A stretch of DNA of 64,000 nt. It comes from an uncultured Gammaproteobacteria bacterium. GTDB lineage: Bacteria > Patescibacteriota > Patescibacteriia > Magasanikbacterales > GWA2-37-8. The stretch lies in the NCBI GenBank assembly GCA_964355175.1, contig CAYHBZ010000002.1:119189-183188 (forward strand), written 5' to 3'. Positions 1 through 64,000 of the stretch are shown in pieces. Each line of letters starts with the position of its first letter. The stretch's first letter is position 1. The notes below the pieces were generated by a model that saw nothing but the letters and a program-made list of their open reading frames with translations, searched no databases and was not told where the DNA came from. The position numbers and the translations under genes were made by a program.

Positions 1-85
1 TGGTAAGAATGTTACCCCGTGACGGCGTATTACATTTACTATATGTTCATAACTTTTTGTTTTCATTATAGATTTGGCAACCATA

Positions 86-355
86 TTAAAAATTGTTTAA
101 GGTTAAAGTATCGGAAATCCAAGAGCTGTTCCAAATAGTAATAAGTTGTTGCCAATCGGTGCCGATGAGTAAATTAAAAGTCAGAACAAAATTTCCAATC
201 ACAAAAAGCGCTACAAAGAGGGTAAAAACAAAGCTGGTAAAAGTGAGCATCCCGCTGTGATAAATGTGGCCAACATTGATGAAAGAAAAAATGGCGAATA
301 CCGCCAAGAAGGCGAAGTAAATGAAGAGTATTATGTACAACGGGATTGTGATCAT
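86..355 (-). CDS. small hypothetical membrane protein (89 aa)
   Basis: ORF with two to three hydrophobic helices and normal host GC; no family recognised. Confidence 0.35.
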   Translation of the reverse strand: MITIPLYIILFIYFAFLAVFAIFSFINVGHIYHSGMLTFTSFVFTLFVALFVIGNFVLTFNLLIGTDWQQLITIWNSSWISDTLTLNNF

Positions 356-396
356 AAAATATTATAAGTATTAATACTACCTCTACGCCCCTCCAG

Positions 397-1416
397 CTAT
401 AGTAAAGTCTGAATTTTAGGAGCCTCAAAACCTAGATGGACATACGCCGCCGGCGTGGCTTTGCGTCCACGCGGTGTGCGTTCTAGGAATCCAATTTGTA
501 ATAAGAATGGTTCATAGATATCTTCGATCGTATCCATTTCTTCGGCTATTGAAGCGGCCAAAGTATTAAGCCCCACTGGTCCGCCCTGGAATTTTTCTAT
601 CATGGTGGTGAGCAAGCGGCGATCGATTTCATCCAAGCCAAATTCATCTACCGCCAACATATTCATCGTGTCAGAAGCGATTTTTTTATTTATACTTTTT
701 TCATTTTGTACTTGCGCCATATCGCGGCTGCGTTTGAGGAGGCGGTTGGCGATACGAGGGGTGCGGCGCGCGCGACTGGATAGGAGAGTGGCGGCTTCTG
801 GTTCTAAATTTATTTCCAATATGCCGGCATTGCGTTGGATTATTTTTTCAATATCTTCTTGTTCATAAAAATTTAGATGAAAGACATGACCAAAGCGATC
901 GCGCAGTGGTCCGGGTAGTAGGCTCATCTTGGTAGTAGCGCCAATTAGGGTAAATTTTTCCAAAGGCATGCGAATAGTGCGGGCGGCTGGGCCTTGGCCG
1001 ATGATAATATCCAGAGCGTAGTCTTCCAGAGCCGGATATAGTACTTCGGCAATGGTTTTGTTGATACGGTGAATTTCGTCGATAAATAAAACATCACCTT
1101 TTTGAAGGTTGGATAATATGGCGGCCAGGTCGCCTACTTTTTCTAGAGTTGGACCGGAGGTCACTTTGATATTGGCGCCCATTTCGCGACTAATAATATG
1201 AGCTAGCGTCGTCTTGCCCAACCCTGGGTTACCATATAATAGTATATGTTCTAGCACATCTTCACGCTGTTTGGCGGCGGCAATAGAAACATTTAGGTTT
1301 TGTTTGATATTGGCTTGGCCGACAAAATCACCCAAATGGCTAGGCCGTAGAGTCATCTCAATAATATTTTCTTGCTCGGATACTTCTGAATTTACCAGTC
1401 TATTTTCTTCATCCAT
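397..1416 (-). CDS. ruvB: Holliday junction branch migration ATPase RuvB
   Basis: AAA+ Walker A GNPGLGKTTLA, Walker B VLFIDEIHR, sensor and arginine finger regions, and a C-terminal winged helix. Full-length similarity to RuvB. Confidence 0.95.
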   Translation of the reverse strand: MDEENRLVNSEVSEQENIIEMTLRPSHLGDFVGQANIKQNLNVSIAAAKQREDVLEHILLYGNPGLGKTTLAHIISREMGANIKVTSGPTLEKVGDLAAILSNLQKGDVLFIDEIHRINKTIAEVLYPALEDYALDIIIGQGPAARTIRMPLEKFTLIGATTKMSLLPGPLRDRFGHVFHLNFYEQEDIEKIIQRNAGILEINLEPEAATLLSSRARRTPRIANRLLKRSRDMAQVQNEKSINKKIASDTMNMLAVDEFGLDEIDRRLLTTMIEKFQGGPVGLNTLAASIAEEMDTIEDIYEPFLLQIGFLERTPRGRKATPAAYVHLGFEAPKIQTLL

Positions 1417-1547
1417 AGTGTTAACATTATACTATAGTAAGGTTGTGAAAGTCCAATAGTTGGCAGGGTATTTTTTGAGTGTGGATAACTTGTTCAAAAA
1501 CTGTTTTTAACTTGGGTTTTGGGCTATTTGGCAGTCATTTGACGATG

Positions 1548-1556
1548 TGGTATAAT
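1548..1556 (+). promoter_or_regulatory. extended -10 promoter element (TGgTATAAT) upstream of nrdJ
   Basis: The sequence TGGTATAAT lies ~145 nt upstream of the nrdJ start. There is no well-spaced -35, which is typical of extended -10 promoters. Confidence 0.35.
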
Positions 1557-1574
1557 AAGTTGGCTAAAATAATT

Positions 1575-1623
1575 ATTACTACATATTGTGTTAGACATGA
1601 TATACTAACACAATCAGTAGTGA
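1575..1623 (+). promoter_or_regulatory. inverted-repeat operator candidate (degenerate NrdR-box-like pair)
   Basis: CTACATATTGTGTTAG (1579-1594) and CTAACACAATCAGTAG (1605-1620) are 14/16 inverted repeats. Two ACAC..GTGT-like 16-mers have centres ~33 bp apart, just downstream of the putative -10. Confidence 0.35.
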
Positions 1624-1700
1624 TAAGTATCAGCCACAAAGAAATTAGATGCGGGTGGAATTTTGTGTCTTTCCACATTTAATTTTTTTAAACTTTTAAT

Positions 1701-4700
1701 ATGCAGACTGCTACTGCAACCAAGACTTTTAAAGTCGACGACGAGTTCAAGTACTCTCCAAAGGGATTACGCTTTCCCCGACATTATACCAAAGATGGCG
1801 TCAGCCCTTTTGATATGTTTACTTATGAGCTGCGCTCTTCAATAATTCGTCAAACAAGCGGACAAGTAATCTTTGAAATGCACGATGTGGAAGTTCCAAA
1901 GCAGTGGACTCAAGTAGCTACTGATATTTTGGCTCAGAAATATTTCCGCAAAGCCGGTGTACCTCAGTATGATGAAAATGGTGTGGCCAAAATGAAAGCT
2001 GACGGTACAGTAGAAACAGGTCCAGAAAAAAGTATGAAGCAGGTAGCGCATCGCTTGGCTGGTACTTGGCGCTATTGGGGAGAAAGATATGGTTATTTTG
2101 CCACCGCTTTGGATGCCCAGGTATTTTATGAAGAATTGGTCTACATGCTTATCAATCAAATGGTAGCTCCAAATTCTCCGCAGTGGTTTAATACTGGTTT
2201 GTATTGGGCTTATGGTATTAATGGTCCAGCTCAAGGTCATCACTATGTAGATCCAGACAATGGTATTCTTACTCGTTCCAAAGATTCTTATTCTCATCCT
2301 CAACCACACGCTTGTTTTATCCAATCTATTAAAGATGATTTGGTAAACGAAGGCGGTATTATGGATCTATGGGTGCGCGAAGCTCGCCTTTTTAAATATG
2401 GCAGTGGTACTGGTACTAATTTTTCTAATCTACGCGGTAACGGAGAAAAACTTTCTGGTGGTGGACGCAGTAGTGGTCTGATGAGCTGGCTCAAAATTGG
2501 AGACAGAGCCGCTGGTGCTATCAAGTCCGGTGGTACGACTCGTCGCGCTGCGAAAATGGTAATTTTAAATGTAGATCATCCAGATATCGAAGCCTTTATT
2601 GATTGGAAAGTAAAAGAAGAAGAAAAGGTAGCCGCTCTGATTGCGGCCGGATACGAAGGCGGATATGAAGGTGAAGCCTATCTCACCGTTTCTGGTCAAA
2701 ACTCGAACAATTCCGTGCGTGTTTCCCAAGACTTCATGGAAGCAGTAGTAAAAGACAATGGTTGGGAATTAAAAAATCGCACCGATGGTGGTGTGGCCAA
2801 AAAAATGAAAGCTCGTGATCTTTGGGATAAAATCGCGGTGGCCGCTTGGCGCTGTGCTGATCCGGGTGTGCAATTTGATACGAATGTAAATGACTGGCAC
2901 ACTTGTCCAGCTTCTGGTCGTATCAATGGCAGCAATCCTTGCAGTGAATATATGTTCCTCGATGATACTGCTTGTAATTTGGCGTCCATGAACTTGGCTC
3001 ATTATTATGATCCAGAAACTGCCACTTTTGATGTGGAAGGTTATAAATATACTACTCGCGCTTGGACTGTAGTACTTGAGCTTAGTGTATTGATGGCTCA
3101 ATTCCCAAGTGAAGAGATTGCTCAGATGAGTTTTGAATTCCGTACTCTTGGTTTGGGCTATGCTAATATTGGTAGCTTGCTAATGACCGCCGGTATTCCT
3201 TATGATTCGCCAGAGGCTTTGGCTTTTGCCGGTACTGTCACCGCTCTCATGACTGCTCAGTCTTATGAAACTTCCGCTGAGATGGCTAGCTACTTGGGTA
3301 CCTTTCTACGCTACGGAGAAAACCGCGAACACATGTTGCGTGTAATGCGCAACCACCGTCGCGCCGCTTTCAACGCCCATGAAGATGAATATGAAAGTCT
3401 GGCTATCAAACCAGTCGGTATTGATCCGCAGTATGCTCCGGCTTATTTGCTCGTAGCCGCTCGTGAAGCTTGGAATAAAGCCCTAGAGATGGGTGAAAAA
3501 TATGGTTACCGCAATGCTCAGACTACCTTGCTCGCTCCTACCGGTACTATTGGTCTGCTTATGGACTGTGCTACTACCGGTGTAGAACCAGATTTCGCTT
3601 TGGTGAAATTCAAAAAATTAGCTGGTGGCGGATATTTCAAAATTGTAAATGAAGCGGTGCCGGTGGCTCTAAAAACTTTGGGATATAATGAAAGTGAAGT
3701 AAGTGATATCGTAGATTACCTCAAAGGCCGTGCTACTCTCAAAGGTGCACCCGCAATTAATCCTCAGAGTTTGACTGCCAAAGGATTGACCGCGATTGAT
3801 TTGGAAAAAATTGAAAAATCATTGCTCAGCGCGTTTGAATTACAATTCGTATTCAACAACTGGACTTTGGGCGAAGAAACCATGGCTCGTCTTGGATTTA
3901 GCAGTGAGCAATATTTGGACCCAAATTTCAACTTCCTCAAAGCGATTGGTTTTAATGATGATGAACTCGAAATTGCTAATGAGTATGTTTGTGGCGCGAT
4001 GGCCATCGAAGGTGCTCCACATCTCAAGACCGAACATTACAAAGTATTTGATACCGCCAACAAAAATGGTAAAAAAGGCAAACGCTTTATTCACTATTTG
4101 GGCCACATCCGTATGATGGCCGCGGTACAACCTTTCTTGTCCGGTGCTATCAGTAAGACTATCAACATGCCAAATGAGGCCACTGTGGAAGATGTAAAAA
4201 TTGCTTATATGGCTTCCTGGAAATTGGCTCTCAAAGCTAATGCAATTTATCGCGATGGCTGTAAGATGTCTCAACCTTTGGCTTCTAAATCTGATTCTAA
4301 AAAAGATAAAGTAGAAGAAGTAAAAGTTGAAATGGTAGAAACAAAAACTGAAGTAATGAATGAAATCAAAACTTCTGAATCTACTGTTTCTGCTCACAAA
4401 ACTTTTTCACTTTCCAGTCAGGATCAGAGTGTGGTAAATCAGATGGTAAGTGAAGATCATGCTCAAATAAAATACGCACATGATGGCTCTAGCCAAGGAA
4501 CAAAAATTTATGTGCACGGAGAACAGCGTCAGATGCCGTACAAACGTAGCGGTCTCACTATCAAAGCCAAAGTAGCCGGACAGAAAATTTTCTTGCGCAC
4601 TGGTGAATATCCAGATGGCCGCCTCGGTGAAGTATTTATTGATATGTATCGTGAAGGCGCGGCTTTCCGTAGTATGCTAAATTTGTTTGCAATTTCTATT

Positions 4701-5204
4701 TCAACTGGTTTGCAATACGGTATACCGCTCGAAGAATATGTCGACAAATTTACTTTCACTCGCTTTGAACCAGCCGGCATGACCGATCATCCAAATGTTC
4801 GTTCTTGTACCTCTATTATTGATTTCATCTTCCGCGTACTTGGTATGGAATATTTGGGACGCACTGATTTTGTCCAAGTCAAACCAGATGGTATTCAAAA
4901 AAATCGCGCGCAGCAATTGGAAAAATTGTTTGCTGAAGCCAGAGGACAAAAAACTTTGACCTTTGATGATAATAAAATGGAAACTCAGATTGCTCAAGTT
5001 ACTGAAGTGGATGAAATTGTCACCAAGACAACCACAATAAAAAATACTGTTTCCACCGCCAATGCCGAAACTAGTGGAGCGGAAAAAATGTTGTCGTCGA
5101 TGATGGGCGACGCGCCACCATGTCCGACTTGTGGACATATCACCATTCGCAACGGTAGCTGCTATAAATGTCTGAATTGCGGTAGCACCACCGGTTGCTC
5201 TTAA
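1701..5204 (+). CDS. nrdJ: ribonucleoside-diphosphate/triphosphate reductase, class II (adenosylcobalamin-dependent)
   Basis: 1167 aa. Active-site region NPCSEYMFLDD..CNLASMNL, many RNR class II conserved blocks, and a C-terminal Zn-ribbon CPTCGH..CYKCLNCGS. Confidence 0.95.
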   Translation: MQTATATKTFKVDDEFKYSPKGLRFPRHYTKDGVSPFDMFTYELRSSIIRQTSGQVIFEMHDVEVPKQWTQVATDILAQKYFRKAGVPQYDENGVAKMKADGTVETGPEKSMKQVAHRLAGTWRYWGERYGYFATALDAQVFYEELVYMLINQMVAPNSPQWFNTGLYWAYGINGPAQGHHYVDPDNGILTRSKDSYSHPQPHACFIQSIKDDLVNEGGIMDLWVREARLFKYGSGTGTNFSNLRGNGEKLSGGGRSSGLMSWLKIGDRAAGAIKSGGTTRRAAKMVILNVDHPDIEAFIDWKVKEEEKVAALIAAGYEGGYEGEAYLTVSGQNSNNSVRVSQDFMEAVVKDNGWELKNRTDGGVAKKMKARDLWDKIAVAAWRCADPGVQFDTNVNDWHTCPASGRINGSNPCSEYMFLDDTACNLASMNLAHYYDPETATFDVEGYKYTTRAWTVVLELSVLMAQFPSEEIAQMSFEFRTLGLGYANIGSLLMTAGIPYDSPEALAFAGTVTALMTAQSYETSAEMASYLGTFLRYGENREHMLRVMRNHRRAAFNAHEDEYESLAIKPVGIDPQYAPAYLLVAAREAWNKALEMGEKYGYRNAQTTLLAPTGTIGLLMDCATTGVEPDFALVKFKKLAGGGYFKIVNEAVPVALKTLGYNESEVSDIVDYLKGRATLKGAPAINPQSLTAKGLTAIDLEKIEKSLLSAFELQFVFNNWTLGEETMARLGFSSEQYLDPNFNFLKAIGFNDDELEIANEYVCGAMAIEGAPHLKTEHYKVFDTANKNGKKGKRFIHYLGHIRMMAAVQPFLSGAISKTINMPNEATVEDVKIAYMASWKLALKANAIYRDGCKMSQPLASKSDSKKDKVEEVKVEMVETKTEVMNEIKTSESTVSAHKTFSLSSQDQSVVNQMVSEDHAQIKYAHDGSSQGTKIYVHGEQRQMPYKRSGLTIKAKVAGQKIFLRTGEYPDGRLGEVFIDMYREGAAFRSMLNLFAISISTGLQYGIPLEEYVDKFTFTRFEPAGMTDHPNVRSCTSIIDFIFRVLGMEYLGRTDFVQVKPDGIQKNRAQQLEKLFAEARGQKTLTFDDNKMETQIAQVTEVDEIVTKTTTIKNTVSTANAETSGAEKMLSSMMGDAPPCPTCGHITIRNGSCYKCLNCGSTTGCS

Positions 5205-5230
5205 ACTCACGGAAAAACGCTTGTAGTGGA

Positions 5231-5260
5231 TCCCCCGACTAAGTCGGGGGATTTTGTTTT
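5231..5260 (+). terminator. rho-independent terminator after nrdJ
   Basis: Hairpin TCCCCCGAC-TAA-GTCGGGGGA followed by TTTTGTTTT. Confidence 0.6.
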
Positions 5261-5314
5261 AGAATTTGCTTTCGTAAACTATTTTTGTTAAGATGAAAAT
5301 CTATACTAAAATCT

Positions 5315-5854
5315 ATGACTAAAATTTATACAAAAACCGGAGATAAAGGCGAAACCTCATTGCTGGGCGGTGTGCGCGTCAGTAAAGATTGTATTACCTT
5401 ACGAGTGGTCGGAGAAGTAGATGAGCTCAACTCGGTGCTTGGCCAAGTGGTTGCTCATTTATATGGTGAAGAACCAGCCGAATTTTTGGAAAAAATTCAG
5501 AGTGATTTGTTTAAAGTGGGAGCGGAGTTGGCATCTTTGCAGATGGTCATGAATTCAAAAATTTTAAAAGTAGAAGAGGAAGAAATAATAGAATTGGAAA
5601 AAACTATTGATGAATATACCGAGCAGTTGCCGGAATTAAAGAATTTTATTTTACCAGGCGGTATTATTGCCGGCGCTACACTGCACCACGCCCGCACTAT
5701 TTGTCGCAAAGCGGAGCGTGAGTTGGTTTCTTTGGGAAAAGAGCAGTCGGTGCGCGTTGAGCTGTATCAGTATTTCAATAGGTTGAGCGATTATTTATTT
5801 ACTGCGGCGCGATTTGTAAATGCCCAAAATGGCGTGGAAGAAACAATTGTTTAG
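5315..5854 (+). CDS. pduO: ATP:cob(I)alamin adenosyltransferase, PduO type
   Basis: N-terminal YTKTGDKGETSL motif and ~180 aa helical bundle typical of PduO/MMAB-type ATR. Confidence 0.85.
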   Translation: MTKIYTKTGDKGETSLLGGVRVSKDCITLRVVGEVDELNSVLGQVVAHLYGEEPAEFLEKIQSDLFKVGAELASLQMVMNSKILKVEEEEIIELEKTIDEYTEQLPELKNFILPGGIIAGATLHHARTICRKAERELVSLGKEQSVRVELYQYFNRLSDYLFTAARFVNAQNGVEETIV

Positions 5855-5868
5855 TAGAAATTATTCAC

Positions 5869-5903
5869 ACTTGACAGGGAGCATTTTAGCTTCTACAATG
5901 ACA
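5869..5903 (+). promoter_or_regulatory. sigma70-like promoter (TTGACA-17-TACAAT)
   Basis: TTGACAgggagcattttagcttcTACAAT lies ~170 nt upstream of tRNA-Leu. Confidence 0.35.
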
Positions 5904-6074
5904 ATACTTTTTTCTCTACAAAGCTGCGGTAGAACTGATGTATTAATCGGATCGGATTCTGAAAGCATTCTCTCTCTGGCTACTTTATGATTCGTTATCT
6001 AGTAGTCGCGTTTTCTAGATTTGATTCGCCAATTGAAACATGCAATTCTTCTCGCAGCTTTGTGGAGAAAATTT

Positions 6075-6155
6075 GCTCGGGTGGTGTAATGGTAGCCACA
6101 AGGGACTTAAAATCCCTCGCCGAAAGGCATGCGGGTTCGAGTCCCGCCCCGAGCA
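6075..6155 (+). tRNA. tRNA-Leu (anticodon TAA)
   Basis: Manual fold. Acceptor GCTCGGG/CCCGAGC, D-loop with GG, anticodon stem AGGGA/TCCCT with loop CTTAAAA, long variable arm CGCCGAAAGGCAT, and T-arm GCGGG-TTCGAGT-CCCGC. CCA is not encoded. Confidence 0.8.
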
Positions 6156-6162
6156 CAAGAGT

Positions 6163-6190
6163 AAAGTCACTTTAAAAAGTGACTTTTTTA
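6163..6190 (+). terminator. terminator hairpin after tRNA-Leu
   Basis: AAAGTCACTTT-AAAA-AGTGACTTTTTT. Confidence 0.5.
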
Positions 6191-6300
6191 TTTTAGGTTA
6201 AAGCCGCAGTAGCCACCATTATCAGCTATTTACAAATTTTTGAATTAGGAGTATACTTAAACAAGTATTTAATTAAACAAGTAATAAATTAATATAACTT

Positions 6301-6636
6301 ATGCTCAGTGAGAAAGAAATTCAAAAGAACCTCAAAATTCTCAATGATACCGATAAAAGTATGGCGGCGACATTTAAGGTGTTAAGCGATGTTAATCGTT
6401 ATCGAATTTTCCGTATCTTGGTAGAACAGCCAAGACTCTCTGTTAGTACTATTGCTCAGATTTTGAACATCTCTCTACCGCTAGCCTCACAGCATCTAAA
6501 AATTTTAGTACAGGCAAATCTTCTACAAAAGGTAAAAGATGGTAAAAAAGTTTTCCCTATAATTGAGCAAAGCAATCCTTTTGTTCCAGCCATTCTCAAG
6601 ACAATCAAACACGCGTATAAAATGCGAGTTAAATAA
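6301..6636 (+). CDS. ArsR/SmtB-family HTH transcriptional regulator
   Basis: Central winged-HTH RYRIFRIL..LSVSTIAQILNISLPLASQHLKIL typical of the ArsR family. Confidence 0.8.
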   Translation: MLSEKEIQKNLKILNDTDKSMAATFKVLSDVNRYRIFRILVEQPRLSVSTIAQILNISLPLASQHLKILVQANLLQKVKDGKKVFPIIEQSNPFVPAILKTIKHAYKMRVK

Positions 6637-6651
6637 AAATTAATAAAATAG

Positions 6652-7143
6652 ATGAAAAAAATAATTGTACCAGTAGTTATATCAGCGTTGGTAGTTTTTT
6701 TGATAGGTTATTTTCTATGGACAGCTGCTCCACGCCAAGTAGCAGTGCAAAATCCGGTCAAACAGCCATCGTCACAACCGATTCAAAATATTTATAAAAA
6801 TGAAACGCATAATTTTTCATTAATTTTTCCTCAAACATGGGATAATTATAATGTTGTTGAACAAACAAACGATGATTTTGATACTGTTTGCTTTAGTTTT
6901 AAACAGCCACAGCCGTTTTGTATATTTAGTATACTTAAATTAAACAACAATCAATGGGAACAAACAAAACTAAAACAAGAAAAAAATATTATATTAAAAA
7001 CTGAAACGTCTGTTTTTCTTTGTGATGGATGTTGCAAACAAAGTGATGATATGTCTGGCGGTGGTCAATTTAATGATTTTCATACCAAGAGATGTGGTGA
7101 GGCACCAGAGATTCTTGAAACATTTAAAATTATAAGTAGTTAG
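6652..7143 (+). CDS. hypothetical secreted/membrane-anchored protein
   Basis: N-terminal TM/signal segment and CxxC pair. No family recognised. Confidence 0.55.
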   Translation: MKKIIVPVVISALVVFLIGYFLWTAAPRQVAVQNPVKQPSSQPIQNIYKNETHNFSLIFPQTWDNYNVVEQTNDDFDTVCFSFKQPQPFCIFSILKLNNNQWEQTKLKQEKNIILKTETSVFLCDGCCKQSDDMSGGGQFNDFHTKRCGEAPEILETFKIISS

Positions 7144-7179
7144 TTGAGTAGCGCCGCATTTTATTTATTCTAAATTTAT

Positions 7180-8439
7180 ATGAAAAAAAATCTTATATTT
7201 GGCGTTATTGCAGTCGCTATCACTATTTTATTGGCTTATAGCATTCGGTTGGCTGTGCAAAAGAAAACAACTTCTCCGGCGCTAGCATCGCAGCAGTCAG
7301 CTCAGCCGATCGATTGTATTGATGAACCAGAAGGAAAACCGGTGATTACTTCGCTATCTGTTACTTCTAGCAAACAGGGGACAAACATAGAAATATTTGG
7401 TTGTAATTTTTCTGGATTTGAAGGAGATAAAAAAGCATGGATCGAAAATGAGAAAGGAATAAAAGGAATTTTCTTTGTTTATGATGGGTCAACTTCAAAG
7501 CATTTAAGAGTTACATTAGAAGAAAAACTTTGTCAGATTGATACGATGTATTCAGGCCTACCTTGTGATACTTGGCTTACCCTTGTTCCGGGAGTATATA
7601 AAATATTTGTGGATTCTTGGGGAAAAGCGAGTAATAAAATTGAATTTACCGTTGATCAATTAGTAAAAAAAAGCACTCCTATTACTTATTATATTCTCGA
7701 TAAAACAAATACTAATCAGACTTTTTGTAATGGAGCTGATATGGACAGCGTTGGTTTTAAGGCTGCTTTAACTAAAAAAATTGATATAAATGTTCCTGAT
7801 AATTTAACAACTGAAGAAAAAATTATCAAAACCCTCAGTTTGGCCGCCGCCGCGAATTCTTTTAATAAACCTTATACTCGTATTGAAGAAATTTCTTATA
7901 AAAATAATATTGTCTACATGGGGCCAAACGAAGGGTGGGCAGGTTCATCTATTTTTTATTGTGCTTGGAAGCCGTTTGTAGAAAAGAATTTGGAACAGTT
8001 TGTAGATGTAAAAGAAATTGTTTGGGATGCTTTTCCCGCGGTTTTACCCAAAAAAACAGTAAAAATATTTTTTAATAACACAAAATTTGATCCAGGTTTA
8101 ACAGATTGCTCTAAAGTATATTCGGTGAATCGTTTTATCGAGCCTACTTCGGCAGTAGCGCGCGCGGCCCTAGAAGAATTGTTCAAAGGGCCGACAGCTA
8201 ATGAAAAAAAAGTTGGTTACCTTAGTAATTTAAATAGTGGGGTAAAAATTCAAAAACTAACCATTGAAAATGGGATTGCCAAAGTGGATTTTTCCGCGGA
8301 ATTAGAAAAAAATGTAGGAGGATCTTGTCGGGTTGCGGCTATAGTTGCTCAAATTAAGGAAACTTTAAAACAATTTCCCACTGTTCAAGATGTTGTAATT
8401 TCAATCGACGGTCGCATTGAAGATATTTTACAACCGTAA
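7180..8439 (+). CDS. membrane-anchored protein with C-terminal GerMN-like domain
   Basis: N-terminal TM. C-terminal ~100 aa (AALEELFKGPT..GYLSNL..IAKVDFSAE..GGSCRVAAIVAQIKETLKQFPTVQDVVISIDG) matches the GerMN/Gmad2 pattern. Confidence 0.65.
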   Translation: MKKNLIFGVIAVAITILLAYSIRLAVQKKTTSPALASQQSAQPIDCIDEPEGKPVITSLSVTSSKQGTNIEIFGCNFSGFEGDKKAWIENEKGIKGIFFVYDGSTSKHLRVTLEEKLCQIDTMYSGLPCDTWLTLVPGVYKIFVDSWGKASNKIEFTVDQLVKKSTPITYYILDKTNTNQTFCNGADMDSVGFKAALTKKIDINVPDNLTTEEKIIKTLSLAAAANSFNKPYTRIEEISYKNNIVYMGPNEGWAGSSIFYCAWKPFVEKNLEQFVDVKEIVWDAFPAVLPKKTVKIFFNNTKFDPGLTDCSKVYSVNRFIEPTSAVARAALEELFKGPTANEKKVGYLSNLNSGVKIQKLTIENGIAKVDFSAELEKNVGGSCRVAAIVAQIKETLKQFPTVQDVVISIDGRIEDILQP

Positions 8440-8454
8440 TAAAAATAAAAAAGT

Positions 8455-9081
8455 ATGAATATCTTTAAAACCTTGAAAATTTTTGGTGTTATATTAGTAT
8501 TGATAATTTTATCCGGTGGAGCATCTTTCGTGTTTTCAAGTGATTTAAAAGATGATAGTGAGAGCTGTGTGCCTGTATTATATGCAGAACAAGATGCGGG
8601 AGGGAACAGCGCTTATTTGGCAAACGGTGTTGTGTCTTTGAATATTGGTCAATTTTTGGATGACACTTTGGGCTCAGGAAAAAAAAGGAAAAAGGTATCT
8701 CAATTTCAGCTAAATGGGCCTTGGAATAGTTGTGATATTTTAAAGGAAGTAACTGTGCATCATCTTGGGACAGGCGCTATTTCCGATATTGATAAAATAT
8801 ATATTACGGATGAGTCAATGAATATTCTCACTCCAATTCAAAATTTTTACGGTAATAGATCGGTCAAGCTGGTTCTAAAATCTCCGTATGTTATTGCGAA
8901 AAATTCATACAATAATTTTTTTGTTGTTATAAATACGGCAACGCAGTCGTCCACAGGCACACATCAGATCGCTATTTATCCTGACAATAATGGAGCGAGT
9001 GATTTTGTCCTTAGTTCAGTAGGACATATAGTGGCTGGAGCAGAAAATGTTATTTCCACTTCGTTTACCATCATTCCTTAA
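8455..9081 (+). CDS. hypothetical secreted protein
   Basis: N-terminal TM/signal. No family recognised. Confidence 0.55.
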   Translation: MNIFKTLKIFGVILVLIILSGGASFVFSSDLKDDSESCVPVLYAEQDAGGNSAYLANGVVSLNIGQFLDDTLGSGKKRKKVSQFQLNGPWNSCDILKEVTVHHLGTGAISDIDKIYITDESMNILTPIQNFYGNRSVKLVLKSPYVIAKNSYNNFFVVINTATQSSTGTHQIAIYPDNNGASDFVLSSVGHIVAGAENVISTSFTIIP

Positions 9082-9095
9082 AATATTAAGTATCT

Positions 9096-9893
9096 ATGAA
9101 AAAATTATTTTTTGCGTTTGTTGGATTAATTATTTTAACAGGAGCAGGTTGTAATAAGCAAGATTATCAAATACCACAAACCATATCTTCCACTAGTACT
9201 TATTTGTACAGCGATGATTACAATTCGCTTCAAGTAGACGTCAATGGTGACGGTAAGGAAGAGTTAATTACGCTTACAGTGAAACGTTTCGAAGGCTATG
9301 TGACTACCACTCTATATGTGAATGATCTCTCTGTAATTGTGCCTGGGTATGATCCAGCTGGATATTTTGGTATGGTAGATATTGATAGTCAAGATAATAT
9401 AAGAGAGATTGCGGTCATTGATGTTGGACCAAGCGATGATTATACAACCAATTTTTATTACTTCAACGGCACAAATTTATTGTTTATGGGTACTATTCCA
9501 TGGGTATATAAAGATATGACTTTTGATGGATTTGGCAAAATAATTACAAAAACTCGTGGTAAAATTTTGGATACATGGTTTTATGATGATGATTTCGTTA
9601 TTTCCAAAAATCACGAGCTTGTTCATGTGCCAAAAAATCTTTATGTCAGAGATACTACAGTAACGCTTTTAACTGCGCTGCCTCTACAGATATCTCCTTT
9701 AAATTCTAAAATAATTACCAATTTGAACAAAGGCGAGATCGCAAAAATTATTGGCTGTGATGATATAGCTTGGTGTGTTATAGAAAAATCCGATGGCGTT
9801 CACGGTTGGTTTGCAGTAGAAAATTTTGATATTGTGAAAGGTGTTGGGCTGCACGCCGGGGATGTTTTTTTGGGATTGTCTAATGCGGATTAG
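9096..9893 (+). CDS. putative lipoprotein (lipobox LTGAGC), possible C-terminal SH3b-like domain
   Basis: Signal peptide plus Cys. C-terminal IAKIIGCDDIAWCVIEKSDGVHGWF resembles SH3b. Confidence 0.55.
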   Translation: MKKLFFAFVGLIILTGAGCNKQDYQIPQTISSTSTYLYSDDYNSLQVDVNGDGKEELITLTVKRFEGYVTTTLYVNDLSVIVPGYDPAGYFGMVDIDSQDNIREIAVIDVGPSDDYTTNFYYFNGTNLLFMGTIPWVYKDMTFDGFGKIITKTRGKILDTWFYDDDFVISKNHELVHVPKNLYVRDTTVTLLTALPLQISPLNSKIITNLNKGEIAKIIGCDDIAWCVIEKSDGVHGWFAVENFDIVKGVGLHAGDVFLGLSNAD

Positions 9894-9948
9894 ATTATTG
9901 TGCTATCGTTTTTTTATTTTTTATCTAAAATTTTATAAAAAATGGATT

Positions 9949-9977
9949 GACAAAAGGCGTTTTTTGTGCTATAATAA
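9949..9977 (+). promoter_or_regulatory. consensus sigma70 promoter TTGACA-17-TATAAT (with TGc extended -10)
   Basis: TTGACAaaaggcgttttttgtgcTATAAT lies ~50 nt upstream of the ATG at 10029. Confidence 0.5.
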
Positions 9978-10028
9978 GTACATATTTGGCTAAATTAAGC
10001 TAAATTTATATTTTTAAACTATAAATAT

Positions 10029-10995
10029 ATGGTAGAAGGCAAAGGTGGAAGTTTATTTAAAAAATTAGTTTTAGGTGTTAGCTCACTAGCCGCATTAGGG
10101 GGGGGCACATGAAGTTGGTAAAAGTGCTGGCCACGACAGTGGCTACGAAGCTGGTGAAAAAGCTGGTAAAGCTGCCGGAACCGAGGAAGGTAAAAAAGTT
10201 GGTCTTAAACAAGGTGAAGAAACCGGTAAAAAAACTGGTTTTGCAGAAGGTAAGATAAAAGGAACGGAAGAAGGGAAAACAGCCGCACACGAAGAATTAG
10301 CCAGAGCCGCTGATCCAAAAACTGAACAAGAAAAGAAAGAACAAGAGGCTAAGGAGTCACGGAAGTTTCAAGAAGATCAAGAAAAAACAAAAAAAGGATT
10401 AGATTCTTTGCAGATTAATAAAGGTGAAGAGAAAAATTTTAAAGCTTCAAAAGAAGCGGCCGAAGTTTCCGGAAAAGCATTTGAATTGAAGGTAAAAGAA
10501 GATTTGGGCAGCTATCCAAGTTGGTTGCGGGTTGGAAATAGTCATGAAATTGATAATTCTGCTGATGTAATCATCTCAATGACGCAGACTGAATCGGGTC
10601 TGAAGTTAGTTAGAGAAAAAGTGAGGGCGGATAAAGATTTTAAAGTAGTGTTTGAAAAATTATTTGAAAGACTTTCTAATTTAAGAGATAAAATTAGCCA
10701 AGATGGAAATAACCTAGAAGATGGAGAGGTTTTATATATAGAGGATAAAGATTCGTGGATGAATCTTGACTCAGAAGAAGACGAAAAAGGCCATGTGACC
10801 TATTCGGAAACAATTCAAAATTACAACGAAGCAACAGGAGAAACAAAAGAAGAAGTTAAAGTTATTACTGAAAAAGAAAATGATCGAAGATGGAAAATCT
10901 ATAATAAGGAAAAAGATAATGAGGTGAAAAGGAAACAGGAAAAAGTAAATATTTTAGCTAAAGTTTTAGCCGAGAATGTTGTAGAGGTAAAATAA
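10029..10995 (+). CDS. K/E/G-rich low-complexity repeat protein with N-terminal signal/TM; reading frame interrupted at a G8 homopolymer (10098-10105)
   Basis: ATG at 10029 encodes MVEGKGGSLFKKLVLGVSSLAALGGG and then hits TGA at 10110. A long stop-free frame (10099..10995; ..EAGEKAGKAAGTEEGKKVGLKQGEETGKK..) becomes contiguous if the G tract has 7 rather than 8 G. The ORF-track call 10408..10995 is the TTG-initiated tail of this frame. Confidence 0.5.
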
Positions 10996-11104
10996 CTAAT
11001 AAAAAAGAGCGGTCAGGGCCGTTCTTTTTGTATTTGTCATGGGATTGTTTTTTTGGTAAGATTGTACACAGTTGTATTAGTTTATTTTTATTGTCATAAT
11101 TTTT

Positions 11105-11974
11105 ATGTCAGCAGATAAATACACTGCCGTGTGGGTATCCCACACCTCCATCTCAGATTTTCTAAAATGTCCTCGCGCTTATTTTTTGAAGAATGTTTAT
11201 CGCGATCCATCTACGCGTCACAAAATAAAATTAATGACGCCGGCTTTGGCGCTGGGACAAGCAGTGCATGAGGTGTTGGAATCTCTTTCTCAATTACAAC
11301 GCGGCGCTCGCTTCAATGAGCCGTTGCCGGTAAAATTTGACCGTGCTTGGGAAAAAGTAAAAGGTGAAAAAGGTGGATTTCCCAACGATGAAGTAGAATA
11401 CAAATATAAAAAACGCGGCTTGGATATGCTCGCGCGCGTCTATAATCATCCGGGGCCAATAAATAATTTGTCCGTAAAAATTCAGATGGATCTGCCGTAC
11501 TATTGGCTGTCTGAAGAAGAAAATATTATTTTGTGTGGCAAAGTAGATTGGCTCGAATATCTGCCGGACACCGACAGTGTTCACATTATTGATTTTAAAA
11601 CCGGTAAAATTCAGGAAGAAGAAAGTTCGTTGCAGCTCCCAATTTATAGTTTGCTTGTTTCCAATTGTCAGAAAAGAAAAACTACCAAAGCTAGTTATTG
11701 GTATTTAGGTGACAGCGACGCTCTCACCGAAAAAACTTTACCTGATGTGTCGGATGCGGAAAAGAAAATTCTTGATATTGCCAGACAGATAAAAGTGGCG
11801 CGCCAAATTAACAGATTTAAATGTCCACAAGACGCGGACGGATGTTTTGCTTGTCGCCCGTTTGAAGCTATTTTAAAACGAGAAGCCAAATTGGTGGGTC
11901 AGGATGAATATGGCGCGGATATTTACATCATCGATAAAACGGAAGCAGAAAATCGTGAAGGTGAAATTTTATAA
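11105..11974 (+). CDS. PD-(D/E)XK nuclease superfamily protein, Cas4/RecB-like with 4-Cys cluster
   Basis: Core HIIDFKTGK (D..E/D-x-K). N-terminal Cys in LKCPRAYF plus C-terminal CPQDADGCFACRP is the Cas4/AddB-type Fe-S Cys arrangement. Confidence 0.7.
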   Translation: MSADKYTAVWVSHTSISDFLKCPRAYFLKNVYRDPSTRHKIKLMTPALALGQAVHEVLESLSQLQRGARFNEPLPVKFDRAWEKVKGEKGGFPNDEVEYKYKKRGLDMLARVYNHPGPINNLSVKIQMDLPYYWLSEEENIILCGKVDWLEYLPDTDSVHIIDFKTGKIQEEESSLQLPIYSLLVSNCQKRKTTKASYWYLGDSDALTEKTLPDVSDAEKKILDIARQIKVARQINRFKCPQDADGCFACRPFEAILKREAKLVGQDEYGADIYIIDKTEAENREGEIL

Positions 11975-11975
11975 T

Positions 11976-12407
11976 ATGAATTTTTTAGGATATATTTTCG
12001 CGATTGGCGCGGCCGTTGCTTGGGGGATGGTATATACGCTAGATCAAAAAATAATGGACAAAGTTTCTCCGCTCAGTCTACTATTTTTTTCTTATGTTGT
12101 CTCGACCTTAATAGTTTTGCCGTTGATGTTTTTGGAAAAAGGGTCGTTTCAGTCAATCATTACTTCGGGAAAGAATAATTTAGGTTTATTGTTTATTTCT
12201 ACTTTTCTCACAATCTTGGCCAGTTTTTTGATTTTAAGCAGTGTTAAGATTTTGCATGCTCCGACCGCTTCGGTGCTGGAGATCTCATATCCGCTATTTG
12301 TCACCCTTTTTGCCTTTTTACTATATAATGAGGTTATCACCTGGCAGTTTGTGCTAGGGGCAGTATTGGTTTTTTCCGGGACGGCTATTATTATCCGCTT
12401 TCATTAG
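11976..12407 (+). CDS. EamA/DMT-superfamily half-size membrane transporter
   Basis: Four to five TM helices with an EamA-like pattern. Start placed at the ATG immediately after the upstream stop, in the same frame as track ORF 11904..12407. Confidence 0.55.
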   Translation: MNFLGYIFAIGAAVAWGMVYTLDQKIMDKVSPLSLLFFSYVVSTLIVLPLMFLEKGSFQSIITSGKNNLGLLFISTFLTILASFLILSSVKILHAPTASVLEISYPLFVTLFAFLLYNEVITWQFVLGAVLVFSGTAIIIRFH

Positions 12408-12807
12408 CTCTATATTTAAACAAAAATGTGGATAACTTTGCGCTAAAATCAGCATAAAATTGTACTTTTTGGCTAATATAAGGCAAAAGACGGTAAAATG
12501 CTTGACAAAATCTAGTCACCTCGCTCCATTTGACAAATCTTTCTTTTTATTGTACTATTTAGAAACTTTCAAAAGCGTGGATCGCACCCAAGAAAAGCGC
12601 TAAGATAAGCAAAAAAGTGGCGTTTATTTGACAAAATAAACTACTACTTGCAAGGAAAATCAATAAAACATTTTTCATGTCAACCTTGCGTTTTTTCGCT
12701 AAAATATAACAAAAAAGCTCAAAGGACCTGTTATTTTGGTACTTTTTTTGTTTGCATTTTTCAAAAATTATTTATTTTTTTAACATTTTTTAAATAAATT
12801 TCCTTTT

Positions 12808-15800
12808 ATGCCTATATTCAAGCGCCAAGCTCTCAAGGAAAAGGATAGAAAGTTTTTTACAAAAGTAAAAAACGCTATTCCGCTTCCTAACTTGATTGAG
12901 ATCCAAACGGACTCTTACAATTGGTTTACCAAAATTGGTATCAAAGAATTGTTTGAAGAAGTTTCTCCAATCACTGATTTCTCCGGACGTAATTTGGAAT
13001 TGTATTTAGAAGATTATTATTTGGACGAACCGCGCTTCGATGAAGTGACTTGTAAGAAACGAAATGTTTCTTATGAAGCTCCTTTGCGTATTACTGCTCG
13101 TCTTTTGAATAAAAATACCAAACAGAGTAAATCTCAAGAAATTTATTTGGGTGATATCCCAATGATGACACAGCGCGGTACTTTCATTGTGAATGGTATC
13201 GAACGCGTAATTGTATCTCAGCTTATCCGCTCTGCCGGTGCATTCTTTACTGCGGAAAATGTTCGTGGTCGCCGCTACTACGGTGCCAAAATTATTCCAA
13301 ATCGCGGTGCATGGCTTGAAATTGAAACTGACCAGAATAACGCACTGTGGGTAAAAGTAGATCGCAAACGTAAAGTCGCCGTAACATCTTTGTTGCGTGC
13401 TTTTGGCGTTGAAAGTGATGAAGAAATTATTGCCGCTTTCAAAAAAGTAAATACTCATCCAACTATTGATTTCATCGACGCCACTTTGAAAAAAGATTTA
13501 GCCAAGAATATGGATGAAGGTTTAATAGAAGTTTACAAACGTATTCGTCCGGGTGATTTGGCTACTCCAGATAATGCCAAAGGTTTAATCCACGCCATGT
13601 TCTTTAATTTTGAACGCTATGATTTGGGACGCGTGGGTGTTTACAAATTCAACAACAAGTTTGATGTGGAGTCCAAACCGGAAGATTATGACAACAAAGA
13701 AAATCGCGTGTTGTCTTCCGAAAAATTAATCGCGGTAATTTCCGAAATTATTCGCCTCAATGTGACTCAAGAAGAACCGGATGATGTAGATCATTTGGGT
13801 AATCGTCGTATCCGCGCTGTGGGTGAATTGGTACAGAATAGATTCCGCGTGGGTCTGGCTCGTATGGAACGTATCGTGAAAGATCGTATGAGTACCTATG
13901 ATGTAGAACAGCTCGTACCAAACAAAGTAATCAATGCTCGTCCGGTAATGAGTGCCATTCGTGAATTCTTTATGAGTTCTCAGATGTCTCAGTTCATGGA
14001 TCAACACAACCCATTATCTGAACTCGAACACAAACGCCGTTTGTCCGCACTTGGACCTGGTGGTTTGTCTCGTGATCGCGCCAGTTTTGAAGTGCGTGAT
14101 GTGCATACTACTCACTACGGTCGTATTTGTCCGATTGCTACACCGGAAGGACCGAATATCGGTTTGGTAAACCACCTTTCCAGTTTTGCTCGTATCAATG
14201 AATTTGGTTTTATTGAAACTGCTTATAAGAAAATTTTGCGTGAAGTAAAAAATGACGCCTCTCTCACTGAGGGTGAAATTTTACGTGGCGATGTTGGTGG
14301 CTTTAAAGATGGTACCGCTATCACCAAAGAAGTCGCTGTTAAATTGGCCAAAGAAAAATTAGCTTCTATCACCGTTAAATCCCGCGTGACTAATGAAGTA
14401 GTTTATTTGAGCGCTTTTAAAGAAGAAAAATATCTCACTGCTTCTGCTCGTACTCGCGTGGATGAAAAGGGTTACTTCCTCGATGAACGCGTACCAGCTC
14501 GTGTAAATGCCAAACCAGGTAATGCTCGCACTGAAGATTTGGATTTCATCGATGTTGGTAGTGCTCAGATTGTAAGTATTGCTACCTCCTGTATTCCATT
14601 CCTCGAACACGATGATGCTACCCGCGCTTTGATGGGTACAAACATGCAGAGACAAGCCGTACCATGTATTCGTCCAGAGGCTCCTTTGGTCGGTACCGGT
14701 GTGGAACACGAAGCCGCTAAATATTCCGGCCAGGTTGTGATTGCTCCGGAAGATGGCGAGATCGTAGAATGTGATGGTGGTCATATCGTACTCAAAGGTA
14801 AAAAAGATACTTATACTTATCAATTAAATAAATTCGTTCGCGCCAACGCCGCCACTTGTATCAACCAACATCCGACAGTGGTGGTTGGTGAGAAAATAAA
14901 AAAGGGTCAGATCATCAGTAATGGCCCAAGTATTGCCGACGGTGAGTTGGCACTTGGCCAGAACATGTTGGTCGCCTATATGGCTTGGGATGGTTTCAAC
15001 TATGAAGATGCCGTGATTCTTTCCGAGCGCGTAGTGCACAAAGATCGCTACACTTCTATTCATATTGAAGACTATACTATTGATGTTCGTGAAACTAAAC
15101 TTGGACCGGAAGTAGTGACTTCTGATATCCCAAATGTTTCTGAAGAAAAATTAAAGAATCTAGATTCCGAAGGTATTGTCCGTGTTGGTGCCGAAGTAAA
15201 ATCCGGTGATATTTTGGTGGGTAAAATTACTCCAAAAGGTGAAACTGAATTATCCGCGGAAGAAAGATTGTTGCGCGCCATCTTTGGTGAAAAAGCTCGT
15301 GATGTTCGTGATTCTTCTATGTATCTTGAACACGGTGAACACGGTAAAGTAATTGGCATCCAAGTATTTTCCGAAGAAGCCGGTGATAAACTCGAACCAG
15401 GTGTTATCAAAGAGGTACAGGTTAAAGTGGCTGATATGCGTAAAATTCAGGTGGGTGATAAAATGGCCGGTCGCCATGGTAACAAAGGTGTTATTTCCAA
15501 AGTTGTACCTTCTGAAGATATGCCGTTCCTTGAAGATGGTACTCCTATTGATATTATTCTTTCCCCACTTGGTGTTATCTCCCGTATGAACTTGGGTCAG
15601 TTGCTTGAAACTCATTTGGGTTTAGCGGCCAATGCTTTGGGATATAAAGTAGCTACTCCAGTGCTTGATGGTTTGACCGAAGATCAAATTTACGCTGAAT
15701 TGAAAAAAGCCGGTTTGCCAGTTTCTGGTCAGGCTCAGCTTTATGATGGTCGTACCGGTGAACCATTTGATTACCACACTACTATTGGTTACAACTACAT

Positions 15801-16248
15801 GCTGAAGTTGAACCACATGGTAGAAGATAAAATTCACCAACGCAGTATTGGTCCTTACAGTCTTATCACTCAGCAGCCGCTTGGTGGTAAAGCTCAGTTT
15901 GGTGGTCAGAGATTTGGTGAAATGGAAGTTTGGGCTCTGGAAGCTTATGGTGCCGCTCATACTCTGCAAGAAATCCTCACTATTAAATCCGATGATGTTC
16001 CTGGTCGCTCCAAAGCTTATGAAGCGATTATTAAAGGTGAGCCAATTACTCGTGTAAATATTCCTGAATCATTCAACGTATTGGTTCGTGAAATTAAAGG
16101 TCTTGGTCTTGAAGTGGAATTATTGAAGAAAACAGCTTCTGGAGAATTTCGTCCAATGGAAGAAGTGAAAGCTGAAGAAGAATTGCAGAATAAGAAAAAC
16201 GAAAACGCGCTCAACGATATGGGTGGCGTAAGTGAAAATAATCAATAA
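12808..16248 (+). CDS. rpoB: DNA-directed RNA polymerase subunit beta
   Basis: 1146 aa with all RpoB conserved blocks, for example GDKMAGRHGNKGVISK and NGERVIVSQL. Confidence 0.97.
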   Translation: MPIFKRQALKEKDRKFFTKVKNAIPLPNLIEIQTDSYNWFTKIGIKELFEEVSPITDFSGRNLELYLEDYYLDEPRFDEVTCKKRNVSYEAPLRITARLLNKNTKQSKSQEIYLGDIPMMTQRGTFIVNGIERVIVSQLIRSAGAFFTAENVRGRRYYGAKIIPNRGAWLEIETDQNNALWVKVDRKRKVAVTSLLRAFGVESDEEIIAAFKKVNTHPTIDFIDATLKKDLAKNMDEGLIEVYKRIRPGDLATPDNAKGLIHAMFFNFERYDLGRVGVYKFNNKFDVESKPEDYDNKENRVLSSEKLIAVISEIIRLNVTQEEPDDVDHLGNRRIRAVGELVQNRFRVGLARMERIVKDRMSTYDVEQLVPNKVINARPVMSAIREFFMSSQMSQFMDQHNPLSELEHKRRLSALGPGGLSRDRASFEVRDVHTTHYGRICPIATPEGPNIGLVNHLSSFARINEFGFIETAYKKILREVKNDASLTEGEILRGDVGGFKDGTAITKEVAVKLAKEKLASITVKSRVTNEVVYLSAFKEEKYLTASARTRVDEKGYFLDERVPARVNAKPGNARTEDLDFIDVGSAQIVSIATSCIPFLEHDDATRALMGTNMQRQAVPCIRPEAPLVGTGVEHEAAKYSGQVVIAPEDGEIVECDGGHIVLKGKKDTYTYQLNKFVRANAATCINQHPTVVVGEKIKKGQIISNGPSIADGELALGQNMLVAYMAWDGFNYEDAVILSERVVHKDRYTSIHIEDYTIDVRETKLGPEVVTSDIPNVSEEKLKNLDSEGIVRVGAEVKSGDILVGKITPKGETELSAEERLLRAIFGEKARDVRDSSMYLEHGEHGKVIGIQVFSEEAGDKLEPGVIKEVQVKVADMRKIQVGDKMAGRHGNKGVISKVVPSEDMPFLEDGTPIDIILSPLGVISRMNLGQLLETHLGLAANALGYKVATPVLDGLTEDQIYAELKKAGLPVSGQAQLYDGRTGEPFDYHTTIGYNYMLKLNHMVEDKIHQRSIGPYSLITQQPLGGKAQFGGQRFGEMEVWALEAYGAAHTLQEILTIKSDDVPGRSKAYEAIIKGEPITRVNIPESFNVLVREIKGLGLEVELLKKTASGEFRPMEEVKAEEELQNKKNENALNDMGGVSENNQ

Positions 16249-16259
16249 TTTCTTCCTAT

Positions 16260-19200
16260 ATGCAAAAAGATTCTTTAAGAAACACTGATTTTGACGCGAT
16301 TCGCTTGCGTCTCGCTTCGCCTGAAACCATTCGTGGTTGGTCTTTTGGTGAAGTCAACAAACCGGAAACAATTAACTACCGTACTCAGAAGCCGGAAAAA
16401 GGTGGTTTGTTTGCCGAAGAAATCTTTGGGCCTACCAAAGATTGGGAATGTTACTGTGGTAAATACAAAAAAATTCGTTACAAAGGAATTGTCTGTGACA
16501 AATGTGGAGTAGAAGTTACTACTTCGCTCGTACGTCGTGAACGTATGGGTCACATTGAGCTCGCTGCTCCGGTAGCTCATATTTGGTTCTTGCGTTCCGT
16601 GCCTTCCAAGGTTGGTTTAATTTTGGATGTGCCGGTACAAGCTTTGGAAAAAGTAATTTACTTTGCTTCTTTTATTGTGTCGCATGTTGATGATGCCGGT
16701 AAAAAATTGGCTTCTGATCAAATGCGTCAGGAATATAAAACTAAGAAGAAACAAATCGAGCAGGAAGGCGAAGCCGCTTTGAAAAAAGGTAATGATGAAA
16801 AAGCTTCCGCCTCTGCTCTAGAAAAAATTCAGCAAGAAACTGAACGTAAAGTTTTGGCTTTGGAACAAGATTTCACAGCTGCTGAAAAAGAACTCAAAGA
16901 ATTGCAGGTGCTCAAAATTTTATCGGAAAATCGTTATCAGGAATTGTCTTTGCGTTTTGGTCATTTGTTTGAAGCTGGTATTGGTGCGGAAGCAGTTTAC
17001 GGATTGCTGGAAAGAATTAATATCGAAGAAACTATCAAACAGATTGCTGATGAACAGACTACTTCCAAAGGTACAAAATTGGAACGTCTGATTCGCCGCC
17101 GTAAACTTCTCAACAGTTTGCGCATTAACAAGATTCGTCCAGAATGGACAATCATGAAATGTATTCCAGTTATTCCTCCAGATTTGCGTCCGATGGTAGC
17201 TCTCGACGGCGGTCGTTTTGCTACTTCCGATTTGAATGATCTTTATCGTCGTGTTATCAACCGCAACAATCGTTTGCGTCGTTTGCTTGAACTGGATGCT
17301 CCAGAAGTTATTTGTCGCAACGAAAAACGTATGTTGCAAGAAGCTGTCGATGCTTTGATCGACAATAATGCTCGTCATAGTAAAACCGTTTTGGCCGCTA
17401 CCGGTCAAAAACGTCAGTTGCGTTCCTTGGCTGATATTCTCAAAGGTAAACAAGGTCGTTTCCGTCAGAACTTGCTCGGTAAACGTGTTGACTATTCCGG
17501 TCGTAGCGTTATCGTCGTAGGTCCTCAACTTAATATTGATGAATGCGGTTTGCCAAAACGTATGGCTTTGGAATTGTTCAAACCATTTATCATGGGTGAA
17601 ATTATTAAACGTGAATTGGCTCACAATGTCCGCTCTGCTTCTCGCTATATTGAAGCGGAGCATGACGAAGTATGGGACATCTTGGAAGAGCTTACTCAAA
17701 CTACTCGCGTATTTTTGAATCGTGCTCCTACCTTGCATCGTCTTGGTATTCAGGCTTTTCATCCGCGCCTCGTAGAAGGTAAAGCTATTCAATTGCATCC
17801 GCTTACTTGTACTGCTTTTAACGCCGACTTTGATGGTGACCAAATGGCCGTCCATTTGCCGCTCACTGCCGAAGCTCGCTGGGAAGCTGACAATCTCATG
17901 GCTGCGGAAAAGAATTTGCTCAAACCAGCGACTGGTCAGCCGGTAATTACTCCAAAACAGGATATTGCTTTGGGATGTTTTTATCTCACTCACCACAAGA
18001 GTACTGATACCGCTCCAGTAAAAAGATATTTCTCTTCTCCTGCCGAAGCCAAATTGGCTTACAAGATTCGCAATATTACTTTGCACGAAAGAATTAAAAT
18101 TCGTTTTACTCCGGAAGAAATGGCCGGTAAATTCCCAGAAGGAACTGATAAATTAATTGAAACTTCTTTGGGACGTATTTTGTTCAATGAAATTTTGCCA
18201 CCAAAAATCTCTTTCTACAATGACACTATTACCGTTAAGAAATTAGCGGAAATTATTCACTTGTGTTTGGAATTTTATGGTCAGCAAGAAACCGCTTACT
18301 TCTTGGATGAATTGAAAAATCTTGGTTACCGCTATGTTACTAAATCCGGTTACTCTCTTGGTGCTTCAGATTTTCCAAAGATTGAGGAAAAACCAGCTTT
18401 GATCGCTGTTGCCGATAAACAGATTGTAGAAGTAGAAGAACAGTATCAAGAAGGTTTGCTTACTCAAGCAGAACGTCACGCGAAAATTCTGGAAATTTGG
18501 ACCGCTACCAAAGATAAAATTATTGCTAACAACCAACAGACTTTGGATAAAAACGGTCCAGTATACGCCATGATCGAATCCGGTGCGCGTGGTACTTGGG
18601 GTCAGCTTGGTCAGGTTATCGGTATGAAAGGTTTGGTAGTGTCCCCATCTGGTGATATTATCGAATTGCCGGTAAAAGGAAACTTCAAAGAAGGTTTCGA
18701 TGTGCTTGAATACTTTATTTCCTCTCACGGTACTCGTAAAGGTTTGTCCGATACGGCTTTGCGTACCGCTAACGCCGGTTACTTGACTCGTCGTTTGGTA
18801 GATGTGGCACAGGATGTAGTGGTACTCGAAGAAGAATGTGGTGATACTACCGGTGAAATCTTCTCAATCGCTCAATCCAAAGAAATGGGTGAAAAATTAT
18901 CCGATCGTGTTTGGGGTCGCTATACTTTGGCCGATATTAAAGTAGACGGTGAAGTAGTCGTAGAAAAAGGCGGCGTGATCGATGGTAAAATTACTCGTTT
19001 GGTAGATGAAAATAAAGTGGATAATATCCATGTACGCAGTGTGCTACAATGTAAATTACCAAAAGGTGTGTGCCGCAAATGTTATGGGTTCGACTTGGCC
19101 CACAACAAACCGGTAGAATTTGGTACCGCTGTAGGTATTATCGCCGCTCAATCTCTAGGTGAACCTGGTACTCAGCTTACTTTGCGTACCTTCCACTCTG

Positions 19201-20141
19201 GTGGTGTAGCCGGTGGTGATATCACCCAAGGTTTGCCTCGTGTAGAAGAATTGTTTGAATGTCGTCCTCCAAAACGTAAAGCAGTGTTGTCTGAAGTAGA
19301 CGGTACTGTGGAAATTGAAGATGCGGATGGTAAGATTGTTACTTCTTCTACCGGTAAGAAAATATTTGAAGGCCGCCGCGGTCAGAAGATCGTGAAGGTG
19401 CATTTCGAAGGTATGGATGAAATGAAATTGAAGTTTGATAGCGGTGATGAAGTGATGGTAAAAGATGGCGATCAAGTATTGCCAGAACAAACCATCTTGG
19501 TTCGTGGTACATCTGGTGAAGAGATCAAAGCTAAATATGAAACCAAGGTGAAGATTGTGAAAAACAATATGACCCTTTCATATGTTGGTCCAAAAATTCG
19601 CGAATATATCATCCCGTTAGGTTATAAATTGTATGTCAAAGAGGGTGATAAGGTAGTGAAAGGTCAGATCATGACCGACGGTAGTATTAATTTGCAGGAA
19701 TTATTTGAACTATCCGGTCGTCCAGCTGTACAGCGCTATATCTTACAAGAAGTACAGAACATCTATTCTTCTCAAGGTCAGAAAGTAAATGACAAACATG
19801 TAGAGTTGCTTATTTGTCAGATGTTTAGTCGCGTACAGATCGAAGAAGCCGGTGATACTGAATTATTGCCAGGTGAAATCGTAGAAAAAGCTCAGATCAG
19901 ATATGCCAACCTATTGGCCAACAAGAATAAAGGCAAAGAGGCTACCTTCAAAGAATTGCTCTTTGGTGTCAGCCGCGTATCGCTCTCTACTCAGAGCTTC
20001 CTCTCCGCCGCTTCCTTCCAGGAAACAGCCAAGGTGTTGATCAATACTGCTCTTACCGGCAAGATCGATTACCTCGAGGGTCTCAAAGAGAATGTGATTA
20101 TTGGTCGTTTGATTCCAGCTGGTACTGGTTTCAAGAAATAA
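16260..20141 (+). CDS. rpoC: DNA-directed RNA polymerase subunit beta'
   Basis: 1293 aa. Zn-binding CYCGKY..CDKCGV, catalytic NADFDGDQMAVH, and bridge helix and trigger loop regions. Confidence 0.97.
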   Translation: MQKDSLRNTDFDAIRLRLASPETIRGWSFGEVNKPETINYRTQKPEKGGLFAEEIFGPTKDWECYCGKYKKIRYKGIVCDKCGVEVTTSLVRRERMGHIELAAPVAHIWFLRSVPSKVGLILDVPVQALEKVIYFASFIVSHVDDAGKKLASDQMRQEYKTKKKQIEQEGEAALKKGNDEKASASALEKIQQETERKVLALEQDFTAAEKELKELQVLKILSENRYQELSLRFGHLFEAGIGAEAVYGLLERINIEETIKQIADEQTTSKGTKLERLIRRRKLLNSLRINKIRPEWTIMKCIPVIPPDLRPMVALDGGRFATSDLNDLYRRVINRNNRLRRLLELDAPEVICRNEKRMLQEAVDALIDNNARHSKTVLAATGQKRQLRSLADILKGKQGRFRQNLLGKRVDYSGRSVIVVGPQLNIDECGLPKRMALELFKPFIMGEIIKRELAHNVRSASRYIEAEHDEVWDILEELTQTTRVFLNRAPTLHRLGIQAFHPRLVEGKAIQLHPLTCTAFNADFDGDQMAVHLPLTAEARWEADNLMAAEKNLLKPATGQPVITPKQDIALGCFYLTHHKSTDTAPVKRYFSSPAEAKLAYKIRNITLHERIKIRFTPEEMAGKFPEGTDKLIETSLGRILFNEILPPKISFYNDTITVKKLAEIIHLCLEFYGQQETAYFLDELKNLGYRYVTKSGYSLGASDFPKIEEKPALIAVADKQIVEVEEQYQEGLLTQAERHAKILEIWTATKDKIIANNQQTLDKNGPVYAMIESGARGTWGQLGQVIGMKGLVVSPSGDIIELPVKGNFKEGFDVLEYFISSHGTRKGLSDTALRTANAGYLTRRLVDVAQDVVVLEEECGDTTGEIFSIAQSKEMGEKLSDRVWGRYTLADIKVDGEVVVEKGGVIDGKITRLVDENKVDNIHVRSVLQCKLPKGVCRKCYGFDLAHNKPVEFGTAVGIIAAQSLGEPGTQLTLRTFHSGGVAGGDITQGLPRVEELFECRPPKRKAVLSEVDGTVEIEDADGKIVTSSTGKKIFEGRRGQKIVKVHFEGMDEMKLKFDSGDEVMVKDGDQVLPEQTILVRGTSGEEIKAKYETKVKIVKNNMTLSYVGPKIREYIIPLGYKLYVKEGDKVVKGQIMTDGSINLQELFELSGRPAVQRYILQEVQNIYSSQGQKVNDKHVELLICQMFSRVQIEEAGDTELLPGEIVEKAQIRYANLLANKNKGKEATFKELLFGVSRVSLSTQSFLSAASFQETAKVLINTALTGKIDYLEGLKENVIIGRLIPAGTGFKK

Positions 20142-20153
20142 GATTTTTCAAAA

Positions 20154-20181
20154 CACCCCGACTCAATCGGGGTGTTTTTTT
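20154..20181 (+). terminator. rho-independent terminator after rpoC
   Basis: CACCCCGACTCAATCGGGGTG followed by TTTTTTT. Confidence 0.7.
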
Positions 20182-20184
20182 GTT

Positions 20185-20211
20185 GTCATCCTGAGCAAAG
20201 CGAAGGATCCC
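20185..20211. repeat. GTCATCC..GGATC intergenic repeat, copy a
   Basis: GTCATCCTGAGCAAAGCGAAGGATCCC. Related to the copies at 21185, 23339/23381 and 34304. Confidence 0.4.
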
Positions 20212-20260
20212 TTCATGCGCTTGATTTTTGGTTAATATATGTTAAAATTATGTTATTATC

Positions 20261-20437
20261 ATTCTCCACGAAACAATTATTTTTTAACAGTGAAACGTTC
20301 GCACAATTTGCAACTCCTTCCGCTCTGGCCGTGAACTCGTCGTTTGGCTCCTCAAACAGCACGGCCAGCCACGCGTCAGGACTCACAAATTGTCTGCTCA
20401 CTTTTTCAATGTTAAAAAATAATTGTTTCGTGGAGAA
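20261..20437. repeat. 177-bp element bounded by perfect 29-bp inverted repeats
   Basis: ATTCTCCACGAAACAATTATTTTTTAACA (20261-20289) and its exact reverse complement (20409-20437) flank a 119-bp GC-richer core. The core contains hairpin CTGGCCGTG..CACGGCCAG. Confidence 0.5.
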
Positions 20438-20455
20438 TTCTAAATTTATAAGTTT

Positions 20456-21178
20456 ATGTCAGGACATTCAAAATGGCACAATATTCAACAGCGCAAGGGT
20501 AAACAGGATGCCAAGCGCAGTAGTATGTTTTCTAAATTTTCTAAGGCGATTACTATCGCCGCACAGCGTGGCGGCGGTGATCCCGACTCTAATTTTTCTT
20601 TGCGTATCGCGATAGATAAAGCCAAAGCGGTATCAATGCCAAAGGATAATATTGAGAGGGCTGTCAAAAAAGGTATTGGTGCGGATGGTGGTGCTCAGAT
20701 CGAAGAAGTGTACTACGAAGCTTTTGGTCCAGGCGGTACAGCAGTGATTATTAAATGTCTCACTGATAATAAAAATCGTACCGTGGCTGATGTAAAACAT
20801 ATTTTGACCAAAAATGGTGGCAGTATGGGAGGTAATGGTAGTGTGATGTGGATGTTTGAACAGTGTGGAATTATTCAGTTTGAAAAGTCTAAAATACCGG
20901 GAGGTATGGAGCTTTTTGAATTGGAAATTATTGAAGCTGGAGCGGACGATATATCTATTGAAGGGGATCAAGTAGAGATAAAAACTAAGGTAGAAAATTT
21001 TGGCAAAGTATCTGGTAAACTAAAAGAGCTTGGTATTGAAGCGGACGATGCTGGTCTGCGCTACGTCGCCAAAGAAGAAATGGCCATAGACGAAGAAGTG
21101 CGTGAACAAATATCCGGATTATTTGAAGCCCTAGAAGAAAATGATGATGTGGATGATTATTATACCAACGCCGGTTAA
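20456..21178 (+). CDS. yebC: YebC/PmpR-family probable transcriptional regulatory protein
   Basis: MSGHSKWHNIQQRKGKQDAKR.. N-terminus and overall YebC architecture. Confidence 0.9.
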   Translation: MSGHSKWHNIQQRKGKQDAKRSSMFSKFSKAITIAAQRGGGDPDSNFSLRIAIDKAKAVSMPKDNIERAVKKGIGADGGAQIEEVYYEAFGPGGTAVIIKCLTDNKNRTVADVKHILTKNGGSMGGNGSVMWMFEQCGIIQFEKSKIPGGMELFELEIIEAGADDISIEGDQVEIKTKVENFGKVSGKLKELGIEADDAGLRYVAKEEMAIDEEVREQISGLFEALEENDDVDDYYTNAG

Positions 21179-21184
21179 ACCTTA

Positions 21185-21237
21185 TGTCATCCCGAACGAA
21201 CGTGAGGGATCTTTCGTTGCACTCAAGATGACAAAAT
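21185..21237. repeat. GTCATCC..GGATC intergenic repeat, copy b, with outer TGTCATC/GATGACA inverted repeat
   Basis: TGTCATCCCGAACGAACGTGAGGGATC...GATGACA fills the yebC-ruvC gap. Confidence 0.4.
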
Positions 21238-21241
21238 AAAT

Positions 21242-21745
21242 ATGATTCTAAAAACCGAAATTATACTTGGTATTGATCCTGGTTTTGGCCGTATGGGTTT
21301 TGGTATTATAGAAAAATTAAAAACAGGGGAGTGGAAAGCGCTTGATTATGGTTGTATTGATACATCGCCGAAGAAAAAATTTACCGATCGACTGTTAGAG
21401 ATTAGCAATTCCATAAATTTTCTGATAAAAAAACATAAACCAAATAGAATGGCCGTAGAAAAACTTTTCTTTTCTAGAAATGTAACTACCGCTATTGAGG
21501 TGGCGCAAGCGCGCGGAGCAATATTATTATCAGGCGCGCAAGCTGATTTGGAAATTGATGAATTTACACCACCGCAAATAAAACAAGCTATCACTGGATA
21601 CGGCAGTGCTGAAAAACAGCAGATGCAAAGAATGGTGGCGATAATTCTTGGAATAAAAGGTAAAATAAAATCCGATGACGCGGCTGATGCTTTGGCGGTG
21701 GCACTCTGTGCTGGACAAAGTGCGTGGATTAAAAAATTAAGATAA
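21242..21745 (+). CDS. ruvC: crossover junction endodeoxyribonuclease RuvC
   Basis: ILGIDPGFGRMGFGII N-terminal RNase H-like motif. Length 167 aa. Confidence 0.9.
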   Translation: MILKTEIILGIDPGFGRMGFGIIEKLKTGEWKALDYGCIDTSPKKKFTDRLLEISNSINFLIKKHKPNRMAVEKLFFSRNVTTAIEVAQARGAILLSGAQADLEIDEFTPPQIKQAITGYGSAEKQQMQRMVAIILGIKGKIKSDDAADALAVALCAGQSAWIKKLR

Positions 21746-21751
21746 TTTTAT

Positions 21752-22681
21752 ATGAATTATATTATTTTAAACAATGGAGAAAAAATGCCAGTATTGGGAT
21801 TAGGTACTTGGAAATCTCCCAAGGATAAAGTTGGGCAAGCGGTCAAATATGCTATTACAGAATGTGGTTATAGGCATATTGATTGCGCTGCTATTTATGG
21901 AAATGAAAAAGAGATAGGGGAGGTTTTTAAAGAGATCTTTTCAGAGGGTAAGATAAAAAGAGAAGATATTTTTATCACTAGCAAATTATGGAATGATTCA
22001 CATGCTAAAAATGATGTAGAGGCTGCTTACAAAAAAACTTTAATTGATTTGCAACTAGATTATTTGGATTTATATCTTGTGCACTGGGCCGTGGCCTCGC
22101 CGAAAGGTTTGGGTGGGGACCCGGTTGATGAAAATGGCGTCATTATTATTGATCCAATTTCTACTCAGGAAACTTGGCAGGCAATGGAAAAATTACTGTC
22201 AGATGGGTTGGTTAAATCAATTGGAGTTGCTAATTTTACTGGTCCGTTGTTGATAGATTTGCTGACGTATGCCAAAATTATTCCTGCTGTTAATCAGATT
22301 GAATTACATCCGTATAATCAACAGTCTAAATTAGTAGATTTTTGCAAATATAAAAAAATCGCAGTTACCGCTTATTCGCCTTTGGGTTCGCCGGCCAATA
22401 ACAAAAAACAAGAAAATCCACCTAGATTGTTTGATGATGAAAAAATAAAATATTTAGCGAATAAATATAATAAAATTCCAGCACAGATTTTAATTAGATG
22501 GGCAATCCAACGCGGTACAATCGCTATTCCAAAAAGTGTTACTCCGGAAAATATTAAAAATAATATTAAAATTTTTGATTTTGAGTTATCCGATGATGAT
22601 ATGGATGAAATATCAAAATTAGATAAACGTCATCGTTTTATTGATCCGAGCCAGTGGTGGGGTATTCCATATTTTGATTAA
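21752..22681 (+). CDS. aldo/keto reductase (AKR family)
   Basis: GLGTWKS..YRHIDCAAIYGNE..LWN..H.. AKR signature. 309 aa. Confidence 0.88.
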   Translation: MNYIILNNGEKMPVLGLGTWKSPKDKVGQAVKYAITECGYRHIDCAAIYGNEKEIGEVFKEIFSEGKIKREDIFITSKLWNDSHAKNDVEAAYKKTLIDLQLDYLDLYLVHWAVASPKGLGGDPVDENGVIIIDPISTQETWQAMEKLLSDGLVKSIGVANFTGPLLIDLLTYAKIIPAVNQIELHPYNQQSKLVDFCKYKKIAVTAYSPLGSPANNKKQENPPRLFDDEKIKYLANKYNKIPAQILIRWAIQRGTIAIPKSVTPENIKNNIKIFDFELSDDDMDEISKLDKRHRFIDPSQWWGIPYFD

Positions 22682-22684
22682 ATT

Positions 22685-23335
22685 ATGTTAAAAGTTTTAT
22701 ACGAAGACAATCACCTAATCGCTGTATTCAAACCGGCCGGTGTTTTGGTACAAGGGGATGATACCGGGGATGAATGTCTAATGGATGAAGTGAAAGATTA
22801 TATCAAAGAAAAATATAATAAGCCTGGGCAGGTATTTTTGGGGCTTTTGCATAGATTGGATCGTCCGGTGTCGGGGGTAGTTTTATTTTCCAAAACCAGT
22901 AAGGGAGCCGCTAGATTATCCGAGCAGATTCGTAGTCATACAGTGCAGAAAACTTACCGGTGTCTGGTAGAGGGTAAGCTTAAAAAAGAAAAAGGCACTT
23001 TGGTAAATTGGCTCAGAAAAGATGAACAAAAAAATAAGACCACTGTTTTTGATGTAGAAAGAGGGGATGCAATGTATGCTGAATTGGATTACAAGGTATT
23101 AAAGACTGATGGTAAAAATTCACTGCTGGAAATTAATCTCAAGACCGGTCGTCCACACCAGATTCGCTCCCAGCTGGCGCATCTAGGGCATCCGATAATT
23201 GGCGATCTAAAATACGGCGCCAGATATGCCAATCCAGATAAATCCATTTCACTTTGTTCAACTTCTTTCACTTTTGAAACCGCTACTGGTGGAGAAACAA
23301 AAACAGCGACTGTAGAGCCGCCGTTTTCTCTATAA
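22685..23335 (+). CDS. RluA-family pseudouridine synthase
   Basis: HRLDRPVSGVVLFSKT catalytic-Asp motif of the RluA family. Confidence 0.85.
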   Translation: MLKVLYEDNHLIAVFKPAGVLVQGDDTGDECLMDEVKDYIKEKYNKPGQVFLGLLHRLDRPVSGVVLFSKTSKGAARLSEQIRSHTVQKTYRCLVEGKLKKEKGTLVNWLRKDEQKNKTTVFDVERGDAMYAELDYKVLKTDGKNSLLEINLKTGRPHQIRSQLAHLGHPIIGDLKYGARYANPDKSISLCSTSFTFETATGGETKTATVEPPFSL

Positions 23336-23411
23336 CATTTTGTCATTCCCGTGAAAACGGGAATCTAATGAATTAATGTGGATTCCCGTTTTCACGGGAA
23401 TGACAAAATGT
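23335..23411. terminator. bidirectional hairpin: perfect 27-bp inverted repeat (GTCATTCCCG family) between convergent genes
   Basis: TTGTCATTCCCGTGAAAACGGGAATC (23339-23365) and its exact reverse complement (23381-23406), separated by a 15-bp spacer. Each arm contains the sub-hairpin CCCGTGAAAACGGG. Confidence 0.55.
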
Positions 23412-24106
23412 TATATTTTCTCAAAGAGCGGTTTATATATATCTTCCTTGATATCTATTTTTAATTCTGTGTGATTTATCTTGTATGTGAATTCTATTGG
23501 CGCGTCCGATATTACGCAGAGCGGTTGTTTTTCTGTGCCTTCGCCCATCACCAGTACGGCGGCGGTAGCCAGACTATCGGCAATATCGGTTTTGGAAAAT
23601 TCAAATGGTCGTCCGAATAAATCCGGTTTACCAATATAATTTTTTATCCCTTTGAACCCGGCGTATCCTAGAGAGATGCCGACCACGCCGGCGCGTAGAG
23701 GCAATAGGCGACTATCGGTAACGATTACCCCTAGTTTTTTGAGACGATATTTTTTTCGTATGTGATCACGAATTATTTTGGCACTGGCGTAGCTATTCTG
23801 TGGTAATAATATTAATTTGCCATTGGCGTTGGATTCGTCCACGCCGGCGTTGGCCAATACATCACCATCTTTTATCGTAAGGTATACATATTTGGTTTTT
23901 ACACCCCAATCACTTTCTTTTTTTATGATAGCGTCTTTTTCTTTTTCATTTTTTACCACACAAAATCTGCCCTCTGATAAAGCAATAATTTTGGAAGTTA
24001 CTACTACGACATCTTTCTCTTTTATTTTGGGTAAATATTTATCCAAAAAATCCAAAAGATTTTCGTTTTCTTTAAACAGTTTGGTTTTGAACGGTTGGAC
24101 TAGCAT
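23411..24106 (-). CDS. CofE-like protein (F420-0:gamma-glutamyl ligase family fold)
   Basis: VVVTSKIIALSEGR, ANAGVDESN and DSRLLPLRAGVVGISLGYAG blocks match the CofE/nitroreductase-associated ligase family pattern. Confidence 0.65.
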   Translation of the reverse strand: MLVQPFKTKLFKENENLLDFLDKYLPKIKEKDVVVVTSKIIALSEGRFCVVKNEKEKDAIIKKESDWGVKTKYVYLTIKDGDVLANAGVDESNANGKLILLPQNSYASAKIIRDHIRKKYRLKKLGVIVTDSRLLPLRAGVVGISLGYAGFKGIKNYIGKPDLFGRPFEFSKTDIADSLATAAVLVMGEGTEKQPLCVISDAPIEFTYKINHTELKIDIKEDIYKPLFEKI

Positions 24107-24752
24107 TTTCTTTTCCTTTTAATAAACGAATACCGACATAGCTGAAAGGAGTGAACAAGAAGCCCATCATTACTTTGTAGATCCACCATGGTATGATGAT
24201 CATAATCAAAGTTTTGAGCGGATACACGCCGTAGAAAGCCACAAACATGAAAATTACAGTATCAAGCAATTGAGACCATATATTGGAAAGATTGGCGCGG
24301 ATCCAAAAATATTTGGCGCCGATATTCTTTTTGAAGAAAAAGAAAGACAATACATCCTGGTATTCACCGATAATATAAGCCAGGAGTGAAGCGATAGAAA
24401 TACGAGCAGAAAGGCCAAATACGGTATCGTAGCTTTCTTTGACCCATAGCGCGCGACTACCCCAAGGAGCAATGTAGGAAATGCCAGAGTAGATCAAAAA
24501 TAGTAGAATGCTCAGAGCGCCGGCAATTACGAACATGCGAGCCGTTTTTTTGCCGTAGACTTCACCGATGACATCGGTGGTCATAAATACAAAAGGGAAA
24601 GAAAATACCGCTACCGAAATTTGTGTACCCCACAAAAACGGCATAAGTTTGGTGCCCAAAGTATTGGAGGCAAAAAGCGATACAATATATATAGTTAAGG
24701 CGATTACTAGTTTAAGTGAGAATTCCGTTTTTTCCTGTTTGGTTTCCATCAT
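24072..24752 (-). CDS. queuosine-precursor transporter YhhQ/VUT-family membrane protein
   Basis: Six TM helices. TDVIGEVYG and RANLSN..SQLLDT..F..AFYG resemble YhhQ (DUF165). Confidence 0.65.
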   Translation of the reverse strand: MMETKQEKTEFSLKLVIALTIYIVSLFASNTLGTKLMPFLWGTQISVAVFSFPFVFMTTDVIGEVYGKKTARMFVIAGALSILLFLIYSGISYIAPWGSRALWVKESYDTVFGLSARISIASLLAYIIGEYQDVLSFFFFKKNIGAKYFWIRANLSNIWSQLLDTVIFMFVAFYGVYPLKTLIMIIIPWWIYKVMMGFLFTPFSYVGIRLLKGKENASPTVQNQTV

Positions 24753-25579
24753 AGGATTTGTTTTAAGATATTATTTATAAAATTAAAGTCTCCATCTTCT
24801 CCTATTACTACATCAAATTTTGGCGCAAATTTTTCTTCCAGTTCTTTTTTGTTGGCAAAAGCAATGGTGAGAAGATTGGTATAGTCAAAACCCTCAATCA
24901 TGCCCAGGTCGTCAATTTGATCGCCAAGTAAAATGACATTTGTTCTTTCTTTGAGCTTTTCAAAGAAAGGGAATTCTCGCAAAATTATTTCATATTTATT
25001 TTGTGAATGAATAATAGGTTTTTTGTAATTTATCATGTAGTCTTCAGCGTCGTATTCGTAATAGTTGGCTACAATATGAACATTGTCGGTAAGTATACCG
25101 CACAATTTCAATTGTTTTTCAATCATATAAGCCACACCACCCGACATTATTATTACCGGCACATTGTATTGGTGTAGTAGCTGAAAAGCTTCCACCACCC
25201 CAGCGCGTAGTTGGAGGTGTCCGGCCGCCATGGCGGCATCCATATCACGCTTGTTGAGCTTGGAGTGAATTAGGAGCTCGCTATGTTTTATCCACCATTC
25301 TTCCATTTTTATTAATCGCTCAGCGCGGGGGATAGATTGATCATGTTCAAGCGGATGATATTTCTCAAAAAGTTCATAAGATGCGGCGGCGTATTCGGGT
25401 GTGAGGTGGCCGCCGGCGCGCAACAGACCAATAATTGATCCGACCGGCTTTCCATCTATATAGGCCACTTCGCTGAGGGTCTTATCAAAGTCCGCCAAGA
25501 TATGCAGTTTAGGGGCTTTGCCTTCAGCCATCTTTTTTATCACGGCCGCAAGTTTTGCTTCATTATATATGAGATTCAT
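24749..25579 (-). CDS. HAD-superfamily pyrimidine 5'-nucleotidase, NT5C3/UMPH-1-like (eukaryote-type)
   Basis: HAD motif I ADFDKTLS. C-terminal VILLGDQIDDLGM and the terminal NNILKQIL closely parallel cytosolic 5'-nucleotidase III. Confidence 0.65.
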   Translation of the reverse strand: MNLIYNEAKLAAVIKKMAEGKAPKLHILADFDKTLSEVAYIDGKPVGSIIGLLRAGGHLTPEYAAASYELFEKYHPLEHDQSIPRAERLIKMEEWWIKHSELLIHSKLNKRDMDAAMAAGHLQLRAGVVEAFQLLHQYNVPVIIMSGGVAYMIEKQLKLCGILTDNVHIVANYYEYDAEDYMINYKKPIIHSQNKYEIILREFPFFEKLKERTNVILLGDQIDDLGMIEGFDYTNLLTIAFANKKELEEKFAPKFDVVIGEDGDFNFINNILKQIL

Positions 25580-25668
25580 ACAAATTGACCGAGCTTACTA
25601 TATATAGTAGAATTATTTAACATCCTAACCGCCGTATATTAGCTTGAATTATAGAGAAAATCACCCTT

Positions 25669-26946
25669 TTGGTCAATATGATAAAGCGAATTGTCGACCT
25701 CCATATCCATTCTAAATATGCGCGTGCTTGCTCGCCTTTGCTTGAAATTCCCAATATTGCCAAAGCTTGTGAACAGAAGGGCATAAATATTTGTGGTACC
25801 GGGGATTTTACGCATCCTTCTTGGTTTGCGCATTTGGAAAAAGAACTAAAAGAGATAGGTAATACCGGTCTTTATGCCTGGAAAAATGGCCAGAGTCCGA
25901 CTAGGTTTATTTTGACCAGCGAGATTGCTTGTATTTATAAACATAAAGACAAAGTACGCCGTATGCATCTGATTTTGGTTGCCCCTAGTTTGGAAGCGGC
26001 CGCAAAATTAAATGAAGCTTTTGTTGGGCGTAAGGTAAATTTGCGCTCCGATGGCCGCCCTATCATGGGTTTGCACGCCAAAGAAGTGCTCAAAATGATG
26101 ATCGCGATAGACAAACGCTTTATGCTCATTCCGGCCCATGCCTGGACCCCTTGGTTTGCGGTGTTTGGATCTAAATCAGGGTATGACAGCCTAGAAGAAT
26201 GCTTTGAAGAATTGACACCACATATCAAAGCGATAGAAACTGGGCTATCTAGTGATCCGACTATGAATCACCAGCTTCGCCAGCTGGATAATATTGTGCT
26301 TATATCCAATTCAGATGCTCACAGCTTGGATAATCTTGGGCGTGAAGCCAATGTATTTGCTTTTGAAAAAGAAAAAGATATCACTTATGATGGCGTACGC
26401 GACTGTATCGAAAGCAATGATCAAAAAAAGTTTTTATATACTATCGAATTTTATCCGGAAGAAGGTATGTATCATGTTGATGGTCACCGTATCTGTAAAG
26501 TAAGTATGGAACCAAAAGAAACCAAGAAAAATAAAAACATTTGTCCGGTATGTAAAAAATCATTGACCATAGGCGTATTGCATCGGGTGTCGGATCTGGC
26601 CGATCGCGAGGTCAAAGATATTAAACCCGGTAAATTTATCCCACATAAATATATTGTGCCGTTGCGTGAGATTATCGCGGAAGCATTTGAAGTGGGTAAA
26701 GGAAGTAAAAAGGTAGATACCGAATATAAAAGCATGATAAGTAATCTTGGAAGCGAATTTTTTATTTTACTCGATGCGAATTTGGAAGAAATAAAAGAAG
26801 TTGTAAGTAATCCTAATATTTATATTGGTATAAAAAATATGCGGGCGCAGGATGTGGTGGCTACCCCTGGATTTGATGGCCAGTATGGTAAAGTAAAAAC
26901 TATTAAAACCCCTATAAAAACAGCCAAACAAGCGAAATTGATATAA
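25669..26946 (+). CDS. PHP-domain phosphoesterase with C-terminal Zn-ribbon, endonuclease Q (EndoQ)-like
   Basis: N-terminal DLHIHSKYA PHP motif, further His/Asp metal ligands, and a C-terminal C..CPVCKK cluster. Size ~420 aa as for EndoQ. Confidence 0.55.
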   Translation: MVNMIKRIVDLHIHSKYARACSPLLEIPNIAKACEQKGINICGTGDFTHPSWFAHLEKELKEIGNTGLYAWKNGQSPTRFILTSEIACIYKHKDKVRRMHLILVAPSLEAAAKLNEAFVGRKVNLRSDGRPIMGLHAKEVLKMMIAIDKRFMLIPAHAWTPWFAVFGSKSGYDSLEECFEELTPHIKAIETGLSSDPTMNHQLRQLDNIVLISNSDAHSLDNLGREANVFAFEKEKDITYDGVRDCIESNDQKKFLYTIEFYPEEGMYHVDGHRICKVSMEPKETKKNKNICPVCKKSLTIGVLHRVSDLADREVKDIKPGKFIPHKYIVPLREIIAEAFEVGKGSKKVDTEYKSMISNLGSEFFILLDANLEEIKEVVSNPNIYIGIKNMRAQDVVATPGFDGQYGKVKTIKTPIKTAKQAKLI

Positions 26947-26971
26947 TATAAGTACAAAAATAAAAAGCAAA

Positions 26972-27002
26972 TAAAAAATCCGCAATTAAGCGGATTTTTT
27001 TG
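26972..27002. terminator. bidirectional terminator (A-run/hairpin/T-run)
   Basis: AAAAAATCCGCAATTAAGCGGATTTTTTT serves the + gene ending at 26946 and the - mini-gene ending at 27008. Confidence 0.6.
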
Positions 27003-27007
27003 AAGAA

Positions 27008-27112
27008 CTATTTCTTCTTTTTAGCAGCTTTCTTTTTCTTTGGAGCAGCTTTTCTCTTTTTAGGAGCAGCTTTCTTCGCTTTAGCTTTTTTTACTTTTTT
27101 AGCTTTTGGCAT
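27008..27112 (-). CDS. 34-aa Lys/Ala-rich highly basic mini-protein ([34 protein letters not shown])
   Basis: Not in the ORF track because it is too short. Strong SD AGGAGGTG 7 nt upstream of the ATG (rc of 27113-27130) and flanked by a terminator. Composition resembles histone H1/HU-tail (AKKA) repeats. Confidence 0.5.
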   Translation of the reverse strand: MPKAKKVKKAKAKKAAPKKRKAAPKKKKAAKKKK

Positions 27113-27327
27113 AATGTTTCACCTCCTGGGTACTCTCTTTAAAGTGAGAGTCTTTTAATTTTTTCTACTCGCGAGTGCGAGAAAAAATTTTTTAGAAGAA
27201 TCTTTTTACAAGACAAGCATTGTTGTAAAAAAATTTTTTCTTTCGACCTACATATATTATAATCTTTTCCTTTGGAAAATGGAATAGTATTTGGGAAAGT
27301 TATACACAGGGTGTCAATGGAATCTAA

Positions 27328-27506
27328 TTTATAAAATATTTTAATTTATTTTTATACTTTGCTTCGCTTTGGACAAATTGAAAATTTTTTCTTTACGTAA
27401 AATGCATAACTCGCTTCGCTCAAACAGATGCATTTTACTAAAAAAATTCTCAATTTGTTTCCAAGAGCTTCGCAGAGTATAAAAATAAATTAAAATATTT
27501 TATAAA
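27328..27506. promoter_or_regulatory. ~180-bp complex palindrome with three direct GCTTCGC motifs at ~52-54 bp phasing
   Basis: The arm TTTATAAAATATTTTAATTTATTTTTATAC (27328-27357) is mirrored at 27477-27506. There is an inner palindrome GTAAAATGCAT..ATGCATTTTAC. GCTTCGC occurs at 27361, 27413 and 27467. Confidence 0.4.
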
Positions 27507-27523
27507 TTAAAAAACTTTATTCT

Positions 27524-27556
27524 TTAAATAAAAAAATAACACTTTGTAGTGTTATT
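27524..27556 (-). terminator. terminator for the tRNA-Lys/tRNA-Arg transcript
   Basis: On the minus strand, AAATAACACTACAAAGTGTTATTT is followed by a T-rich run. Confidence 0.5.
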
Positions 27557-27561
27557 TGTTG

Positions 27562-27633
27562 TGCCCTCGGCAGGAGTCGAACCCACATCCCCAGGTTCGA
27601 AGCCTGGTGTCCTATCCGTTGAACGACAAGGGC
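27562..27633 (-). tRNA. tRNA-Arg (anticodon TCG)
   Basis: Manual fold of the reverse complement. Acceptor GCCCTTG/CGAGGGC, anticodon stem CCAGG/CCTGG with loop CTTCGAA, and T-arm TGGGTTCGACTCCTG? (GGTTCGA). 72 nt. Confidence 0.7.
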
Positions 27634-27662
27634 GTAAAACCCTCGTCAATGCGAGGGTTAAG

Positions 27663-27735
27663 TGGGCCGGCCGGGGATCGAACCCGGGACCTTATCCTTA
27701 AGAGGGATCTGCTCTACCAGCTGAGCTACCGGCCC
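27663..27735 (-). tRNA. tRNA-Lys (anticodon CTT)
   Basis: Reverse complement GGGCCGGTAGCTCAGCTGGTAGAGC..CTCTTAA..CCGGGTTCGATCCCCGGCCGGCCCA. Acceptor and T-arm are canonical. The anticodon stem has one 27:43 mismatch. An intergenic hairpin AACCCTCG-TCAAT-GCGAGGGTT separates it from tRNA-Arg. Confidence 0.65.
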
Positions 27736-27744
27736 GAAAGGTGA

Positions 27745-28512
27745 TTACTCTGAATCACCGGTTTGTTTTTTCATTATTTCAATCTTTGGTCCTTTCCACG
27801 CTTTTATTTTTAGCGCGGCTTCGGCCGCTTCGGTTTGGGCTTCTTGTTTACTGCTACCCATGCCCGAGGCAATTAATTCTTTTTCTAAAAATATACCTAC
27901 CTTAAACATTTTGTCATGATCTGGTCCACTTTCTTCAAGTACTCTATAGGTTGGAGTGACACCTATTAATTCTTGAGCGGATTCTTGGAAGCGACTCTTG
28001 GCGTCCATATACAGACCATTTTCTAAAATGTAAGGTAATTTAGTAAGAACATAGCGGGCAATGAATTGCTTGGCACCATCATATCCTTGATCTACATATA
28101 TGGCACCCACTACTGCTTCGAAAGCATTCGCCATGATATAGTCTCGAGCTTTGGTGCCAGCGTCTTTGGCTTCACCGTGGCTGAGAAATAGATATGGCTC
28201 CATGCCAATTTCATACGCGACGCTGGCCAGCATTTTGGCATTTACCAGAGCGGCGCGCCAGTTGGTGAGTTCACCTTCTGGATTTTCATATTGATTGTAA
28301 AGATATTCAGTGACGACTAATTCTACCACAGCATCTCCTAAAAATTCAAGTCTTTCGTTTTGGCCCAGAGCGAAGTCATGGTGCTCATTGAGATAAGAGC
28401 GGTGCACGAAGGCTTGGTATAAGATGTTGATGTTTTTGAATTTTACTCCTAGTTTATTTTCTAGTAAGGGGAAATTTTTTTCCTGTACTTCGGGTAAACT
28501 GTTGATGTCCAT
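27745..28512 (-). CDS. rnc: ribonuclease III
   Basis: RNase III signature ERLEFLGDAVVELVVTEY and a C-terminal dsRBD. Confidence 0.93.
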   Translation of the reverse strand: MDINSLPEVQEKNFPLLENKLGVKFKNINILYQAFVHRSYLNEHHDFALGQNERLEFLGDAVVELVVTEYLYNQYENPEGELTNWRAALVNAKMLASVAYEIGMEPYLFLSHGEAKDAGTKARDYIMANAFEAVVGAIYVDQGYDGAKQFIARYVLTKLPYILENGLYMDAKSRFQESAQELIGVTPTYRVLEESGPDHDKMFKVGIFLEKELIASGMGSSKQEAQTEAAEAALKIKAWKGPKIEIMKKQTGDSE

Positions 28513-28602
28513 ATATAGTGAGATTGCTCACTTATCGTATAGCGCGCAATAAATGGGCGATAGAGGATAAGCGATAAATTAAATAAGTGAGAGAAGAAGA
28601 AA

Positions 28603-29070
28603 TTATTTTTTCTTTTCAGTTGGCGTTTCCACTTCGGCAATTGGTTCGCCGTTTGGGAACATATCTTTGTATAGAGAGCCAAGTACTCCGTTTACAAATT
28701 TGCCGCTAGCTGGGCCGCCGTAGCTTTTGCCGAGCTCGATGGCTTCGTTAATAGCTACTTTTGGTGGTACTTCGGGATTAAATTTTAATTCCCAGATCCC
28801 AATGCGTAGAATATTTCTATCAACGATAGTGATTTTTTCCAAAGGCCAGTTGGGCGCGTATTTCACGATGATTTCGTCAACTTCTTTTTGATGGTCGATA
28901 ACACCGTCGACGATTTGAGTAGCAAAATTTTTTTCACTGCCAAGACCAATACCAAATTCTACAATATTATGTTCCAAAATCGCCGGTAACCCCGCGCTTG
29001 GCTGGCCACGAAAATCCCATTCGAAAATGGTTTGCATGGCGATAGAGCGTGCCAGATGACGATTGGACAT
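28603..29070 (-). CDS. nusB: transcription antitermination factor NusB
   Basis: [17 protein letters not shown] and [13 protein letters not shown] NusB blocks. Start placed at the internal Met (MSNRHLAR); the track ORF extends 13 codons upstream. Confidence 0.75.
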
Positions 29071-29116
29071 AAAAGGAAACACAAGGCCAATAGCAAAGCT
29101 ATTGGCCAAGAGTTAA

Positions 29117-29329
29117 TTATTTTTTATTTTTACGAGTCGTACGAGTGGTGCGTTTTGCAACGTCGAGAACTTGACGTCCGCGATATGTGCCACAAAAAGC
29201 GCAAGCACGATGTGGACGGATAGTTTTACCGCATTTAGGGCAGATAGTAGCAGCCGATTCTTTGAGTCCGTGTTGAGCGGCGCGGCGGCGTTTATCACTG
29301 CTGGTACGGCGATGGCCGGGTAAACCCAT
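29117..29329 (-). CDS. rpmF: 50S ribosomal protein L32 (bL32)
   Basis: HRRTSSDKRRRAAQH and Zn-ribbon CPKCG..HRACAFCGTYRGR. Confidence 0.85.
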   Translation of the reverse strand: MGLPGHRRTSSDKRRRAAQHGLKESAATICPKCGKTIRPHRACAFCGTYRGRQVLDVAKRTTRTTRKNKK

Positions 29330-29459
29330 AGGGATTAACGTTATTTAGTAAAAAAATGAACTTGGAAAGCCAAATTACCCCTATATAATAGCATAAAAAG
29401 AAGCTTTTGTAAAGACCCCGGTTGATTTTTCTGCTCATTTGAATTAAGATAGGGGTGTT

Positions 29460-30431
29460 ATGATAAAAATTACTCAAATTCAGGACGAAAAACAGTGGCA
29501 AGAGGCCACTTTGAAGCTCGCCGCTCCTTTTTCCCATGCTTGGGACTGGGGTCAGATTTTGGTGGCTGAAGGTAGAAAAGTGGAAAGATTGGTAGCTCAG
29601 GAAGATGGTTCTGTAGTGATGACTGCTCAGGTGATCTATATGCCTATGGGCCTAAGCTTTAAATACGCTTTTTGTCCAAAAGGGCCGATTGGCAAAATGA
29701 ATGAAGAAGTTTTGGAAGCCTTTGGCGATTATTTTAAAACCAAAAAAGTTTTGTTTTGGCGTATTGAACCAACACAAAAAATTGAAAATAAAAATATAGT
29801 GAAAAGCCGTGATATCAACCCTAGTGCCACGATGATTTTGGATTTGCAAAAAACCGAGGAAGAAATTTTGTCCGGCATGCATAGTAAGACCAGATATAAT
29901 ATTAATTTGTCACACAAGAAAAATTTGGAAATAAAGAATGAAAAAAATCTTCCGGTGTTTTGGGAGCTGATGAAAAAAACCGGCGCGCGCGACGGATTTC
30001 GATTGCACGAATCCAGACACTATCAGGCGATAGTGGATTCGCGTTTTTCTACACAGATTACAGTATATATTCACGGCAAAGCTATCGCTACTATGGTGCT
30101 CGTGGGATATGGCGACACTTTTACATACTTATTTGGAGCGAGTGATCATGATTATCGCGCGATGATGGCGCCGTATATGCTGCAATGGAGCGCTATGACA
30201 CTAGGAAAAAATAACGGTTATAAATTTTATGATTTTTTTGGTGTGGCGCCAAATATTTCCGATAATGAACATTATGAATACGACAGCGAACATCAGTATG
30301 GTGGTGTGAGTAGATTCAAAAGTGGTTTTGGGGCCCAGTATACCGAGTCGCCAGGAACATTTGATTTTATTATCAATAAGTTTGGGTATAATTTATATCT
30401 GCGGTTGAGGAAGTTGAGGCAGATGATTTAA
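29460..30431 (+). CDS. FemAB-family peptidoglycan interpeptide-bridge aminoacyltransferase-like protein
   Basis: Acetyltransferase-fold repeats. The HSKTRYNINLSHKKNLEIK block is typical of FemX/FemAB. Confidence 0.75.
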   Translation: MIKITQIQDEKQWQEATLKLAAPFSHAWDWGQILVAEGRKVERLVAQEDGSVVMTAQVIYMPMGLSFKYAFCPKGPIGKMNEEVLEAFGDYFKTKKVLFWRIEPTQKIENKNIVKSRDINPSATMILDLQKTEEEILSGMHSKTRYNINLSHKKNLEIKNEKNLPVFWELMKKTGARDGFRLHESRHYQAIVDSRFSTQITVYIHGKAIATMVLVGYGDTFTYLFGASDHDYRAMMAPYMLQWSAMTLGKNNGYKFYDFFGVAPNISDNEHYEYDSEHQYGGVSRFKSGFGAQYTESPGTFDFIINKFGYNLYLRLRKLRQMI

Positions 30432-30435
30432 AATT

Positions 30436-30993
30436 ATGAAAGTTATTTTATTTGATTTTTTTGGAGTACTGTCTACACCCGCGTATATGGAAGTAATAAA
30501 AAAGTTTATTCCTATTACGCAGCAAGATAATTGGATTAAAAAGCTCGATATGTTGGATTCGGGTGATATCTCTGAGGAACAGCTGGTTGCAGAGATTTCC
30601 GCTTATTCACAAGCTTCTTCAGCGGAAATTTGGTTTGTGGCCAACAGTTCTCCGAAACTTAATCACAAATTAGTTAATTTTATTAAAAGTGATTTGAAAG
30701 CCAAATTTCAGGTTGGATTACTTACCAATATACCCAAAAGTTTAATAGAAAGAATTTTAAAACAAGAGCTAGATTTATTTGATTTTAAATTTATTTCTTC
30801 TGAATTAAAGTTGATAAAGCCAGATAAAAGAATTTTTGAGTTGGCGGTATCCAGAGTGGGTTGTCCGGTCAATGAAATATTATTTATTGACGATGGACAG
30901 AAAAATATAGAAGTTGCACAAGGTCTGGGAATAAATGTTATCTTGTATGATAATTTTAGTCAGTTGTTGAAAGAAATAAAACAATATATTTAA
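30436..30993 (+). CDS. HAD-family hydrolase (subfamily IA-like)
   Basis: Motif I ILFDFFGVL and C-terminal motif IV LFIDDGQKN. Confidence 0.75.
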   Translation: MKVILFDFFGVLSTPAYMEVIKKFIPITQQDNWIKKLDMLDSGDISEEQLVAEISAYSQASSAEIWFVANSSPKLNHKLVNFIKSDLKAKFQVGLLTNIPKSLIERILKQELDLFDFKFISSELKLIKPDKRIFELAVSRVGCPVNEILFIDDGQKNIEVAQGLGINVILYDNFSQLLKEIKQYI

Positions 30994-30999
30994 ATAAAA

Positions 31000-31025
31000 A
31001 TTCCCGACTAAGTCGGGAATTTTTA
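31000..31025. terminator. bidirectional terminator ATTCCCGACTAAGTCGGGAAT
   Basis: A-run, hairpin and T-run between the HAD gene (+) and the convergent TrmB-like gene (-). Confidence 0.6.
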
Positions 31026-31772
31026 TTATCTTCCAATAAATGGCGTAGCTGAATCCCAGGCCATATCAAACATTGTTTTCATCGTATCAGCAATTGCTTT
31101 TTCTTCTATGCGCACGGCGAAGACATTATGTCCTTGGATTTTGAAAATGACCACAATGTCGTCGTAGATAGCATTATCGTTAAAAATTCCTGGAGCTTTA
31201 GAAGCGATTCTAGAGGAGTAAGTTTTGCCGGCGATAGAAGCATAATGTTTAGAACTTTTTTGTGCTTCGGAAGTGTCGGCAATAATTTCACGGGTGCGGG
31301 TTTCATTTTTATTTACCGCTTCAGCGATTTTTATAAACATTTCTTGGAAGTTTTTTTCTACGGCGCGCAAATCGGACCAAAAGCGAATTTGGTTCGCGTT
31401 GCATATTTCTTGGTAGATTTGTTCGAGTGCTTCGCGTCCTTCCAAAAAAGATATTTTTGGCCGTCCGGACATTTGGTTTTGGATAGCCTGCAATTCGGGT
31501 ATTAAATTTTTTGCTTCTTGTAATTGGCGCTCAATCCTTTTTTCTAGCATGATTGGGTCCACGGCTTTGAAGGTTTCTTTTTTGCCAGAAGGGTATTTTT
31601 CTAGTAGGCCGTCTTTTACCAATTCTTCTACATATATATAGGCGGTTGGGCGCTTGATTTCAGCTTTTTTGGCTATATCTTGGATAGAGGCAGTGCCTAG
31701 AGATAGGGTAGAAAGGTATATTTTTGCCGCTTTTTCAGATAAGCCAATAGATTGGAGAGCTTTTAATTCCAT
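31026..31772 (-). CDS. TrmB-family transcriptional regulator
   Basis: N-terminal wHTH LSEKAAKIYLSTLSLGTASIQDIAKKAEIKRPTAYIYVEEL and a C-terminal TrmB-like effector domain. Confidence 0.7.
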   Translation of the reverse strand: MELKALQSIGLSEKAAKIYLSTLSLGTASIQDIAKKAEIKRPTAYIYVEELVKDGLLEKYPSGKKETFKAVDPIMLEKRIERQLQEAKNLIPELQAIQNQMSGRPKISFLEGREALEQIYQEICNANQIRFWSDLRAVEKNFQEMFIKIAEAVNKNETRTREIIADTSEAQKSSKHYASIAGKTYSSRIASKAPGIFNDNAIYDDIVVIFKIQGHNVFAVRIEEKAIADTMKTMFDMAWDSATPFIGR

Positions 31773-31929
31773 AGGTTTGGATATTAAATAATTGTATTTA
31801 TTATAACATAAATATATAAATTTGTCAATACTTTTGACAGATTATAAAAATAGAAATGGCTAAAATAAGCCATTTTTTAATTTATAAAACTTAAAATTAG
31901 GTAAGATAGTTTTACAAATCTGACATTTC

Positions 31930-31938
31930 TGGTATAAT
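31930..31938 (+). promoter_or_regulatory. extended -10 (TGgTATAAT) at the boundary of GC-island A
   Basis: The last AT-rich, host-like sequence before GC content jumps. Confidence 0.35.
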
Positions 31939-32048
31939 GGCTTGTTACGCTGATAACCCGCAAAGAGTGGGTTTGGCCTCTGACCGGACAATAGCGTCCG
32001 TCGTTCTTTCCCAATTGGCAGCTATGCCTTAAATAGTCAGAGGACAAG

Positions 32049-32750
32049 ATGAATTTGAAGGATTTCGCCAATCAGTTCGGTATCTCGGCCATCGCTCGTC
32101 GGCACTTCGCCTATCGCAAGCCGGTGTCCGATGCCGAACTGGGCGGGTACTCGACCCGTGGTGCGTTGACCTATATGCGGGCGCTCGAAGCGTCGCGCAT
32201 GGGTCTGTCGCACCTCGAAGCCCACAAGGCTTTCGAACAGGGTCGGCAGTTGGTGGAGCTGGGCATCACGCCCGGCTTGATCATCACCGGTTGCGATCAG
32301 CGCAACCAGGATGGTGGCCACGCCACGGCTGAAGGCATCTCCTTGGCGGGTACAACGCAGCCCTCGGTGTTCACCAGTCCCGCCGTCACCTATCCGCACT
32401 ACACCTCTTTCGAGATGGTGAAGTCGGCTCTGGAGACGCATGGCGATCTGGCTGTTCACCGCGTGCTCGCTGGCCAGCTCCACGGTATCTGGTCCGAGCC
32501 GGCGTTGGTCTTCGACGCTCGCATCCTCGCTGCGGTTCAGGCGGATTATGGGGTCGACGGCCCCGTTCTCTTTGACCTGAATTTCGAACAGATCACGTTG
32601 CTCTACTTTCGCCTTGTGCGGAAGTTGGAGCTCTGCGAGATCCCGTTCGATGACAAAGCGTGGATGCCGAAGTTGGGCGGTGGAGTCGTGATCTCCGCTG
32701 ACCGCAAGACCGCGATGGAATTCGCGGCTGACCTGACGGTCGTTGAGTAG
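32049..32750 (+). CDS. hypothetical protein, 233 aa, encoded in a high-GC island (island A)
   Basis: Stop-free ORF with high-GC codon usage (CTG/GGC/GCC/CGC) in a ~38% GC genome. SD GAGGA 6 nt upstream. No family recognised. Confidence 0.6.
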   Translation: MNLKDFANQFGISAIARRHFAYRKPVSDAELGGYSTRGALTYMRALEASRMGLSHLEAHKAFEQGRQLVELGITPGLIITGCDQRNQDGGHATAEGISLAGTTQPSVFTSPAVTYPHYTSFEMVKSALETHGDLAVHRVLAGQLHGIWSEPALVFDARILAAVQADYGVDGPVLFDLNFEQITLLYFRLVRKLELCEIPFDDKAWMPKLGGGVVISADRKTAMEFAADLTVVE

Positions 32751-32873
32751 ATTTTTATACTCGATGACAGTTGGTCAAGTTAGGGGCTGTTAGTACGCTT
32801 TCGTACTCTCAGCCCTTTGACCTTTAGTTTATTAATTCTATTAGTAAGCTGAAGGTGAAATAAATTATATATT

Positions 32874-33209
32874 ATGAATGATAAAAAAATATTGTTAAAA
32901 GGTCTTGGTGCTAGTCAAGGACAAACACAAGGGATAGCTAGAGTAATACTACCAGGAGAAAGCTTTTCTGATTTTAAAGAAGGAGAAATTCTGGTCACTA
33001 CTATTACTGATCCAACGATGGTAATGGCGATGGTGAAAGCCACGGCAATTATCACAGACTTGGGCGGAATTACTTCTCATCCAGCCATTCTTAGTCGAGA
33101 GATGGGAATACCATGTATAGTAAACACTAAAGACGCCACTAAAAAAATTACTAACGGCCAAACAATTTTCATTGATGGCCAAAAAGGAGAAATTTATGTC
33201 TTGGATTAA
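32874..33209 (+). CDS. stand-alone PEP-utilizing enzyme mobile (phosphohistidine) domain protein
   Basis: GGITSHPAILSREMGIPCIV signature with catalytic His. 111 aa. Confidence 0.8.
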   Translation: MNDKKILLKGLGASQGQTQGIARVILPGESFSDFKEGEILVTTITDPTMVMAMVKATAIITDLGGITSHPAILSREMGIPCIVNTKDATKKITNGQTIFIDGQKGEIYVLD

Positions 33210-34263
33210 ATCTTTTACACACAGTTCGTTCAATTTATTTGCTGGTAATATTTTGGACGCTTTCCAGCCGCTTGATTTTTTTCACTTTTATCCTTTGTGG
33301 CATGATTTGTGGGTGAAAAGAATTGCTGCAGTGATAAAATCTTTGGATTTGGAGAATAAAAAGTTTGCCGAAGTAAAGCATATTTTGCCGCCGCCTTCCA
33401 ATATGCGCGCTATCTTGCAAAAGTTGATCCCGTGTTACCAAGGTGTGCAAGAAAAAAATATTGAGGAGTATAAAACAGTAACCAATTTTTTTGCGCGTAT
33501 GTTGTCCGAGGCTTGTCCGACCGATCCTTTTGCGATGAATTCAAATATTGCTCATTCAGAACAAGAAATTGGTGAAATGATAAAAAGTATTCAATGGAAA
33601 TTTGGCGATTCGTATTCTGCTAAAAAGATCGGGCGTTTAATTACAGCGGCCGGTTCATTGGTGCATGGATTATATAATGATTTGGCTACAGATTTTGGTT
33701 GGGAGGCCTATGGTCCTTATATTACTGGAGAAAAAGAAACTATCTTGATCAGACATTTTCCTGATTTGCGTCCGCTTGATCTTTGGTCAGAAAATTTTGT
33801 GGCTTCAATAAAAGATTTGGCTATTTACACTTGGTATCAAGACGTAGATTGGGAAATATCTTTTGTAGGATGTCATACTCTGGTAAAAAATGGCGATCCA
33901 ATAAGCGGTATGAAAAAATTTGCTGTGGTCGCTGATGGCCGAGTATTGTCGGTAGAGGAAATCGTTTCTTTGGTAGATATATTGGCACAAAAAGCTGAAA
34001 CTCTTTACAAAGAAATTCGTATCAAAGACATTGAAGAGACTAAAAGGATGATTTTGAGACAAGAACATTATCAGTTGAAAAAAATGTTTGATGCGGCTGG
34101 GTTGGATTGGAACACGACCGCTGAGATTCATGCCCGTGTAGAGAATAAGCCGTTGCTTGATAATTTTTTACCGCGTGGGAAAATTTTAGTTAGTGTGGAA
34201 GAATATAAAGAGGAATTTGGTATTAAGTATTTTGCTAAAGAAGTGTTAGAGGTGGACTTATAA
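33196..34263 (+). CDS. hypothetical protein (355 aa), translationally overlapping the PEP-utilizers domain gene
   Basis: ATG at 33196 overlaps the upstream stop by 14 nt, in the same frame as track ORF 33172. No family recognised. Confidence 0.55.
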   Translation: MSWIKSFTHSSFNLFAGNILDAFQPLDFFHFYPLWHDLWVKRIAAVIKSLDLENKKFAEVKHILPPPSNMRAILQKLIPCYQGVQEKNIEEYKTVTNFFARMLSEACPTDPFAMNSNIAHSEQEIGEMIKSIQWKFGDSYSAKKIGRLITAAGSLVHGLYNDLATDFGWEAYGPYITGEKETILIRHFPDLRPLDLWSENFVASIKDLAIYTWYQDVDWEISFVGCHTLVKNGDPISGMKKFAVVADGRVLSVEEIVSLVDILAQKAETLYKEIRIKDIEETKRMILRQEHYQLKKMFDAAGLDWNTTAEIHARVENKPLLDNFLPRGKILVSVEEYKEEFGIKYFAKEVLEVDL

Positions 34264-34270
34264 AAATAAA

Positions 34271-34298
34271 AACCTCCGTTTGATAACGGAGGTTTTTT
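34271..34298 (+). terminator. rho-independent terminator
   Basis: AACCTCCGTT-TGATA-ACGGAGGTT followed by TTTTT. Confidence 0.6.
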
Positions 34299-34303
34299 GT
34301 TGA

Positions 34304-34350
34304 AGATCCCTCACTTTGTTCGGGATGACAGTGTTTGTGTGGAATGACAA
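34304..34350. repeat. GTCATCC..GGATC intergenic repeat, copy d (reverse orientation) plus extra GGAATGACA half-site
   Basis: GATCCCTCACTTTGTTCGGGATGACA matches the reverse complement of copy b at 24/27 positions. Confidence 0.4.
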
Positions 34351-34353
34351 TTT

Positions 34354-36822
34354 TTACAGCATCGTCACACTTACCACTTTATCATCAGTCTCTTTGAATC
34401 TCATCAAGCGTACACCCTGAGTGGCGCGGCCGGAGGAGGAGATGGATTTGAATGGCAGACGGATGACTTGGCCTTTGGCGGACATGATCAAGAGATCTTT
34501 GTCTTGCTCCAGTACCGAGTCTACGACTTTGGCAAAGGTGAGGTTGCCGGTCTTGGCGGTGATTTCAGCAGTTTTGATACCACTACCACCACGACCCTGG
34601 ACTTTATATTCATCCAGCTCGGTGCGTTTACCGACACCGTTTTCACCTACGGTCAAAAATTCTAATGATTTATTTTTTGGATCTACCACATCCATGCCGA
34701 TTACTTCGTCGGTGCCTTTGAGGCGCATGCCGCGCACACCGCCGGCAGTGCGACCCATTTCACGCACATCTTTTTCTTTGAAGTGAATCGCTTGGCCTTG
34801 TTTGGTGGCTATCATCACTTCGTCATTGCCGGTAGTTGGTTTGACCCATTCAAGGTTGTCATCGGCTTTGAGTTTGAGGGCAATCAATCCACTGCGGCGG
34901 ACATTGGCAAAATCTTCTAAGGCACATTTTTTGATATTACCGCGAGTGGTGACCATTACCAAATATTTAATGTTGGTGAGATCATTCATGCCAAGTAAGG
35001 CAGTCACTTTTTCATTTGGGGCAAGCTGTAAGAAATTTACGAGCGCTTGTCCTTTCGCAGTACGAGAAGCCTGAGGAATGTCATAAGCCATGAGCTGGAA
35101 CACGCGACCACGGTTGGTGAAGAATAAAATGTTATCATGAGTATTGGTGCTCAAAAGATTTTGCACACTTTCTTCTTCTTTGGTGTTCACTCCGATCACG
35201 CCTTTGCCACCGCGAGATTGCTGGTGGAAAGTATCCGGTGGCAAGCGTTTGATATAGCCATCGGTGGTGACCATTACTATAGTTGGTTCATTTGGGATCA
35301 AATCTTCGGTAGTAAATTCTTTTACACCGTGAGCCACGATCTTGGTGCGGCGTTCTTCACCAAATCTTTCTTTGATCTCCGCAGTTTCAGATTTTACAAT
35401 TCCCAAGATTTTTTTGGCCGATGCCAAGATGCTTTCCAATTCTTTGATGATAGCGCGTTTTTCTTTTAATTCATCTTCGATTTTTTGTCTTTCCAAGTTG
35501 GCCAACTGTTGGAGTTTCATTTCCAAAATGGCAGTGGCTTGGCGATCCGAGAATTTAAATTTAGCCATCAAGTTTACTTTGGCTTCTTCTTTATCGCTAC
35601 TAGCGCGAATCAATTTGATGATCAAATCAATCTTGTCGAGCGCCATGGATAAGCCTTCTAATATATGTTCACGATCTTTGGCTTTATCCAAATCAAATTG
35701 AGTGCGACGACGAATTACAACTTGGCGATGTTTGATAAATTCTTCCAAGATGTGTTTGATGTTGAGAATTCTTGGTTGGATGCCATCTACCAAAGCCAAA
35801 GAATTGTAATGGAAGGTAGTTTGTAAATCAGTTTGTTTGTAAAGCTGGTTGAGAACTTTTTGTGGGTAAGAATCTTTTTTCAATTCAATCACCACACGTA
35901 CGCCATCTTTGTTGGATTCATCGCGCAAGTCGCGGATGCCTTCCATTTTTTTCTCTTGTACCAAGTTGGCGATCTTTTCTATCATCTCCGCTTTGTTTAC
36001 TTGGTATGGTACTTCCGTCACTACGATCTGGAACATGCCGCTCTTTTTCGCTTCTTCAATTTCAGCCTTGGCACGCACTACCACTCCGCCTTTACCAGTA
36101 GCGCAAGCGGCAAAAATATCTTTCTTATTATAGATGATACCGCCGGTTGGGAAGTCTGGTCCTTTGATAATATCGCAAAGTTCTTCGATAGAAGTATCTG
36201 GATTTTCAATAAGCTGGGCGATACCATCACAAAGCTCAGAAAGATTGTGTGGAGGAATAGAGGTGGCCATACCAACTGCGATACCCATTGTACCATTGAG
36301 CAGAAGATTTGGCAGTTTGGTTGGCAATACAGTTGGCTCATTGTGAGAGCCGTCGTAAGTAGGGATGAAGCTAACAGTATTTTTTTCAATATCAAAAAGC
36401 ATCTCTTCGGCAATGGAGCGCAAGCGAGCCTCGGTATAACGCATCGCCGCCGCACTGTCGCCATCCATGCTACCAAAGTTACCTTGACCATCTACCAACA
36501 TATGGCGCATGGAAAATTCCTGAGCCATACGCACCATCGCTTCATAGATGGAGGAGTCACCGTGCGGATGGTATTTGGCCATCACTTCACCGACTACATG
36601 GGCGGATTTACGGTATTTATTGTTGTGACGCAAACCAATATCCCACATCGCATAAAGAATACGGCGGTGCACTGGTTTGAGACCATCACGCACATCTGGT
36701 AAGGCACGAGAAATAATAACACTCATCGCGTATTCCAAATATGATCTTTGCATTTCACCGACAATCGGGGCGTTGATAATTTTTCCTATATCGTTGGTTG
36801 GTATATCAAGTTTATTTTGCAT
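34354..36822 (-). CDS. gyrA: DNA gyrase subunit A
   Basis: Active-site region [24 protein letters not shown] and a C-terminal beta-pinwheel. Start at MQNKLD; the track's 30-codon N-terminal extension overlaps the upstream gene and is rejected. Confidence 0.9.
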
Positions 36823-36823
36823 A

Positions 36824-37417
36824 TTAGTTTTTGGTAGTGGTAGGAATAGTGGATGTATTAGAAAGGGTGGAGGTAGTGCTGGTCGGTGTGGTAATGGCGG
36901 CGCTGGTGGCACTAGTAGTATTAGTAGCTGATGACGCAGTTTGTTTTTTTAGTGCTTCCGCCAGTAATTCTTTTATCTGTAATTTTGTCAGTTGATTTTG
37001 CAAATCATTTTGTTTTTCGGTTTGAAAAGCTTGATTGAGATCAGTAGAAGTTTTATCTATGATTTTTTTCTCTTCAGTTTTTTTCCAATTAATAGTGGTG
37101 AAATTGGACCACAGTGAATATCCCCAGAAAAATACTATCGCCACTAGCAGTACGGCCATGCCAGCATAAAACCAATAAGTCATCTTGTTGTGGTGCGAGA
37201 GTTGTTCGGTCACAAATTTTTCGCGGATGCTTTGTTTTGATTCAAATTTTTTTTCTGGAATTTTTACCGGCGGTTTTTCTATCACTGGTTCGGCTTCTTT
37301 TTCTGCCGGCAAATCACGCGTCATGCGGATATTATTATATATCAGCGACGGCATTGGTTTTTTTTCCGGTTCCCCTAGATTTTCTTTTTTCTTTTTGCCT
37401 CCTTTTTTGGCTGGCAT
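36824..37417 (-). CDS. hypothetical single-TM protein with Thr/Ser-rich C-terminus
   Basis: Lys-rich N-terminus, one TM and a [18 protein letters not shown] tail. Its stop abuts the gyrA start, suggesting translational coupling. Confidence 0.55.
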
Positions 37418-37420
37418 ATT

Positions 37421-38035
37421 TTAATAATTTTTTTCTAACACCATTAATTTTGTTTCGCCACTTGGTAAATCTTTTTTCTTCAGAATTAATTTTTTGTCAG
37501 TCAGTTCGGCCTTGAGTCCACTCACTTTGATGAAATCAGAAAGCGGACGTACTTTTGGATCAGTGTCACATTGGTAGCCCATTGGGATCACAATACGTGG
37601 TTCGATAGCAGTAATCAATTCCGACGCTTCTTCTGGTGACAAATATTCTTTGCTATCGCCAACGGCAATAATCAACACATCTGGTGTGCCAAGTTTTTCA
37701 ATAGTAGCGTCGTCAATTTTTTGAGTAATTTTGCCCAAATGCACGACGTTCAAATTTTCAGCATTGATTTTAAAAATCTGTCCGCCTTCTACCGGCAGGG
37801 AATAGCACATTACGCCCTTGACTTCGCATTCACCAAAAGTAGAGATAATAAAAGGATCTTGAGAGGTAGTAGCCGCACCATCTAGGCCATGGCTGTATAG
37901 GGCCATTTGGGGAGTGAAACTACGAGGAAATTCGCCATTATCGGGTTTGTAAGCATCGATTAATACCACGACCTCTTCGTCTTGGTTTTTGGTCTGCAGG
38001 CGCACGCAGGTTTGTCCGAGCCAGGAAATGTGCAT
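37421..38035 (-). CDS. MBL-fold metal-dependent hydrolase (UPF0173-like)
   Basis: N-terminal HISWLGQTCVRLQT resembles MBL-fold UPF0173/UlaG-like proteins. Confidence 0.55.
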   Translation of the reverse strand: MHISWLGQTCVRLQTKNQDEEVVVLIDAYKPDNGEFPRSFTPQMALYSHGLDGAATTSQDPFIISTFGECEVKGVMCYSLPVEGGQIFKINAENLNVVHLGKITQKIDDATIEKLGTPDVLIIAVGDSKEYLSPEEASELITAIEPRIVIPMGYQCDTDPKVRPLSDFIKVSGLKAELTDKKLILKKKDLPSGETKLMVLEKNY

Positions 38036-38202
38036 ATTTTGCTGAAATTAGCGTTTAAAATGGATAAAAAATGACTAGTAAAATTATACCATAAGGCCTT
38101 TTTGGGCGCAAGGCTAAAATGACTGTTTTTGGGTTGACATTTTGGAGATTTTATAGTAGTTTTTAGTCATGGCCGCAATCCCGCGGTTGGAGATTACAAG
38201 TC

Positions 38203-38340
38203 ATGATGCCTGGGGCTGTGAAAATTCTTCCTGAGTGGATAGGTTTTGTAGTTGATTTCATCATCGATCATCCCAAGAAATTGGGTTTTCTGATCGGCCT
38301 GCTGATTGTAGGAGGCGCCGTTTGGTGGCTCTGCTCTTGA
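38203..38340 (+). CDS. possible 45-aa small membrane peptide
   Basis: MMPGAVKILPEWIGFVVDFIIDHPKKLGFLIGLLIVGGAVWWLCS with a C-terminal TM. Lies in a locally GC-richer patch with GGAG upstream. Speculative. Confidence 0.3.
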   Translation: MMPGAVKILPEWIGFVVDFIIDHPKKLGFLIGLLIVGGAVWWLCS

Positions 38341-38468
38341 GCCTCCATCCGTCAACGCGCTCCCCCGACTTGGTCGGGGGCGGGAAGGAAGTTAAAACCA
38401 CCCACTACTCACTTTGGGGCTAAGATTTGGCCATAGAGTGAGGAGGATTTTCGGGTGGTTTTGCTTTC

Positions 38469-38497
38469 TTGACAAAATAGCTCAAAAGGTATATAAT
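38469..38497 (+). promoter_or_regulatory. perfect consensus sigma70 promoter TTGACA-17-TATAAT for rpsA
   Basis: TTGACAaaatagctcaaaaggtaTATAAT. The leader contains hairpin TCCTGA-CTAAGA-TCAGGA. Confidence 0.6.
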
Positions 38498-38579
38498 CAC
38501 CTCATAAAATTAAACATTCAAGCCAGCCCAATTTAGTGGCTAGCACTCTATCCTGACTAAGATCAGGAAGGGATAAGCA

Positions 38580-39746
38580 TTGTTTTTTTGTTATATGACA
38601 GACGTAAACAAAAATGGCGCCAAGCAAGACTTCAAAACCTTGTTACAAAACATGGCGATCAACGTGCCAAAAGTTGGCGACGTAGTAAAAGGAAAAGTGC
38701 TTTCCGCTGATCGCGGTGAAGTGCGTATTGATATTGAAGGTGTGACTACCGGTGTTGTCCGTGGTCGCGAACTTTTTGTAGAATCCCGCGAATATGCCAA
38801 CCTCAAGGCTGACGATGAAGTGGAAGCTACAGTAATCGATCTTGAAAATGAAAATGGTGAAATGGAATTATCTTTCCGTATCGCTGGTTTTGCCCGCGCT
38901 TGGGATAATATGCGCAAATGGATGAAAGAAAGTCTTACTATCAAAGCTAAAGTTTTGTCCGCCAACAAAGGTGGTGTAATGATGCAGGTGGGTGCGATTG
39001 CTGGTTTTATGCCAGTGTCCCAGCTTTCTCCTGATCACTATCCACGCGTAACCGGTGGCGACAAAAATCGCATCTTGGATAAATTGCGTGAACTTTCTGG
39101 TAAAGAATTTGAAGTCAAAGTAATTGACGTCGATGAAAAAGACGAAAAATTAATCGTTTCCGAACGCGCTGTTTGGGAAGATTCTCAGAAAGCTGTACTT
39201 GAAGCTTATAAGATTGGCGATATCGTCGATGGCGAAATATCCGCTCTTACTTCATTTGGTGCTTTCATGAAATTTGGTGATGGCCTGGAAGGCTTGGTCC
39301 ATATTTCTGAAATCGCTTGGCAGAGAATTGATCACCCGAAAGATGTTCTCAAAGTTGGTGATCAGGTAAAAGCTCAGATTATCCAGCTCGATCACTCCAA
39401 AATTTATTTGTCTTTGAAACGCTTGGTAGATGATCCTTGGAAGCAGGTAAAAGAAAAATACAAGATGGGTGAAAAGGTAAAAGGTAAAGTGCTCAAAATT
39501 GAACCGTTTGGTTTGATGGTAGCCTTGGATGCCGATATCCATGGTTTGGCTCATATCTCTGAACTTTCTGATGATCCAATTTCCAATATTCACGATAAAT
39601 TTAAATTGGGACAAGAATTGGAATTTGAAGTGGTTTCCTTGGAACCAGCCGAACATCGCTTGGGTCTCAAAGTGGCCGGCGTGAAAGGCAAGGCTAAGAA
39701 AGAAGAAAAGAAGCCGGAAGCTAAAGAAGAAGCTAAGGTTGAATAA
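38580..39746 (+). CDS. rpsA: 30S ribosomal protein S1 (four S1 domains)
   Basis: Repeated S1 OB-fold motifs (GDVVKGKV.., GDIVDGEI.., GEKVKGKV..) and a Lys/Glu-rich tail. Confidence 0.9.
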   Translation: MFFCYMTDVNKNGAKQDFKTLLQNMAINVPKVGDVVKGKVLSADRGEVRIDIEGVTTGVVRGRELFVESREYANLKADDEVEATVIDLENENGEMELSFRIAGFARAWDNMRKWMKESLTIKAKVLSANKGGVMMQVGAIAGFMPVSQLSPDHYPRVTGGDKNRILDKLRELSGKEFEVKVIDVDEKDEKLIVSERAVWEDSQKAVLEAYKIGDIVDGEISALTSFGAFMKFGDGLEGLVHISEIAWQRIDHPKDVLKVGDQVKAQIIQLDHSKIYLSLKRLVDDPWKQVKEKYKMGEKVKGKVLKIEPFGLMVALDADIHGLAHISELSDDPISNIHDKFKLGQELEFEVVSLEPAEHRLGLKVAGVKGKAKKEEKKPEAKEEAKVE

Positions 39747-39762
39747 TATAAAAAATTAGTTA

Positions 39763-39790
39763 AAAACCGTCCTAAAGTTAGGGCGGTTTT
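39763..39790 (+). terminator. rho-independent terminator after rpsA
   Basis: AAAACCGTCC-TAAAGTTA-GGGCGGTTTTT. Confidence 0.6.
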
Positions 39791-39857
39791 TATATTGACT
39801 TTTTATTATTTTTGTAGTACTATTTTTTAGGTTTCGTGGTCTAATAGTGGGGGTGGT

Positions 39858-40328
39858 ATGCAAGCGAAAAGGATGGGTCTAGCGTCTGATCGTCTCGCCG
39901 GAATCCTGTATCCAGTGGAATCACTGGTGGTGCAAGACAAGCCGGTGTCCGCAAACTTCGGACTGGATCGAATCGAGTTCGTTCCGGTTCTCAAACAGGA
40001 GGAGAGTTGTATCAGCGGGAAGGAGTTTTTAGGACGCGTGAAGACCTTGGGAGGTGAATTCGGTCTCTGTGACATTGAGGTGTTGATCGGTGACCAACAG
40101 AACCTGTCGACGGATCTGCGTGACAAGGAGATCTACTTCGTCGCGGCTCGAGTTTTTAATCCAACCACGCAAGAGATCAGCATTCCCTACATGGCGTTCA
40201 GCGAAAATCGCCAGAGTTGGGTCGTCCGTTTCCATTCGGTGGGAATCTATCGTGGCGATGGCGATGGCTGTGCCGTCATGGTCTCGATTTTCTACTCGAA
40301 CAGTTTGGTGCCCAGGTTTAAAGCCTGA
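39858..40328 (+). CDS. hypothetical protein, 156 aa, in high-GC island B
   Basis: GC ~55% compared with the host ~38%. RBS context CTAATAGTGGGGGTGGTATG. A host-like promoter TTGACT-17-TACTAT lies upstream. No family recognised. Confidence 0.55.
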   Translation: MQAKRMGLASDRLAGILYPVESLVVQDKPVSANFGLDRIEFVPVLKQEESCISGKEFLGRVKTLGGEFGLCDIEVLIGDQQNLSTDLRDKEIYFVAARVFNPTTQEISIPYMAFSENRQSWVVRFHSVGIYRGDGDGCAVMVSIFYSNSLVPRFKA

Positions 40329-40385
40329 ACCACCAAATTAACCCCATTCATATGTTGAGTTTGCTCCATATGGATGGGCGGGATT

Positions 40386-40450
40386 TAAAATCACCCACTA
40401 TCGCTATTTAAAAATATTTTAATGTTTTTAAATAGCGTGGGTGATTTTTT
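40386..40450 (+). terminator. long inverted-repeat terminator after island B
   Basis: AAAATCACCCACTATCGCTATTTAAAAA..TTTTTAAATAGCGTGGGTGATTTTTT. Confidence 0.45.
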
Positions 40451-40565
40451 ATTTGAAAAGGCCTTTACTCTTGATTATTTGGAAGTTTTCAGGTAGAATC
40501 ATTGTATTAATTACTACTATATAATAGGATAGTAAAGCGACTGATTTCCTATCTAACTTAAATTT

Positions 40566-42407
40566 ATGAAAAACTTTTTAAAGAATTTTTTGGCTGTATT
40601 TCTGGTACTACTTGTAGTGGCGGGAGTTTTGGGTTTGACCCGTACTGGCCAAGATAAAAAACCAGAAAATGTGGATATAGCAAAATTGGTACAGGAAATA
40701 AATGCCGGCACGGTGAAAAAAGTAACAGTGCAAGGTGATACTCTGACTGCGGAACTGAAAGATCCAAATGCTAAACCACAAGTGGTAAAAAAAGAAATGG
40801 GTGAATCTTTTGGTGATTTAATGAAAAATTACGGCGTGTCTGATGCCGCTCGCGCCGGTGTGGCCGTAGAAGTAAAAGATGAAAGCTCTTGGAAATTTTG
40901 GGCGGGGAATTTATTGCCGGCAATTATTCCTCTGGTTATTATCATGGTATTTTTATATTTCATGACTCGCAGTGTGCAGGGCGGCAATAATAAAGCCATG
41001 GGTTTTGGTCAGAGCAATCCGAAACAATTTGATCCGGAAAACAAAGGTAAGAAAACTTTTGCCGATGTGGCCGGAGCTAAAGAAGCCAAACAAGAATTGG
41101 AAGAAATTGTGGATTTTCTCAAAGATCCAAAAAAGTTTGCCGATATTGGCGCTAAAATTCCAAAAGGTGTATTGCTCATGGGATCTCCGGGTACCGGTAA
41201 AACTTTGATGGCGCGCGCTGTGGCTGGTGAAGCCGGTGTGCCATTCTTCCATATGAGTGGTTCGGAATTTGTGGAAATGTTTGTGGGTGTGGGTGCTAGT
41301 CGTGTGCGTGATCTTTTTGCCAAAGCCAAGAAAGCCGCTCCTGCCATTATATTTATTGATGAAATCGACGCTGTCGGTCGCCGTCGTGGTACTGGCTTGG
41401 GCGGTGGTCATGATGAACGCGAACAAACTCTCAATCAGATCTTGGTAGAAATGGATGGCTTTGAAGCCAACCTTGGTGTGATTATTATGGCCGCTACCAA
41501 TCGTCCGGATGTGCTCGACCCAGCTTTACTTCGTCCTGGTCGTTTTGATCGTCGTGTGACTATTGATATGCCGGATATCAAAGACCGTGAAGAAATTTTG
41601 AAAATTCATGCTCAAGGAAAACCAATGGAGCCGGAAGTTTCTTTGGCCAAATTAGCTCAGCGCACTCCGGGATTTTCCGGTGCGGATTTGGATAATCTTC
41701 TAAATGAAGCGGCCATATTAGCCGTACGTCGTGGCAAGAAAACTGTGGGTGAAAGTGAAGTGCTCGAAAGTGTAGAAAAAGTATTATTGGGACCAGAAAG
41801 AAAAAATCGTGTTACCAGCGAAAGAGATAAAAAGATGACTGCTTATCATGAAGCTGGTCATGCCGTAGTTGGCCATTTTATGGCACACTGTGATCCGATT
41901 CGTAAGGTGTCGGTAATTTCTCGCGGTTCAGCCGGTGGTTATACCTTGCACATGCCGATTGAAGATAAACATTATCAGACAATCGCGCAGTTTAAAGATA
42001 CTTTGGCGATGATGATGGGTGGGTATGTGGTGGAAAAAATGATTTTTGGTGATGAAATGCTTTCTACCGGACCAAGCTCAGATTTGCGCAACGCTACCAA
42101 AACTGCCAGAGCCATGGTGATGCATTATGGTATGAGCTCCAAGCTTGGACCTCGCACTTTTGGTGCGCAGGAAGAAATGATTTTCCTCGGTAAAGAAATT
42201 CACGAACAGCGTGATTATAGTGATGAAACCGCTCGTCAGATTGACGCGGAAATAAAAGAGCTGCTCGATCAAGCCGAAAAACGCGCGCGTGAGATAGTGG
42301 TAAATCAAAAAGCAAAAATGGAAGATTTGGTGGCTGAATTGATGGTCAAAGAAACGGTAGAGCAGGATGATGTGATCAGAATTTTGGGAGACAGACCTCA
42401 GGTTTAA
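40566..42407 (+). CDS. ftsH: ATP-dependent zinc metalloprotease FtsH
   Basis: Walker [12 protein letters not shown] region and HEAGHAV zinc site. Confidence 0.95.
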
Positions 42408-42426
42408 AGAGTATGCTGCGATATTT

Positions 42427-42453
42427 AAAGATGGCCTAATAAGCCATCTTTTT
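42427..42453 (+). terminator. rho-independent terminator after ftsH
   Basis: AAAGATGGC-CTAATAA-GCCATCTTTTT. Confidence 0.55.
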
Positions 42454-42612
42454 ATTGTTTTATATTGACATTTTCATGTAATCGTGTTATTGTGCTTTGT
42501 TGTTCTTTTAATTGGAGCAGATACATATAAGAAGATTTTTTTAGTCTTTTTATAAGTGTCTGTTCTGGTCTAAACCCAACGCGCTGTGTGCGCAAATTTC
42601 TAGGAGCTTACC

Positions 42613-43191
42613 GTGAGCAAGCAACTGTGGATCATGTGTCTGGTGGCGATCGTGTCTGGCGGTTGCGCTGACTTCAGCGTGCCTTCCGATCTTCATTTCG
42701 CCTGTCCTGAGCAGTCGTCAGATTGCAATGGGTCGGCGGACTGCCAGATTGGTCAGGGTGACATCGTGTCGCACGACACGACCGGCGACATCCAGCCGGT
42801 GCAACTCGGCAACGAGTGTACGCAGAACACCGACTGCGACGACGACCAATGCTGGACCGGCGACTACTGTGTGCTGGGTAAGTGCAAACACGCAGGCTAC
42901 GGCGGTTGTGGCGGTGGTCCAGGCGAGTGTGAAGTCAATTCGGACTGTGATGACGCCAACACCTGTACTACCGACAGTTGCTTCCCGCTGTACAGCTCCT
43001 GCCAGTATCAGGCTTTGCCGTTTCAAGTCTGTGAGGACGGCAATACTTGCTTCGCTGACAAGTTGTGCACCATCGAAGGTGTGTGTGCGGGTACGAACCT
43101 GTGCGATGACGACGACCCCTGCACCTACGATTATTGTGATGATTTCAAGAAGTGCGCGCACAAAGGGCCGATCACCGGCTGTAACCCCTGA
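42613..43191 (+). CDS. Cys-rich lipoprotein with four Myxococcus-type cysteine-rich repeats, in high-GC island C
   Basis: GTG start with SD AGGAG. Signal plus lipobox VSGGC. Four repeats of the C..DCDD..C..D.C....C type (e.g. CEVNSDCDDANTCTTDSCFP) resemble the myxobacterial disulfide repeat. GC ~60%. Confidence 0.6.
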   Translation: MSKQLWIMCLVAIVSGGCADFSVPSDLHFACPEQSSDCNGSADCQIGQGDIVSHDTTGDIQPVQLGNECTQNTDCDDDQCWTGDYCVLGKCKHAGYGGCGGGPGECEVNSDCDDANTCTTDSCFPLYSSCQYQALPFQVCEDGNTCFADKLCTIEGVCAGTNLCDDDDPCTYDYCDDFKKCAHKGPITGCNP

Positions 43192-43258
43192 ACTACTGCT
43201 TTGGGCAATAAAGAAATTGAGCCCAAACAGTGTAGGGAAGCAGCGGGATCTTTAAGAG

Positions 43259-43320
43259 ACCGTTCGCCAACCTACTTTGTTTCCAAATTTTTGGTGACAG
43301 AGTAGGGCGAACGGTTTTTT
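43259..43320 (+). terminator. inverted-repeat terminator after island C (homologous to the one after island D)
   Basis: GACCGTTCGCCAACCTACTTTGTTTCCAAATTTTTGG..GGCGAACGGTTTTTT. Confidence 0.45.
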
Positions 43321-43386
43321 GTTTTTCAAAAATATGCTATAATAATATTCAAGAGGGCAAAGTTAATTGCCAATTGTTATTGCATT

Positions 43387-44355
43387 ATGCACGAGCCAAC
43401 TTTTCGCCAAGCGTTGTCACATTCTTGGACACTGGTGAAGCAAAAAAAGTCTTTATGGATTTTTGGTTTGTTGTCCGCGGTGATTGGACAATGGGGACTC
43501 AGTGATTTTTTGGGAGCATTTTATCGCACCGCGAAAAATGGTTTTTATTTTTTTAATCAACAAACATTTTCTTCTTTTTATTTAGGTTTAGACTGGCATA
43601 AGTTGGTAGTGATTTTACTGTCTTTATGGTTGCTTGGAATAATTTTATTATTGGCAATCAGTTTGGTGTTTGTCGCCACTGGCGCGCGCGGAGCCATTAT
43701 TTCTTACGCGATTCATTACTATAAAACCGGTAAAGTTTTGGCACTGCACGATGCTTGGCATAAAGGTGTAAAGAAATTTGGCGCGTTGTTATCCGTCACG
43801 GTGTTGAGTAGATTTTTTCAAGTAGTTGATTTGGGATTGTTTTCAATTTTAGCACGAATGATTTTAAGAAATGATAATTTTGCTTCCAGTTTTTTGGTTG
43901 TGATGGTGGCCGCTTTGGCGATATTGATCGCTCTGTTGCTTGAGGCCACGGCAATTTATGCTAGTGGATATATTTTGCTTGAGAATAAAAGTATTAAAGA
44001 GTCTTTGAAAAAAGGCTGGGCACTTTTGTCGGACCATCTCTTGGTTTCGCTTGAGCTTGGATTGGTTTTGGTGCTTTTAAATGTATTATTTTTGGGTGTG
44101 GCGGTTTACGGATCTTTTGTGGCTTTTGTGCCGTCGCTTGTCGTGTGGATTATTGCCGGTTTGACCGGGTTCAATGCTTTGGTTGCTTTTGGTATGTATA
44201 CCGGCATGGTGTTATACACCGCCATTATTTTGGTAGCTGCCGGTATTTTCAACGCCTTTGTTACTTGTGCCTGGGTGTATTTATTTATGAAGATGCATCA
44301 CGAAGGATTGCCTAGTCGCACCATCATTTTTTTGAAAAAGTTTTTTAGAATGTAA
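43387..44355 (+). CDS. hypothetical polytopic membrane protein
   Basis: Around 6-8 TM helices, upstream of pilB. No family recognised. Confidence 0.55.
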   Translation: MHEPTFRQALSHSWTLVKQKKSLWIFGLLSAVIGQWGLSDFLGAFYRTAKNGFYFFNQQTFSSFYLGLDWHKLVVILLSLWLLGIILLLAISLVFVATGARGAIISYAIHYYKTGKVLALHDAWHKGVKKFGALLSVTVLSRFFQVVDLGLFSILARMILRNDNFASSFLVVMVAALAILIALLLEATAIYASGYILLENKSIKESLKKGWALLSDHLLVSLELGLVLVLLNVLFLGVAVYGSFVAFVPSLVVWIIAGLTGFNALVAFGMYTGMVLYTAIILVAAGIFNAFVTCAWVYLFMKMHHEGLPSRTIIFLKKFFRM

Positions 44356-44360
44356 TAATT

Positions 44361-46088
44361 ATGTCCTCGGATTTTCCCTCTATCGGAAATTTACTCCAGA
44401 AACCCGCTGATGATAAGGCGCCTGCGCAGCCTGTGGCCGCTGATAAAGACAACACGGCTAAGTTTACGCAGAAGATGAAGAAAATTGAGCTCAAAGAAAA
44501 AGAAGAAATTACCGCGCAAAACGCGGCCCAACTCGGTCTTCAGTATATTGATCTCAGTGCTTTTCCAGTGTCAGCCGAATCTCTGCGTAGTATTCCACAA
44601 GATGTCGCTCAAGAGCGCGGTGTGATTTGTTTTTATTCTACGCCCGAGGAATTGAGAGTGGGTATACTTGAACCGAGCGAAGAGCTCGGGCAATTTATTT
44701 TTGATTTAGGCGAGCGACATCATGCCAAAACTACAATTTATTTGGTCTCTGAAAATAGTTTTGAACATGTTTTGAAATTATATGATAATTTGCCGATTGT
44801 AAAAGAAATCACCAAAGATATTAGCATTACCGATGATGATTTGGCGAAGTTTGGTGAAGATATAAATAATTTACAAAAATTACAGGAAAAATTTGTGGAT
44901 GTATCCGTGACCGATATTTTGATTTTAATGATTGCGGCCGCGTTGAAAATTAATTCTTCCGATGTCCATGTGGAAGCCGAAGAAAGCGGTATCGCGGTGC
45001 GCTATCGTATTGATGGTATTTTGCACGATGTAGCCACTTTGCCCAAAGAACAATGGAAGCGTTTTGTATCGCGTATTAAATTACTGGCCGCGTTGAAAAT
45101 TAATGTTACCGATAAGCCTCAGGATGGTCGTGTAACCTTGCGTTTGGGTAGTGGGACTCTCGATGTGCGTGTTTCTACTTTGCCGACTATTCATGGCGAG
45201 AGTGTGGTAATGCGTATTTTGCACAGTGGTAGCAAAGGTGTTACTTATGATGAGCTTGGTTTGCGCGGCGAGGCTTATGAGAAATTGAAAAAAGAAGTAG
45301 AGCGACCAAATGGCATGATTATTACCACCGGTCCTACTGGTAGTGGTAAGACTACTACCCTATATGGTATTTTGCGTACGCTAAATAAACCAGGTGTGAA
45401 GATTATTACTTTGGAAGATCCTATTGAAATTAAAATGAATGGTATTAACCAAAGTCAGGTGGATATTTCTCGTGATTATACTTTTGCCAAAGGTTTGCGT
45501 AGTATTTTGCGTCAGGATCCGGATATTTGTATGGTGGGTGAAATCCGCGACCTAGAGAGTGCCGAGATCGCTATTCAGGCCGCGCTTACTGGTCACTTAA
45601 TGCTGTCTACTATCCATACCAATAGTGCCTCTGGTGCTGTTCCTCGTTTCCTGTCTATGGGTGTGAAGCCATTTTTGTTGGCTCCGGCTCTCAACGCCGT
45701 GATTGGTCAGCGTTTGGTGCGTAGAATTTGTCAGAATTGTGTAGTGGAAGATGCGGTGGGACCAGAAACTCTGCGCCAGGCCACTGAATTGTTGGAAAAA
45801 ATGCCACCAGCAGAAAAAGCCAAGGTAGATATGACTAATTTGCATTTTTATAAAGGCGCCGGGTGTGAGCAGTGTAGTGGTCTAGGATATAAAGGCCGTA
45901 TTGGTATCTATGAAATCTTTATTATGACCAAAGAAGTAGAGCAGATTATTTTGAGCGCCCAAGTTTCTGAATATACTATCCAAGAAATTGCGGTAAAAAA
46001 TGGGATGGTTACTATGGCCCAAGATGGTGTGCTCAAGGCGCTTGATAAAATTACTTCGCTCTACGAAGTATTTAGGGTAAGTCAGTAG
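44361..46088 (+). CDS. pilB: type IV pilus/type II secretion assembly ATPase PilB/GspE
   Basis: Walker A TGPTGSGKTTTLY, Asp box, His box and the C-terminal CxxC..CxxC Zn motif of GspE/PilB. Confidence 0.9.
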   Translation: MSSDFPSIGNLLQKPADDKAPAQPVAADKDNTAKFTQKMKKIELKEKEEITAQNAAQLGLQYIDLSAFPVSAESLRSIPQDVAQERGVICFYSTPEELRVGILEPSEELGQFIFDLGERHHAKTTIYLVSENSFEHVLKLYDNLPIVKEITKDISITDDDLAKFGEDINNLQKLQEKFVDVSVTDILILMIAAALKINSSDVHVEAEESGIAVRYRIDGILHDVATLPKEQWKRFVSRIKLLAALKINVTDKPQDGRVTLRLGSGTLDVRVSTLPTIHGESVVMRILHSGSKGVTYDELGLRGEAYEKLKKEVERPNGMIITTGPTGSGKTTTLYGILRTLNKPGVKIITLEDPIEIKMNGINQSQVDISRDYTFAKGLRSILRQDPDICMVGEIRDLESAEIAIQAALTGHLMLSTIHTNSASGAVPRFLSMGVKPFLLAPALNAVIGQRLVRRICQNCVVEDAVGPETLRQATELLEKMPPAEKAKVDMTNLHFYKGAGCEQCSGLGYKGRIGIYEIFIMTKEVEQIILSAQVSEYTIQEIAVKNGMVTMAQDGVLKALDKITSLYEVFRVSQ

Positions 46089-46146
46089 TCGTTTTTTTGA
46101 TTTTGTGGTATAATTATTTTAGCTTGTAAAATATTTTATTTTAAAT

Positions 46147-47286
46147 ATGCGTGTTCGTCACACTGAAACCAGAGAGCTATATGCTCAGCCCTCGGTTGGT
46201 TTCTATCGTACTATTGCACTATCATTTTTGGTTTTAACTGTAGTGTTGCTCGGAGTAGTGGTGCTAATTACTTCTAAAAAAGCGACTATTACTATCATGG
46301 CCAAGGAAGATACGCGCAGTGTGAATATGAATGTGAAAGTAGCCGCTATTGCTGACGGCAAAGAAACAATCTCCGGTTTGGTTTCTTCAAGTGTGGTAAA
46401 TTTTTCTCAAAAATATTTTCCTACCGGTTCCAAAACTATCGAAGGTATAGCCGGTGGTGAGGTAATGCTTTTCAATAAGACCAACGAATCTCAAACTCTG
46501 GTAAAGACTACACGTTTATTAACTCCAAGCGGAGTCTTGTTTCGTTTGAGTGATAAAGTAACAATACCTGCCAATGGTGAAATAAAAGTGCAGGTCTATG
46601 CCGATAAGGCCGGCAAGGATAGTAATGTTGGCCCAAGTACCTTTACTATTCCTGGTTTGGCCACTGACAAACAAAAAGTAATTTATGCTCAGAGTACAGT
46701 GGCGATGGACAACGCGGTGCGCCAGGTAGGTATTCTCACGGAAGCAGATGTTCAGGCGGCGCAAAAAGATTTTGAACAAAAAATTAAAGAACAATACGCG
46801 GCCAGCTCTACGGACTCAATGTATAAGGTGGTATCAGTCTTGAACCTCAATCCGATAGTAGATAAAAAAGTGGGTGATGAGGTGGATGGATTTTCTCTAA
46901 GTGGCACTAGTACAGTGGTGGTAGTGAGCTATAATAAACAAAGTCTAAATGATTTGATATCCGGAGCCGTATCTTCCAAGGTGGATGGCAGTTTGGAAAA
47001 AGTGCTCAATATTACCAGTGATCCAAAAGTGGCGATGGCTTCATATAATGCTGTTGGTAATAGTGCGCAGATCTCGGTGAACCAAGATGTGATGGTGACA
47101 CTTGATGCTAACGCTGAAAAACTTTCCCCACAATATTTTATGGGTAAAACAAAAGATGAGATTGAAAGGTATGTTTTTGAGCTTGATCATGTGGCCGGCG
47201 TGCAGGTAGACTTTACTCCTTCGTGGAGTTCTAAAGCCCCAACTGTGCCGGATAAGATCAAGATAATAGTGAAGGATATAAAATAA
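46147..47286 (+). CDS. hypothetical membrane-anchored protein
   Basis: N-terminal TM followed by a beta-rich extracytoplasmic region, downstream of pilB. Confidence 0.55.
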   Translation: MRVRHTETRELYAQPSVGFYRTIALSFLVLTVVLLGVVVLITSKKATITIMAKEDTRSVNMNVKVAAIADGKETISGLVSSSVVNFSQKYFPTGSKTIEGIAGGEVMLFNKTNESQTLVKTTRLLTPSGVLFRLSDKVTIPANGEIKVQVYADKAGKDSNVGPSTFTIPGLATDKQKVIYAQSTVAMDNAVRQVGILTEADVQAAQKDFEQKIKEQYAASSTDSMYKVVSVLNLNPIVDKKVGDEVDGFSLSGTSTVVVVSYNKQSLNDLISGAVSSKVDGSLEKVLNITSDPKVAMASYNAVGNSAQISVNQDVMVTLDANAEKLSPQYFMGKTKDEIERYVFELDHVAGVQVDFTPSWSSKAPTVPDKIKIIVKDIK

Positions 47287-47311
47287 AATTAATTTTATTT
47301 ATTTAGTATAT

Positions 47312-47908
47312 ATGATCAAGAAAAAAATAGTCAAAAAAAATATAAATAAACCAGATTTTCATATTACCGATCGTGTGCTATTTGTCGCTATGATGTTGCT
47401 TGTTTTTTCGGCCAGCGCTACTTTTGCTGCTACTAAGTCTGTTCCCAAACCAGCTCAGACTAAGTCTGTACCAGCGGCGGCTCCAGCTCCAGTCGCGGCT
47501 TCTTGTGGTGGTAGTGCTTGGTCAAAAGTAATCGTTGGCACAGGAAACGGTAGTGATGTTCAAGAGGTAGGACAGGCCCAATTGAAATTTAAAAAACTAA
47601 CTTTAAGTAAATCACTTTCACAGGCTAATTTGGAAAAGCTCATTACCGACGGCTGTTCTTTTAAAGTAGTAGAGGAGATGTTCGAGTCTGCTGGTGCTTA
47701 TAAAAAGATGAGTTTTGAGTGTTCGTTTGTAAATGTTGCTAATACCGCTGGTTTACCATATTTATTCTCATGTTCTCCTTCGCAAGAAGAAGGTCATAAC
47801 ACCACTTGGTTGCATTACGGTGCCAGTGGTGTTTACTACCATGGCAATGAGGACGCCCAAGATATTGGTGCTGATAAAGTCAATTTTAGTTTATTTACCA
47901 AAAATTAA
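47312..47908 (+). CDS. hypothetical secreted protein
   Basis: N-terminal TM/signal and a low-complexity Pro/Ala linker. Confidence 0.5.
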   Translation: MIKKKIVKKNINKPDFHITDRVLFVAMMLLVFSASATFAATKSVPKPAQTKSVPAAAPAPVAASCGGSAWSKVIVGTGNGSDVQEVGQAQLKFKKLTLSKSLSQANLEKLITDGCSFKVVEEMFESAGAYKKMSFECSFVNVANTAGLPYLFSCSPSQEEGHNTTWLHYGASGVYYHGNEDAQDIGADKVNFSLFTKN

Positions 47909-47984
47909 TTTAAACTATAAAATATCCGCTTAATAAGCGGATATTTTATTTATTGACTTTTTTTTGAGATTGTTATATTCTTAT

Positions 47985-48130
47985 ATTAGGCAATTGAAAC
48001 GGCTACCAACCGTTTTCCGTAAGGATCCCGATTCAGTCGAGACTAAGCCAAAAAATGAGCGAAACTTCGGGTGGAACCGTCTAGGAAATACCTTGACCCC
48101 GATATCTATATTTTAGATATCGGGTTTTTA
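47985..48130 (+). promoter_or_regulatory. T-box-like leader (Thr specifier ACC) with intrinsic terminator upstream of thrS
   Basis: The hairpin AAACGG-CTACCAA-CCGTTT presents ACC-A. A T-box-like block CGGGTGGAACCG lies at 48068-48079. The terminator CCCCGATATCTATATTTTAGATATCGGG plus TTTTT lies at 48097-48129. Confidence 0.45.
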
Positions 48131-48155
48131 TTTATACTATTTTTAATTAATTTAT

Positions 48156-49943
48156 ATGGAAGACAAACAACTGGAATACATGCGTCATAGTTGCGCGCAC
48201 TTGGTGGCCGCGGCTGTGCAGGAGCTTTATCCTGAGGCCAAATTTGGTGTGGGTCCGGCGATTGAAAATGGGTTTTATTATGATATAGATTTTGGCGCGC
48301 CGGTAGGGGAAAGTGATTTACAAAAAATTGAAGATAAAGCCAAAGAGCTTGGTAAAAAAGGTTTGGGTTATGCCCGTACTGAAATGACTATTGAAGAAGC
48401 CCAAGAATTTTTCTCCAAACGCGGACAGCCTTTCAAAGTAGAATTGTTACAAGATATTAAAGAAAAAGGCAGTACCAGAAAAAATGAGCAAGACAGGGAT
48501 CTTTCCGGATCAGTAGAAAAAGTTTCTATCTATCAGACCGGAGATTTTATTGATCTTTGTCGCGGTGGACATATTGAAAATACCAAAGATATCGGTGCTT
48601 TTAAACTAACAAAATTGGCTGGTGCTTACTGGCGTGGTAGTGAAAAAAATCCTCAGTTGACTCGCGTGTATGGTGTGCTTTTTGCTACCCAAGAAGAAGT
48701 AGATAATTACCTAAATATGGTAGAAGAAGCCAAGAAGCGCGATCACCGCAAACTTGGTAAAGAGTTGGAATTGTTTACCATTATTGATGAAATTGGCGGT
48801 GGTCTGCCTTTATTTTATCCTCAGGGCGCGGTATTGCGTCGCTTGGTAGAAAATTTTGTGATTGAGCTCCAGGAAAGACGCGGCTATGTGCCAATTTGGA
48901 TTCCACATATTACCAAAGGAAAATTGTACGAGATTTCCGGTCACCTGCAGAAATATGACGCGATGTATCCGCCAATGCATTTGGAAGGTGAAGATGATTA
49001 TTATCTCAAACCGATGAACTGTCCGCACTTCATGATGCTCTACAAGACTCAGATGCATTCGTATCGTGAATTGCCAATGCGCTGGACCTGCACTACCACC
49101 AATTATCGCTACGAAAAATCCGGTGAGCTTTCCGGTCTTACTCGCGTGCGCGCTTTGACTCAAGACGATTGTCATGTGTTCGCTCGCCCTGATCAGATTG
49201 AGGGTGAAATCAATTTGATGCTCGACATGATTAATGAAATTTATAATGCTTTTACTCTAAAAGATTTTTGGGTGCGTATCTCCGTACATGATCCGGCTAA
49301 CAAAGAAAAATATATTGGCGATGCCAAAATTTGGGAGGAATCCGAATCCGCCTTATCACGCTTAATCGAAAAGCGCGGCTGGAAGCATGAAGTAGGTGTG
49401 GGTGAAGCGGCTTTCTATGGTCCAAAATTGGATTTTATGGCCAAAGATGTGCTCGGTCGTGAATGGCAGCTTTCCACTATTCAGCTTGATATGAATTTGC
49501 CAGAGCGTTTTGAATTAGAATATACGGCTAATGACGGCACCAAACAGCGTCCGGTGGTAATTCATCGTGCTATCCTAGGATCCATTGAAAGATTTCTTGG
49601 TATCTTAATTGAGCACTTTGGTGGTAAATGGCCAGTGTGGCTTTCTCCGGTGCAGGCGGTGTTGGTACCAGTCACTGAGAAACATGCCGAAGGTGCCAGT
49701 ATGCTCAAGAATGAATTATTTGATTTGGGTGTGCGTGTAGAAATAGATGATGCCAATGAAACTCTAGGCAACCGTGTACGCAAAGCGGCCAATAAACATA
49801 TTCCATATATTATTGTCGTGGGTGATAAAGAACTTGGCGGCGAAGATTGGATGGTAAAAGTGCGCGGCGAAAAAGAACAGCTAAAAATTAGTAAGACGGA
49901 TTTTATCCAGAAGATACTCAAAGAAATAAAAGATAGATCATAA
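48156..49943 (+). CDS. thrS: threonine--tRNA ligase
   Basis: Class II aaRS motifs, editing-domain HxxxH..CxxxH (HSCAHLV) and an anticodon-binding C-terminus. 595 aa. Confidence 0.95.
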   Translation: MEDKQLEYMRHSCAHLVAAAVQELYPEAKFGVGPAIENGFYYDIDFGAPVGESDLQKIEDKAKELGKKGLGYARTEMTIEEAQEFFSKRGQPFKVELLQDIKEKGSTRKNEQDRDLSGSVEKVSIYQTGDFIDLCRGGHIENTKDIGAFKLTKLAGAYWRGSEKNPQLTRVYGVLFATQEEVDNYLNMVEEAKKRDHRKLGKELELFTIIDEIGGGLPLFYPQGAVLRRLVENFVIELQERRGYVPIWIPHITKGKLYEISGHLQKYDAMYPPMHLEGEDDYYLKPMNCPHFMMLYKTQMHSYRELPMRWTCTTTNYRYEKSGELSGLTRVRALTQDDCHVFARPDQIEGEINLMLDMINEIYNAFTLKDFWVRISVHDPANKEKYIGDAKIWEESESALSRLIEKRGWKHEVGVGEAAFYGPKLDFMAKDVLGREWQLSTIQLDMNLPERFELEYTANDGTKQRPVVIHRAILGSIERFLGILIEHFGGKWPVWLSPVQAVLVPVTEKHAEGASMLKNELFDLGVRVEIDDANETLGNRVRKAANKHIPYIIVVGDKELGGEDWMVKVRGEKEQLKISKTDFIQKILKEIKDRS

Positions 49944-49946
49944 AAC

Positions 49947-50873
49947 ATGCACAAATTACCAAAGGTTATCTTTGTTATCGGTCAGACCGCTTCCGGTAAA
50001 ACCGCCTTGGCTATAGAATTAGCCAAGAAATTTAACGGTGCTATTATAAATGCCGACTCTAGGCAGGTTTATAAAAAAATGGATATTGTCACGGCCAAGC
50101 CGCTGGCCGACAAGAACAGCTCTAAGTCGGAATATATTGTGGAAGGAATAAAGCATTATCTAATGGACATTTATGACCCAGGCAAGAATTTTACTTTAGC
50201 TGGTTTCAAAAAGCATGCTTTGGAGGCGATAAAAACAATTTTAAATAATGGTCAACTGCCTATAGTGGTGGGAGGAACCGGATTATATATTTGGTCTTTG
50301 GTGGATAATTTGGATATTCCGGCGGTCGCTCCCAATAAAAAATTACGCAGTAGTCTAGAAGAAAAATCTTTGCCTGATTTGGTAAAATTATTAAAAAATG
50401 TGGACGCAAAATCCGCAGAAAAATTAGATTTAAAAAACAAGCGCAGAGTTCTTAGGGCGCTTGAAGTATCTCTAAGCAGTGGCGAATCCTTTACGAAACA
50501 ATCCACCAAATCGGATCTAATTTATAATAGTCTGCAGATTGGTTTGGCCTGGAAGCGAGATGAAATTTATAAACGAATTGAAGATAGGGTGGATATGCAG
50601 ATAAAAAATGGAGCAATAGAAGAAACTAAAAATTTAATTGAAAGTTACCCTGATAATTTACCCAGTTTGAGCACTATCGGCTACAAACAAATTGCCGCTT
50701 TTTTACGAGGGGAGAGTACTTTGGAAGAAGCCGTGCAACAATTTAAGCGTGACGCTCGTCGTTATGCCAAACGCCAGGAGACTTGGTTTAAAAGAGATGA
50801 TAGGATACAGTGGATTGAGAAAAATGATGCCGCGGCTGCCAGCGAGCTAGTGAAAAAATTCTTGGAAAAATAA
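49947..50873 (+). CDS. miaA: tRNA dimethylallyltransferase
   Basis: P-loop GQTASGKT, DSRQVYK and the overall MiaA architecture. Confidence 0.9.
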   Translation: MHKLPKVIFVIGQTASGKTALAIELAKKFNGAIINADSRQVYKKMDIVTAKPLADKNSSKSEYIVEGIKHYLMDIYDPGKNFTLAGFKKHALEAIKTILNNGQLPIVVGGTGLYIWSLVDNLDIPAVAPNKKLRSSLEEKSLPDLVKLLKNVDAKSAEKLDLKNKRRVLRALEVSLSSGESFTKQSTKSDLIYNSLQIGLAWKRDEIYKRIEDRVDMQIKNGAIEETKNLIESYPDNLPSLSTIGYKQIAAFLRGESTLEEAVQQFKRDARRYAKRQETWFKRDDRIQWIEKNDAAAASELVKKFLEK

Positions 50874-50880
50874 TTAAAAC

Positions 50881-51053
50881 AAAAAAATACCGTACAATTT
50901 TCACCTGATAAAAGTTCGCATAATTGGCTATAAATTTTCGTTATGGCCCTAAGGGTAGGGCCATTGTCCCGACTAAGTCGGGACACCACTCAAATTTACT
51001 TACGCCAATTAGGGGCTCACTTTTATGCGGTAAAAATTGTACGGTATTTTTTT
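50881..51053. mobile_element. MITE-like element copy 1: ~130-bp conserved core with imperfect TIRs, inserted in the loop of a bidirectional terminator palindrome
   Basis: The host palindrome AAAAAAATACCGTACAATTTT (50881-50901) and AAAAATTGTACGGTATTTTTTT (51032-51053) flank the core 50902-51031. The core is ~95% identical to 60961-61081. The core ends CCTGATAAAAGT..CATAATTGGC and GCCAATTAGG..ACTTTTATGCGG are inverted. Confidence 0.55.
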
Positions 51054-51056
51054 GTT

Positions 51057-52943
51057 TTAATTATTTAGAGGAATCTCATCTCCGGTGAGTTCCAGTTGTT
51101 TGCCGGTGACGCTGTCTTGGGCTTGGATGTGCACTTTGGAAACCAGGATATTTTGAGTAGGATTTTTCTTATTGATAACTACTGAGAATGGCAGGGCTAA
51201 GACATCGCTATTTTCGGTAAGCTCAGGGATATCCCATACCAGATGTTTGGAGTTTTGGTCAAAGGACAGGGTGCCGGCTGGAGTAGACGAAGCGCTCATA
51301 AAGGTGATGTCGCCAAACAAATCAGCAGTTACTTTGATATTTTTGAGAGTGTGAAAAGTGTTGGAAAGAATCCAGGTAATATCGTGATTTTCGCGTTCTT
51401 TACTGTCGGAGCTGATCTCATTTTTTTGTTTAAATTTTAAATCTGAATTCAAAGTAATTATAATGGCGTTGCCAGAAATTGTCTGGGTAGCGCCCGTTTT
51501 ATCAGTATAGGTCAAGTTCGTGTTTACAGTAACTTGGTAGGTATCAACACTCGACCAAGGAGCGGTATCACTGTTTTTTATCGGAAGTTGGAACTCAATA
51601 TTAGTTTGTCCGGAAGGCTTTATTAGATTTAGATCTTTGTCTTTACTGCTATCCCACGCCAAAGCAGCACGACGAATGGAATCTGAAATTTGTGAGCCAG
51701 TAATATCACCATCATGTTTGTCGGCAATGTCGGACCAAGCTAAAACACTTTGTTTTTTGTAAGATGGAGAGTCTACTACCAATTGAACCTTTGCTTTACT
51801 GATATCATCTTTGCCGGCATTTTTCACGGCGATAGTAAAGTTTAAAATTTCACCTGGCTTGGAATCAAAATCGGTCAAAGAACCGTTGATAGCGGTATTA
51901 ATAATTACCGAATTCTTAATCAGTTCCGTCCTTAGGGTGGATTCAGCCAAAAGGTAGCTGGTTTGAGCTTGTTGGTCCGCCAACGAAACTTGCACCTTTA
52001 GATCCGAAGCATCAGCCGAAGCGTCATTGAATTGTCCACTGAAAGAGATTACGTATTGGTTGGCCAAAGTAGAAGTAGCGGCTTTTATATTCCAAACATT
52101 TTTCTCCAGCGGCAAGCTCGAGCTAGCCATTACAAAGCTGGGAGGGAAAATAGGAGACACTATCAAGTTTTTGTTGGCTAAATTGTCTTTGCTTTTGATA
52201 GTAATGGTATAGGTCGAAGGACTGCCTACCGCCACTTTGTCGAGACCGGCAATGGCCACCGATATTGGGGCTTGGTTTGGTTTGATATCCAAGGTGGCTA
52301 CTTTTTGCATCTCGGAATTGAAATTTTCTGGAGTGAAGTTGAGTAACGCGCGCCAGGAAATAGCGGTGCCGACCGATCCGAAAGAATTACCGGTAATTTG
52401 CAAAGTTTTTTCTTCGTGTGGTTTTAATGTGCCGAGATCCCATGCATTTTTTCCAATATTTTTTGGTTCCAGTGAGCTTTGTAGGAAAGAGAATCCTGTA
52501 GGATAGTTTAGGGTTAAGGTGACTTTGTTTAAATTTACACCCTGATTATTTTTGAAGCGTATGCTATAGGTAGTGGTGGCCCCTACGACAAAATTTTGCG
52601 GTCCTTCAATCGCCAAATCCACCTGTGAGTCATCGAATTGTCCACCATTTGGTAGGAATAAGAAGCCGGTCCAGGCCATGGCGGCTAATAAGGCAACGGT
52701 GAAAAAGAATTTGAACATGCCAGCGATAAAAGATCCACTTGAAGTGCGTTTGATCTCGCGCATGTTTGGCAAGCGACCGCTGTCATCTTCGTAAATATCT
52801 TTTAATTGGCGACCGATTTTTTCGCTAGTTTGATCCTCGGCGGATTCTTCTGCCACTACTTTGCGAACGCGGCGTGGTTTTTTTGGAGCAGTTGATTCGT
52901 TTGAAAAAAATTTTTCTTCGGACATAAATTTATTTATTTTCAA
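51057..52943 (-). CDS. hypothetical membrane-anchored protein with large beta-rich extracytoplasmic region (628 aa)
   Basis: N-terminal basic region, one TM, then repetitive beta-strand-like segments. Overlaps the upstream gene by 14 nt, suggesting an operon. Confidence 0.6.
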   Translation of the reverse strand: MKINKFMSEEKFFSNESTAPKKPRRVRKVVAEESAEDQTSEKIGRQLKDIYEDDSGRLPNMREIKRTSSGSFIAGMFKFFFTVALLAAMAWTGFLFLPNGGQFDDSQVDLAIEGPQNFVVGATTTYSIRFKNNQGVNLNKVTLTLNYPTGFSFLQSSLEPKNIGKNAWDLGTLKPHEEKTLQITGNSFGSVGTAISWRALLNFTPENFNSEMQKVATLDIKPNQAPISVAIAGLDKVAVGSPSTYTITIKSKDNLANKNLIVSPIFPPSFVMASSSLPLEKNVWNIKAATSTLANQYVISFSGQFNDASADASDLKVQVSLADQQAQTSYLLAESTLRTELIKNSVIINTAINGSLTDFDSKPGEILNFTIAVKNAGKDDISKAKVQLVVDSPSYKKQSVLAWSDIADKHDGDITGSQISDSIRRAALAWDSSKDKDLNLIKPSGQTNIEFQLPIKNSDTAPWSSVDTYQVTVNTNLTYTDKTGATQTISGNAIIITLNSDLKFKQKNEISSDSKERENHDITWILSNTFHTLKNIKVTADLFGDITFMSASSTPAGTLSFDQNSKHLVWDIPELTENSDVLALPFSVVINKKNPTQNILVSKVHIQAQDSVTGKQLELTGDEIPLNN

Positions 52944-55506
52944 TAATTAATCCCCAAGTATGATCGGCGTTCAAATTAAAATTGGCGATACTGGCTCCGT
53001 TTTTGGCTAATTCTATATTATCGCCTTGTTGATGCGATGCTTGGTAGTTGGTTGGTAAAATTATTTGACTTTCAAAAGCGCTGTCGATGCCGGATTGTCT
53101 TTGGACTATCAGTTGATACGGACTCATTTTTTTCACCGCTAGGAATTTTTGCCATAGATCTTGACTAGCACTATTCATTGTTTCGATTCTAAAAGGCAGG
53201 CGATAAGTAAATTGGATTTGGCTGGTTTGGCCGGGAGTGGTGACGATCCAATTGCCAAAAGCCGTTTTATCAAATTCTTCTGTTATCCGTGTGCCGGTGC
53301 GTTCGTCTATTTTTATTTCTTTTTCGGTTTGATTTAACAGATCATCGTCCTTATAATAATTTTCCGGCACATGAAAATCAGATTCATCCGGCCAGGTAAA
53401 TCCGTTGGCAGAAATAAGCTCACTGCCACGCGGCACATAGACACGGATATAATCAATATTAGGAGCGCCATACATTTCTTCCTGTGATTCGCCGCCGTGG
53501 GTGCGGGTAATTATTACCGTATCGGATATAGAGCCGTCACTGTCGACAATCACTTGGTGACTGATGGATTGTTTTATTCTAGCGTCACTTTTTTGACCAT
53601 GGATATTGGTATTGAATACGGCCAGATAATCTTGGTTGGAATTGGTAGGTAAAATTTTTCCAGCCCAACCCATTTGTTGTGTGGCGTTTTGAGCGGTTTG
53701 GTCGATAAAGTATGCTTGGATTTCTTTTTTGGAAAGAGCATCTTGCAAATTTGTCAACAATGGAATCAAATTTTTTGGTTCGCTATTTTTGAAGTGTTCG
53801 ATAAATTGTGGAGCCAGATCAGAAAGAATTTGTTTTGGTTTGTGTAATTTTTTTTCTGGACCCGATTCTACGACTTTTTGAATAGTTGGCAAGGCATTAT
53901 TAGCGGAAATAATTAGACCGCGTTTGCTGTCGCTGATCGGCCCGGTAATTGCCAGCAGTCTTTCGAGTACGCTGGCGTTGATAGCAATCACGCCATCGGC
54001 CGTAATATTGCGACTGTGACGATAAAACCATAATATTTTTTGAGCGGAAACGGAAAAATCCGGAAACCAATTGGCATCTTGGAATTCCCAGCGTTTGTTG
54101 GTTAGCAAAAGTGGAGTTGGTGGAATTATATATTGATCTAGCTGTCCTTGTAGATCATAGGTGCCGCCGGCTGGGACTTCTAGGTTTAAAATTTTTCCAT
54201 CTTTGATATCTAATATCGCAAAACTTCCCATAAAACCTCCGGTCGGACGCAACTCCGCTGGATTTTGGAAGACCAATAAATAACGGCGCTGACCCTGAGC
54301 GCCAAAAATTTCTTTGAGCGATCCGCCCAAATCAGAAAGGCTCTGTAGGTCGGCCAATACTGCTCCGAAAATATTTTGGAAATCTTTGAATGGCCCTTGA
54401 TAAGCCAGTGGCAAGGCCTGGTCATCCACGCCATCTAAATCATCCATGGCCGCTTGATAATTTGGGATAGCGGCATGTAGGTGTTCCATCAGAATATTCA
54501 TTCTATTCTCCAGAGTGCTGGTAGCATCAGTCTGACTCTCTGTGATTCCTTTGAGCAGATAGGTGTTGCCCAAAGCGATTTTTTGTCCAGCCAATAATAA
54601 ATTTTGACGACTCTTTACTTCATTTTCCATTACTGGAATAACCGAAACTATTTTTTGCAGAACTTCATGTTTGGTTTGCATTGTCTCGACAGCATTGCCA
54701 AAACTATTGAGCGCCTCATTGATAGCGATTTGCGCTGTTGGCAAATCAGAATGCATCAAAGCGGCAGTGGAATTTTGCAGGGACATAAAACCGTTGGTGC
54801 TGTCGGAAACGATTTTATTTTTGGTGAGCTGAATATCTTGGTAGTAGCTATTGGCTTTGCCCGGCACTATCAAAATAATAGCGAGCACTACTAAGGCCAC
54901 TGTTATTTTTTGTAAAATTAAATTGCTCTTTGCCCAACCGCCAAAATCTTTGGTCGCGTCTTCGATATGCTGGGCGGTTTTTGTTTCCCAATTATTCCAA
55001 TTCTGTTTGAGGATGTTTAATTTATTTGGTCGTGAAATTTTTACTACCGGAGTAGGATTTTTTTGGACCGGAATTTGAGAATTTAAAGGTCTAAATAATT
55101 TTTCAGTTGTAAATTTGTTGAAAATTGGAGTTTCATCGGCGGCTTGCTCGCGAGTGGGTTCAGTCGTGATCGGATAGATGATTTTGTGTTCACGCACTTC
55201 TTTTATTTTTTTATAAGCATCTTCAAAATCGGATCGATGCGACTGTGGACCCACAGTTTGGACTTGGTCCAGAGCCGTATCAGGTTGTTTTTTGAGATTA
55301 ACAACATGAGGTGAGTGAGTAGGGGTGTTGGTGACATGGTGAACAAAAAATTTGATGTGTGAAAAATTTGGCTGGCTATTTTTGGGCACAACTAAAGAGG
55401 CCTGGTAGATTTCGCAGGTGGATTTATTGTGGCCGCTTTTGTCGCAGAAGGCACAGCGGCGTAGTTGTGGCCTTTTTTTAGAGAAAAATTTTTTAATTTT
55501 GGACAT
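52930..55506 (-). CDS. hypothetical membrane protein (858 aa) with N-terminal CCHC zinc-knuckle-like motif
   Basis: CAFCDKSGHNKSTC (C-x2-C-x4-H-x4-C) near the N-terminus, one TM and a large extracytoplasmic domain. Confidence 0.6.
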   Translation of the reverse strand: MSKIKKFFSKKRPQLRRCAFCDKSGHNKSTCEIYQASLVVPKNSQPNFSHIKFFVHHVTNTPTHSPHVVNLKKQPDTALDQVQTVGPQSHRSDFEDAYKKIKEVREHKIIYPITTEPTREQAADETPIFNKFTTEKLFRPLNSQIPVQKNPTPVVKISRPNKLNILKQNWNNWETKTAQHIEDATKDFGGWAKSNLILQKITVALVVLAIILIVPGKANSYYQDIQLTKNKIVSDSTNGFMSLQNSTAALMHSDLPTAQIAINEALNSFGNAVETMQTKHEVLQKIVSVIPVMENEVKSRQNLLLAGQKIALGNTYLLKGITESQTDATSTLENRMNILMEHLHAAIPNYQAAMDDLDGVDDQALPLAYQGPFKDFQNIFGAVLADLQSLSDLGGSLKEIFGAQGQRRYLLVFQNPAELRPTGGFMGSFAILDIKDGKILNLEVPAGGTYDLQGQLDQYIIPPTPLLLTNKRWEFQDANWFPDFSVSAQKILWFYRHSRNITADGVIAINASVLERLLAITGPISDSKRGLIISANNALPTIQKVVESGPEKKLHKPKQILSDLAPQFIEHFKNSEPKNLIPLLTNLQDALSKKEIQAYFIDQTAQNATQQMGWAGKILPTNSNQDYLAVFNTNIHGQKSDARIKQSISHQVIVDSDGSISDTVIITRTHGGESQEEMYGAPNIDYIRVYVPRGSELISANGFTWPDESDFHVPENYYKDDDLLNQTEKEIKIDERTGTRITEEFDKTAFGNWIVTTPGQTSQIQFTYRLPFRIETMNSASQDLWQKFLAVKKMSPYQLIVQRQSGIDSAFESQIILPTNYQASHQQGDNIELAKNGASIANFNLNADHTWGLIIENK

Positions 55507-55590
55507 GCTAAAAACCAGAAATCTTAACTTCCTATATTATACACTTTTTTGGAGATATTAGCACGAGAAAAAATGAGCAGTTATCCACTT

Positions 55591-56706
55591 TTAGAGGCAA
55601 TTTTTGTAGGTGAATTGAGTTTTTTGTGTCGTAGAAGTCCAGGAGTATTTTTGGAGTATTTTTTGGCTATTTTCTGCGAGTTTTTTAGAGAGGTTTTTGT
55701 CTTCTATGACTAGCTGAGCGGTTTGGGCTAGATGATGGGGGTCGGTCGGGTCAAAATAGGCGGCCGCATCACCCAAAATCTCGGGTAGGCAGGTGCGATC
55801 CGAGCTGATTACCGGCAAATTGTATTGCATAGCCTCAAGCGGCGGCAAGCCAAAGCCTTCATATAGGCTAGGAAAGACATAGAGCGTAGCCTTTTTGTAT
55901 AAATTGGCCAAAGTTGCATCGTCGACAAAATCGGTCAGAATAACATTTTTAATATTTTTTTCTTTAATTATTTTTTTCAGACGTTCGTAGAAGTAATTAT
56001 TTTTTCCAGCCAACACCAGCTGATAATTTTTGTCGTATTTATCACAAAAAATTTCCCAGGCAGTGAGTAATGTTTCCAAATTTTTATGAGGGTAAGCTAC
56101 ACCTACATATAGCCAATATGGCTGAGTTATAGAGTATTTTTTATTTAGATCAATGTCGACAAAGTCCTTGATTGGCAAGGGTGAAAGCAAAATGGTAACA
56201 ATTTTTTCAGCTTTTATTTTCAGGGTATCTTTAATATCTTTTTTTGTAGATTCACTAACGGTAATTATTTTTTTTGCTGAGTTTACCGCGTGTTTAAGAA
56301 CCATTAAAAATATTTTATTTTTTAACCAATAAAGTATTGGCGAGAGTGTGCTGGCGCGACGGCTAGGGTAATGCAAAAGCAATAAATCATGGATAGTGAC
56401 TACAAAATTATCGTTGAAAAATAACGGTACATTCCAGTGGGGAAAATGCACCAAGTCTACTTTTAGTTTTTTAATTATTTTGGGTAGAAAAATTTGTTCT
56501 TTCCAACCGTACCAGGGGATATCAACCAGAATTTTTTGGAAGTTTGGATTGGTAGGGGAATATTCTGACCAGTTTTCCTGGCGCAACAAAATAACATACT
56601 GATTTTCAGTATCAATTTTTTCAAGGTTTAGGATCAGCTGTTCAATATAGCGCCCCAGGCCACCTTGTTTGGGGCCATACATACGGGCATCGATAGCTAT
56701 TTTCAT
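55591..56706 (-). CDS. glycosyltransferase family 4
   Basis: C-terminal EGFGLPPLEAM and the E-x7-E region of GT4. Confidence 0.85.
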   Translation of the reverse strand: MKIAIDARMYGPKQGGLGRYIEQLILNLEKIDTENQYVILLRQENWSEYSPTNPNFQKILVDIPWYGWKEQIFLPKIIKKLKVDLVHFPHWNVPLFFNDNFVVTIHDLLLLHYPSRRASTLSPILYWLKNKIFLMVLKHAVNSAKKIITVSESTKKDIKDTLKIKAEKIVTILLSPLPIKDFVDIDLNKKYSITQPYWLYVGVAYPHKNLETLLTAWEIFCDKYDKNYQLVLAGKNNYFYERLKKIIKEKNIKNVILTDFVDDATLANLYKKATLYVFPSLYEGFGLPPLEAMQYNLPVISSDRTCLPEILGDAAAYFDPTDPHHLAQTAQLVIEDKNLSKKLAENSQKILQKYSWTSTTQKTQFTYKNCL

Positions 56707-56832
56707 AATTTCTAAATTATATCAGGATCTTGACCTTTTGGCTATTTTCTAGTTATATTCCATATAGTTATGTTGGCCGGTAGCGTAGGGTACGCTGATT
56801 CGGCTTAGTGATCGGTCTCTAAGGGGGTGGTC

Positions 56833-57099
56833 ATGCGTAAGCAGACTGGAGTGGATGTGTTGAACACCCGCGAATTCAAGGAGGCTTTGGCGGAGGTTCT
56901 GCAGAAGGCTTTTCCTGACTGGCAGGACGAGACCGAGATCGATCAATTGTCTGTTTGGACGATCTTCGTCGAGCTCAAGTCGGCGCTTGGTCGTCGTGGA
57001 CAGAGCGAAGAACCGGTCAACTTTCCTCGGGTCCACGACATGACGGCTCAGGAGCTCATCCTGAACATGTGCCAGGCGTATGGAATTGTCGCGCCGTAG
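56833..57099 (+). CDS. hypothetical acidic protein, 88 aa, in high-GC island D
   Basis: GC ~58%. RBS context TCTCTAAGGGGGTGGTCATG is nearly identical to that of island B. The track ORF starts at an upstream GTG (56827). Confidence 0.5.
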   Translation: MRKQTGVDVLNTREFKEALAEVLQKAFPDWQDETEIDQLSVWTIFVELKSALGRRGQSEEPVNFPRVHDMTAQELILNMCQAYGIVAP

Positions 57100-57165
57100 G
57101 AGGGTCAGATGCGCGCTCGCGCTCCGCCGCTTTAATAGTGGGCAGGAGGGTGAGTGGCTACTATA

Positions 57166-57226
57166 AACCGTTCACCACCTGTTTTGTTTCTAAATATTTG
57201 GAGATAAAACAAGTGAACGGTTTTTT
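57166..57226 (+). terminator. inverted-repeat terminator after island D (homologous to the one after island C)
   Basis: AAACCGTTCACCACCTGTTTTGTTTCTAAATATTTGGAG..GTGAACGGTTTTTTG. Confidence 0.45.
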
Positions 57227-57300
57227 GTTTAAATTTTTTTTAAAATGGATTGCCAAAATAGGTTTTTTACATTATAATTAAGGTGTAATAATTTTTTGGT

Positions 57301-58515
57301 ATGCCGTATCTCAGTCGCATTCTCAACAGCACTGTCAGCGACAGTAGTGAAGCGGTAATTGGTAAACTGGAAGATTTTTTGGTAAAGCCAAAAGCCGGCG
57401 AATATTGTCCGATTGAATATTTAATTATAAAAAAGCGTCACTCCAAAAAAAGAGTGATTATTCCTTACGAAGCGGTGGAAAATTTCAGCAAAGAAGAAGT
57501 GTCTTTGCGTGTTTTATTTTCTAAAATAAATTTTTTGGAGAGTGCTCCACCTGGATATGTGCGCCTAAATCGTGATGTGATGGATCAGCAAATAGTGGAT
57601 CTTTCTGGCGCGCGCGTGGTGCGCGTAAACGATCTGCGTATTGGCGACTTTGAAGGTAAAATGAATATTTTGGCCATTGATATCAGTAATCGCGGCCTTC
57701 TGCGCCGTTTGGGACTTACCTGGCTTGATGTCTTTAATTTATTAAAAGTAAATTTGATTGATTGGCGTAAAGTCCAGCTGGTAAAGGGTGAATTGAAATT
57801 GGACAGTGCCTCCAAAGATCTCACCAAATTACATCCGGCCGATATTGCCAATATCGTTGAAGATCTGAGCTTGAATCAGGGTAGTAATTTGGTTTTGTCG
57901 CTTGATAAAAATACGGCCGCTCAAGTATTTGAAGAGATTGACCCGGAGATGCAGAAATTATTAATTTCACATCTTAGTCCCGAGCATGCCGCGCGTATCA
58001 GTGAGCGTATGTCGGTAGATGAGTTGGTGGATTTGATTCATTTTTTGCCGGAATACAAATCCAAACAACTCATGGATTATGTGGAAAACGATCGCATGAA
58101 ACATGTTCATAAACTTTTGAAATACGAAGATAATACTGCCGGTGGTCTGATGTCGCTGGATTACCTCAGCTGTTTGCCGGAAGAAACCGTGGGTCAGGCT
58201 ATAGAAAAAATTCGAAAACTTTCCGATAGATTTCGCGCCATTAATTATGTGTACATTTTAGATGAAAATGGTAAATACAAAGGTGTCGCCTCTTTGCGTC
58301 GTTTGCTTATCAATGATCACGCTACCCAGCTAGGCAAGATTATGAAAAAAAGTGCTAATTTGCCGGTATTACTTCCAAATCATTCGGTAAAGAGAGTATC
58401 TCATATGATGACCAAGTACGATCTGAATACAGTGGCGGTATTGGATAAAGATAATAATTTTTTGGGAGTAGTCACCGTGGATGATGTGATGCGTGTGTTA
58501 TTGCCAAACGCCTAA
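57301..58515 (+). CDS. MgtE-N domain plus tandem CBS protein (no transmembrane domain), N-terminal PRC-barrel-like region
   Basis: MgtE intracellular N-domain (ADIANIVEDLS..AAQVFEEIDPEMQ) followed by a CBS pair. Lacks the MgtE TM channel domain. Confidence 0.75.
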   Translation: MPYLSRILNSTVSDSSEAVIGKLEDFLVKPKAGEYCPIEYLIIKKRHSKKRVIIPYEAVENFSKEEVSLRVLFSKINFLESAPPGYVRLNRDVMDQQIVDLSGARVVRVNDLRIGDFEGKMNILAIDISNRGLLRRLGLTWLDVFNLLKVNLIDWRKVQLVKGELKLDSASKDLTKLHPADIANIVEDLSLNQGSNLVLSLDKNTAAQVFEEIDPEMQKLLISHLSPEHAARISERMSVDELVDLIHFLPEYKSKQLMDYVENDRMKHVHKLLKYEDNTAGGLMSLDYLSCLPEETVGQAIEKIRKLSDRFRAINYVYILDENGKYKGVASLRRLLINDHATQLGKIMKKSANLPVLLPNHSVKRVSHMMTKYDLNTVAVLDKDNNFLGVVTVDDVMRVLLPNA

Positions 58516-58518
58516 AAT

Positions 58519-59775
58519 ATGAGCATTGAAAAAAAACGAAAAACACTGTGGACCAGAATTTTGCTAATTAGCTCGGTAGTTGGTCCGGGGATTATTGCCG
58601 GTACGGCCGATAACGATGCGGGTGGAATTGCGACTTATTCGGTGGCAGGCGCACAGTTTGGCTATCATCTGATTTGGGTCTTATTTTTGGTCACTTTTGT
58701 TTTGGCTATCACCCAGGAAATGGGTGCTCGTTTGGGTATTGTATCGGGCAAAGGTTTGGGCGCTTTGATTCGTGAAAATTTTCCTTTCAAAGCGACATTT
58801 TTGATAATCCTTTTGAGTTTTATTGCCAATTGGGCAAATATTTTAGCCAATGTAGCCGGTATGTCGGCGGTGGCCACAATTTATGGTATTCCGGCTTGGG
58901 CTTTTGTATTCAGCTCAGCTGGCTTACTCAGCTGGCTGGTAATATCTGGAAATTTTAAAAATATTCAGCGAGTATTTCTCACTTCTTCGCTGATGTATTT
59001 GGCCTATGTTTTTGCCGGTTTTATGATTCATCCAGATTGGGTTGAGGCAACCAAGTCTATTGTGGTGCCGTCTATTATTCCAACTCCGGAATTTCTATTT
59101 ATGGCCATTGCTTTAATTGGTACTACTGTTACCATTTGGGGTCAGTTTTTTGTTCAATCTTATTTTGCTGAAAAGGGTGTGCGCACCGAAGATTTAACTT
59201 TGGCCAGATTGGATGTTGGCGCTGGTGCTATTTGGACAAATTTTGTGGCCTTTTTTATCATCGTGGCTACGGCCGGCACATTATATGTAAAAAATATTAG
59301 CATTACCGATGCCGCCGATGCCGCTTTGGCACTGGAGCCCTTTGCCGGAGCTATGGCCAAACATTTATTTGCCTGGGGTCTATACAATGCCGCCATGCTT
59401 GGCGCCGGTGTAGTGACTATTTCTACTGCTTATACGATCACCGAAGCGTTTGGTTGGGAAGGGAAAATAAATGCGGGATTTAAAGAATCAGCTTCATTTT
59501 ATAAGATATTTTTGGTGTGTATTTTTTCAGCCGCAGTCATAGTGCTTATACCAAATTTTCCAATCGTGACAGTGTTGGTCGCCTCGCAAGCGCTGAATAC
59601 TTTTGTCTTACCAATATTATTTTTCTTTCTATTGCGTCTGCTTAACCGCAAAGATATTATGGGTAAATATGTCAACGGAATAGCGGCGAATATTTTTGGC
59701 TGGGTTTCGATTGTCGCGCTTACACTTTTAAATTTGGCTTATTTCATTTATCTGATTGTTTCTAAATTTAAATAA
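58519..59775 (+). CDS. NRAMP-family divalent metal cation transporter (MntH-like)
   Basis: GPGIIAGTADNDAGGIATYS and ITQEMGARLG NRAMP signature regions. 11-12 TM helices. Confidence 0.88.
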   Translation: MSIEKKRKTLWTRILLISSVVGPGIIAGTADNDAGGIATYSVAGAQFGYHLIWVLFLVTFVLAITQEMGARLGIVSGKGLGALIRENFPFKATFLIILLSFIANWANILANVAGMSAVATIYGIPAWAFVFSSAGLLSWLVISGNFKNIQRVFLTSSLMYLAYVFAGFMIHPDWVEATKSIVVPSIIPTPEFLFMAIALIGTTVTIWGQFFVQSYFAEKGVRTEDLTLARLDVGAGAIWTNFVAFFIIVATAGTLYVKNISITDAADAALALEPFAGAMAKHLFAWGLYNAAMLGAGVVTISTAYTITEAFGWEGKINAGFKESASFYKIFLVCIFSAAVIVLIPNFPIVTVLVASQALNTFVLPILFFFLLRLLNRKDIMGKYVNGIAANIFGWVSIVALTLLNLAYFIYLIVSKFK

Positions 59776-60916
59776 TAATTTTTTCAATAGCGGCCAACCA
59801 ATTGGTAGCCGCTTTTCCCCAAGAGTAATTTTCGGCCACAGTGTGGCCTTTTTTAATATAATTATTTTTTAATTGAGAATCGGTCAATAAAATTTTTATC
59901 CCTTGAGTGAGCTCGGTTACTTTATTCGGATTTACCAGATAAGAGGCATTGCCAGCAATCTCCGGTAGAGATGAGCGGTTGGCGGCGATAGTGGGTGCGC
60001 CCATACGCATCGCTTCAATGAGTGGGAAGCCAAAACCCTCGTAGAAACTATCGAAAATAAATAAGGAAGACAAGGTGTAAAAAACCGGTTTGTCTTCGGC
60101 TGCAATATAGCCGATAAATTTTATCTGCGAGGCGAGCGGTGATTTGATGGCGGTTTCGTAAATTTCTTTATTTTTCCAACCAGGAGCGCCCACGATTATT
60201 AGAGAGTATTTGGCCGTAAGTTCGGCGGGTAATTTTTCATAAGCTTTTATCACGGTGATGATGTTTTTGCGAGGCTCAATAGAACCTAAAAACAAAATAA
60301 AATTTTCCGGCAGGCTGTAGCGGTGTAGTACACGAGTTTTGTCCGTAGCCAAAGTAGGATTGGTAAGAGAAAAATTATTATCCACGCCAGGATAAATGGT
60401 TTTTATTTTTTCTTTTGGTATTTGATAATAATTCACTAAATCACGCCTAGTATTTTTTGAAGGTACAATAACTAAACTAGCGTTTTGGCATTGTTTCTTT
60501 GGTCCAATTATTTTATGCCAGAAGTTTTGTTTGATAGTGTAAAATTCTGGGAAAAGTTCAAATGATAGGTCGTGAATCGTGAGCAGGTATGGGATGTGAT
60601 GGCTGAGATTAAAAAAATTTAAATTGGGCGCGTACCAACAATCAATTTTTACCGGAATAAATTGATCAATTTTGATGAGTTTAAACAACAGCGCCAGGTT
60701 AAAAAATTTATTTGGATAGTTGCCCTGTACATAGTGAACATTATTTTGTTGCCAGGGCAAATTTTTGAGATTATAGTTTTTTGCGGCATTATAAAATAGG
60801 TAATACCGGTTTTTGGTATCCAATTTAAAAATAGCGTTGAGGAGCTCAAAGGTATACTCGCCAACGCCAGTTTTGTTTTTTGTCATCAGTGGGCGGATGT
60901 CGATGCCAATGTTCAT
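59768..60916 (-). CDS. glycosyltransferase family 4
   Basis: EGFGFPLIEAM motif and GT-B fold length. Confidence 0.85.
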   Translation of the reverse strand: MNIGIDIRPLMTKNKTGVGEYTFELLNAIFKLDTKNRYYLFYNAAKNYNLKNLPWQQNNVHYVQGNYPNKFFNLALLFKLIKIDQFIPVKIDCWYAPNLNFFNLSHHIPYLLTIHDLSFELFPEFYTIKQNFWHKIIGPKKQCQNASLVIVPSKNTRRDLVNYYQIPKEKIKTIYPGVDNNFSLTNPTLATDKTRVLHRYSLPENFILFLGSIEPRKNIITVIKAYEKLPAELTAKYSLIIVGAPGWKNKEIYETAIKSPLASQIKFIGYIAAEDKPVFYTLSSLFIFDSFYEGFGFPLIEAMRMGAPTIAANRSSLPEIAGNASYLVNPNKVTELTQGIKILLTDSQLKNNYIKKGHTVAENYSWGKAATNWLAAIEKIII

Positions 60917-60934
60917 ATATGTTCAAGTATCACG

Positions 60935-61107
60935 CCGGATAAGATGTCTAATAATTTTTACCTGATAAAAGTTCGCATAATTGGCTATAAATTTTCGTTA
61001 TGGCCCTAAGGGTAGGGCCATTGCCCTTTCAGGGCACCACTCAAATTTATTGACGCCAATTAGGGGCTCACTTTTATGCGGAAAAAATTATTAGACATCT
61101 TATCCGG
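60935..61107. mobile_element. MITE-like element copy 2, inserted in the loop of a different host palindrome
   Basis: The host palindrome CCGGATAAGATGTCTAATAATTTTT (60935-60959) and its reverse complement (61083-61107) flank a core that is ~95% identical to copy 1. The internal hairpin is GCCCTTTCAGGGC here, against GTCCCGACTAAGTCGGGAC in copy 1. Confidence 0.55.
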
Positions 61108-62206
61108 CTCGGCTGGTTTGAAATTTAGAATATTGCTCGGTGACAAATTTCTCTATCTCGGTTTTGAAGCGGTCGGTGGAGAAATTTTGGGCGTGGGTGC
61201 GAATTTTTGTGCTATCAAAAGTAGTGTGGTCAAAATTGAGTAGGGTGTGTAGGAGTGATTCCCAAGTTTGTTCGGTAAAGAATACGCCGGTTTGGCTAGG
61301 GATTACTGTTTCGGTGGCGCCGCCTTGATTGAAAGCGATTATTGGACGACCAGCGGCCATAGCCTCGAGTGGTGTGATGCCGAAATCTTCTTTTTGAGGA
61401 TGAATAAAAGCAATGGCTTCGCTAAGTAATTTAATTTTTTCTTCTTCGGAGATTTTGCCGTAGAATTCAATATTGGCTTTGGCCATTCTTTTTAGGTGAG
61501 GGTATTCGGTACCGGTGCCAAAAATTTTTAGCGGCCAACCTAGACGGTTGAAGACTTTTATTATCAAGTCCATGCGTTTGTATGGTACCAAGCGTCCGCC
61601 GGCTACAAAATAATTTCCCAATTTAGGAGCGATTTGAAATCTAGCCGTGTCTACCGGAGGAAAAATTACTTCACTGGTGCGGCGATAATATTTTTCAATA
61701 CGGCGTTTGACGGTATTTGAGTTGGCGATAAAATGATCAACACGCTGGGTGCTAAGTTGATCCCACAAACGCAGACGATGGGTCAGTAGTGGTAAAATAA
61801 TTTTCACCAGTCGGTTGTTTTTTAAGTCTGAAAGATAGTTGTTACCATCGCCCCACAAAAAGCGTGGTGGAGTGTGGCAGTAGGCGATATGGAGAGTATC
61901 GGGTGAAGTAATAACTCCTTTGGCAAAACCCGAAGATGATGAGATTACCAGATCAAATTTTTGTAATTGGTGGCGTTCGGTGGCCAGGGGCATGAGCGGT
62001 AGATACCACTGAAAAATTTGATTTACAAATGGCAGGCGATTGAGAAAAGAAGTATGAATTTTTTCACTATCCAAGTAGTTAATTTTATTGGCATCGTGGA
62101 ATAAAACAAAAATTGGCGCATCCGGCCAAATTTCATGTAAGGCTTTGAGCACTTTTTCCGCCCCTCCATCCTGAGAAAGATAATCGTGAACTAGGGCCAC
62201 CTTCAT
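61100..62206 (-). CDS. glycosyltransferase family 4
   Basis: FGITPLEAMAAGRP motif. Confidence 0.85.
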   Translation of the reverse strand: MKVALVHDYLSQDGGAEKVLKALHEIWPDAPIFVLFHDANKINYLDSEKIHTSFLNRLPFVNQIFQWYLPLMPLATERHQLQKFDLVISSSSGFAKGVITSPDTLHIAYCHTPPRFLWGDGNNYLSDLKNNRLVKIILPLLTHRLRLWDQLSTQRVDHFIANSNTVKRRIEKYYRRTSEVIFPPVDTARFQIAPKLGNYFVAGGRLVPYKRMDLIIKVFNRLGWPLKIFGTGTEYPHLKRMAKANIEFYGKISEEEKIKLLSEAIAFIHPQKEDFGITPLEAMAAGRPIIAFNQGGATETVIPSQTGVFFTEQTWESLLHTLLNFDHTTFDSTKIRTHAQNFSTDRFKTEIEKFVTEQYSKFQTSRAG

Positions 62207-63624
62207 ATAATAGATCCGGTTTTGCGCAAGACGATAAATGGAGTTTTAATTAAAATTACCAAGTCGGTAAATAGATTCCAGTGTTCAATATAAAAAATAT
62301 CCAGGCGGGCTTCTTCATCAAAGCTCAGATTACTGCGTCCGGAAATCTGGGTGATACCGGTAATACCTGGTTTGATAGCAATTACGGTTTTATGCCATTT
62401 TTCGTATTTATTTACTTCGCGCACTTGGTGTGGGCGCGGGCCGACCAAACTCATTTCGCCCTTTAGAACATTGAAAAATTGAGGAAATTCATCGATGCTA
62501 AAACAACGAATAAAGCGACCAAATGGAGTAATGCGAGGATCATTTTTAATCTTATAAACCGGGCCTTTTTTTTCACTTTTTTCTTCGATTAATTTTTTTT
62601 CTAGTTTTAAAGCCGCTTCACCATTTTTGCCAAACTGTTCACCGGTGCAATATTTTTGGTACATCGAACGAAATTTGAGCGTAAGAAACTTTTCTCCTTC
62701 TTGTCCGACGCGTTCGTTTTTATAAATAATTGGAAAACCACTTTCTAGTGCAATTACTATGGAGGTGATCAAAAAAATAGGAGAAAAAATGATGATCAAA
62801 AATAAACTGCCCACTATATCAGTCGTGCGTTTGATAATGCGGCCCCAGCCGGTAAGGCGAGTGCGGCGTAATTCTATAATTGGTATGCCGGCAATAGTAG
62901 ATATGGCCATATTGGATGAAATAGTCGCAAATAAATCAGCCGAATATTTGAAAGTAATATGATTTTCATTGGCGAAATCAATAGCCTGTAGGGCTTCGTC
63001 TTCACGACTTTTTGGATTGGTGAAAATTATTTCATCAATCCCAGATTTTTTGAGGCTATTAAATTTTTCCAAATTGAAATTTGGAACTTGTCCAATAATT
63101 TTATATCCAAAGTGAGAAGAAGCGGTCAGAGTGTTTAAAATTTGTTCTTCCACTTCGCCGCTACCAATAATGACAGTGCGACGCAAGCCAAGCCCGAGGC
63201 GGTAGCAAAAAATTTTGAGCAATCGCAAGACAATGCGACCAGTGCAAACATAGATCATCGCCAATACCCAGCTGGCCAACACCAAAAAGCGAGAATCAAA
63301 TTTTTGGAAAGTAAAGAATACATAGATAGTGATAGCCGCAAACCCGGTGGCGCAAGCAAAAAATACGCGGTTGAGCTCGCTGGTTAGTTTGCGATTGGGA
63401 TTGGTGCTGTATAATCCGGAAATTGCGAAGATGACTATCCAGCCGCCGGCGACTATGAGTACCAGTGGCCAATATTTTTCCCATGGCAGATTAAAAATCA
63501 CCGGACGAATGGCCGTAGTGATTTTGGCAAAACGCAAACCATAGGCCGTAAAAGCGGCCAATAGGAGCATGAGATAATCTAGCGGTAACTGTAAAAAAGT
63601 AAATGTTAGTTCAAAGCGTTTCAT
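62203..63624 (-). CDS. undecaprenyl-phosphate sugar phosphotransferase (WbaP/exopolysaccharide priming transferase)
   Basis: Four to five N-terminal TM helices and the C-terminal bacterial sugar transferase domain (PRPHQ.., KPGITGITQISGRS). Confidence 0.9.
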   Translation of the reverse strand: MKRFELTFTFLQLPLDYLMLLLAAFTAYGLRFAKITTAIRPVIFNLPWEKYWPLVLIVAGGWIVIFAISGLYSTNPNRKLTSELNRVFFACATGFAAITIYVFFTFQKFDSRFLVLASWVLAMIYVCTGRIVLRLLKIFCYRLGLGLRRTVIIGSGEVEEQILNTLTASSHFGYKIIGQVPNFNLEKFNSLKKSGIDEIIFTNPKSREDEALQAIDFANENHITFKYSADLFATISSNMAISTIAGIPIIELRRTRLTGWGRIIKRTTDIVGSLFLIIIFSPIFLITSIVIALESGFPIIYKNERVGQEGEKFLTLKFRSMYQKYCTGEQFGKNGEAALKLEKKLIEEKSEKKGPVYKIKNDPRITPFGRFIRCFSIDEFPQFFNVLKGEMSLVGPRPHQVREVNKYEKWHKTVIAIKPGITGITQISGRSNLSFDEEARLDIFYIEHWNLFTDLVILIKTPFIVLRKTGSII

Positions 63625-63715
63625 ACTCTATATTTTAAGCTAAAAATGATTTTGCGTCAATTGGTCATAAAATTGACTTTTGCCCACAATTTAGATAAAA
63701 TTAAGCCATAAAAAT

Positions 63716-64000
63716 ATGCAATTGATTATTCCCGCCAGTCAAGTCAACGATCCGGAACATTTTATCCGCCGATGTGGATATGGACAGCACCGCACGCGTA
63801 CCGGTGAGACTAGCTATGTGAAGCGCGTCCATCGCGACTGGTACCCTCGTTTTCATGTGTATGTGAAAAAACAAGGTGAAAATTTTGTTTTTAACTTGCA
63901 TTTGGACCAGCGCGCTCCGGTATATGAAGGGCAGACCGCTCATGCGGGGGAATATGACGGTACAGTAGTAGAAAAAGAAGGAGAAAGAATTAAAAGTTTT
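63716..64000 (+). CDS. hypothetical protein, 5' partial at window edge
   Basis: ATG at 63716 with an open frame to the window end (95+ codons), so it is absent from the ORF track. The overlapping minus-strand 80-aa ORF is probably spurious. Confidence 0.35.
   Translation, partial: MQLIIPASQVNDPEHFIRRCGYGQHRTRTGETSYVKRVHRDWYPRFHVYVKKQGENFVFNLHLDQRAPVYEGQTAHAGEYDGTVVEKEGERIKSF

Follow-up and report, generated by a model that had tools for sequence, protein, structure and literature searches.

A palindrome of 175 nt lies between two GT4 genes in the stretch of DNA analysed here (64 kb; the window), and its centre is found a second time in the window, inside a different palindrome. This raises the question of what kind of sequence the two copies represent, and why the centre is shared when the arms are not. 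The sequence-only reading of the locus had called it the second copy of a MITE-like element, inserted into a pre-existing palindrome, with an internal hairpin that was rewritten while its structure was preserved. The features discussed below are collected in Table 1; contig pieces of relatives, and the copies on them, carry L numbers.

Table 1. Positions in the window of copy 2 and its parts, of the two other hairpin repeats and of the RNase III gene.
Feature	Position	Size or strand	Remark
Copy 2 (w2), whole palindrome	60934–61108	175 nt	repeat finder and fold
Locus-specific tail, TGTTCAAGTATCAC	60920–60933		between palindrome and downstream GT4 start codon
F′, inverted duplicate of GT4 gene end (GCCGGATAA on plus strand)	60934–60942		missing at empty sites
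X, copy-specific left outer stem, GATGTCTAATAATTTTT	60943–60959		compensated differences from ortholog L013
Conserved core (fam1), ACCTGATAAAAGT ... ACTTTTATGCGG	60960–61081	about 122 nt	11-copy alignment
GTTCGC motif	60971–60976		invariant in fam1 and sister copy w3
P2, 5′ half, TAATTGGC	60978–60985		pairs with 61055–61062, GCCAATTA
P3 hairpin, ATGGCCCTA-AGGG-TAGGGCCAT	61000–61021		
P4, hypervariable inner hairpin, GCCC-TTTCA-GGGC	61023–61035		
GCTCAC motif	61066–61071		partner of GTTCGC
X′, copy-specific right outer stem, AAAAATTATTAGACATC	61083–61099		
F, GT4 last codons and stop (GCC GGA TAA)	61100–61108	minus strand	outermost right arm, pre-existing local sequence
Copy 1 (w1), whole palindrome	50868–51066		core 50903–51031; P4 50966–50984
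w3, diverged copy of sister family (fam2)	20243–20456		between rpoC and yebC; inverted-repeat scan
RNase III gene	27745–28512		

The copy-2 palindrome is bracketed by the start of one GT4 gene (59768–60916, minus strand) and the stop of another (61100–62206, minus strand). The sequence CCGGATAAGATGTCTAATAATTTTT at 60935–60959 recurs as its exact reverse complement at 61083–61107, which bears out the claim of a perfect 25-bp inverted repeat. The repeat finder extended the arms to 60934–60972 and 61070–61108 (39 nt, 92%). The calculated fold energy was −84.3 kcal/mol for the plus strand (z −10.6) and −88.4 kcal/mol for the minus strand (z −13.2). For copies 1 and 2 on either strand the z values ranged from −10.6 to −17.3 relative to shuffled sequence, and in the folds of both copies the minus strand was somewhat more stable than the plus strand. 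The two GT4 genes are co-directional and are otherwise translationally coupled. No T run of an intrinsic terminator was seen at copy 2, the arms of which run into CTCGGC on the plus strand and GTGATAC on the minus strand.

Copy 1 is located between the convergent miaA (49947–50873, plus strand) and a CLIPPER-domain gene (51057–52943, minus strand). Its inverted repeat (50868–50915 and 51019–51066) is unlike that of copy 2 and longer. A 25-mer of the core occurs in the window at 50942 and 60999 only, with 0 occurrences expected from shuffles, confirming that the same core sits inside two different flanking repeats. Pairwise alignment showed that the two cores differ in P4 (GTCCCGACTAAGTCGGGAC in copy 1 and GCCCTTTCAGGGC, at 61023–61035, in copy 2), in ACTTAC versus ATTGAC, which the sequence-only reading had also pointed out, and in one base at each edge of the core. 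The rest is identical.

Further copies were searched for with the pattern GTTCGCAYAATT-N70-100-GCTCACTTTT, which was built on the basal motifs of the element. Among 185,579 GTDB species representatives, a single species had genuine matches, the Candidatus Magasanikbacteria MAG Ike-150m-44, to which the coding DNA of the window is ∼80% identical. This MAG holds at least nine copies, all intergenic; the nine are those matched by the pattern and thus a lower bound. The six other GTDB matches, and five of five matches in JGI metagenomes, lay inside genes and were discarded as chance, and the scan of IMG/VR gave 0 matches. With blastn the element remained unmatched in 50,697 phage and 72,556 plasmid records. 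A search of the whole window at the gathering score against Rfam 15, whose families include ribozymes and 6S, tRNA-like and OMEGA/HEARO RNAs, returned three tRNAs only, and a local search at copy 2 (E ≤ 10) returned no family, the best local match being a spurious plant miRNA hairpin with 27.8 bits against a cut-off of 211. ARAGORN predicted neither a tRNA nor a tmRNA at copy 2. Our search of the literature on MITEs in Patescibacteria or in terminator loops found nothing relevant.

The two copies in the window and the nine in the MAG make up the set of 11 copies used here to define the family (fam1). Each genome has few copies, about 10. The covariance-model scores of fam1 copies were 144–166 bits, and w3 scored 67.9 bits (E = 1.9e-12). 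This third copy in the window has the basal motifs GTTCGCAYAATTKGC ... AATTNNNNGCTCACTTTT as in fam1, together with a different apical domain and an outer palindrome of its own. Further copies of this sister family (fam2) were found in L005, L030, L031, and L032. The covariance-model search over ∼290 kb of related DNA recovered the fam2 copies of L005 and L032 and revealed no more or decayed fam1 copies, and in this DNA we saw neither solo ends nor any longer element that shares the ends of fam1. We conclude that copy 2 truly belongs to a family of non-coding hairpin repeats that is small and restricted to one lineage.

All 11 cores run from ACC to GGT, usually with AATTTTT before them. The inner imperfect inverted repeat ACCTGATAAAAGT / ACTTTTATGCGGT, which usually follows the AATTTTT, is kept in 11 of 11 copies, and the outer repeats all differ. 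As a single strand, the core of ∼122–125 bp is predicted to form a rod in which a basal helix with G.A mismatches is followed by P2 and by a three-way junction with P3 and P4. In copy 2, GTTCGC opposite GCTCAC gives two T/C mismatches on the plus strand and two adjacent G.A mismatches on the minus strand (GTGAGC/GCGAAC), flanked by Watson-Crick pairs. These two adjacent mismatches, YGAGC/GCGAR on one strand, are a motif common to many hairpins of these genomes. A canonical kink-turn was considered and rejected, as the two adjacent G.A mismatches are present but no 3-nt bulge can be read beside them. The direct GYTCRC repeats on both arms give polarity to an otherwise symmetric element.

P4 forms 10 distinct Watson-Crick hairpins of 4–8 bp among the 11 copies. 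The claim that P4 is rewritten with its structure kept therefore holds across the family: in no copy is the difference a simple indel without hairpin potential, and the flanks are palindromic in 11 of 11. P3 occurs in three compensated variants (ATGGCCC/GGGCCAT, ACGGCTC/GAGCCGT, and ATGACC/GGTCAT), with compensatory changes at 5 of 9 pairs, and P2 has two compensatory pairs relative to w3. For the core as a whole, 13 of 40 pairs were compensatory, compared with 4.1 ± 1.4 in shuffles and 1–4 when the partner columns were slid. The pairs of both core and stem are almost only Watson-Crick, with essentially no G.U. G.U versus A.C mismatches were also looked at as an indicator of the strand, and this evidence was mixed.

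Outside P4, the mean identity in the 11-copy alignment is ∼95%, and the junction and the P3 loop are conserved among copies. The cores of the window agree with those of the MAG at a mean identity of 0.954, and the MAG cores with one another at 0.949; outside P4, copy 1 and MAG copy L005 do not differ at all (100% identity). The orthologous pair of copy 2 and L013, at 0.92, is among the least similar, and the two differ in their P3 and P4 variants; because of these different variants, the history of the site probably involves replacement or conversion. The four-fold degenerate sites of flanking genes are only ∼52% identical between window and MAG, i.e., silent sites between the two genomes are saturated. 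As the core is nevertheless ∼95% identical, it must either be constrained, by a host function or by whatever copies it, or be exchanged between species.

The copies are intergenic, 6 of 12 between convergent genes and the rest between co-directional genes. At tandem sites they are found in either orientation to transcription (L012 versus copy 2 and L010). CsrA-type or anti-Shine-Dalgarno loops (AGGG / CCCU) were dropped as candidates because of this variable orientation. At 11 of 13 independent loci the G-rich strand carries the '+' form (p ∼0.02 as a two-sided binomial estimate, with skew taken from 8-kb pieces), a bias that at most hints at a strand-specific process linked to replication. 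Palindrome-associated elements derived from IS200/IS605 are marked by an orientation bias toward the lagging-strand template and by a fixed target of four or five nucleotides; here, the GT4|GT4, miaA, recG, and PGM sites showed no fixed target motif. A-tract/T-tract flanks are present on copy 1 and on most MAG copies. The ORFs of the window are of housekeeping type (rpoBC, gyrA, ruvBC, RNase III, ftsH, ribonucleotide reductase, and a glycosylation cluster). Pfam and synteny annotation of ∼50 of these ORFs gave no transposase, reverse transcriptase or integrase, and no RAYT (Y1/HUH) gene was seen in the 64-kb window. A retron msr/msd was rejected since no reverse-transcriptase gene is adjacent, the neighbors being GT4, miaA, rpoC, yebC, recG, and PGM.

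A constrained core could be a host-functional structured RNA or cis module, such as a 3′-end stabilizer, an RNase III or terminator module or a small RNA, kept by purifying selection at each locus and occasionally duplicated. The high identity of the core between species with saturated silent sites is what such a module would show, and so are the strong covariation in P2, P3, and P4, the conserved junction and P3 loop and the lack of decayed copies in 290 kb. The adjacent G.A motif is found on one strand only, the one that folds better, and an RNase III gene is present in the window. However, copies lie in both orientations to their flanking genes at the tandem sites named above, and pairing that is restricted to Watson-Crick pairs points to a constraint on both strands or on DNA. 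The core is also patchy among close relatives at each locus examined, and it matches no Rfam family even at E ≤ 10. Promoters were searched for by consensus scans. We consider a host RNA of this kind unlikely. The structural alignment, which the sequence-only reading had suggested for detecting selection on an RNA, gives an answer in two parts: pairing is kept in P4, P3, and P2, and selection at the RNA level does not follow from this, the pairs being almost exclusively Watson-Crick and the copies lying in either orientation.

A constraint on duplex DNA is a second possibility, in which the copies would be an array of binding sites for a chromosomal protein, as with BIME/REP sequences and gyrase or IHF, and their hairpin potential would be incidental. 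Intergenic position, multiple copies, location at convergent gene ends, lack of a fixed orientation and conserved sequence all agree with this, and the GYTCRC repeats on the arms would supply polarity. A duplex site needs no compensation, though, yet double substitutions have preserved the pairing of P2, P3, P4, and the stems, and no candidate protein is known. We regard a binding-site array as highly improbable.

To see how the sites look in relatives, we identified these through homologues of the neighboring GT4 gene and compared contig pieces of 8–21 kb. At the GT4|GT4 site, L021, L022, L024, L027, and the outgroup L028 have no insert, with 3–9 nt from stop to ATG. L026 has a homologous 19-bp palindrome without core, and the window, L013, L023, and L025 have palindrome and core. 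The tail TGTTCAAGTATCAC is present at all occupied orthologous sites and missing at the empty ones. At the copy-1 (miaA) site the core was found in the window only, and L021, L023, L025, and L026 have palindromes of the type A-tract/stem/T-tract. The palindrome of L023, the closest relative, has the outer arms of the window, AAATAATTAAAAC...TTTTAATTATTT. The two genes overlap at this site in the outgroup L028, where no palindrome was seen. At the PGM site the MAG has the core in place of a GC-rich terminator tip, with the junctions in shared A/T tracts, and the terminator of L031, which lacks the core, has outer A/T tracts homologous to those of the MAG copy. Downstream of recG there is a fam1 copy in the MAG, a fam2 copy in L032 and neither in L031 and L033. 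Insertion polymorphism, i.e., occupied and empty states among relatives, was thus seen at four loci. An unrelated hairpin element of ∼145 nt was observed at the GT4|GT4 junction of L029.

The occurrence of three site states among relatives shows that hairpin tips at orthologous sites gain or lose the core as a whole. The description as a MITE-like repeat was thus apt, the element being non-coding and repeated and its core either wholly there or wholly missing when orthologous sites are compared. Palindromes that pre-exist the core are likewise seen, as core-less terminators at the copy-1 site in four relatives and as the core-less palindrome of L026 at the copy-2 site. A direct target-site duplication was looked for at four loci and not found; the duplicates of flanking sequence at copy 2 and upstream of recG are inverted, not direct. 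AATT was rejected as a direct repeat, being itself palindromic and missing in L015. A possible footprint of core excision in the loop of L026 was unconvincing.

Each fam1 copy has its own outer stem of 20–36 bp, with ∼3 non-Watson-Crick pairs in ∼330 bp, and a 2 × 2 mismatch adjoining the core is retained in every copy. A comparison of copy 2 with its ortholog L013 gave 9 differences over 26 outer-stem positions, 8 of them exactly compensated, and both stems are perfect. The different stems had been taken to argue for insertion rather than covariation; in fact both occur. Compared with the ∼52% identity at four-fold degenerate sites of the flanking genes, the arms diverge at roughly the neutral rate, and they stay complementary without G.T intermediates. 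The outer arms of copy 1 are perfect (34 of 34, by sequence and repeat finder), and those of the core-less L023 homologue are imperfect in the outer part.

Part of the stem is also newly made. The empty GT4|GT4 site of L024 reads GCCGGATAA-TAT-ATG, and that of the window GCCGGATAA-(X-core-X′)-TTATCCGGC-GTGATACTTGAACA-TAT-ATG. The far arm of copy 2 thus ends in a 9-bp inverted duplicate of the gene end (GCCGGATAA / TTATCCGGC) that is missing at empty sites. The same arrangement was found upstream of recG: the empty L032 and L033 have a 13-bp RBS segment, AATGGTGGGAGCT, directly before the ATG, and in the occupied L005, L030, and L031 (fam2) AATGGTGGGAGCT is followed by X-core-X′, the inverted copy AGCTCCCACCATT and a short tail. 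The stop codon of the neighboring gene is often within the outer arm, at copy 2 that of the GT4 gene at 61100–62206. Furthermore, the stem bases adjoining the core were, by eye, alike in the non-orthologous copies w1, L005, L010, L012, and L001, which indicates that part of the stem travels with the core. The proposal that the stems pre-existed is therefore too simple, since the outer stem consists partly of an inverted local duplicate missing at empty sites and partly of sequence that travels with the core. Template switching is known to perfect and expand inverted repeats and to give compensatory changes in a single event (PMC7202029, PMC8794818, PMC13100816). The features of the outer stems match replication template switching, which may well have acted here.

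Exchange of hairpin tips is not confined to the fam1 core. P4 of copy 1 (CCCGACTAAGTCGGG) is also found, unchanged, as the tip of the ordinary terminators at 5234 and 31003. In L023 and L025 a hairpin of ∼67 nt is nested in the fam1 core, with compensated differences between the two, and the secY terminator of L033 has a further hairpin within its loop. Contigs L023, L025, L030, and L031 end inside these repeats. Dynamic tips, swapped or invaded, are thus a general feature of hairpins in these genomes.

This could mean that no dedicated element exists, and that ectopic gene conversion and template switching carry a hairpin cassette, unrecognized by any factor, from one terminator palindrome to another of similar A-tract/T-tract type. 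The shared tips at 5234 and 31003 and the nested hairpins in L023, L025, and the secY terminator loop of L033 are in accordance with such passage, as are the replaced GC-rich tip at the PGM site, with its junctions in shared A/T tracts, and the site downstream of recG that holds fam1 in one genome and fam2 in another. Spread without recognition cannot, however, explain why 112 core positions are ∼95–100% identical while stems and P4 diverge freely. In addition, the GT4|GT4 and recG-upstream sites had no prior terminator and would have offered no homology arms. A cassette that spreads purely without recognition is in our view quite improbable.

We favor the reading, at a probability of about 0.55, that copy 2 is a non-coding, non-autonomous hairpin repeat of REP/REPIN- or MITE-like kind, which nests in terminator-type or gene-end palindromes and is copied in a factor-dependent manner. 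The core sits in the tips of gene-end palindromes, either of terminator type or newly made, where it lengthens the host hairpin and is probably tolerated. The arms may be made and kept perfect by intra-strand template switching in replication (quasipalindrome correction, fold-back), and the copying of the core from one hairpin to another may be linked to replication or recombination and take place on hairpins in single-stranded form. A putative trans-acting factor that recognizes the core sequence specifically, and on which this copying would depend, would account for a core that is nearly invariant across species. If transcribed, copy 2 would be a 175-nt hairpin between the GT4 cistrons and a predicted RNase III substrate, as a side effect; the GT4 operon may be affected by termination or by RNase III. 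The mechanism of core transfer is one that we infer in its entirety. Against this reading stand the lack of a transposase, reverse transcriptase or integrase among ∼50 ORFs of the window, of solo ends in ∼290 kb of related DNA and of a clear direct target duplication, and the count of ∼10 copies per genome. Moreover, almost the whole 112-nt core is conserved and not its ends only, and each copy looks old because its P4 and stems are saturated. Selection at each locus, for a function in the host or as an RNA, would explain these traits no less well than selfish spread.

Going beyond this reading, we tentatively propose an undescribed structured single-stranded module, either RNA or DNA exposed in replication, which would be held near-invariant among species of Magasanikbacteria by a dedicated trans-acting partner, in a long-term association like that of REPINs and RAYTs within an ultra-small CPR genome, would use gene-end hairpins as landing pads and would propagate coupled to template switching, with inverted duplicates of the target flank as a product. 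To our knowledge, inverted duplicates of the target flank have not been described as an integration signature of bacterial mobile elements.

The genomes of CPR bacteria (Patescibacteria) are about 1 Mb in size and are thought to hold few repeats. A conserved hairpin repeat that persists in such streamlined genomes raises the question of what maintains the family. The loci form a natural record, with inverted copies of flanks, paired stems that change at the neutral rate and hairpins nesting in tips, and the role of template switching could be tested on them with population metagenomes. In practice, the repeats break short-read assemblies and can be mistaken for structured-RNA genes with 'covariation'.

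Among known systems, REP/REPIN elements, which are mobilized by RAYT (Y1/HUH) transposases (PMC3116915; bioRxiv 10.1101/2021.07.10.451892), share many properties with fam1. They too are short, extragenic, non-coding and non-autonomous, form hairpins in single-stranded DNA or RNA and are often situated between convergent genes. In both, the copies group around a conserved master sequence that has been kept through related lineages, and the replication rate is low. The architecture is reversed: a REPIN has two conserved REPs of ∼25 nt as arms around a variable spacer, whereas fam1 has a conserved centre and copy-specific arms. REPINs are present in tens to hundreds of copies and fam1 in ∼10, and the fam1 core is a 122-nt three-way-junction fold. 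The host of fam1 belongs to the CPR, and no RAYT, typically a single-copy gene with the repeats on its flanks, was found in the window.

Correia/NEMIS, ERIC/IRU, RUP, and bcr1 are bacterial MITEs that are transcribed as long hairpins, with terminal inverted repeats that are conserved and with short direct duplications of the target (e.g., TA). Like fam1, they are non-coding long hairpins of 100–200 bp, intergenic and present or absent at orthologous sites, and they are co-transcribed with their neighbors, with potential effects on RNase III processing or termination. In fam1, by contrast, the outer repeats differ in each copy, the flank duplicates are inverted and no cognate IS is known. Some insertion sequences (IS1397, ISKpn1, ISPpu9/10, and IS621) target REP or palindromic-unit hairpins (PMC1525189; PMC12288879) and so resemble fam1 as mobile sequences found specifically inside extragenic palindromes. 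They are autonomous, encode a transposase and are at least 1 kb long, whereas fam1 is a 122-bp non-coding hairpin that continues the stem of its host.

Quasipalindrome template switching accounts for the perfect arms, for multi-base compensation without G.T, for outward growth and for inverted flank copies. It is a mutational mechanism and not an element, and it leaves the conserved core and the new loci unexplained. Bidirectional intrinsic terminators resemble copy 1 and most MAG copies in their A-tract, stem and T-tract at convergent gene ends. Copy 2 differs from them in having no flanking T-tract and lying between co-directional genes, and a tip insert of 122 nt is outside any terminator model. 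As far as the sequences allow a comparison, the family appears most like REP/REPINs or hairpin MITEs and yet seems to be neither: with no direct duplication found at four loci and no partner gene in the window, it combines variable arms with a conserved centre.

The main hairpin-repeat family has a diverged sister family with one member in the window, between rpoC and yebC; two of the four copies found in relatives lie at contig ends. The basal motifs of the two families are identical, whereas the apical domain differs. As in the main family, the outer arms of the sister family are perfect and copy-specific, and its internal helices are compensated (e.g., AAAATGC/GCATTTT vs AAAACAC/GTGTTTT).

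A mini-hairpin in the window, CTGAGC-AAA-GCGAAG, contains two adjacent G.A mismatches. The motif YGAGC/GCGAR is common to this mini-hairpin and, on one strand, to the base of both families. The large elements look as if they were loop expansions of the mini-hairpin.

The 15-nt palindrome CCCGACTAAGTCGGG forms both the hypervariable inner hairpin (P4) of copy 1 of the main family and the tip of ordinary terminator-like hairpins; counting both strands it matches 10 times, where 0.06 matches would be expected. Such recurrence suggests exchange of hairpin tips. Nesting is also seen. In L023 and L025, contigs of relatives, a hairpin of ∼67 nt sits within the core of the main family at TTTTAT|CAGG, where a new palindrome, CCTGAT|ATCAGG, is also present locally; changes between the two genomes are compensated. 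Similarly, the loop of the secY terminator AAATCCTCC...GGGGGATTT holds a nested hairpin, CCCGCC-TTCGC...-GGCGGG, in the relative L033, whereas it is 4 nt long in L032 and in L005, a locus of the Magasanikbacteria MAG Ike-150m-44.

Coordinates of hairpin elements and related features
Feature	Sequence	Position
CCCGACTAAGTCGGG	window	5234-5248, 31003-31017, 50968-50982
CCCGACTAAGTCGGG variants	window	20157-20171, 38364-38378
Nested ∼67-nt hairpin	L023	25-95
Nested ∼67-nt hairpin	L025	35-105
secY terminator	L033	3700-3765
Mini-hairpin	window	20186-20210
Sister family	window	20243-20456
Sister family	L005	4398-4584
Sister family	L032	12075-12262
Sister family, contig end	L030	1-120
Sister family, contig end	L031	1-60
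Perfect palindrome	window	23331-23415
Rod-like hairpin	window	27325-27509
Inverted repeat	window	5910-6071
tRNA-Leu	window	6075-6156
Different hairpin element	L029	1028-1173
RNase III gene	window	27745-28512

The short-read contigs L023, L025, L030 and L031, from four samples, terminate within these elements, and the repeats thus break assemblies. For the same reason, the near-recG copies of the window's own genome are visible only in part.

At the junction between two GT4 genes, which holds copy 2 in the window, the more distant relative L029 carries a different, unrelated type of hairpin element (∼145 nt) containing GAGTTCGCACAAGCGAAGG. The GT4 gene of L025 groups with the window clade (74% vs 58–62%, in a comparison including L028 and L029), but the neighboring Nramp gene is closer to those of L028 and L029 (87% vs 82%). 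These conflicting groupings indicate recombination or transfer inside the glycosylation locus carrying copy 2.

Other palindromes occur in the window. Convergent genes for a pseudouridine synthase and an F420-ligase-like protein are separated by a palindrome whose 35-bp arms match perfectly around a 15-nt spacer; its motif GTCATTCC...GGAATGAC is shared with the L029 element. The rod-like hairpin (∼185 nt) adjoining tRNA-Arg and tRNA-Lys has 38-bp outer arms (97%) and three copies of GCTTCGC (GCGAAGC on the other strand), and directly upstream of tRNA-Leu 124 nt are flanked by the arms of an inverted repeat (19 bp, 95%). The window also encodes RNase III, for which the perfect 25–45 bp stems, if transcribed, would be substrates.
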